Part shown: piece after piece, positions 1 through 32,000 of the stretch
How positions within the stretch are numbered: the stretch's first letter is position 1
How the letters are laid out: every line of letters starts with the position of its first letter
DNA from: Pseudomonas aeruginosa
Lineage (GTDB): Bacteria > Pseudomonadota > Gammaproteobacteria > Pseudomonadales > Pseudomonadaceae
Direction of reading: 5' to 3'
Length of the DNA stretch: 32,000 bases
NCBI RefSeq assembly: GCF_001457615.1
Contig: NZ_LN831024.1
Location: 1,470,001 to 1,502,000 of the forward strand
The notes under the pieces: generated by a model
The model's database searches: none
Seen by the model: the letters and a program-made list of their open reading frames with translations, nothing else
What the model was told of the DNA's origin: nothing
Position numbers and translations under genes: made by a program

Positions 1-775
1 CGGCGCGCGCTTCGCCAACCCCAGGCTGGTCGAGCGCTATGGCAACGACAGCATGCCGGAGACCGGCGACAACGTGGCCCGCGCCTTCGGCATCGCCCGC
101 GAAGACGCCGACCGTTTCGCCGCTTCTTCCCAGGCGCGCTACCAGGCTGCGCTGGAGGAGGGCTTTTTCCTCGGCGAGATCCTTCCGGTGGAGGTGCGTG
201 CCGGACGCAAGGGCGAGACGCGGCTGGTGGAGCGCGACGAGCATCCGCGGCCGCAGGCCGACCTGGCGGCCCTGGCGCGCTTGCCGGCGTTGTTCGCCGG
301 CGGGGTAGTGACCGCCGGCAATGCCTCGGGGATCAACGACGGGGCGGCGGTAGTGCTGCTGGGCGACCGCGCGATCGGCGAGCGCGAGGGCATCCGGCCG
401 TTGGCGCGGATCCTCGCCAGCGCCAGCGTCGGCGTCGAGCCCCGGTTGATGGGCATCGGCCCGCAGCAGGCGATCCTCCGCGCGCTGCAACGCGCCGGCA
501 TCGACCTGGACGAGGTCGGCCTGATCGAGATCAACGAAGCCTTCGCGCCGCAGGTCCTGGCCTGCCTGAAGTTGCTCGGCCTGGACTACGAGGACCCGCG
601 GGTCAATCCCCATGGCGGCGCCATTGCCCTCGGCCATCCGCTCGGCGCCTCCGGTGCGCGCCTGGTGCTCACCGCCGCCCGCGGGCTGCAACGCATCGAG
701 CGGCGCTACGCGGTGGTCAGCCTGTGCGTCGGGCTCGGCCAGGGCGTGGCGATGGTGATCGAGCGCTGCCGATGA
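1..775 (+). CDS. Acetyl-CoA C-acyltransferase (thiolase), C-terminal part; 5' end lies outside the window
   Basis: The frame is open from position 2 to the TGA at 773-775; track ORF 53..775 is only the part after an internal Met. Thiolase hallmarks are present: NASGINDGAAVVLL, NEAFAPQ, GGAIALGHPLGASGARL and CVGLGQG near the C-terminus. Confidence 0.93.
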   Translation, partial: GARFANPRLVERYGNDSMPETGDNVARAFGIAREDADRFAASSQARYQAALEEGFFLGEILPVEVRAGRKGETRLVERDEHPRPQADLAALARLPALFAGGVVTAGNASGINDGAAVVLLGDRAIGEREGIRPLARILASASVGVEPRLMGIGPQQAILRALQRAGIDLDEVGLIEINEAFAPQVLACLKLLGLDYEDPRVNPHGGAIALGHPLGASGARLVLTAARGLQRIERRYAVVSLCVGLGQGVAMVIERCR

Positions 776-827
776 GACACCGTTCCCCCTAGAAAAAGAG
801 GCGCCCAGGCGCCCGTTCGGAGTGCGT

Positions 828-2078
828 ATGAACAACAACAAGAAATGCGCGTTTTTCCTGCTGCCGATCCTTGCCGGCGATAGCGTTCCCGCCTTGGCCG
901 AGGGCTTCCTCGAAGACTCGCGGGCCAGCCTGGCCTTGCGCAACTTCTACATGAACCGCGACTTCCGCGATGGCGCGGGACGTGCGAAAAGCGAGGAGTG
1001 GGCCCAGGGCTTTCTCTTCGACTACCGCTCGGGCTATACCGAGGGCACCCTCGGCGTGGGTCTCGACCTGCTGGGCAAGCTCGGCGTCCGGCTCGATTCC
1101 GGCGCGGGGCGTAGCGGCACCGGCCTGCTTCCGCTTCGCGACGATGGCAGCGCGGCGGGCGACTACGCGCGGCTGGACGCGACCGCCAAGCTGCGCCTGT
1201 CGCGCAGCGAACTGAAGGTCGGCGGCCTGGTACCGAAGCTACCGACCATCCAGCCCAACTACGGGCGGCTATTCCCCCAGGTGTTCCAGGGCGCGCTGCT
1301 GACTTCCGGTGAACTGAGCGGACTGAGCCTGAACCTGGGACGGCTGACCGAGGTCAGCCAGCGCAACGAGGCGGGCACCAGCGACCTGGCGCTGTTCAAC
1401 CGCAACCGGCGTTTCGCCGGCGCGGCGCAGGCGGACCGTTTCGACCTGGCCGGCCTGGACTACCGTATCGCCCCGGACTGGACCGGCAGCTACCACTATG
1501 GCGAACTGGAGCAGGTCTACGCCCAGCATTTCCTCGGTCTCAAGGGGCGCATCGGCATCGCTGCGGACAGCCTGGAGAGCGACTTGCGCCTGGCGCTCAG
1601 CCGGGATACCGGCGGCGCTCGCGGCGGGCGCATCGACAACCGTTCCTTCAGCGGGTCGCTCACCTACCGCCTGCGCAACGGCCAGGCCTTCGGCCTGGGC
1701 TACCAGCGGATGAGCGGCGACCACGGTTTCCCCTACCTGGAGGGGACCGATCCGTACCTGGTCAATTTCGGCCAGTACAACGACTTCGCCGAGGCTGGCG
1801 AATCCTCCTGGCAACTGCGCTACGACTGCGACTTCGCGCCGCTCGGGGTGCCCGGCCTGAGCCTGATGACGCGCTATTTCAGCGGCCATGGCGCGAAACC
1901 GAAGGGCGCCGACGGCAGTCGCGAGTGGGAACGCGACAGCGACCTGCGCTACGTGTTGCAGGGCGGTGCGCTGAAGGGACTGGGGCTGGTCTGGCGCAAC
2001 GCTACCTACCGTTCGGCCTTCAGCCGCGACATCGACGAGAACCGCCTGTACCTGACCTATGAGCTGCCGCTGTTCTGA
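828..2078 (+). CDS. OprD/OpdK-family substrate-specific outer-membrane porin
   Basis: Track ORF 822..2078. The ATG at 828 lies 7 nt after GGAG (817-820); 822 is a GTG. N-terminal signal peptide ends in ALA-EGF, followed by FLEDSRASLALRNFYMNRDFR, which is typical of the OprD family, and the protein ends in ELPLF. By synteny from memory this is PA3588 (OpdR), but I did not recognise that from the sequence alone. Confidence 0.9.
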   Translation: MNNNKKCAFFLLPILAGDSVPALAEGFLEDSRASLALRNFYMNRDFRDGAGRAKSEEWAQGFLFDYRSGYTEGTLGVGLDLLGKLGVRLDSGAGRSGTGLLPLRDDGSAAGDYARLDATAKLRLSRSELKVGGLVPKLPTIQPNYGRLFPQVFQGALLTSGELSGLSLNLGRLTEVSQRNEAGTSDLALFNRNRRFAGAAQADRFDLAGLDYRIAPDWTGSYHYGELEQVYAQHFLGLKGRIGIAADSLESDLRLALSRDTGGARGGRIDNRSFSGSLTYRLRNGQAFGLGYQRMSGDHGFPYLEGTDPYLVNFGQYNDFAEAGESSWQLRYDCDFAPLGVPGLSLMTRYFSGHGAKPKGADGSREWERDSDLRYVLQGGALKGLGLVWRNATYRSAFSRDIDENRLYLTYELPLF

Positions 2079-2083
2079 GCCGT

Positions 2084-3004
2084 TCAGCCCTTGGCGGCGC
2101 TGACCCCTTCGAGGGTGGCGAAGGAGGTGTCCTTGGCGGTGAGCAGGAAGTCGCGCATGAATGGCGCATCGAACATGTCCGTGCGGATGGCGGCGAAGAG
2201 CGTGCAGTACAGGCCCTTTTCACCGAGGCGCCGGGCCGTCACGTAGCCGCGCGAGCTGTACTCGTGCAGGGCCCAGTTCGGCAGGCAGCAGACGCCGCGA
2301 CCGGAGGCCACCAGCTGCATCATCATCACGGTCAGCTCGGCTATGCGCACCTGCGCCGGCTCCACGTCGGCGGGGTCGAGGAAGCGGGTGAAGACGTCGA
2401 GACGATCGCGTTCCACCGGATAGGTGATCAGGGTTTCCCGCTCCAGGTCCTCCGGGACGACATACGGTCGACCAGCCAGGGCATGCTGGTTGGCCACCGC
2501 CAGCAGCGCTTCGTAGGTGAACAGTGGCACGTAGGTGATGCCGGGCAACTCGATCGGGTCGGCGGTCACCACCAGGTCGAGGTCGCCGCGGGCCAGGGCC
2601 GGCAGCGGCGCGAAGGAGAAGCCCGAGGCCAGGTCCAGTTCGACTTCCGGCCAGGCGTCGCGGAACTGGTCGATGGTCGGCATCAGCCACTGGAAGCAAC
2701 TGTGGCATTCGATGGCCATGTGCAGGCGTCCGGCGGTACCGCCGGCGAGCCGCGCCAGGTCGCGCTCGGCGGTGCGCAGCTGGGGCAGCAGCGAGTCGGC
2801 CAGTTGCAGCAGGCGCAGCCCGGCGCTGGTGAAGCGTACCGGCTTGGTCTTGCGCACGAACAGCTGCATGCCCAGGCGCTCTTCCAGTTCCTTGAACTGG
2901 TGCGACAGCGCCGACTGGGTAAGGTGCAGGCGCTCGGCGGCTTCCACCAGGCTGTCGGCTTCGCGCAGCGCGTGCAGGGTCTTGAGGTGGCGAAGTTCGA
3001 GCAT
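2084..3004 (-). CDS. metR: LysR-type transcriptional activator MetR
   Basis: 306-aa ORF with ATG at 3004. The N-terminal helix-turn-helix region [55 protein letters not shown] is near-colinear with E. coli MetR (MIEVKHLKTLQALR...[28 protein letters not shown]). Confidence 0.9.
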   Translation of the reverse strand: [306 protein letters not shown]

Positions 3005-3302
3005 GGCGGCCTCTGTATGAGCAAAACTTGATAGCGGTGCGGATTCGTTGAGTTTGTCTCATACGCCAGGGGCTGTCGACAAGCGATGGCCTCGATCCCG
3101 CAGAGCGTGCGATCGTGGAGCGACGGGGAGAAGAGCCCGGCACACGGGACGGCGGCACGGAGCAGCGGCGCAACGCCGCAGAGCCACAACGCCACGACCG
3201 CCTGGCGGCATTCATCAAACTGTCACGCTACTGTGGCAGCGCGCTGGACGAAATTTAATCAGAATCGCGCTCCACTGGGGTTTTGCGTTCTGGGTTTTCT
3301 TC

Positions 3303-4289
3303 ATGCGTGCTTTCATCTTCCTGGCCGCCTTGTTGTGCAGCCTCTCCTCCTTTGCGGCGGCGCGTTGCGACGCACGCGTACCTACCGAGACGGTCGAACT
3401 GGGCGACGTGCGCCTGGCCTACCAAAGCATCGGCCGCGACAGCGATCCGGCCCTGCTGCTGGTGATGGGCCTGGGCGGGCAACTGATCCACTGGCCGGAC
3501 GAGGTGGTCAGCGCCCTGTGCGAGCAAGGCTTCCGGGTGATCCGCTACGACAACCGCGACGTCGGCCTGTCGGCCTGGAACGTGCCGGTGCCCAGTTCGC
3601 GGCTGACCTACGAAGTGGTGCGTTATCGCCTCGGCCTGCCGGTCAGCGCGCCCTATACCCTCACCGACATGGCCGGCGATGCCCTGCATCTGCTCGACGC
3701 GCTGGATATCCCCCAGGCCCATGTGCTCGGCGCCAGCATGGGCGGGATGATCGCCCAGCACATCGCCGACATGGCGCCGCAGCGCCTGCTCAGCCTGACC
3801 CTGGTGATGACCAGCTCCGGCGCCGAAGGCCTGCCGGCGCCCAGCGAGTCGCTGCTGCGCCTGCTGGCGCGGCGCGAGGCGGCCAGCCGCGAGCAGGCGG
3901 TCGAGCAGCAGGCCGACCTGCTGGCGGCGCTGGGCAGCCCGGAAGTGCGCGATGATCGCCAGCAACTTCTGTTGCAGGCCGCACGTTCCTACGACCGCGC
4001 GTTCAACCCGGAAGGCGTGCAGCGGCAATTGCTGGCGATCCTCGCCGAACCCAGCCGGGTGCCGCTGCTGAACCGTCTGCAGGTGCCGACCCTGGTGATC
4101 CATGGCACCGCCGATCCGCTGCTGCCGGTGATGCACGGCGTACACGTGGCGGCGCATATCCGTGGCTCGGAGCTGAAGCTGATCCCCGGTCTCGCCCATC
4201 GCTTCCAGGAAGCCTTCAAGGAGCCGTTGCTGGCGGCGGTGGTGCCTTACCTGAAGGCCCATCGGCAGGCCAGCGTCGTCCAGCTCTGA
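3303..4289 (+). CDS. Secreted alpha/beta-fold hydrolase
   Basis: This is the in-frame internal start of track ORF 3048..4289. [20 protein letters not shown] is a signal peptide, whereas the upstream 85 codons are Arg/Pro-rich non-coding-looking sequence. Nucleophile elbow [10 protein letters not shown] (GxSxG), an MGLGG oxyanion-type motif, and HGTADPLLP near the C-terminus. No clear SD, so the start is moderately uncertain. Confidence 0.82.
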
Positions 4290-4305
4290 AGCCGCGCTCG
4301 CGGTC

Positions 4306-4635
4306 TCAGGCGTGCAGGCGTACCCAGAGGCCCACCAGCACGCTTGCCGCCACCAGCCAGGCCAGCGCCGCCAGGGCCAGCGAGGTCTCCAGGCGGAAGC
4401 GCTCGACCAGCAGGTAGAGCGCGGCGAGATAGACGAAGTAGGGGATGATCGACCACATGCCGAAGACGATGGTGGTCTTCAGGTCGTCCAGCGAACGGCC
4501 CTTGCCGACGATGTAGTGGGCAATCAGGGCGAAGGTGGGAAACAGCGGCACCAGGCCGGCGATGTAGTAGTTGCGGGTCTTCGACAGGACGGCGAGGAGC
4601 ACGACCACGGCGGCGCCGATCAGCGCCTTGAACAT
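4306..4635 (-). CDS. glpM: Small integral membrane protein GlpM
   Basis: Track ORF 4306..4644 begins at a GTG. The ATG at 4635 gives a 109-aa, very hydrophobic protein with 4 predicted TM segments. It lies immediately downstream of glpD on the same strand, as described for P. aeruginosa glpM. Confidence 0.85.
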
Positions 4636-4720
4636 CAGGTCCACGGGATTCTCGACTGCGGCGGCGCCACCGGCTTGGTGGCGTCGCGCATTATGCCCGG
4701 ATCGTCCCGTACCCTTCCAT

Positions 4721-4749
4721 AACGAACGAGGCCCGCAAAAGCGGGCCTC
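4721..4749 (-). terminator. Stem-loop terminator candidate downstream of glpD
   Basis: On the minus strand, GAGGCCCGC-TTTT-GCGGGCCTC (4749..4728) forms a perfect 9-bp stem, followed by GTTCGTT. It lies 19 nt after the glpD stop. Confidence 0.6.
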
Positions 4750-4767
4750 GACGTTTCTGGCTGGCGA

Positions 4768-6306
4768 TCAGGCCGCATGCACCCGCGGGCGATGCGGATG
4801 CTCGCTCTGCAGGTACTGGCCGAGGCGCACCTGCTGGCTCGGCGAGAGGAACAGGCCGAGCTTGCTGCGGCGCCAGAGGATGTCCTCGGCGTCCTGGGCC
4901 CACTCGTGCTTGCACAGGTAGTCCACTTCGCGGGCATACAGGCCGCCGCCCAGGTGCTCGCCGAGATCGGCTTCGCCATTGACCCCGTCCAGCAGGCGCC
5001 ACACCCGGGTGCCGTAGGTGCGCGCCCAGCGCAGCGCCAGTTCGCGGTCGAGCCAGGCGTAGCGGTTGGCCAGTTGCTCGGTGAGCGCCTCGACGCTCTG
5101 CATCTGCTCGCCGCCCGGCAGCGGTGCCTTGGCGGTCCAGGCCGGGCCGAGATTGGCGAAGAACGGCTGGAGCTGCGTCAGCGCCGATTCGGCCAGCTTG
5201 CGGTAGGTGGTCAGCTTGCCGCCGAACACCGAGAGCAGCGGCGGCTCGCCGTTGCCGGCGGAGAGCGACAGGGTGTAGTCGCGGGTGATCGCCGAAGGCT
5301 CGTCGGACTCGTCGTCGCACAGCGGACGCACGCCGGCGAAGCTGTGCAGGATGTCGGCGGCCGCGAGTTGCTGCTTGAAATGGGCGTTCACCACTTGCAG
5401 CAGGTAGGCGGTTTCCTCTTCGCTGATCGCCACCTTGGCCGGGTCGCCCTGGTACTCGCGATCGGTGGTGCCGATCATGGTGAAACGGTCCAGATAGGGG
5501 ATGGCGAAGACGATGCGGCGGTCTTCGTTCTGCAGGATGTAGGCGTGCTCGCCTTCGTACAGCTTCGGCACGATGATGTGGCTGCCCTGGATCAGGCGGA
5601 TACCGTAGGGCGACTTCTGTTTCAGGTCGTCCTGGATGAAGCGCGCTACCCAGGGGCCGGCGGCGTTCACCAGGGCGCGGGCGCGGATCGAATACAGGCT
5701 GCCGTCGCTGCGCTCCAGGTGCAGGTGCCAGAGTCCCTTGCTGCGACGGGCGCTGACGCAGCGGGTGCGGGTATGGACGTGGGCGCCGTGCTCGCGAGCG
5801 GAGATCGCGTTGAGCACCACCAGGCGCGCATCGTCCACCGCGCAGTCGGAGTACTCGAAGCCACGGCGGATCTCGGCCTTCAGCGGGCTGCTGCCGGTGA
5901 AGCGCAGGCCGCGCGAGGCGGGCAGCTTCTCGCGCTTGCCGAGGTGATCGTAGAGGAACAGGCCGGCACGGATCATCCAGGCCGGGCGCAGGTGCGGACG
6001 GTGCGGCAGGACGAAGCGCAGCGGCTTGACGATGTGCGGCGCCTTGGCCAGCAGGACCTCGCGCTCGGCCAGGGCTTCGCGGACCAGGCGGAATTCGTAG
6101 TGTTCGAGGTAGCGCAGGCCGCCGTGGATCAGCTTGCTGCTGGCCGAGGAGGTGTGCTGGGCCAGGTCGTGCTGTTCGCAAAGGAACACGGACAGGCCGC
6201 GCCCGGCTGCGTCGGCGGCGATCCCTACACCGTTGATGCCACCGCCGACCACGGCGACATCGTAGACTTCGGCGAGTGGAGCGGAGGGGGTGTGCGCTTG
6301 ACTCAT
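4768..6306 (-). CDS. glpD: Aerobic sn-glycerol-3-phosphate dehydrogenase (FAD)
   Basis: Internal ATG at 6306 of track ORF 4768..6411 gives 512 aa beginning MSQAHTPSAPLAEVYDVAVVGGGINGVGIAADAAGRG, an N-terminal FAD GxGxxG fold. The 35 upstream codons run into the AT-rich operator region and are not coding-like. Confidence 0.95.
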   Translation of the reverse strand: MSQAHTPSAPLAEVYDVAVVGGGINGVGIAADAAGRGLSVFLCEQHDLAQHTSSASSKLIHGGLRYLEHYEFRLVREALAEREVLLAKAPHIVKPLRFVLPHRPHLRPAWMIRAGLFLYDHLGKREKLPASRGLRFTGSSPLKAEIRRGFEYSDCAVDDARLVVLNAISAREHGAHVHTRTRCVSARRSKGLWHLHLERSDGSLYSIRARALVNAAGPWVARFIQDDLKQKSPYGIRLIQGSHIIVPKLYEGEHAYILQNEDRRIVFAIPYLDRFTMIGTTDREYQGDPAKVAISEEETAYLLQVVNAHFKQQLAAADILHSFAGVRPLCDDESDEPSAITRDYTLSLSAGNGEPPLLSVFGGKLTTYRKLAESALTQLQPFFANLGPAWTAKAPLPGGEQMQSVEALTEQLANRYAWLDRELALRWARTYGTRVWRLLDGVNGEADLGEHLGGGLYAREVDYLCKHEWAQDAEDILWRRSKLGLFLSPSQQVRLGQYLQSEHPHRPRVHAA

Positions 6307-6338
6307 GTGAAAGGCCCTGAAGTCGAAAGTGAACGTAG

Positions 6339-6359
6339 TTTTGTTCGAATTCGAAAATA
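6339..6359. promoter_or_regulatory. GlpR (DeoR-type) operator candidate in the glpD promoter
   Basis: TTTTGTTCGAATTCGAAAATA is a near-perfect palindrome centred on GAATTC. It resembles the enteric glp operator half-site ATGTTCGWT / AWCGAACAT and lies 33-53 nt upstream of the glpD ATG. A second related motif, TTTTCAATTTCGAA, is at about 6405-6418. Confidence 0.65.
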
Positions 6360-6548
6360 GCTTAGTCGATTGCGCAGTTATTGACCAGCCCGATTCACCA
6401 GGCTTTTTCAATTTCGAAGGGGTGCCCGGGCGCTACCGGTTTGCCCGTCCGCGCGGGAACCGCCCCTCTTCCGCATGCGGGAAAGCGGCCGCCGAGGGTC
6501 GTGGCGCATGGGCAGGGGTCGGCAGGTGGCTTTTCTGAAACGAACATT

Positions 6549-6570
6549 CACGGCGCCGAACGGCGCCGTG
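6549..6570 (-). terminator. Stem-loop terminator candidate downstream of glpR
   Basis: CACGGCGCC-GAAC-GGCGCCGTG has a 9-bp perfect stem. On the minus strand it is followed by AATGTTCGTTTCAG. It lies 15 nt after the glpR stop. Confidence 0.5.
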
Positions 6571-6584
6571 GCAGGGGAAATGCC

Positions 6585-7340
6585 TCAGACCAGGTCCAGG
6601 TGAACCTTGTGCTGTGCCATCAGGCGGGCGATGGCGGCGGGCGGCGGGCTGTCGCTGATGACCCGGTTGACCAGCGAGATCGGTCCCAGGCGGACCACCG
6701 CGTTGCGCCCGAACTTGCTCGAGTCGGCGGCCAGGAACACTTGCCGCGCGTTGTCGATGATCGCCTGGGATACGCGCACTTCCTGGTAGTCGAAGTCGAG
6801 CAGGCTGCCATCCTCGTCGATGCCGCTGATGCCGACCAGGGCGAAGTCGACGCGGAACTGCTGGATGAAATCCACCGCGGCCTGGCCGACGATGCCGCCG
6901 TCGCTGCGTACGGTGCCGCCGGCGACCAGCACTTCGAAGTCTTCCTTGGCGCTGAGGGTGGCGGCCACGTGCAGGTTGTTGGTGATGATCTTCAGATTGC
7001 GGTGGTTGAGCAGGGCGCGGGCGATGGCCTCGGTGGTGGTGCCGATGTTGATGAACAGCGAGGCGTTGTCCGGCACCAGGCTGGCCACGGCTTCGGCGAT
7101 GCGCTGCTTCTCGTCACGCATCTGGTCGGCGCGCATGGTGTAGGCGGTGTTCTCGATGCTCGAATCGTAGGCCGCACCGCCGTGGTAGCGGCGCAGCAGT
7201 CCCTGTTCGGCGAGCTGGTTGATGTCGCGGCGGATGGTCTGCGGGGTGACCGCGAACATCTGCGCCATCTCCTCGATGCTCAGGTAACCGCGCTCGCGGA
7301 CCTCCTCGATGATGCTTTGCTGTCGGGGGGGCAGGTTCAT
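6585..7340 (-). CDS. glpR: DeoR-family glycerol-3-phosphate regulon repressor
   Basis: Internal ATG at 7340 of track ORF 6585..7466 gives 251 aa beginning [56 protein letters not shown], a DeoR helix-turn-helix followed by a sugar-phosphate-binding C-terminal domain. It sits between glpD and glpK. Confidence 0.93.
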
Positions 7341-7545
7341 GGGTTGTTCTCGTGCTGCCGGGCCGGGACCCTGGAAAGTCGCCAAGAATGCCGCACGCGG
7401 GGGGCCGTTGTCAGCCGTGCATGAGTCGTAGAGGGCGCCGCGGCGGCACCCGGCCGCCGCGCGCAAACGTTACCCAGGGCATGCCAGAGCGGCGCCCGGG
7501 AACACGCCATTCGCCGCATTGCGGCGGACGAATGGCGCCAGCTCG

Positions 7546-9102
<1,557 letters not shown>

Positions 9103-9942
9103 TCAGGAAGCGCGAACCTTCTCCGGCTCGGCTTCGGCGGGCGCTGCGGCGCTCGGCAGATGGCGCGCGATCAGTACACGATAGCCGCCGGCGCCGAGGC
9201 AGGCACCGAGGATCGGGGCGAAGATCGGCACCAGGAAATAGGGAATCTCGCGGCCGCCGGTGAAGGCGATGGGCCCCCAGCCGGCCAGGTAGGTCATCAG
9301 CTTGGGGCCGAAGTCGCGCGCCGGGTTCATCGCGAAACCGGTCAGCGGGCCCATGGCGCTACCGATCACGGCGATCAGCAGGCCGATCAGCAGCGGCGCC
9401 AACGGACCGCGCGGCAGGCCGTTGCCGTCGTCGGTAAGGGCCATGATCACCGCCATGAGGATGGCCGTGATCACCACTTCGACGAGGAACGCCTGGCCGA
9501 CCGACAGCGCCGGGTGCGGATAGGTGGAGAACACCGAGGCCAGGGCCAGGCTGTCCTGGCTGCCGCGGACGATGTTCTGCGCCTGTTCGAACTCGATGAA
9601 CAGGCTGCTGTAGAGGGTGTAGACCAGCGCTGCGGCGCAGAACGCACCGGCCACCTGGGCGGTGATGTAGAACGGCAGCTTGCGCCCCTCGAAGCCGGCG
9701 AACAGCCACAGCGCGATGCTCACCGCCGGGTTCAGGTGGGCGCCGGAGACGCCGGCGCTGAGGTAGATCGCCATGCTCACGCCGATCCCCCAGATGATGC
9801 TGATCTCCCACAGGCCGAAGCTGGCGCCGGCGACCTTCAGGGCCGCGACGCAACCGGTGCCGAAGAAGATGAGGAGGGCGGTGCCGAGGAACTCGGCCAG
9901 GCATTGGCCGAACAGGGACGGGGTCGGGGCGGCGGTGGTCAT
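9103..9942 (-). CDS. glpF: Glycerol uptake facilitator (aquaglyceroporin)
   Basis: 279 aa in the MIP family with both NPA boxes (SGAHLNPAVS and FAMNPARDFGPK) and six hydrophobic segments. Confidence 0.96.
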   Translation of the reverse strand: MTTAAPTPSLFGQCLAEFLGTALLIFFGTGCVAALKVAGASFGLWEISIIWGIGVSMAIYLSAGVSGAHLNPAVSIALWLFAGFEGRKLPFYITAQVAGAFCAAALVYTLYSSLFIEFEQAQNIVRGSQDSLALASVFSTYPHPALSVGQAFLVEVVITAILMAVIMALTDDGNGLPRGPLAPLLIGLLIAVIGSAMGPLTGFAMNPARDFGPKLMTYLAGWGPIAFTGGREIPYFLVPIFAPILGACLGAGGYRVLIARHLPSAAAPAEAEPEKVRAS

Positions 9943-9986
9943 GGGGCCTCTCTTGTCTGTTCTTGTAATTATGGCGGGCAGCCGTG

Positions 9987-10010
9987 AAAATTGTTCAGTT
10001 TCGAAAAAAT
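9987..10010. promoter_or_regulatory. GlpR operator candidate in the glpFK / ybaK divergent intergenic region
   Basis: AAAATTGTTCAGTTTCGAAAAAAT has the same TTGTTC-N-TTCGAAAA architecture as the glpD site. It lies 45-68 nt upstream of the glpF ATG. Further TTCG/CGAA-rich half-site-like clusters run through about 10040-10105. Confidence 0.6.
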
Positions 10011-10206
10011 ATATTCACAAAGGAATGCTGTCAAAGCGCGAAGATGAACGTTTGTCCGAAAAACGACCCTCCGGTTTCGTTTTCGCGGCCAATCGAATAT
10101 CGCTACCGAGGCACGCGGGCCGCGGCATCGGCGCCCGTGCAGCAGGGGCGGCGATGGCTTAAGGTAGGCGCCGGTTTTCAGCCAACGTTCTTCTCCGGGA
10201 GTGACC

Positions 10207-10677
10207 ATGACCCCTGCCATCGACCTGCTGAAAAAGGCCCGCGCCGCGCACAAGGTGCTCAGCTACAGCCACGACCCCAAGGCACCTTCCTATGGCCTGG
10301 AGGCCGCGGAAAAGCTCGGCCTGGACCCGCAGCGGGTGTTCAAGACGCTGCTCGCCGCCACGGAGAAGGGCGAGTTGCTGGTGGCGGTGGTGCCGGTGAT
10401 CGGCAGTCTCGACCTGAAGGCCCTGGCCCATGCGGCGGGGGCGAAGAAGGCCGACATGGCCGATCCGCAGGCGGCGCAGCGGGCTACCGGCTACCTGGTG
10501 GGCGGGATCAGCCCGCTGGGGCAGAAGAAGCGCCTGCGTACCTTCATCGATGAAAGCGCGCGGCAGTACCCGAGCATCCATGTCAGCGCAGGACGGCGCG
10601 GGCTGGAAGTGGAGCTGGCGGCCGAGGTGCTGGCCCAGCTGACCCAGGGTTCGTTCGCCGCCATCGGCCGTGAATGA
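10207..10677 (+). CDS. ybaK: Cys-tRNA(Pro)/Cys-tRNA(Cys) deacylase, YbaK family
   Basis: The ATG at 10207 lies 6 nt after GGAG; the track start at 10201 is a GTG. MTPAIDLLKK...TGYLVGGISPLGQKKRL...HVSAGRRGLEVELA aligns along its full length with E. coli YbaK (MTPAVKLLEK...STGYLVGGISPLGQKKRL...YVSGGKRGLDIELA). Confidence 0.9.
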   Translation: MTPAIDLLKKARAAHKVLSYSHDPKAPSYGLEAAEKLGLDPQRVFKTLLAATEKGELLVAVVPVIGSLDLKALAHAAGAKKADMADPQAAQRATGYLVGGISPLGQKKRLRTFIDESARQYPSIHVSAGRRGLEVELAAEVLAQLTQGSFAAIGRE

Positions 10678-10740
10678 GCCGCTAATCCCGCCGGCCTAGC
10701 GGTCGGCATTCGTCTTACTTTTCAATCTGTCAGGTTTTCC

Positions 10741-12225
<1,485 letters not shown>

Positions 12226-12420
12226 GCGGCGTTTCGCGGAAAAAGGCGGCGTTTTTGCCGGCGGCTTCACAACGCCGGCAGGTCGCCGCAAACGCCCGCT
12301 CGGGCAATGGGTCGAAGGCAGGGCGAAGTCCCACTGTTACGATCGGAAAAGATCGCACTGTATCGCCCATCCCGGAGCCTGCGGCGGCATGCTGTGGCGA
12401 TCGTTCCCAGGAGGTCTGCC

Positions 12421-13206
12421 ATGCAGCTCGAGTTCCACCAGGTCGACGCGTTTTCTTCCCGCCCGTTCAGTGGCAATCCCGCCGTGGTCTATCGCCTCGA
12501 CGCCTGGCTGGCGGACGAGCTGATGCAGATGATCGCGACCGAGCACAACCTCTCCGAGACCGCCTTCGTCGTTCGCGAAGGAGAGGCCTGGCGGATCCGC
12601 TGGTTCACCCCGAGCGTCGAGGTGGCGCTCTGCGGCCACGCCACACTGGCTGCGGCCCACGTACTGTTCGAGGTCTACGACGAGCCGGGCGAGCGCCTGG
12701 AATTCATCTCGCGCTCCGGTGCGCTGCGGGTCAACCGCGAGGACGAGCGGCTGGTCCTGGATTTCCCCGCGCAGTATCCGAGCGAGGTCGGTAGCACCGT
12801 CGAGCTGGAGCAGGCCCTGGGCCTGCCGCCGGTGGACGTGCTGGGCTCCACCGACAAGCTGCTGGTGCTGCTCGAGTCCGAAGAGGCGGTGCGCGCCTGT
12901 CGCCCCGACTTCGCGGCCCTGGCGCGGCTGCCCTGGCGTGGAGTGATCGTCACCGCGCGGGGTCTGCAGAAGGATTTCGTCTCGCGCTTCTTCGCCCCGG
13001 CGATGGGCGTCGACGAAGACCCGGTCACCGGCTCCGCGCATTGCAGCCTGATTCCCTACTGGGCCCAGCGCTTGAACAAACTGTCGCTGACCGCCCAGCA
13101 GTGCTCGGCGCGCGGCGGCGAGCTGTGGTGCCGGTTGGAGGGCGAGCGGGTGAGTATCGCCGGGCATGCGGTGCTGGTGGCGAGCGGAAGGATTCGATTG
13201 AGCTGA
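12421..13206 (+). CDS. PhzF-family isomerase-like protein
   Basis: The ATG at 12421 follows AGGAGG (12409-12414) and is internal to track ORF 12307..13206. 261 aa beginning MQLEFHQVDAFSSRPFSGNPAVVY, with HNLSETAFV, CGHATLAAAHVL and DPVTGSAHCSL, which are typical PhzF/YddE motifs. Confidence 0.88.
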   Translation: MQLEFHQVDAFSSRPFSGNPAVVYRLDAWLADELMQMIATEHNLSETAFVVREGEAWRIRWFTPSVEVALCGHATLAAAHVLFEVYDEPGERLEFISRSGALRVNREDERLVLDFPAQYPSEVGSTVELEQALGLPPVDVLGSTDKLLVLLESEEAVRACRPDFAALARLPWRGVIVTARGLQKDFVSRFFAPAMGVDEDPVTGSAHCSLIPYWAQRLNKLSLTAQQCSARGGELWCRLEGERVSIAGHAVLVASGRIRLS

Positions 13207-13271
13207 GGGCCGCTTCAGGAGGGGGGATGACCTCGTGCATGCCAGACCTCCACATACCGAAGCCCTGATCC

Positions 13272-13353
13272 GTAGGGTGAATAACCGCTTGCGGTTATCC
13301 GCCGCTTATCCGGGAGTATCGGCGGATACCGCCTGTGGCGGTATTCGCCCTAC
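13272..13353. repeat. REPIN-like doublet: two inverted REP hairpins separated by a spacer
   Basis: GTAGGGTGAATAACCGCTTGCGGTTATCCGCCG - 15 nt - CGGCGGATACCGCCTGTGGCGGTATTCGCCCTAC. Its reverse complement matches the doublets at 15471-15551 and 15700-15780, so this copy is in the opposite orientation. Confidence 0.85.
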
Positions 13354-13588
13354 AGGCCCTGGAAACACCGGACAGCTCCCCCGGACATTTCCGCAGGCTC
13401 TCTCAGAAGCCCGGGAATTGGATAAAAACCCAGTAGGAGGATGATGGAGGGGCCGGCAAATCCATCCCGCAGGGACAGGACCGAACGGCACTGCCCTCTA
13501 TTTTCTGAGGGCAAAAAAGACGCGGGCCGCAGGTGCGGGAACACCTACGACCCGCTAACCACAAACCAGCTTATAAAGGAGCTGACCC

Positions 13589-13903
13589 ATGGCTAAGCCG
13601 AATGATACGTCCAACCCCGAGGTAACAGAATCGTCCCCCCGCTTCGTCCCGCTGCTACCCACCTCCCAGGCCGACATGTGTCCGCGTAGCGCCACCCTGT
13701 ACGTGGACACCCATGCACTCCCCACGCACTTGTTCGACAACGCGAAAGTGCGCTTGAGGTCGGCGATCAACATCCTGGCCATGACCCGTTTGCTCGATGA
13801 GAAAGAAGAGCCCGGCGGCACCCTGGCCTACATCAACGGTGCGTTGCTGTCGCTGCTCAGCGATGCCTTGTCCGAAATCGAGGCGGGCCACCCGAGCCTG
13901 TAG
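13589..13903 (+). CDS. Hypothetical 104-aa cytoplasmic protein directly upstream of the CRISPR leader
   Basis: Strong SD (AAAGGAG) lies 7 nt before the ATG at 13589. G/C at third codon positions is about 80 percent by hand count, which is host-like. It is followed by a stem-loop. The N-terminal third looks disordered (Pro/Ser/Thr-rich) and the C-terminal two thirds look helical. No motif that I can assign to a family. Confidence 0.7.
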   Translation: MAKPNDTSNPEVTESSPRFVPLLPTSQADMCPRSATLYVDTHALPTHLFDNAKVRLRSAINILAMTRLLDEKEEPGGTLAYINGALLSLLSDALSEIEAGHPSL

Positions 13904-13922
13904 CGCCGCTCCCTGGCGCGAC

Positions 13923-13947
13923 GCCCCCGGCCTGGCCGGGGGCTTTG
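13923..13947 (+). terminator. Stem-loop terminator candidate after the 104-aa ORF
   Basis: GCCCCCGGC-CTG-GCCGGGGGC has a 9-bp perfect GC stem followed by TTTG. The U-tract is short, hence only moderate confidence. Confidence 0.55.
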
Positions 13948-14172
13948 CGGCATCGCCATCACAAGACCTTTCGCGCCCGAACGGCACGCTTGATCGCCGT
14001 CCCGGTCCTCGCGAAACGGCCGCCAATTGCCCGAAGCTTCCGACCCTTTTTTCGGACGATTTCTTACGCCCTTATAAATCAGCAAGTTACGAGACCTCGA
14101 AAAAAGAGGGTTTCTGGCGGGAAAAACTCGGTATTTCTTTTTCCTTCAAATGGTTATAGGTTTTCGGGGCTA
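13948..14172 (+). promoter_or_regulatory. CRISPR leader
   Basis: The last ~130 bp directly 5' of repeat 1 (about 14040-14172) are conspicuously AT-richer than the surrounding DNA. Candidate sigma70 promoter: TTCGGA (14051-14056), 16 nt, TATAAA (14073-14078). IHF-consensus-like AATCAGCAAGTTA (14077-14089) matches WATCARNNNNTTR. Leader placement agrees with repeat orientation and with the degenerate repeat at the far end. Confidence 0.75.
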
Positions 14173-15028
14173 GTTCACTGCCGTATAGGCAGCTAAGAAA
14201 GCTAGTTCGTCAGCAAGAAGAGCGGCCCGCTAGTTCACTGCCGTATAGGCAGCTAAGAAATTGCTGGCGCCGCCGGTGAGCTTCGCGTACTCGTTCACTG
14301 CCGTATAGGCAGCTAAGAAAAAATAAAGAGTGCCTTTCTTACTGCTGATCAAGTTCACTGCCGTATAGGCAGCTAAGAAATGGTCGTCTCGCAATCCGCC
14401 TCGGCCGCTGGCGTTCACTGCCGTATAGGCAGCTAAGAAACGGTAGAGACGTCGGTGAGCGCTGCGATCTGCGTTCACTGCCGTATAGGCAGCTAAGAAA
14501 GCAATCGATCAGGCTATGACCGCCGAAGCCTAGTTCACTGCCGTATAGGCAGCTAAGAAATCGACGTTGCCGACCCGCGGCCGCGCCCGGTTGTTCACTG
14601 CCGTATAGGCAGCTAAGAAATCGGCCAAGGCTCCGGCATCGAGCACGATGCCGTTCACTGCCGTATAGGCAGCTAAGAAATTGAGGAACAGGCGCGCTAC
14701 GTCCGCCGCGAAGTTCACTGCCGTATAGGCAGCTAAGAAATTGATGATGCCGTCCTGCTGTTTGCCGGCGATGTTCACTGCCGTATAGGCAGCTAAGAAA
14801 TACGGGCAGTCACGGCGAAAGGCACTCAGCGAGTTCACTGCCGTATAGGCAGCTAAGAAATCGCGCAATGATTTCAGCCGCGGAGCGCATAGGTTCACTG
14901 CCGTATAGGCAGCTAAGAAAATAGATAACACGTGTGACCGCGACCACTACCGGTTCACTGCCGTATAGGCAGCTAAGAAACTCAAGAAAGAGCAGAACGG
15001 CCAGCTTGCGCCGTTCATTGCCGTGTAG
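14173..15028 (+). CRISPR. Type I-F CRISPR array: 14 identical 28-bp repeats, 14 unique 32-bp spacers, plus a truncated 15th repeat
   Basis: GTTCACTGCCGTATAGGCAGCTAAGAAA starts at 14173 and recurs every 60 bp through 14953 with no repeat SNPs. It carries the Cas6f/Csy4 hairpin CTGCC-GTATA-GGCAG and the CTAAGAAA 5'-handle sequence. The terminal repeat at 15013-15028, GTTCATTGCCGTGTAG, has 2 mismatches and ends inside the hairpin loop. This is the canonical P. aeruginosa (Yersinia-subtype) I-F repeat. Confidence 0.99.
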
Positions 15029-15430
15029 TCCCGTAGGGCGAATGCCGCCATAGGCGGTATCCGCCCTACGGATCGGGTTCCTGGCATCCACGAAGTGAGG
15101 CTTGCCCTCCAAGTGGTGGGGCGGCAAACCCGCCCCGTCAGGAGGCCGAGCGGAATCGTTGCGGAGGGGGACGAGTGGCAGGATGCCGCGAGAGCCGCCT
15201 CGGTCCACGAAGGACCGTGGCGGCGTGCCGCCGGGAGCAACGATGCAGCGAGGGCACCCCAGCCGAGAAGCGGCTGGGGCCGGATGCCGGGGCGAGTCTT
15301 TTGGTTCCTTTTGGACGCTTGCAAAAGGAACTCGCCTGGGAAGGCGAAACAAGAGGCCAAGGCAGGCACAGAAAATAGCTTGACCACCAAACATGACGCC
15401 CGCTCAAGCGCTAAGCAACAGCGCCCCCCT

Positions 15431-15451
15431 CACTGCCGTGTAGCTAAGAAA
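15431..15451 (+). repeat. Partial CRISPR repeat fragment between composite units 1 and 2
   Basis: CACTGCCGTGTAG-CTAAGAAA is repeat positions 4-16 fused to positions 21-28. The GCAG of the 3' stem arm is missing, so the Cas6f hairpin cannot form. Confidence 0.85.
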
Positions 15452-15917
15452 TCGCGAGCGATATAGTCCCGTAGGGCGAATACCGCCATAGGCGGTATCC
15501 GCCGATGCACTGGAGAGCCGGCGGATAACCGCAAGCGGTCATTCGCCCTACGGATCGGGCTCCTGGCATGCCCTCCGAGTGGCAGGGCGAGTCTTTTGGA
15601 CGCTTGCAGAAGGAGCTCGCCTGGAAAGGCGAAACAAGAGGCCAAGGCAAGCACGACAAGCAGCTTGAGCAGCAAACATGAAGCCCGCTCGAACGTCCCG
15701 TAGGGCGAATACCGCCACAGGCGGTATCCGCCGATGCCCCGGACAGCCGGCGGATAACCGCAAGCGGTTATTCGCCCTACGGATCGGGCTCCTGGCTTGC
15801 CCTCCGAGTGGTGGGCGAGTCTTTTGGACGCTTGCAGAAGGAACTCGCCTGGAAAGGCGAAACAAGAGGCCAAGGCAAGCACGACGCCCGCTCAAGCGCT
15901 AAGCAACAGCTTCCCCC

Positions 15918-15937
15918 CTTAGTGCCGTGCAGGCAGC
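15918..15937 (+). repeat. Degenerate CRISPR-repeat-like fragment at the end of composite unit 3
   Basis: CTTAGTGCCGTGCAGGCAGC compares with GTTCACTGCCGTATAGGCAGC. The 3' arm GGCAGC is retained, the CTAAGAAA tail is lost, and there are several substitutions and one deletion. Confidence 0.6.
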
Positions 15938-16059
15938 GACGGGAGCTGGGGGCCAGTCACGCATTCACGGCCCGCCAGGCAGTCCCCGTGCACCCGGTGC
16001 CGAAACGCCACCTTCGTGCCCTGCGTCATGGCCAATGCTCCACGGCAAGTCGCTACCCC

Positions 16060-16482
16060 TCAGTACCCATCCGCCACCGGTGCCAGGTAGAGCCCGCCCG
16101 CACCGAGGGTAATGCGTAGGTTGCGGATCTCTCCGGCGCGCAGGGTCAGGGTCTGTCCGGCGAGGATGGTCATGCCGTTCCGGCAGGCGTCGCCAGGACC
16201 GTTCGGCGCAAGACGCACGTCCACCGCGCCGGGTTGCAGGTTCAGGGCCAGGCTGGCGCCCGGTTGCAGGTTGCCGACCAGTTCGTCGTGGACGTACAGG
16301 CCGACATCGCAGGCAGTGCCGGACTCGACCCGCTCGCGGGAAACGTTCAGCACCGCATAGCCGATCGGCGCCGGGTCGGGTTGCGCCCAGCCGCCGCTGG
16401 CCGGTTGCGGGTCCGCGGCGAGCGCCGGGAGGGCGCAGGCCAGGGCAGCGGTATGGAGCAGCGGGCGAAGGATGGGGAACAT
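16060..16482 (-). CDS. Hypothetical exported protein (about 140 aa, Sec signal peptide)
   Basis: The ATG at 16482 is internal to track ORF 16060..16557. MFPILRPLLHTAALACALPALAADPQP is a signal peptide with an ALA-AD cleavage site. The mature part is Gly/Leu/Asn-rich and looks beta-rich. It lies downstream of the cytochrome b561 gene on the same strand. Confidence 0.7.
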   Translation of the reverse strand: MFPILRPLLHTAALACALPALAADPQPASGGWAQPDPAPIGYAVLNVSRERVESGTACDVGLYVHDELVGNLQPGASLALNLQPGAVDVRLAPNGPGDACRNGMTILAGQTLTLRAGEIRNLRITLGAGGLYLAPVADGY

Positions 16483-16581
16483 GGCGGGCCTCGGCGGCGG
16501 GGGGCGTAAGGAAAAGCTTGGCCGAAGCCGGGGCCCGGGACAAGTCGGGACGGGCATCCGCGTGCCCGTCCGTCGCTGGGG

Positions 16582-17112
16582 TCAGGCGCCGCGTTGCGGC
16601 AGCATGGCGCGCAGTACGTCGTCCTTCTGCACGCGGTGATGCCAGATGGCAGCGGCGGCGTGGCCGAGGATCAGCGCGAAAAGCAGGTACTGGACGGTGA
16701 CGTGGGTGCCGCCGGCGAACGCCTTGAAGGCTTCCGGCAGGTCGAACGGGCCGATCTGCACCAGCCAGAACAGGTCCAGCGGACGCTTGCCGGCGAGCAT
16801 GCCGGAGAGCGGCATGACGATCAGCACCGCGTACAGCAGGAAATGCCCGGCCTTGGCGGCCGCGCGCTGCCAGTCCGGGTTCCCCTCCAGGGTATCCGGG
16901 ACACCCTGGACGCGGCGCAGCGCCAGGCGTGTCAGGGTCAGCAGGAGTACCGCCACGCCCAGCGACTTGTGCAGGGTGAAGACGTTGCCCTTGCCGCCGA
17001 GCAGGCCGGCGAAGAAGTCGGCGCCGTAGGGCAGGGCGATGATCAGCAGGACCGCGACGGCGCTGAGCCAGTGCAGGGCGATCTGTGACGGGGAATAGCG
17101 GCGGATGGACAT
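16582..17112 (-). CDS. Cytochrome b561 family protein (CybB-like)
   Basis: 176 aa. MSIRRYSPSQIALHWLSAVAVLL places a conserved His in TM1. Four TM helices with further His residues (HKSLG, GHFLLY, GHAAAAIWHH) in the positions of the haem ligands. Confidence 0.88.
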   Translation of the reverse strand: MSIRRYSPSQIALHWLSAVAVLLIIALPYGADFFAGLLGGKGNVFTLHKSLGVAVLLLTLTRLALRRVQGVPDTLEGNPDWQRAAAKAGHFLLYAVLIVMPLSGMLAGKRPLDLFWLVQIGPFDLPEAFKAFAGGTHVTVQYLLFALILGHAAAAIWHHRVQKDDVLRAMLPQRGA

Positions 17113-17231
17113 GGTTCTACCTCGTGAAGAACAAGGTGAACATGTTAACCATGTGCTTTGTAGGGTTTAAGCCTCTTTACTCCGCCTTTACCCGTTCTTG
17201 ACGCTTTGTCGGTTACCGGATATTTCGAGGA

Positions 17232-17262
17232 TTGACCTTGACACCATGTCAAGGTCGAAAAT
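17232..17262 (+). promoter_or_regulatory. MerR/CueR-type promoter-operator upstream of the copper chaperone gene
   Basis: -35 TTGACC (17232-17237), a 19-nt spacer, then -10 GAAAAT (17257-17262). A perfect dyad GACCTTGACA-CCA-TGTCAAGGTC (17234-17256) fills the over-long spacer, the architecture of MerR-family activated promoters (compare E. coli copA ACCTTCC-N7-GGAAGGT). It lies 33 nt upstream of the ATG. Confidence 0.75.
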
Positions 17263-17294
17263 CGCCCCATCGATGACCAACAGGAGGCAATACC

Positions 17295-17492
17295 ATGCAA
17301 GTCTTCAAGGTTCAGGGCATGACCTGCGGCCACTGCGTACGGGCGATCACCCATGCGGTGCAGGCGAAGGATTCGGCGGCGGACGTCCAGGTGGATCTTG
17401 GCGCCGGCGAAGTCCGGGTCGCCAGCCGGCTCGACAGCACCCAGGTACTCGAGGCGATCCGCGAGGAGGGCTACGGCGCCGAGCTGGCCTGA
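17295..17492 (+). CDS. copZ2: Heavy-metal-associated (HMA) domain copper chaperone, CopZ-like
   Basis: 65 aa with the GMTCGHC metal-binding motif at residues 8-14 and a ferredoxin-like HMA length. SD CAGGAGG at 17281-17287. Its position next to nalD matches the P. aeruginosa PA3574a/CopZ2 locus, from memory. Confidence 0.88.
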   Translation: MQVFKVQGMTCGHCVRAITHAVQAKDSAADVQVDLGAGEVRVASRLDSTQVLEAIREEGYGAELA

Positions 17493-18109
17493 CCCCAGTC
17501 GCGCACCAGGCCACGGAACATCGGCTCCAGCAGGTGTTCCGCGTCCGTATCCGGATCGAACAGGCGCGGGTCGCGCAACCAGTCGTTGAACAGGCCCAGG
17601 ATCAGCGCGTGCAAGGCGCGCGAGGCGATCCTCGGGGTCATGCCCGGATGCAGCCGCACACGGCATTCGTCGCGGGCGAACAACTGCTCGCAGAGTTCGA
17701 TGAACATCTGCACGAAGGCGTTGTTGCGTTCCTGCGCCTCGCGCAGTTCCTCGGTGAATTCGCAACGTTGCATCAGGATGGTCAGGATGCGGCGCTTCTT
17801 CTCCTGCGTCAGCAACGATTGCACGGCCTCCAGGCAGAGGTCGTAGAGCGAGCGCAGCGGGTCGCTGCCATCGCAGCCGGACAGGCGCTCGGTGAGTTGC
17901 TCCGGCGGCAGGCGTACCTGGTTGAGCATCTCGTTGAACAGGTGGGCCTTGTTCTGGAAGTGCCAGTAGACGGCGCCACGGGTCACCCCGGCGGCCCTGG
18001 CGATCTGTTCCAGGCTGGTATGGGACACGCCCTTTTCCAGGAACAGTTCCTCGGCGGCCAGGAGGATGGCCGTACGGGTTTTTTCAGAATCTTCCTTTGT
18101 GCGTCGCAT
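17471..18109 (-). CDS. nalD: TetR-family repressor NalD (secondary repressor of mexAB-oprM)
   Basis: 212 aa with the TetR helix-turn-helix TRTAILLAAEELFLEKGVSHTSLEQIARAAGVTRGAVYWHFQNK. Length and neighbourhood (divergent MFS pump, mmsR beyond) match PA3574 nalD. Confidence 0.88.
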   Translation of the reverse strand: MRRTKEDSEKTRTAILLAAEELFLEKGVSHTSLEQIARAAGVTRGAVYWHFQNKAHLFNEMLNQVRLPPEQLTERLSGCDGSDPLRSLYDLCLEAVQSLLTQEKKRRILTILMQRCEFTEELREAQERNNAFVQMFIELCEQLFARDECRVRLHPGMTPRIASRALHALILGLFNDWLRDPRLFDPDTDAEHLLEPMFRGLVRDWGQASSAP

Positions 18110-27814: not shown

Positions 27815-28101
27815 ACCGGGCGGCGAGCCTGGCCATCGAGCTGGCGGACGTGGACAGCGCCGCGCGCTTGCACGAACGCCTGCGCGAGGCCCTGGCGTTG
27901 CCGCCGTGGTACGGATGCAACTGGGATGCCTTCTGGGACGCCATCAGCGGCCTGGTGCCGATGCCCCGGCGATTGCGTCTGCAAGGCTGGAGCGACTTCG
28001 CCCGGCGCCTGCCGGAGGAAGCGGCGCAGCTTTCGGTCTGCCTGGAGGCGTTGCGCGAGACGTACCCGCAACTGGCGCCGGAAGTCCTGCGCGACGCTTG
28101 A
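27799..28101 (+). CDS. Barstar-family (ribonuclease inhibitor-like) protein
   Basis: The ATG at 27799 follows GGCGGAGG, is internal to track ORF 27709..28101, and overlaps the LysR stop by 16 nt. 100 aa. LHERLREALALPPWYGCNWDAFWDAISGLV aligns with the barstar core [30 protein letters not shown]. Confidence 0.8.
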   Translation: MDEELNRAASLAIELADVDSAARLHERLREALALPPWYGCNWDAFWDAISGLVPMPRRLRLQGWSDFARRLPEEAAQLSVCLEALRETYPQLAPEVLRDA

Positions 28102-28881
28102 TCAGTCCCAGCCGAACAGCTCGGCGGCGTTGCGGCTGCTGCTCGCCGCCAGTTCCTCGGCGTCGACCCCGCGCAGCTCGGCGAGGGCGCGGCAGATGTC
28201 CGGCAGGTGCTCCGGACTGTTGCGCTGGCCGGGATGCATCGATGGCGCCATGTCCGGCGCATCGGTTTCCAGCACGATGGCCTCGGCCGGCAGCTCCGCC
28301 GCCACCTTGCGCAGGCGGTTGGCCTGCGGCCAGGTCGGCGCGCCGCCGAGGCCGAGGCGGAAGCCGAGCTTGAGGTACTCGCGGGCTTCCTCGCGGCTGC
28401 CGGCGAAGGCATGGATGATGCCACGGCGCTCCAGGCGGATGCGCTTGAGGGTGGCGATGGTCGCCGCGTGGGCGCGGCGCACGTGGATCAGCGCCGGCAG
28501 GCGGAATTCCGCGGCTAGCCGCAGTTGGGCCTCGAACAGCGCCTGCTGGGCGTCGCGGTCGAGGTGTTCCAGGTAGTAGTCCAGGCCGATCTCGCCGACC
28601 GCGCAGAGCTTCGTCTCGCCGCGCAGGCGTTGCAGCCACTGGCGCAGGTCGTCCAGGTGCTGCGGGCGGTGCCGCGCCAGGTAGACGGGGTGCAGGCCGA
28701 GCGCCGCGTACAGGCCATCCTCGGCCTGCGCCAGGTCCCAGACCCGTTGCCAGTTCTCGCGGTAGACGCCGAGCACCACCTGGCGCTCGACCCCCAGCGC
28801 GCGGCTGCGTTGCAGCAGCGCGGCGCGGTCGGCGTCGAAGTCCGGGAAGTCGAGGTGGTTGTGGGTGTCGACCAGGCGCAT
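28102..28881 (-). CDS. TatD-family metal-dependent hydrolase/deoxyribonuclease
   Basis: 259 aa. MRLVDTHNHLDFPDF carries the HxH metal motif, with GEIGLDY, VIHVR-type (LIHVRRAH), HAFAGS and LETDAPDM also present. Confidence 0.9.
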   Translation of the reverse strand: MRLVDTHNHLDFPDFDADRAALLQRSRALGVERQVVLGVYRENWQRVWDLAQAEDGLYAALGLHPVYLARHRPQHLDDLRQWLQRLRGETKLCAVGEIGLDYYLEHLDRDAQQALFEAQLRLAAEFRLPALIHVRRAHAATIATLKRIRLERRGIIHAFAGSREEAREYLKLGFRLGLGGAPTWPQANRLRKVAAELPAEAIVLETDAPDMAPSMHPGQRNSPEHLPDICRALAELRGVDAEELAASSSRNAAELFGWD

Positions 28882-28891
28882 GGCGGCCGGC

Positions 28892-29881
28892 TCAGTCGCG
28901 CAGCTTGAGTTGCCGGGGGACGGCGTGCAGGCCCGGCCGGTAGTCGTTCTCCTCGACCGCGCGGAGCGCCAGTTCGAGGGCGTTGGCGGCGATCAGCGCG
29001 TGCTGCTGGTAGATCGAGTTGACCTTCAGCGGCACGAAGTCGAGCAACTGGGTGTCGCCGAAGGTCGCCACCCGCAAGCCTTCGGGCCAACCGTCGGCGC
29101 GCGCCTGGAACACATCGAAGACGCCTTCGAGGAGTACATAGGCAGTGGTCACCAGGGCGTCGGGCAGGTAGCCCAGGCGCTCGAGCAATTGCTCCATCAG
29201 GCGGCGTCCGCACTCGCGGCTGAACACCTCGGCATGCTCGACGATGACCTCGCCGCGGAAGTCCTTCAGCGCCTGGCGGAAGCCGGCGGCGCGGTCGTGG
29301 CTGATGATCAGGTCCGCCCGCGCGCCGAGCAGGGCGATATGGCGCGGCGCCGGTTGCAACAGGGTTTCGGTGAGGCGGCGCGCGGCGTCCTGGTCGTCGC
29401 TGATCACCGAGGCGAAGCGCTGCGGGTCGAGCTGGCGGTCGATGGCCACCACCGGCAGGCCTTCGGCGACCAGCCGGGCATGGGTATCATCCCCGGCCGG
29501 CAGGCAACTGGCGACGATCAGCGCGTCGCAGCGGCGCGCGCGGAACAGGTTGACCACCTGGCGCTCGGTCTCCGGCTCGTCGTCGGAGCAGGCGATCAGC
29601 AACTGGTAGCCGCGCGCCCGGGCGCCTTGTTCGAGTTGCTTGGCGAGGCGGGCGTAGCTGGGGTTTTCCAGGTCCGGGAGGATGAAGCCGAGGGTGCGGG
29701 TCTGCCCGCGGCGCAGGCCGGCGGCCTGCTGGTCCGGCTGGTAGCCGTGTTCCTCGACCACGGCAAGCACGCGCTCGACGGTGGCGGCGCTGATGCGCCG
29801 CTGGGCGGCCTTGCCATTGATGACGTAGCTGGCGGTGGTCACCGAGACCCCGGCCAGGCGGGCGATATCACTGAGTTTCAA
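28892..29881 (-). CDS. fruR: LacI-family fructose repressor FruR (Cra-like)
   Basis: Track ORF 28892..29920 has no ATG start. The TTG at 29881 gives [31 protein letters not shown], which aligns exactly with the E. coli Cra N-terminus [31 protein letters not shown]. An alternative TTG at 29920 would add 13 codons. Confidence 0.88.
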   Translation of the reverse strand: [329 protein letters not shown]

Positions 29882-29959
29882 ACCGATCTCTACTGGAGGC
29901 GACGACAAGTTGGGCTTCAAGGATCAATCATTATCGGGTAACGTGCCAATTTAATTAAG

Positions 29960-29971
29960 TGAATCGATTCA
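29960..29971. promoter_or_regulatory. FruR/Cra operator candidate in the fruR-fruI divergent region
   Basis: TGAATCGATTCA is a perfect 12-bp palindrome in the context AGTGAATCGATTCAGC, matching the Cra box core GCTGAAWCGWTTCAGC. It lies between the fruR start and the fruI start. Confidence 0.8.
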
Positions 29972-30208
29972 GCAAAAGATTCCGGCGAAGCCGGCGCCCC
30001 CTGCCCCAGGCTGCCTCGCGCAGCCCGAACGCGGCGCCGCCTACGCTATGGCAGGTCAATGACAACAAGCGGATCACCGCCCCAGGCTGTACGGAAGGCT
30101 CCCGCGAGCCGCTTTCCGCTACCGCCGGCACATCCCGCGCCCGCGCCTCGGCGCGGCGGGACGATCCGGACGTGAGACGGGGAGCCGTTCGCTCCTGAGG
30201 AGGTTTCC

Positions 30209-32000
30209 ATGCTCGAACTCGATACCCGGCAGATCCGCATGGGCCAGCGCGCCGCGGACAAGGCCGAAGCCCTGCGCCTGCTCGGCGCGGCGCTGGTCGC
30301 CGACGGCCTGGCCGCGCCCGGCTATGCCGAGGGCCTGAAGGCGCGCGAGGCACAAGGCTCCACCTACCTCGGCCAGGGCATCGCCATACCCCATGGGACC
30401 CCGGATACCCGCGAGCTGGTCTTCAGCACCGGTGTGCGCCTGCTGCAATTCCCCGAGGGAGTGGACTGGGGCGATGGCCAGCAGGTCTACCTGGCCATCG
30501 GCATCGCGGCGAAGTCCGACGAACACCTGCAGCTCCTGCAATTGCTCACCCGCGCCCTCGGCGAGGCCGACCTGGGACCGGCGCTGAGCGCGGCCGCCAG
30601 CGCCGAGGAAGTCCTCGGCCTGTTGCAGGGCGCGCCGCAGGAACTGGCGCTGGACGCACAACTGGTCGGCCTCGGCCAGAACGCCGAGGACCTCGACGAA
30701 CTGGCCTGGCTCGGCGCGCGCCTGTTGAAGAAGGCCGGCTGCGTGGAGAACGGCTTCGCCGCCGTGCTCCAGCAGACTGAACCGTTGCCGCTGGGCGACG
30801 GGCTGTGCTGGTTGCACAGCGAACAATTGGTGAAGCGCCCCGGGCTGGCCTTCGTCACTCCGGCGCAACCGTTGCAGCACCAGGGGCAACTGGTCACCGG
30901 GCTGTTCTGCCTGGCCAGCCTGGGCGAAGCGCACCAGGCGCTGCTCGAACGCCTGTGCGACCTGTTGCTGGAAGGGCGTGGCGCCGAGCTGGTGCGCGCC
31001 ACCAGCAGCCGCAGCGTACTCGCGGCGCTCGGTGGCGAGCTGCCGCCGGACTGGCCCAGCGCGCGAGCGGTCCTGGCCAACCCGCATGGCCTGCATGCCC
31101 GCCCGGCGCAGGCGCTGGCGCAGCTGGCCAAGGGTTTCGCCGGCGAGATCCGGGTACGCCTGGCCGACAGCGAGGCGGCCCCCGTCTCGGCGAAGAGCCT
31201 GAGCAAGCTGCTCGCCCTCGGCGCGCGACGCGGCCAGACGCTGGAGTTCAGCGCCGAGCCGGCGATCGCCGAGGACGCGCTGCCAGCCTTGCTGGCCGCG
31301 GTGCGCGAGGGGCTCGGCGAGGAGGTCGAAGCGCTGGCGGAGGAGGCCTTGCCCGATGCCGTCGGCGAGGCGGAAGAGGATGCCCGGCCGGCGCCGCTGC
31401 GCGCCGGCGAGCGCCTGCAGGCAATCGCCGCGTCGCCGGGCATCGCCAGTGGTCCGGCGCATGTCCAGGTGGCGCAGCGCTTCGAGTTCCAGCCGCGCGG
31501 CGAGTCGCCGGCCCATGAACGCGAGCGCCTGCTGCGGGCCAAGCGGGCGGTGGACGAGGAGATCGTCGGCCTGGTCGAACGCAGCACGGTGAAGGCGATC
31601 CGCGAGATTTTCGTCACCCACCGGGAGATGCTCGACGATCCGGAACTGGCCGAGCAGGTGCAACTGCGCCTGAATCGCGGCGAAAGCGCCGAAGCGGCCT
31701 GGAGTCGGGTGGTGGAAGACAGCGCGGCGCAACAGGAGGCGCTGCACGACGCGCTGCTCGCCGAGCGCGCCGCCGACCTCCGCGACCTCGGCCGGCGGGT
31801 GCTGGCCAGGCTCTGCGGGGTGGAGGCGCCGCGCGAGCCGGAGCAGCCGTACATCCTGGTGATGGACGAGGTCGGCCCCTCCGATGTCGCCCGCCTCGAC
31901 GCCCAGCGGGTCGCCGGCATCCTCACGGCGCGCGGCGGCGCCACTTCGCACAGCGCGATCATCGCCCGCGCCCTCGGCATTCCGGCATTGGTCGGCGCCG
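30209..32000 (+). CDS. fruI: Fructose PTS multiphosphoryl transfer protein (EIIA-Fru / HPr-like FPr / Enzyme I fusion); 3' end lies outside the window
   Basis: This ORF is not in the track because it runs off the window. The ATG at 30209 follows GAGGAGG (30197-30203). My translation is [33 protein letters not shown]...GIAIPHGT (PTS EIIA type 2), then [19 protein letters not shown] (HPr His site), then ...[26 protein letters not shown] (Enzyme I active-site His). Confidence 0.92.

Follow-up and report, generated by a model that had tools for sequence, protein, structure and literature searches.

In Pseudomonas aeruginosa, the name CRISPR3 (CR3) is given to an isolated or orphaned array located between ybaK and mmsR (PMC13142298). 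According to the preprint that uses this definition (Malaluan & Dy, bioRxiv 2026, PMC13142298), 1,198 complete genomes contain 281 'isolated' I-F arrays, with cas genes elsewhere in the genome, versus 148 'orphaned' ones; approximately 86% of the cas-distant I-F arrays lie between ybaK and mmsR, and the leaders of the surveyed arrays resemble that of the cas1-adjacent array. For strain ATCC 10145, the same preprint describes CRISPR3 as an 'isolated' I-F array approximately 1.3 Mb from the cas operon, and reports that the CR3 upstream region drives lacZ, that a plasmid targeted by CR3 yielded 68% fewer transformants, and that CR3 expands during priming, i.e. undergoes primed adaptation in trans (PMC13142298). 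Earlier work had recorded a third, non-cas-associated I-F array in ST-1146 isolates in 2014 (PMC4198096) and, in 2020, a CRISPR3 at approximately 1.49 Mb in PcyII-10 together with a cas-less strain, PcyII-29, in which CRISPR3 is the sole array (PMC7344871). Essoh et al. 2013 (PMC3634792) was considered as a still earlier description and rejected: its 'CRISPR3' PCR primers had no match, at up to three mismatches, in the window (the whole 32-kb stretch of P. aeruginosa DNA analyzed here), and its CRISPR2 reverse primer matched the leader described below at 14081-14100.

The array in the window is the known CRISPR3, a cas-distant type I-F array that has already been described: it lies between ybaK and an mmsR-like gene and carries a CR2-like leader, 'CR2' being the cas1-adjacent array of PA14-type loci. 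The original prediction had supposed that the array was probably in surveys already, which the 2014 (PMC4198096), 2020 (PMC7344871) and 2026 (PMC13142298) papers confirm, while its view that little has been described of the array's origin, acquisition competence and regulation is outdated, the 2026 preprint having tested promoter activity, interference and primed adaptation of this array type (PMC13142298). When Cas1, Cas2-3 and Csy1-4 from related P. aeruginosa loci were used as tblastn queries against all six frames of the 32 kb, the best E value was 0.2, and the adjacent cas1, cas2-3, csy1-4 operon of the canonical locus is absent from the 32-kb window. Long ORFs with high GC3 tile the window, and all of them are housekeeping genes. 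In addition to ybaK and the mmsR-like gene, which is followed by mmsA/mmsB-like aldehyde and 3-hydroxyisobutyrate dehydrogenases, they comprise a thiolase fragment, a MetR-like regulator, an alpha/beta hydrolase, glpD, glpR, glpK and glpF, an FGGY kinase, a PhzF-like protein, cytochrome b561, a TetR (nalD-like) regulator, an MFS transporter, an acyl-CoA synthetase, a LysR regulator, TatD, a LacI (fruR-like) regulator and a PTS fusion protein (fruB-like). The tblastn search and this ORF content thus agree with the earlier statement that the window holds no cas genes, and the ybaK-mmsR position agrees with the statement that the locus differs from the canonical cas-flanking arrays. The missing cas neighbors place the array in the cas-distant class and are no argument against its being a CRISPR array. 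The features of the region are listed in Table 1.

Table 1. Features of the ybaK-mmsR region, with positions counted along the window
Feature	Position	Strand	Remarks
ybaK ORF	10201-10677		
Full-length REP-like palindromic element, left junction	13269..13356		Overlap of two homologies
Candidate SymR-like cis-antisense RNA	13519..13594	-	Covers SD and ATG of the 104-aa ORF
104-aa ORF	13589..13903	+	Directly upstream of the leader and travels with it; GC3 0.82
Leader, non-coding	13904..14172	+	269 nt; A+T-richer in the last ~130 nt
CRISPR array	14173..15012	+	14 identical 28-nt I-F repeats interleaved with 14 unique 32-nt spacers
Truncated, degenerate terminal (15th) repeat GTTCATTGCCGTGTAG	15013..15028	+	16 nt; G-type loop base
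Short REP-like element, right junction	15029..15070		Array-free alignment resumes at 15031
Relic repeat fragment CCTCACTGCCGTGTAG-CTAAGAAA	15428..15451	+	Internal 4-nt deletion
Two ~230-bp tandem units	15466..15916		Full REP-like element at the start of each
Second relic repeat-like sequence CCTTAGTGCCGTGCAGGCAGCGACGGGA	15917..15944	+	19/28 matches
AraC (mmsR-like) regulator ORF	19964-20896		

Exact matching located 14 exact copies of the repeat GTTCACTGCCGTATAGGCAGCTAAGAAA with a 60-nt period, the first starting at 14173 and the last at 14953, so that the last intact repeat ends at 14980; all 14 spacers are distinct and all are 32 nt long, giving the constant length and regular period of a CRISPR array. 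Rfam CRISPR-DR4 (RF01317) matched 14 times, with 46.5 bits per repeat against a gathering threshold of 35, and the 28-nt repeat is of the I-F (Ypest/CRISPR-DR4) type and identical to one quoted for P. aeruginosa I-F arrays (PMC4198096). Exact matching and RF01317 thereby reproduce the 14 identical I-F repeats and 14 different 32-nt spacers of the original prediction, from which a 15th repeat was missing: GTTCATTGCCGTGTAG breaks off at 16 nt and is fused to a REP-like palindromic element. The predicted fold of the intact repeat, .....(((((.....)))))........ (-8.6 kcal/mol), has a 5-bp stem and a 5-nt GUAUA loop, and the 8-nt CUAAGAAA tail that follows the predicted hairpin would give it the form of a Cas6f substrate. 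Fold prediction gave no hairpin for the half-repeat 3' of spacer 14, and for this reason the spacer 14 transcript is probably not matured into a crRNA.

A leader, also part of the original prediction, is present, although the start proposed for it at 13948 falls inside the element, which begins at 13904, after the ORF stop at 13903. GC content drops from approximately 0.65 to 0.48-0.50 in the ~130 nt directly preceding the first repeat, and a candidate IHF site, AATCAGCAAGTTA at 14077-14089, fits the consensus WATCARNNNNTTR; a consensus scan of 13200-16100, leader included, returned no sigma-70 promoter. Cas loci for comparison were retrieved via a look-up of the 104-aa ORF (retrieved loci are designated L008, L009 and so on). 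In a repeat scan of GTDB representative genomes, matches came from P. piscis, P. thermotolerans, Halomonas and MAGs, and none was a P. aeruginosa I-F locus. An identical 104-aa protein was encoded at ybaK-mmsR beside CRISPR3 arrays (L008, L012, L014, L015), between an oprD-family porin gene and the array 5' of cas1, cas2-3 and csy1-4 (L011, L013, L016), and at oprD-pvdL alleles with a Bro-N gene in place of array and cas (L009, L010, L017). One chromosome, CP145614.1, carries both CR3 (L012, 1.49 Mb) and a complete cas1/cas2-3/csy1-4 operon (L013, 2.82 Mb). The comparison with cas-operon leaders that had been envisaged at the outset was carried out with these related-strain loci: the leader differs at 2 of 269 positions from the cas1-adjacent array leaders of L013 and L016, and is homologous to them; it lies at the spacer-addition end of the array. 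Over the 904 bp from 13269 to 14172, identity to the cas1-adjacent copies is 98.5-99.1%. These values agree with the '98% over 900 bp' and 'three mismatches' given in the preprint (PMC13142298). Judged by these identities, the module (REP element, 104-aa ORF, leader and array) is a copy of the upstream region of the cas1-adjacent array. Other genomes carry a third copy of the module, 82% identical, between two BCCT transporter genes, where it is followed by a three-repeat mini-array.

The spacers bear the marks of the I-F machinery. Matches to P. aeruginosa phages or IncP-type plasmids were found for 11 of the 14; the phages are Y8, F_TK1718sp/PAK, LESphi3-like, Dobby/phiCTX, MPK9, JD024-type and two Pf-like inoviruses, and the plasmid protospacers lie in the trbJ/trbI/backbone regions of IncP-type plasmids. 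The I-F PAM is 5'-CC on the spacer-sense strand, equivalent to 3'-GG on the target strand, and 5'-CC was present at 9 of the 11 protospacers (chance approximately 2e-7 if the CC frequency is 12%). That the spacers were made by I-F machinery is supported by these targets and this bias. Related arrays have spacers 5-14 in common, in unchanged order, and diverge at the leader end, where the lineage-private spacers sit, and eight spacers between 10 and 11 that relatives have kept were lost from the window array. The same 14/14-spacer array occurs in two other assemblies, GCA_002216355.1 and one ENA metagenome contig, these being drafts or a short metagenome contig. Both of the newest spacers have a 100% match in phage F_TK1718sp/PAK, where their CC-flanked protospacers lie 1.07 kb from each other on opposite strands. 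The older spacer 5 hits this phage at 90% identity, 4-5 kb from these sites, with three mismatches and a flank other than CC; spacers of the relatives map into the same 5-7 kb phage stretch. Such clustering on one phage is the pattern that would be expected from primed adaptation. Apart from the two identical copies, the two newest spacers are absent from all related arrays retrieved, and because they are perfect, PAM-flanked and confined to identical copies among these arrays, their acquisition appears to be very recent. Taken from the spacer sequences, the picture fits an array that has been active in nature, and the CC PAM bias, the leader-end turnover and the fresh clustered spacers are likewise consistent with the earlier expectation of a probably active array.

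The repeats themselves carry a further record. At loop position 13, every intact CRISPR3 repeat carries A, and the truncated oldest repeat, like the cas1-adjacent arrays, has G. New repeats are copied from the first repeat at acquisition, which would mean that all present units were added after the G-to-A change took place here; most simply, then, a G-to-A mutation arose in the first repeat and was copied at each subsequent acquisition. The csy4-adjacent array, which is also A-type, was considered as a source of the A-type repeats and judged unlikely, its orientation being inverted with respect to the cas1-adjacent leader.

We consider it likely that CRISPR3 works here as an ordinary I-F array with proteins supplied in trans, and we infer that this host still carries the cas operon. 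Both outcomes named in the original prediction, service in trans and a relic, are kept as readings; the preprint shows the in-trans case for ATCC 10145 (PMC13142298). In the proposed mechanism, a leader promoter would transcribe the array rightwards, Cas6f/Csy4 would cut each repeat at the base of the 5-bp hairpin to release 60-nt crRNAs with the 8-nt CUAAGAAA 5' handle, and the crRNAs would be taken up by the Csy (Cascade) complex, whose genes lie at oprD-pvdL approximately 1.3 Mb away. This complex would guide Cas2-3 to phage and plasmid protospacers flanked by CC, and Cas1-Cas2-3 would insert new spacers at the leader-proximal repeat. That the array is expressed may be taken by analogy from the preprint's reporter data on a near-identical upstream region (PMC13142298). 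Our degree of confidence in function in trans rests on the survey base rate (approximately 65% isolated) and on the very fresh spacers at the leader end, which together make it a better bet than a recently orphaned relic.

The relic reading is the rival that survives best, and we regard it as possible but distinctly less probable: the host lineage would have lost its I-F cas genes, leaving an array that is at most transcribed, yields no mature crRNA and is too young for decay. Such arrays do exist, given that 148 of 429 cas-distant I-F arrays (about one third) lie in cas-less genomes according to the preprint (PMC13142298) and that PcyII-29 has CRISPR3 as its sole array and no cas (PMC7344871); the window contains no evidence of cas, and the cas-less oprD-pvdL alleles, in which the Bro-N gene replaces array and cas (L009, L010, L017), keep the 104-aa ORF and leader. 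Those same alleles, however, show decay, with two leftover repeats matching at only 17-19 of 28 positions, whereas all 14 repeats are identical here. The two newest spacers, as perfect PAM-flanked matches to a sequenced phage, also speak against a relic in pointing to very recent acquisition.

The boundaries of the module suggest how the array came to lie at ybaK-mmsR. On the left, array-free alleles align up to 13303 and homology to the oprD-cas1 locus begins at 13269, with the overlap falling inside the left REP-like element, which, like its other copies, gives a sub-threshold match to Rfam P33. On the right, the junction GTTCATTGCCGTGTAG|TCCCGTAGGGCG, also written GTTCATTGCCGTGTAG|TCCCGTAGGG, is common to 14 of 14 related CRISPR3 arrays retrieved, and the start of the right REP, CCCGTAGGG, resembles CCGTGTAGG of the repeat. 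Among eight array-free alleles, alignment resumes at 15031-15054 in five and at 15246-15278 in three. Because the array-free junction consists of the first ~34 nt of the left REP joined to the sequence after ATCCGCC of the short right element, the left boundary of the module reads as a REP-REP crossover and the right boundary as a break inside a CRISPR repeat, adjoining a REP. The module is accordingly joined to ybaK-mmsR at REP-like elements on its left side and, on its right, at a break within a CRISPR repeat; the junctions fit equally a circle that was cut out of the cas locus and inserted here and a REP-REP deletion that yields the array-free allele. The sharing of one right junction by all 14 CRISPR3 arrays retrieved argues for a single founding event. 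The window module is only 96.4-97.7% identical to a second cluster of CRISPR3 loci, i.e. closer to the cas1-adjacent copies, and therefore module copies have probably exchanged sequence since that founding event. Downstream of the array, the fragment at 15428-15451 occurs in the majority of the examined alleles of the locus, among them six of the eight without an array (it was not seen in L019 and L020), and that at 15917-15944 in all eight array-free alleles. A third unit of the ~230-bp type, interrupted, occupies 15029-15465, and the number of tandem REP units varies between strains.

The module also contains a small cassette. The 104-aa protein had no match in Pfam (E up to 10), NCBIfam (E up to 1) or PADLOC; a profile search among 1.84 billion representatives placed it only in its own small family of 27 clusters, and in its low-confidence AF2 model (pLDDT 63) a disordered N-terminus is followed by two helices. 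On the opposite strand, a permissive scan with Rfam symR returned a match over the full model length at 53 bits (E 1.5e-9), below the gathering threshold of 61. The candidate antisense RNA overlaps the SD and ATG (13589) and ends in a 15-bp terminator stem followed by a T-run; with a folding energy of -47.4 kcal/mol (z = -7.0), the minus strand forms two long hairpins and a U-run, and the sense strand reaches only -29.4. Across paralogous cassettes, in which protein identity is only 50-55%, this stretch of ~85 nt shows ~90% conservation; the antisense stems are kept among paralogues, with changes falling in loops. The Pfam and NCBIfam searches gave no match that would place the 104-aa protein in the SymE (AbrB-fold) or the ptaRNA1-toxin family, and since two of three tests of SymE/SymR membership failed, we use 'SymR-like' as a label only. 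The SymR-like RNA candidate is part of the duplicated module.

As opposed to a one-off duplication, CRISPR3 could represent one insertion of a mobile 'array carrier' made up of REP, SymR-like RNA and 104-aa ORF, which we consider rather unlikely. Were it true, the I-F leader would be the tail of a repeated cassette, never travelling alone in P. aeruginosa, and the cassette could act as a type-I-TA-like 'addiction' or recombination module. Cassette copies at variable loci would then offer homology for moving leader-plus-array units, between strains too, and control of toxicity would explain the survival of ORF and leader after cas loss.

Birth of the array in place, by off-target integration of Cas1-Cas2-3 at a pre-existing repeat-like sequence, would be a neo-CRISPR reading and is disfavored as very improbable. 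Off-target acquisition is cited as one proposed origin of such arrays in the preprint (PMC13142298), and the array-free alleles do carry repeat-like fragments (the 15428-15451 type in 6/8, the 15917-15944 type in 8/8), but these lie 400-900 bp downstream of the array and not at its leader end, and off-target integration cannot account for the ~900 bp upstream of the array (REP, 104-aa ORF, leader), whose identity to the cas1-adjacent region is 98.5-99.1%. A role outside defense, through anti-cas spacers that block I-F re-acquisition or through self-targeting regulation, has a precedent in the E. coli orphan arrays cited in the preprint (PMC13142298) and seems hardly credible here, where 11 of 14 spacers match phages or conjugative plasmids and searches against I-F cas operons, the oprD-pvdL loci and the rest of the window gave only chance words of 11-13 nt.

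As a discovery the array carries little weight, since records of CRISPR3 at ybaK-mmsR go back to at least 2014 and tests of its function in trans date from 2026; it is useful as a clean natural example of a cas-distant array. Such arrays enlarge and exchange a strain's immune memory without moving cas genes, and counts of CRISPR-positive strains that rely on arrays alone are misleading. What the present analysis adds is a concrete, testable route for the copying and loss of arrays, given by the REP and within-repeat junctions and the relic repeats of array-free alleles, together with a loop-base switch that would mark the current repeats as made in place and the clustering of spacers on one phage family.

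Collectively, the array can be set against four known systems. With the cas1-adjacent array ('CR2' of PA14-type loci), it shares the leader, the 104-aa ORF, the REP element and the orientation to the leader; it differs in that the cas1-adjacent repeats have G at loop position 13 (GTGTAGG) and the CR3 repeats A (GTATAGG), that cas1 follows the former and REP units the latter, and that no spacers are common to CR3 and any of the three cas1-adjacent arrays compared. The E. coli orphan arrays, as cited in the preprint (PMC13142298), are likewise of I-F type and lie in a genome region without cas, but their host genomes are cas-less and some of their spacers are directed against I-F cas genes; the window array has no such spacer. 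The CRISPR3 arrays of PcyII-10 and PcyII-29 (PMC7344871) and of ST-1146 (PMC4198096), which those papers catalogue only, have the same 28-nt repeat and are a third array not associated with cas, and the ~1.49 Mb position in PcyII-10 is that of CR3 in CP145614.1 (1.49 Mb); unlike the window array, they have 24, 16 and 18 units, with other spacer content. CR3 of ATCC 10145 and of the surveyed genomes, according to the preprint (PMC13142298), has the same ybaK-mmsR position, I-F repeat, and phage and plasmid targets, a leader near-identical to that of the cas1-adjacent array ('CR2') along with ~900 bp of upstream sequence common to both, and a similar size of 13 spacers, compared with 14 here, the last without an intact downstream repeat. 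Beyond the account in the accessible text of that preprint (PMC13142298), the present locus contributes the REP-REP left junction, the within-repeat right break and the relic repeats in array-free alleles.

Across the upstream part of the CRISPR3 module (13269-14172, comprising a REP-like element, a 104-aa ORF and the leader), the window was 98.5-99.1% identical to the cas1-adjacent copies of other strains (L011, L013 and L016), compared to 96.4-97.7% for a second CRISPR3 cluster (L008, L012 and L014), and one right junction was common to all CRISPR3 loci. That the module lies closer to the cas1-adjacent copies despite this single junction suggests that the two sites have undergone gene conversion or have exchanged sequence repeatedly. 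The entire module was found in a third copy between two BCCT transporter genes in three assemblies (L047-L049; CP029093.1, CP109657.1 and one other), comprising the REP, antisense region, ORF and leader at 82% DNA identity, with 75% protein identity for the ORF. This copy is followed by a three-repeat mini-array of the G type (G at loop position 13), and one solitary inverted repeat and IS110/IS3 insertions lie nearby.

Features of the CRISPR3 region and of the BCCT-flanked module copies
Feature	Position	Strand	Remark
REP-like nested palindromes	13269-13356, 15029-15070, 15466-15553, 15697-15785		Sub-threshold Rfam P33 matches
Candidate SymR-like cis-antisense RNA	13519-13594	minus	Rfam match and fold
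104-aa ORF	13589-13903
G+C-rich hairpin	13923-13943		GCCCCCGG...CCGGGGGC, then TTT; shortly past the ORF stop
Spacers 1, 2 and 5	14201-14232, 14261-14292, 14441-14472		Phage KM389229.1
Spacers 8, 10 and 11	14621-14652, 14741-14772, 14801-14832		IncP-type plasmid matches
Spacer 14 and partial repeat	14981-15028		Repeat present to first 16 nt only
Decayed CRISPR-repeat fragments	15428-15451, 15917-15944		400-900 bp downstream of array
Module features at the BCCT locus	5666-6734, 2491-2518		In L047-L049

The CRISPR3 module is bounded by REP-like palindromes, which also make up the ~230-bp tandem units downstream of it, and the number of these units varies by strain. In the array-free allele, the left REP half is fused to the sequence 3' of the right element. 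Among the eight array-free alleles of the ybaK-mmsR locus (L018-L023, L026 and L027), the decayed repeat fragment of the 15917 type was present in all eight and that of the 15428 type in six. Repeats may have existed at this site before, or independently of, the current array. Strains lacking I-F cas genes retained the 104-aa ORF and leader at oprD-pvdL (L009, L010 and L017, ~10316-10680), followed by two badly decayed repeats (17/28 and 19/28 matching positions), with a Bro-N domain gene occupying the position of the array and cas operon.

The 104-aa ORF was invariably located upstream of the I-F leader, and its Shine-Dalgarno sequence and ATG fall within the span of the SymR-like candidate. 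This candidate matched the full length of the Rfam SymR model with 53 bits (E = 1.5e-9), below the gathering score of 61 bits; its predicted fold (-47.4 kcal/mol, z = -7), two long hairpins followed by a U-run, was confined to the minus strand. The antisense stretch was ~90% conserved across paralogous cassettes, the proteins of which were only 50-55% identical. The hairpin beyond the ORF was not called by the terminator scan; it may be the terminator of the ORF, in which case the array's own transcription unit would begin there.

At the array's distal end, the 16-nt partial repeat cannot form the Cas6f hairpin, so spacer 14 probably never yields a mature crRNA; array finders would give 13 spacers, for which this partial repeat may be the cause. 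Spacers 8, 10 and 11 matched trbJ, trbI and part of the backbone of IncP-type broad-host-range conjugative plasmids (97-100% identity, CC PAM), indicating that the array records plasmid encounters too. The two newest spacers (1 and 2) and the older, imperfectly matching spacer 5 fall within a ~5-kb stretch of one phage genome (KM389229.1), and spacers of related arrays map to the same stretch, a clustering typical of primed adaptation.

Follow-up and report, generated by a model that had tools for sequence, protein, structure and literature searches.

How does a CRISPR array come to end in the middle of a repeat, joined to a palindrome of another family? The question is raised by a 32,000-nt stretch of Pseudomonas aeruginosa DNA (NZ_LN831024.1, positions 1,470,001 to 1,502,000; hereafter the window), in which 14 full type I-F repeats are followed by a 16-nt repeat stump (15013-15028) fused to a REP hairpin and then by three REP-bearing units. 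We compared this arrangement with 26 other alleles of the locus and one P. paraeruginosa allele. The far end of the array is old and decayed, its REP stretch occurs in all strains examined, and its history reads as one of ordinary recombination, not of a palindrome jumping into a repeat. The feature as a whole is probably the fossil trailer end of CRISPR3, an isolated type I-F array of P. aeruginosa, at an ancient site reshaped by repeat-repeat and REP-repeat recombination. An exotic-looking picture in which REPs invade CRISPR gives way to an ordinary and testable account of array decay and recombination.

An isolated type I-F array at the CRISPR3 locus

The array lies in a REP-rich intergenic region of varying length between a PhzF-like gene and an ORF of 140 amino acids, in the ybaK-mmsR neighborhood. 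A YbaK-type (tRNA_edit) gene on the left and an AraC-type regulator and an aldehyde dehydrogenase on the right match the position described for CRISPR3; FGGY, PhzF-like, and cytochrome b561 genes are further neighbors. The convergent 140-aa ORF, placed by gene calls at 16061-16483 on the minus strand, bounds the region on the right, with its 3′ end toward the units. As we found no cas genes beside the array, either among the ORFs between 4.8 and 20 kb of the window or in gene calls covering 5-7 kb on either side in other strains, CRISPR3 is an isolated array.

CRISPR3 has been described in a preprint (Malaluan and Dy, 2026, PMC13142298), after earlier notices (PMC7344871, PMC3634792), and is active in strain ATCC 10145 (PMC13142298). 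The locus in the window agrees with the published one in its ybaK-mmsR position, its repeat, and its CRISPR2-like leader and upstream region. The preprint makes no mention of the trailer or the terminal repeat; new here are the trailer, the cut terminal repeat, the REP boundaries, and the vestigial repeats of array-less strains.

The 14 full repeats (14173-14980, plus strand), identified by a repeat search and Rfam, are separated by 13 spacers. The 28-nt repeat, GTTCACTGCCGTATAGGCAGCTAAGAAA, recurs with a 60-bp period and unique 32-nt spacers, and all copies have the loop GTATAG. Each matches the Rfam family CRISPR-DR4 (RF01317) at 46.5 bits, compared to a gathering score of 35, and the full repeat folds into the Cas6f hairpin (-8.6 kcal/mol).

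The array ends in a truncated repeat joined to a REP

Degenerate terminal repeats and conserved trailer-end ("anchor") spacers are known features of CRISPR arrays. CRISPR3 follows this pattern in that its last repeat is aberrant and its last spacer is common to all alleles, while leader-end spacers differ. However, its last repeat is not merely mutated: it breaks off at position 16, where a REP is attached. The anchor spacer (CTCAAGAAAGAGCAGAACGGCCAGCTTGCGCC, 32 nt, 14981-15012, plus strand) was present in every CRISPR3 allele seen, with one C/T polymorphism. It is followed by the stump, R1t (GTTCATTGCCGTGTAG, 15013-15028, plus strand), which has a G-type loop and ends just past GTAG, with both the 3′ stem and the 8-nt handle missing. 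A sequence-only reading of this DNA had noticed that the terminal repeat stops at 15028 and joins a REP hairpin, and this is what we found: the stump runs directly into TCCCGTAGGGCGAATGCCGCCATAGGCGGTATCCGCCCTACGG, which folds into a strong hairpin. This REP_B hairpin (15029-15077), delimited by repeat families and folding, is tagged at both ends (GTAG...CTAC); a REPIN that has collapsed is its most likely identity. When the TAG before it is counted in, 39 of its first 40 nt agree with the start of unit 2.

As RNA, the stump did not fold into a Cas6f-type hairpin, so the anchor spacer would be unable to yield a normal crRNA and is probably non-functional. The 3′ end of the precursor may be stabilized by the REP hairpin. 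Since a scan for plus-strand terminators found none after the REP, we do not claim it as an intrinsic terminator.

All 10 of the other complete array-positive alleles had this same stump/REP junction and anchor spacer, indicating a single old event, while their penultimate spacers differ. Aligning the locus across array-positive and array-less strains had been expected to reveal the ancestral terminal repeat, but an intact copy was present in 0 of these 10 alleles. On this view, no repeat of the array is older than the stump, which would have been fixed a single time along with the anchor spacer; later growth would have been at the leader end only. In one allele (L078), the seven newest repeats have the loop GTACAG, older repeats have GTATAG, and the stump has GTGTAG, indicating that repeat variants spread from the leader end. 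We considered whether a "333-aa ORF" in this allele was an insertion sequence and rejected it as spurious, since it had no Pfam match and spans the array. A metagenome scan for the stump/REP junction returned two contigs, both from the CRISPR3 locus, and no other genomic context.

The terminal repeats of cas-adjacent arrays are full length (GTTCGCTGCCGTCTAGGCAGAACCACCC, and another variant with a 6-nt insertion). We rejected the CRISPR2 trailer as the source of the junction, because its degenerate repeat is full length, its last spacer differs, and it lacks a REP. The cas6f-side trailer, located via Cas6f, was also rejected as the source of the stump/REP junction or of a 15-nt stretch described below; its terminal repeat is full length with the 6-nt insertion, and it contains no REP and no similar trailer sequence.

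REP-led units and repeat fragments form the trailer

The REPs have the structure CC-GTAG-GGCGAATACCGCC...GGCGGTATCCGCC, an imperfect palindrome with 12-13-bp stems and a fifth-position mismatch, which places them in the GTAG-24 family of P. aeruginosa (Di Nocera et al., 2013, PMC3733652). Inverted dimers of two stem variants, REP_A and REP_B, occur at 13264-13356, 15467-15559, and 15696-15788 and are GTAG-24 REPINs (Bertels and Rainey, 2011, PMC3116915); the REPIN fold has a free energy of -60 kcal/mol (z = -7.1). While these elements share their tag, stem length, mismatch, and heterodimeric arrangement with the published ones, here REPs are recombination end points that flank a CRISPR module and the heads of a tandem unit, and we obtained no evidence of transposition. 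All eight REP half-sites in the window lie at the CRISPR3 locus. Further copies occur at the CRISPR2 locus and on P. aeruginosa plasmids.

The three REP-bearing units proposed from the sequence do align with one another, but they are not built alike: units 2 and 3 bear the full inverted REP pair, whereas unit 1 bears a single collapsed hairpin. The non-REP part of unit 1 (15078-15429) contains an expanded insert, a minus-strand terminator-like hairpin, and an E segment with a C-rich tract (15398-15429). Unit 2 (15467-15694) consists of a REPIN (15467-15559) and a non-REP part (15560-15694); the unit closes with a shortened E segment and has no repeat fragment. Unit 3 (15695-15916; REPIN, 15696-15788) lacks segment D and ends in E and the C-rich tract. 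Homology of the E segment to the last spacer of CRISPR2, suggested by a common CAACAGC, was rejected as not significant, since 19-26% of shuffles scored as well.

Repeat fragments had been noticed at 15431-15451 and near 15919-15937, and both are present. The first, R2, was located by a repeat-fragment search and consists of TCACTGCCGTGTAG and CTAAGAAA with the intervening GCAG deleted; with the next 15 nt, TCGCGAGCGATATAG, it occupies 15430-15466 (plus strand). R2 itself (15430-15451), with CACTGCCGTGTAG-CTAAGAAA at 15431-15451, is the repeat without its GCAG. Its contiguous matches to the repeat span 13 + 8 bases and take in the exact 3′ handle, and it is the sole match in the window at three or fewer mismatches, with 0 expected in shuffles. 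The second, R3 (15917-15944, plus strand), is a degenerate repeat-like 28-mer, CCTTAGTGCCGTGCAGGCAGCGACGGGA, that contains TTAGTGCCGTGCAGGCAGC and keeps a 4-bp remnant of the hairpin. R3 agrees with 19 of the 28 positions of the G-loop repeat, the highest count in the trailer (P about 0.0035, 2000 shuffles); the rest of the window reached at most 17/28. The suggestion that repeat-like sequence was co-duplicated with the units also held up: there are exactly two occurrences of GCCCGCTCAAGCGCTAAGCAACAGC-NN-CCCCC, one (15398-15429) directly followed by R2 and the other (15886-15917) by R3.

One explanation is that the resemblance is fortuitous or intrinsic, with R2 and R3 not derived from CRISPR and the motif CACTGCCGTG belonging to the unit itself. 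R3 taken alone, at 19/28, is compatible with this explanation, as is the presence of the same E segment before both occurrences of the motif. However, the contiguous matches of R2, handle included, have an expectation of 0 by chance, the internal units end without the motif, and no other copies of the unit were found in the limited sequence searched. We regard this explanation as extremely improbable. The best reading of R2 and R3 is as vestiges of I-F repeats that predate today's arrays, and the 230-400-bp units are trailer sequence that has been duplicated. Thus, of the suggestion that the trailer is an array remnant whose spacers were replaced, the remnant repeats stand and the replaced spacers do not.

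The non-REP part of the unit was found at the CRISPR3 locus only, in a limited body of sequence that included no complete P. aeruginosa chromosome. A contig scan for GGCGAAACAAGAGGYCAAGGCA gave 0 matches, and a search with the PhzF-like protein gave P. paraeruginosa and more distant species and no P. aeruginosa. As a P. aeruginosa representative seems to be absent or masked, the zero in the contig scan is weak evidence.

Array-less strains and a sister species carry trailer sequence

Unit 1 and R3 are retained in 13 array-less alleles, 12 of which also contain R2. R2 was additionally present in L021, and R3 in every P. aeruginosa allele examined. In all 15 array-less P. aeruginosa alleles, a REP hairpin occupies the same spot as in array-positive ones. 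In the array-less P. paraeruginosa allele, unit 1 is followed by an R2 that lacks the same GCAG, and this in turn by the 15 nt and a REPIN. Since the genes flanking this allele are 90-93% identical to those of the window, its differences reflect orthologous divergence; R3 is missing from this single outgroup allele because the R3 region is deleted there. More distant Pseudomonas loci (L022-L047) contained no units, repeats, or E segment, and an outgroup search via homologues of the 140-aa protein gave two partial matches only.

As array-less strains and the sister species keep a vestigial I-F repeat, the site is an old CRISPR location rather than a naive target of recent transfer. The units, R2, and R3 would be resident sequence that predates today's arrays, at a site where I-F repeats would already have been present when P. 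aeruginosa and P. paraeruginosa diverged.

These alleles bear directly on a mechanism put forward by the sequence-only reading, in which the terminal repeat, as a single-stranded hairpin, received a REP or REPIN from a RAYT-type Y1 transposase that cut it after GTAG, capping the array, and more units then transposed or recombined at repeat hairpins. Several features are consistent with such an event. The REPs are GTAG-tagged, as expected of the GTAG-24 family (PMC3733652), the stump and R2 both break right past the GTAG of a G-loop repeat, and inverted REP_B copies (13321-13356 and 15030-15065, 92% complementary) bracket the array segment. In addition, according to work cited in PMC3733652, the RAYT of E. 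coli has single-stranded REP DNA as its substrate and requires GTAG. We found no explicit mention of a RAYT in P. aeruginosa in the REP/RAYT papers examined.

Nevertheless, array-less alleles have a REP at the same position, in front of unit 1, and what is inserted or deleted there is the array segment, not the REP. An empty-site allele was found in 0 of the 10 other complete array-positive alleles. Moreover, what comes after the REP is CTACGGATCGGG and unit 1, not the remaining repeat half, GCAGCTAAGAAA, and thus the two halves of a target do not flank the insert. R2 and the units are older than the species split and exist in alleles that have no array, the 5′ flanks of other REPINs are inconsistent (TAG, TAG, AAC, AAC), and GTAG lies 5′ of the hairpin in REPs but inside the hairpin in the CRISPR repeat. 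The common break position of the stump and R2 can be accounted for by their common descent. The sequence-only reading had itself stated that units and fragments in array-less strains would mean that the events predate the array or are independent of it; as such strains do carry them, we consider transposition into the repeat very unlikely. A variant that we likewise find very unlikely treats the array module as a cassette bracketed by the two REP_B copies and attributes its capture, as well as the cuts after GTAG in the stump and R2, to a GTAG-directed Y1 (RAYT-type) enzyme. If true, the REP/RAYT system and CRISPR repeat hairpins would interact directly at the biochemical level, in a way that could mobilize or cap arrays.

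The array-bearing segment begins and ends in REPs

A junction alignment of 24 alleles defined a 1762-bp array-bearing segment (13304-15065, plus strand) that is present in array-positive and missing from array-less alleles. Its left boundary is a REPIN (13264-13356), recognized by repeat families and REP pattern matches, in which GTAG-tagged REP_A (13270-13303) and inverted REP_B (13321-13356) are separated by a 17-nt spacer. Homology to CRISPR2, the cas1-side array, begins inside this REPIN, and array-less alleles have a single REP_A hairpin in its place. Both ends of the segment fall at TATCCGCC within REPs (13296-13303 and 15058-15065), indicating that gain or loss of the array ran through REP-REP recombination. 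The candidate junctions of a REP-REP deletion would be TATCCGCC or ATAACCGC. The presence/absence polymorphism of CRISPR3 therefore has exact REP end points, which provide a concrete route for array gain or loss.

As to direction, we favor loss from an old array-positive state. Counting against loss, all array-less alleles share one junction and one SNP (a fixed difference, CCGTAGGG in array-positive and CCGTAGAG in array-less alleles), which also fits insertion into a GGG-type ancestor. However, neither array-less alleles nor the CRISPR2 trailer contain anything that corresponds to the right-hand REP_B, so simple insertion into today's array-less allele fails too.

The segment includes an upstream module (13361-14170, plus strand) that is common to CRISPR2 and the cas-less oprD-pvdL loci, as delimited by blastn, module alignment, Rfam, and the preprint (PMC13142298). 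Within it are a SymR/PtaRNA1-like antisense RNA (13519-13594, minus strand; Rfam), a 104-aa ORF (13589-13903), and an AT-rich leader (about 14020-14172). The 104-aa and 140-aa ORFs had no family match in Pfam, NCBIfam, or PADLOC. By blastn, identity to the CRISPR2 locus was 95% over 1007 nt, and the leader is homologous to that of the cas-adjacent array, with 95-99% identity to CRISPR2 upstream modules.

Mean identity between strains was 96.8% for CRISPR3 upstream modules, compared to 99.0% for CRISPR2 modules and 98.9-99.8% for flanking genes. Together with the CRISPR3-specific blocks and mosaic pattern of the CRISPR3 modules, this divergence indicates an old locus that has been evolving on its own. 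The preprint proposed that CRISPR3 is a recent CRISPR2 duplicate spread via mobile elements, argued for horizontal acquisition, and reported a distribution out of step with the phylogeny of cas-adjacent arrays (PMC13142298). Our data instead indicate an old locus with deep allelic divergence, and the far greater diversity of its upstream modules qualifies the published view. Weighing against an ancient locus, the upstream module of the window itself is 99.0-99.4% identical to CRISPR2 modules, which fits recent derivation or gene conversion.

It is conceivable that the active array arrived later and that the array-less state is ancestral. A CRISPR2-derived module (REPIN, 104-aa ORF, leader, and first repeats) would have been copied or transferred into a ghost-array site, with the left crossover in the resident REP_A and the right one within or beside a vestigial repeat and REP. 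The start of CRISPR2 homology inside a REP, the lack of a REP at the left site of the outgroup, and the G-type loop of the stump, which cas1-side CRISPR2 repeats also have, are all in line with such an arrival, as are the similarity of the window's module to CRISPR2 and the discordant distribution of CRISPR3 (PMC13142298). However, the right-hand target it requires, a vestigial repeat and REP_B before unit 1, was present in 0 of 15 array-less alleles and was not found in the outgroup. Most CRISPR3 modules are 3-5% divergent from CRISPR2 and contain the CRISPR3-specific blocks, CRISPR2 and CRISPR3 arrays have no spacers in common, and the hybrid structure of R2 implies a good repeat upstream of unit 1 before the species split. 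We judge later arrival to be unlikely, although it deserves consideration.

A proposed recombinational history of the trailer

For an old site reshaped by recombination, we propose the following history. The ancestral trailer would have consisted of the terminal repeat, 15 nt, and a REPIN-led trailer unit, with the degenerate R3 farther distal. Unequal crossing-over between the two repeats would have duplicated the unit and created R2 as a hybrid, with an R3-like 5′ half and a perfect 3′ CTAAGAAA. Short-homology deletions between AG and AG and between TAG and TAG would then have removed GCAG from R2 and joined the stump to the REP, and later exchanges between units may have altered their copy number. 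The unequal-crossover and TAG..TAG deletion steps are reconstructions, as no intermediate allele was found among those compared.

Degenerate repeats also persist without function in ghost arrays such as the cas-less oprD-pvdL loci, which keep a leader and two degenerate repeats. In contrast, R2 and R3 lie beside a live array in some strains, and R2 is conserved across a species boundary.

REP/BIME-mediated duplications and deletions are known, as are REP-based VNTRs used in typing. The copy number of the REP-led unit varies here too, and deletions end in REPs: L072 and L079 contain a natural REP-to-REP deletion allele of 278 bp. The unit at CRISPR3 differs in also carrying pieces of CRISPR repeat. 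Across strains, one to three units follow R2, giving two to four in total, and there is also a minimal one-unit allele. The unit thus behaves as a VNTR, and its copy number is a ready-made typing marker.

CRISPR3 ends in a truncated repeat

The array in the window comprises 14 full 28-nt repeats (GTTCACTGCCGTATAGGCAGCTAAGAAA) between 14173 and 14980 with a 60-bp period, all of which score above the gathering score for Rfam CRISPR-DR4. GC content of the locus is ~67%, and no cas genes were found near the array. An FGGY kinase and a PhzF-like gene lie on its left and a 140-aa ORF and cytochrome b561 on its right; in the wider neighborhood of other genomes, a YbaK-type gene is found on one side, with an AraC-type regulator and aldehyde dehydrogenase on the opposite side. 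The locus is the isolated type I-F array CRISPR3 of P. aeruginosa, which a 2026 preprint describes as active, located between ybaK and mmsR and preceded by a region that is almost the same as the one upstream of CRISPR2, the cas1-side array (PMC13142298). CRISPR3 was described in an earlier paper too. The array and the REP family are already known. The preprint makes no mention of the trailer, the terminal repeat or the REPs (PMC13142298). The REP-bounded indel, the ghost repeats also present in a sister species and how deeply CRISPR3 modules have diverged seem not to have been described before.

After the final 32-nt spacer (the anchor spacer), the 15th repeat ends at GTTCATTGCCGTGTAG (15013-15028), and this stump continues directly into TCCCGTAGGGCGAATGCCGCCATAGGCGGTATCCGCCCTACGG, a strong hairpin. 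Two vestigial repeat fragments follow in the trailer. R2, CACTGCCGTGTAG-CTAAGAAA (15431-15451), is a repeat lacking GCAG, with a chance expectation of 0. R3 lies within a 28-mer (15917-15944) sharing 19 of 28 positions with the G-loop form of the repeat; this is the best repeat match in the trailer (P ~0.0035 by shuffling). A 32-nt stretch, GCCCGCTCAAGCGCTAAGCAACAGC-NN-CCCCC, occurs twice, both times immediately 5′ of a repeat fragment. In all these features, from the cut repeat and REP hairpin to the fragments and the twice-occurring stretch, the anatomy agrees with a sequence-only reading of the region.

The loop base is A in all full CRISPR3 repeats and G in the cas1-side CRISPR2 repeats and in the stump. 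In one allele (L078, 1545-2580), the seven leader-proximal repeats read GTACAG, the older ten GTATAG and the stump GTGTAG. This pattern shows that first-repeat mutations spread at the leader end with new spacers and leave the oldest repeat unchanged, identifying the stump as the oldest repeat. Because the cas6f-side array in one strain (L082) also has an A-type loop, like CRISPR3, we gave the loop base alone little weight. The terminal repeat of that array, beside cas6f (L082, 6740-6840), is full length and contains an internal 6-nt duplication (GTTCACTGCCGTATAGGCATAGGCAGCTAAAAAA).

Folding revealed that the stump cannot form a Cas6f hairpin, and thus no normal crRNA is expected from the anchor spacer. 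That would leave a working array of 13 spacers in the window, the number reported for CRISPR3 of ATCC 10145 (PMC13142298). No T-run was found 3′ of the REP, which at most would stabilize the 3′ end of the precursor.

Array-positive and array-less alleles differ by a REP-bounded segment

Using look-ups with three window proteins and one DNA scan, we obtained 26 further P. aeruginosa alleles of the intergenic region. Ten are complete and array-positive, another array-positive one (L073) is disrupted by a prophage, and 15 are array-less. All 10 complete array-positive alleles have the identical anchor spacer (CTCAAGAAAGAGCAGAACGGCCAGCYTGCGCC) and stump/REP junction but differ in the spacers adjoining the anchor, indicating that the junction arose once. 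In L073, a Mu-like transposable prophage, whose end (...GCGCTTACA) has Com and Mom-type genes adjacent and lies at ~2500-2530 of the extracted region, has inserted 2 nt upstream of the stump/REP junction, splitting the array.

Array-less alleles read ...CCCTGATCCGTAGAGTGAAT(G/A)ACCGCTTGCGGTTATCCGCC|CTACGGATCGGGTTCCTGGCAT..., with one REP hairpin immediately 5′ of unit 1, the first REP-bearing trailer unit. At the same point, array-positive alleles contain an inverted REP pair (13264-13356), an upstream module (13361-14170), the leader, the array, the stump and a second REP (15029-15077), after which CTACGGATCGGG resumes as in array-less alleles. Since the two classes differ exactly there, we define the array-specific segment as 13304-15065 (1762 bp), with TATCCGCC at each end, within the REPs. 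Homology to the CRISPR2 locus starts within the left REP. A fixed SNP also separates the classes (CCGTAGGG in array-positive versus CCGTAGAG in array-less alleles).

Natural REP-to-REP deletion does occur at this locus, as revealed by two minimal alleles (L072 and L079) with intergenic regions of 278-279 bp. In both, the left REP joins that of the last unit at ATAACCGC, leaving no unit 1, R2 or array, and the GGG variant of array-positive alleles is present. A further small REP-internal deletion removes the inverted REP_B core (one of two REP stem variants) from the left REPIN, or inverted REP pair, of L011 (~6690-6720).

Repeat fragment R2 predates the species split

Unit 1 and R3 are retained in 13 of the 15 array-less alleles and R2 in 12. 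As array-less alleles carry the units and fragments, both are independent of the array, an outcome that the sequence-only reading had itself named as one that would refute it. The P. paraeruginosa ATCC 9027 locus (L021) is also array-less, and its left site lacks a REP. In this locus, unit 1 and the E segment are followed by TCTCACTGCCGTATAG-CTAAGAAATCACGAGCGATATAG and a REPIN; R2 has the identical 4-nt deletion and is followed by the identical 15 nt, and the R3 region is deleted. Because flanking genes are 90-93% identical to those in the window, this similarity reflects orthologous divergence and not recent transfer. The presence of R2 in L021 indicates that an I-F repeat with a perfect 3′ handle occupied the site before the two species split. 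None of these elements was found in more distant Pseudomonas species.

These comparisons bear on the proposal, made from the sequence alone, that a REP/REPIN-type element, a substrate of RAYT-type transposases, landed in the repeat hairpin. The REPs are indeed GTAG-tagged, the breaks fall after a GTAG, and inverted REPs flank the array segment on both sides. However, array-less alleles have a REP at the identical place, no empty site was found, the remainder of the repeat is absent 3′ of the REP, the fragments predate the species and REPIN flanks vary. Moreover, the GTAG lies inside the CRISPR hairpin but 5′ of the hairpin in REPs. We therefore regard REP invasion as very improbable. The same reading's alternative, an array remnant, is partly supported, in that the fragments are best read as old I-F repeats.

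How might R2 have formed? The stump and R2 both break directly after GTGTAG. The first 40 nt of the REP following the stump match the REPIN behind R2 at 39 positions. R2 ends in a perfect 3′ handle, beyond which lie 15 nt and a REPIN; the 5′ half of R2 and its upstream sequence parallel R3. We infer that R2 is a hybrid repeat. Since a hybrid repeat and an extra unit are the expected products, we propose that a good terminal repeat crossed over unequally with a distal, degenerate one. GCAG would then have been lost between AG and AG, and later CTAAGAAATCGCGAGCGATATAG from between two TAG copies at the stump; the common break after GTGTAG would reflect descent. These steps are a model, and no intermediate allele was found among those compared.

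CRISPR3 upstream modules are deeply diverged

We compared the upstream module of the window with its counterparts in 14 loci. CRISPR3 modules are on average 96.8% identical between strains (minimum 95.2%), the three CRISPR2 modules 99.0%, and the flanking genes of the same strains 98.9-99.8%. Variable sites fall in mosaic blocks, some CRISPR3-specific and others common to CRISPR2 or cas-less loci, and identity between the window's module and those of CRISPR2 is 99.0-99.4%. Contrary to the simple view of a recent CRISPR2 duplicate, we read CRISPR3 as a probably old, independently evolving locus, at times homogenized by gene conversion.

This deep divergence favors an old array-positive state from which the array was later lost, as do the absence of the right-hand REP_B and stump from every array-less allele and the former good repeat upstream of unit 1 that R2 implies. 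That a CRISPR2-derived module later re-colonized the site is less likely.

The module also contains a SymR/PtaRNA1-like antisense RNA (13519-13594, minus strand; Rfam RF01809, 53 bits, under the gathering score of 61), which has a terminator of its own on the minus strand. The RNA overlaps the beginning of a plus-strand 104-aa ORF (13589-13903) with no family match, an arrangement that looks like a type I toxin-antitoxin pair. This arrangement accompanies the leader not only at CRISPR3 but also at CRISPR2 and at cas-less oprD-pvdL loci. In the latter (L012, L013 and L020, ~7580-7670), the ORF and leader are kept and followed by two very degenerate repeats, e.g., GTTCACCGCCATATAGACAGTGGACAAG. 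Sequence related to the RNA region is present on P. aeruginosa and Burkholderia plasmids.

REPs and trailer units

The REPs have GTAG at one end and 12-13-bp stems with a mismatch at the fifth position, pair as heterodimers of the two stem variants and fit the GTAG-24 family described for P. aeruginosa (PMC3733652). Sub-threshold matches to the Rfam sRNA P33 (RF02404; 24-34 bits versus a gathering score of 45) fall on REPINs, at 15481-15578 and 15710-15807 (minus strand) and 15021-15140 and 13257-13343 (plus strand), which suggests that the P33 family is REPIN-derived.

Unit copy number differs between strains, and several alleles lack R2, since unit 1 passes directly into the next unit. The rest of the window, CRISPR2 loci and plasmids contain no copy of the unit's non-REP part, which was seen at this locus alone; plasmid matches are confined to the REPIN part. 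A one-genome-per-species scan gave no matches, but as the collection apparently lacks P. aeruginosa itself, the case for uniqueness is weak. On the minus strand, segment C of each unit contains a hairpin with a T-rich tail, resembling a terminator (15331-15348 and 15844-15861). The convergent 140-aa ORF has this orientation as well, and so the 3′ region of that gene may be the source of the units.

At the CRISPR2 locus L016 (6335-6790), the module is immediately preceded by a tandem run of three or four 115-bp REPIN units. Such units also precede it in L012, L014, L019 and L020, and the last of them is the REPIN common to CRISPR3.
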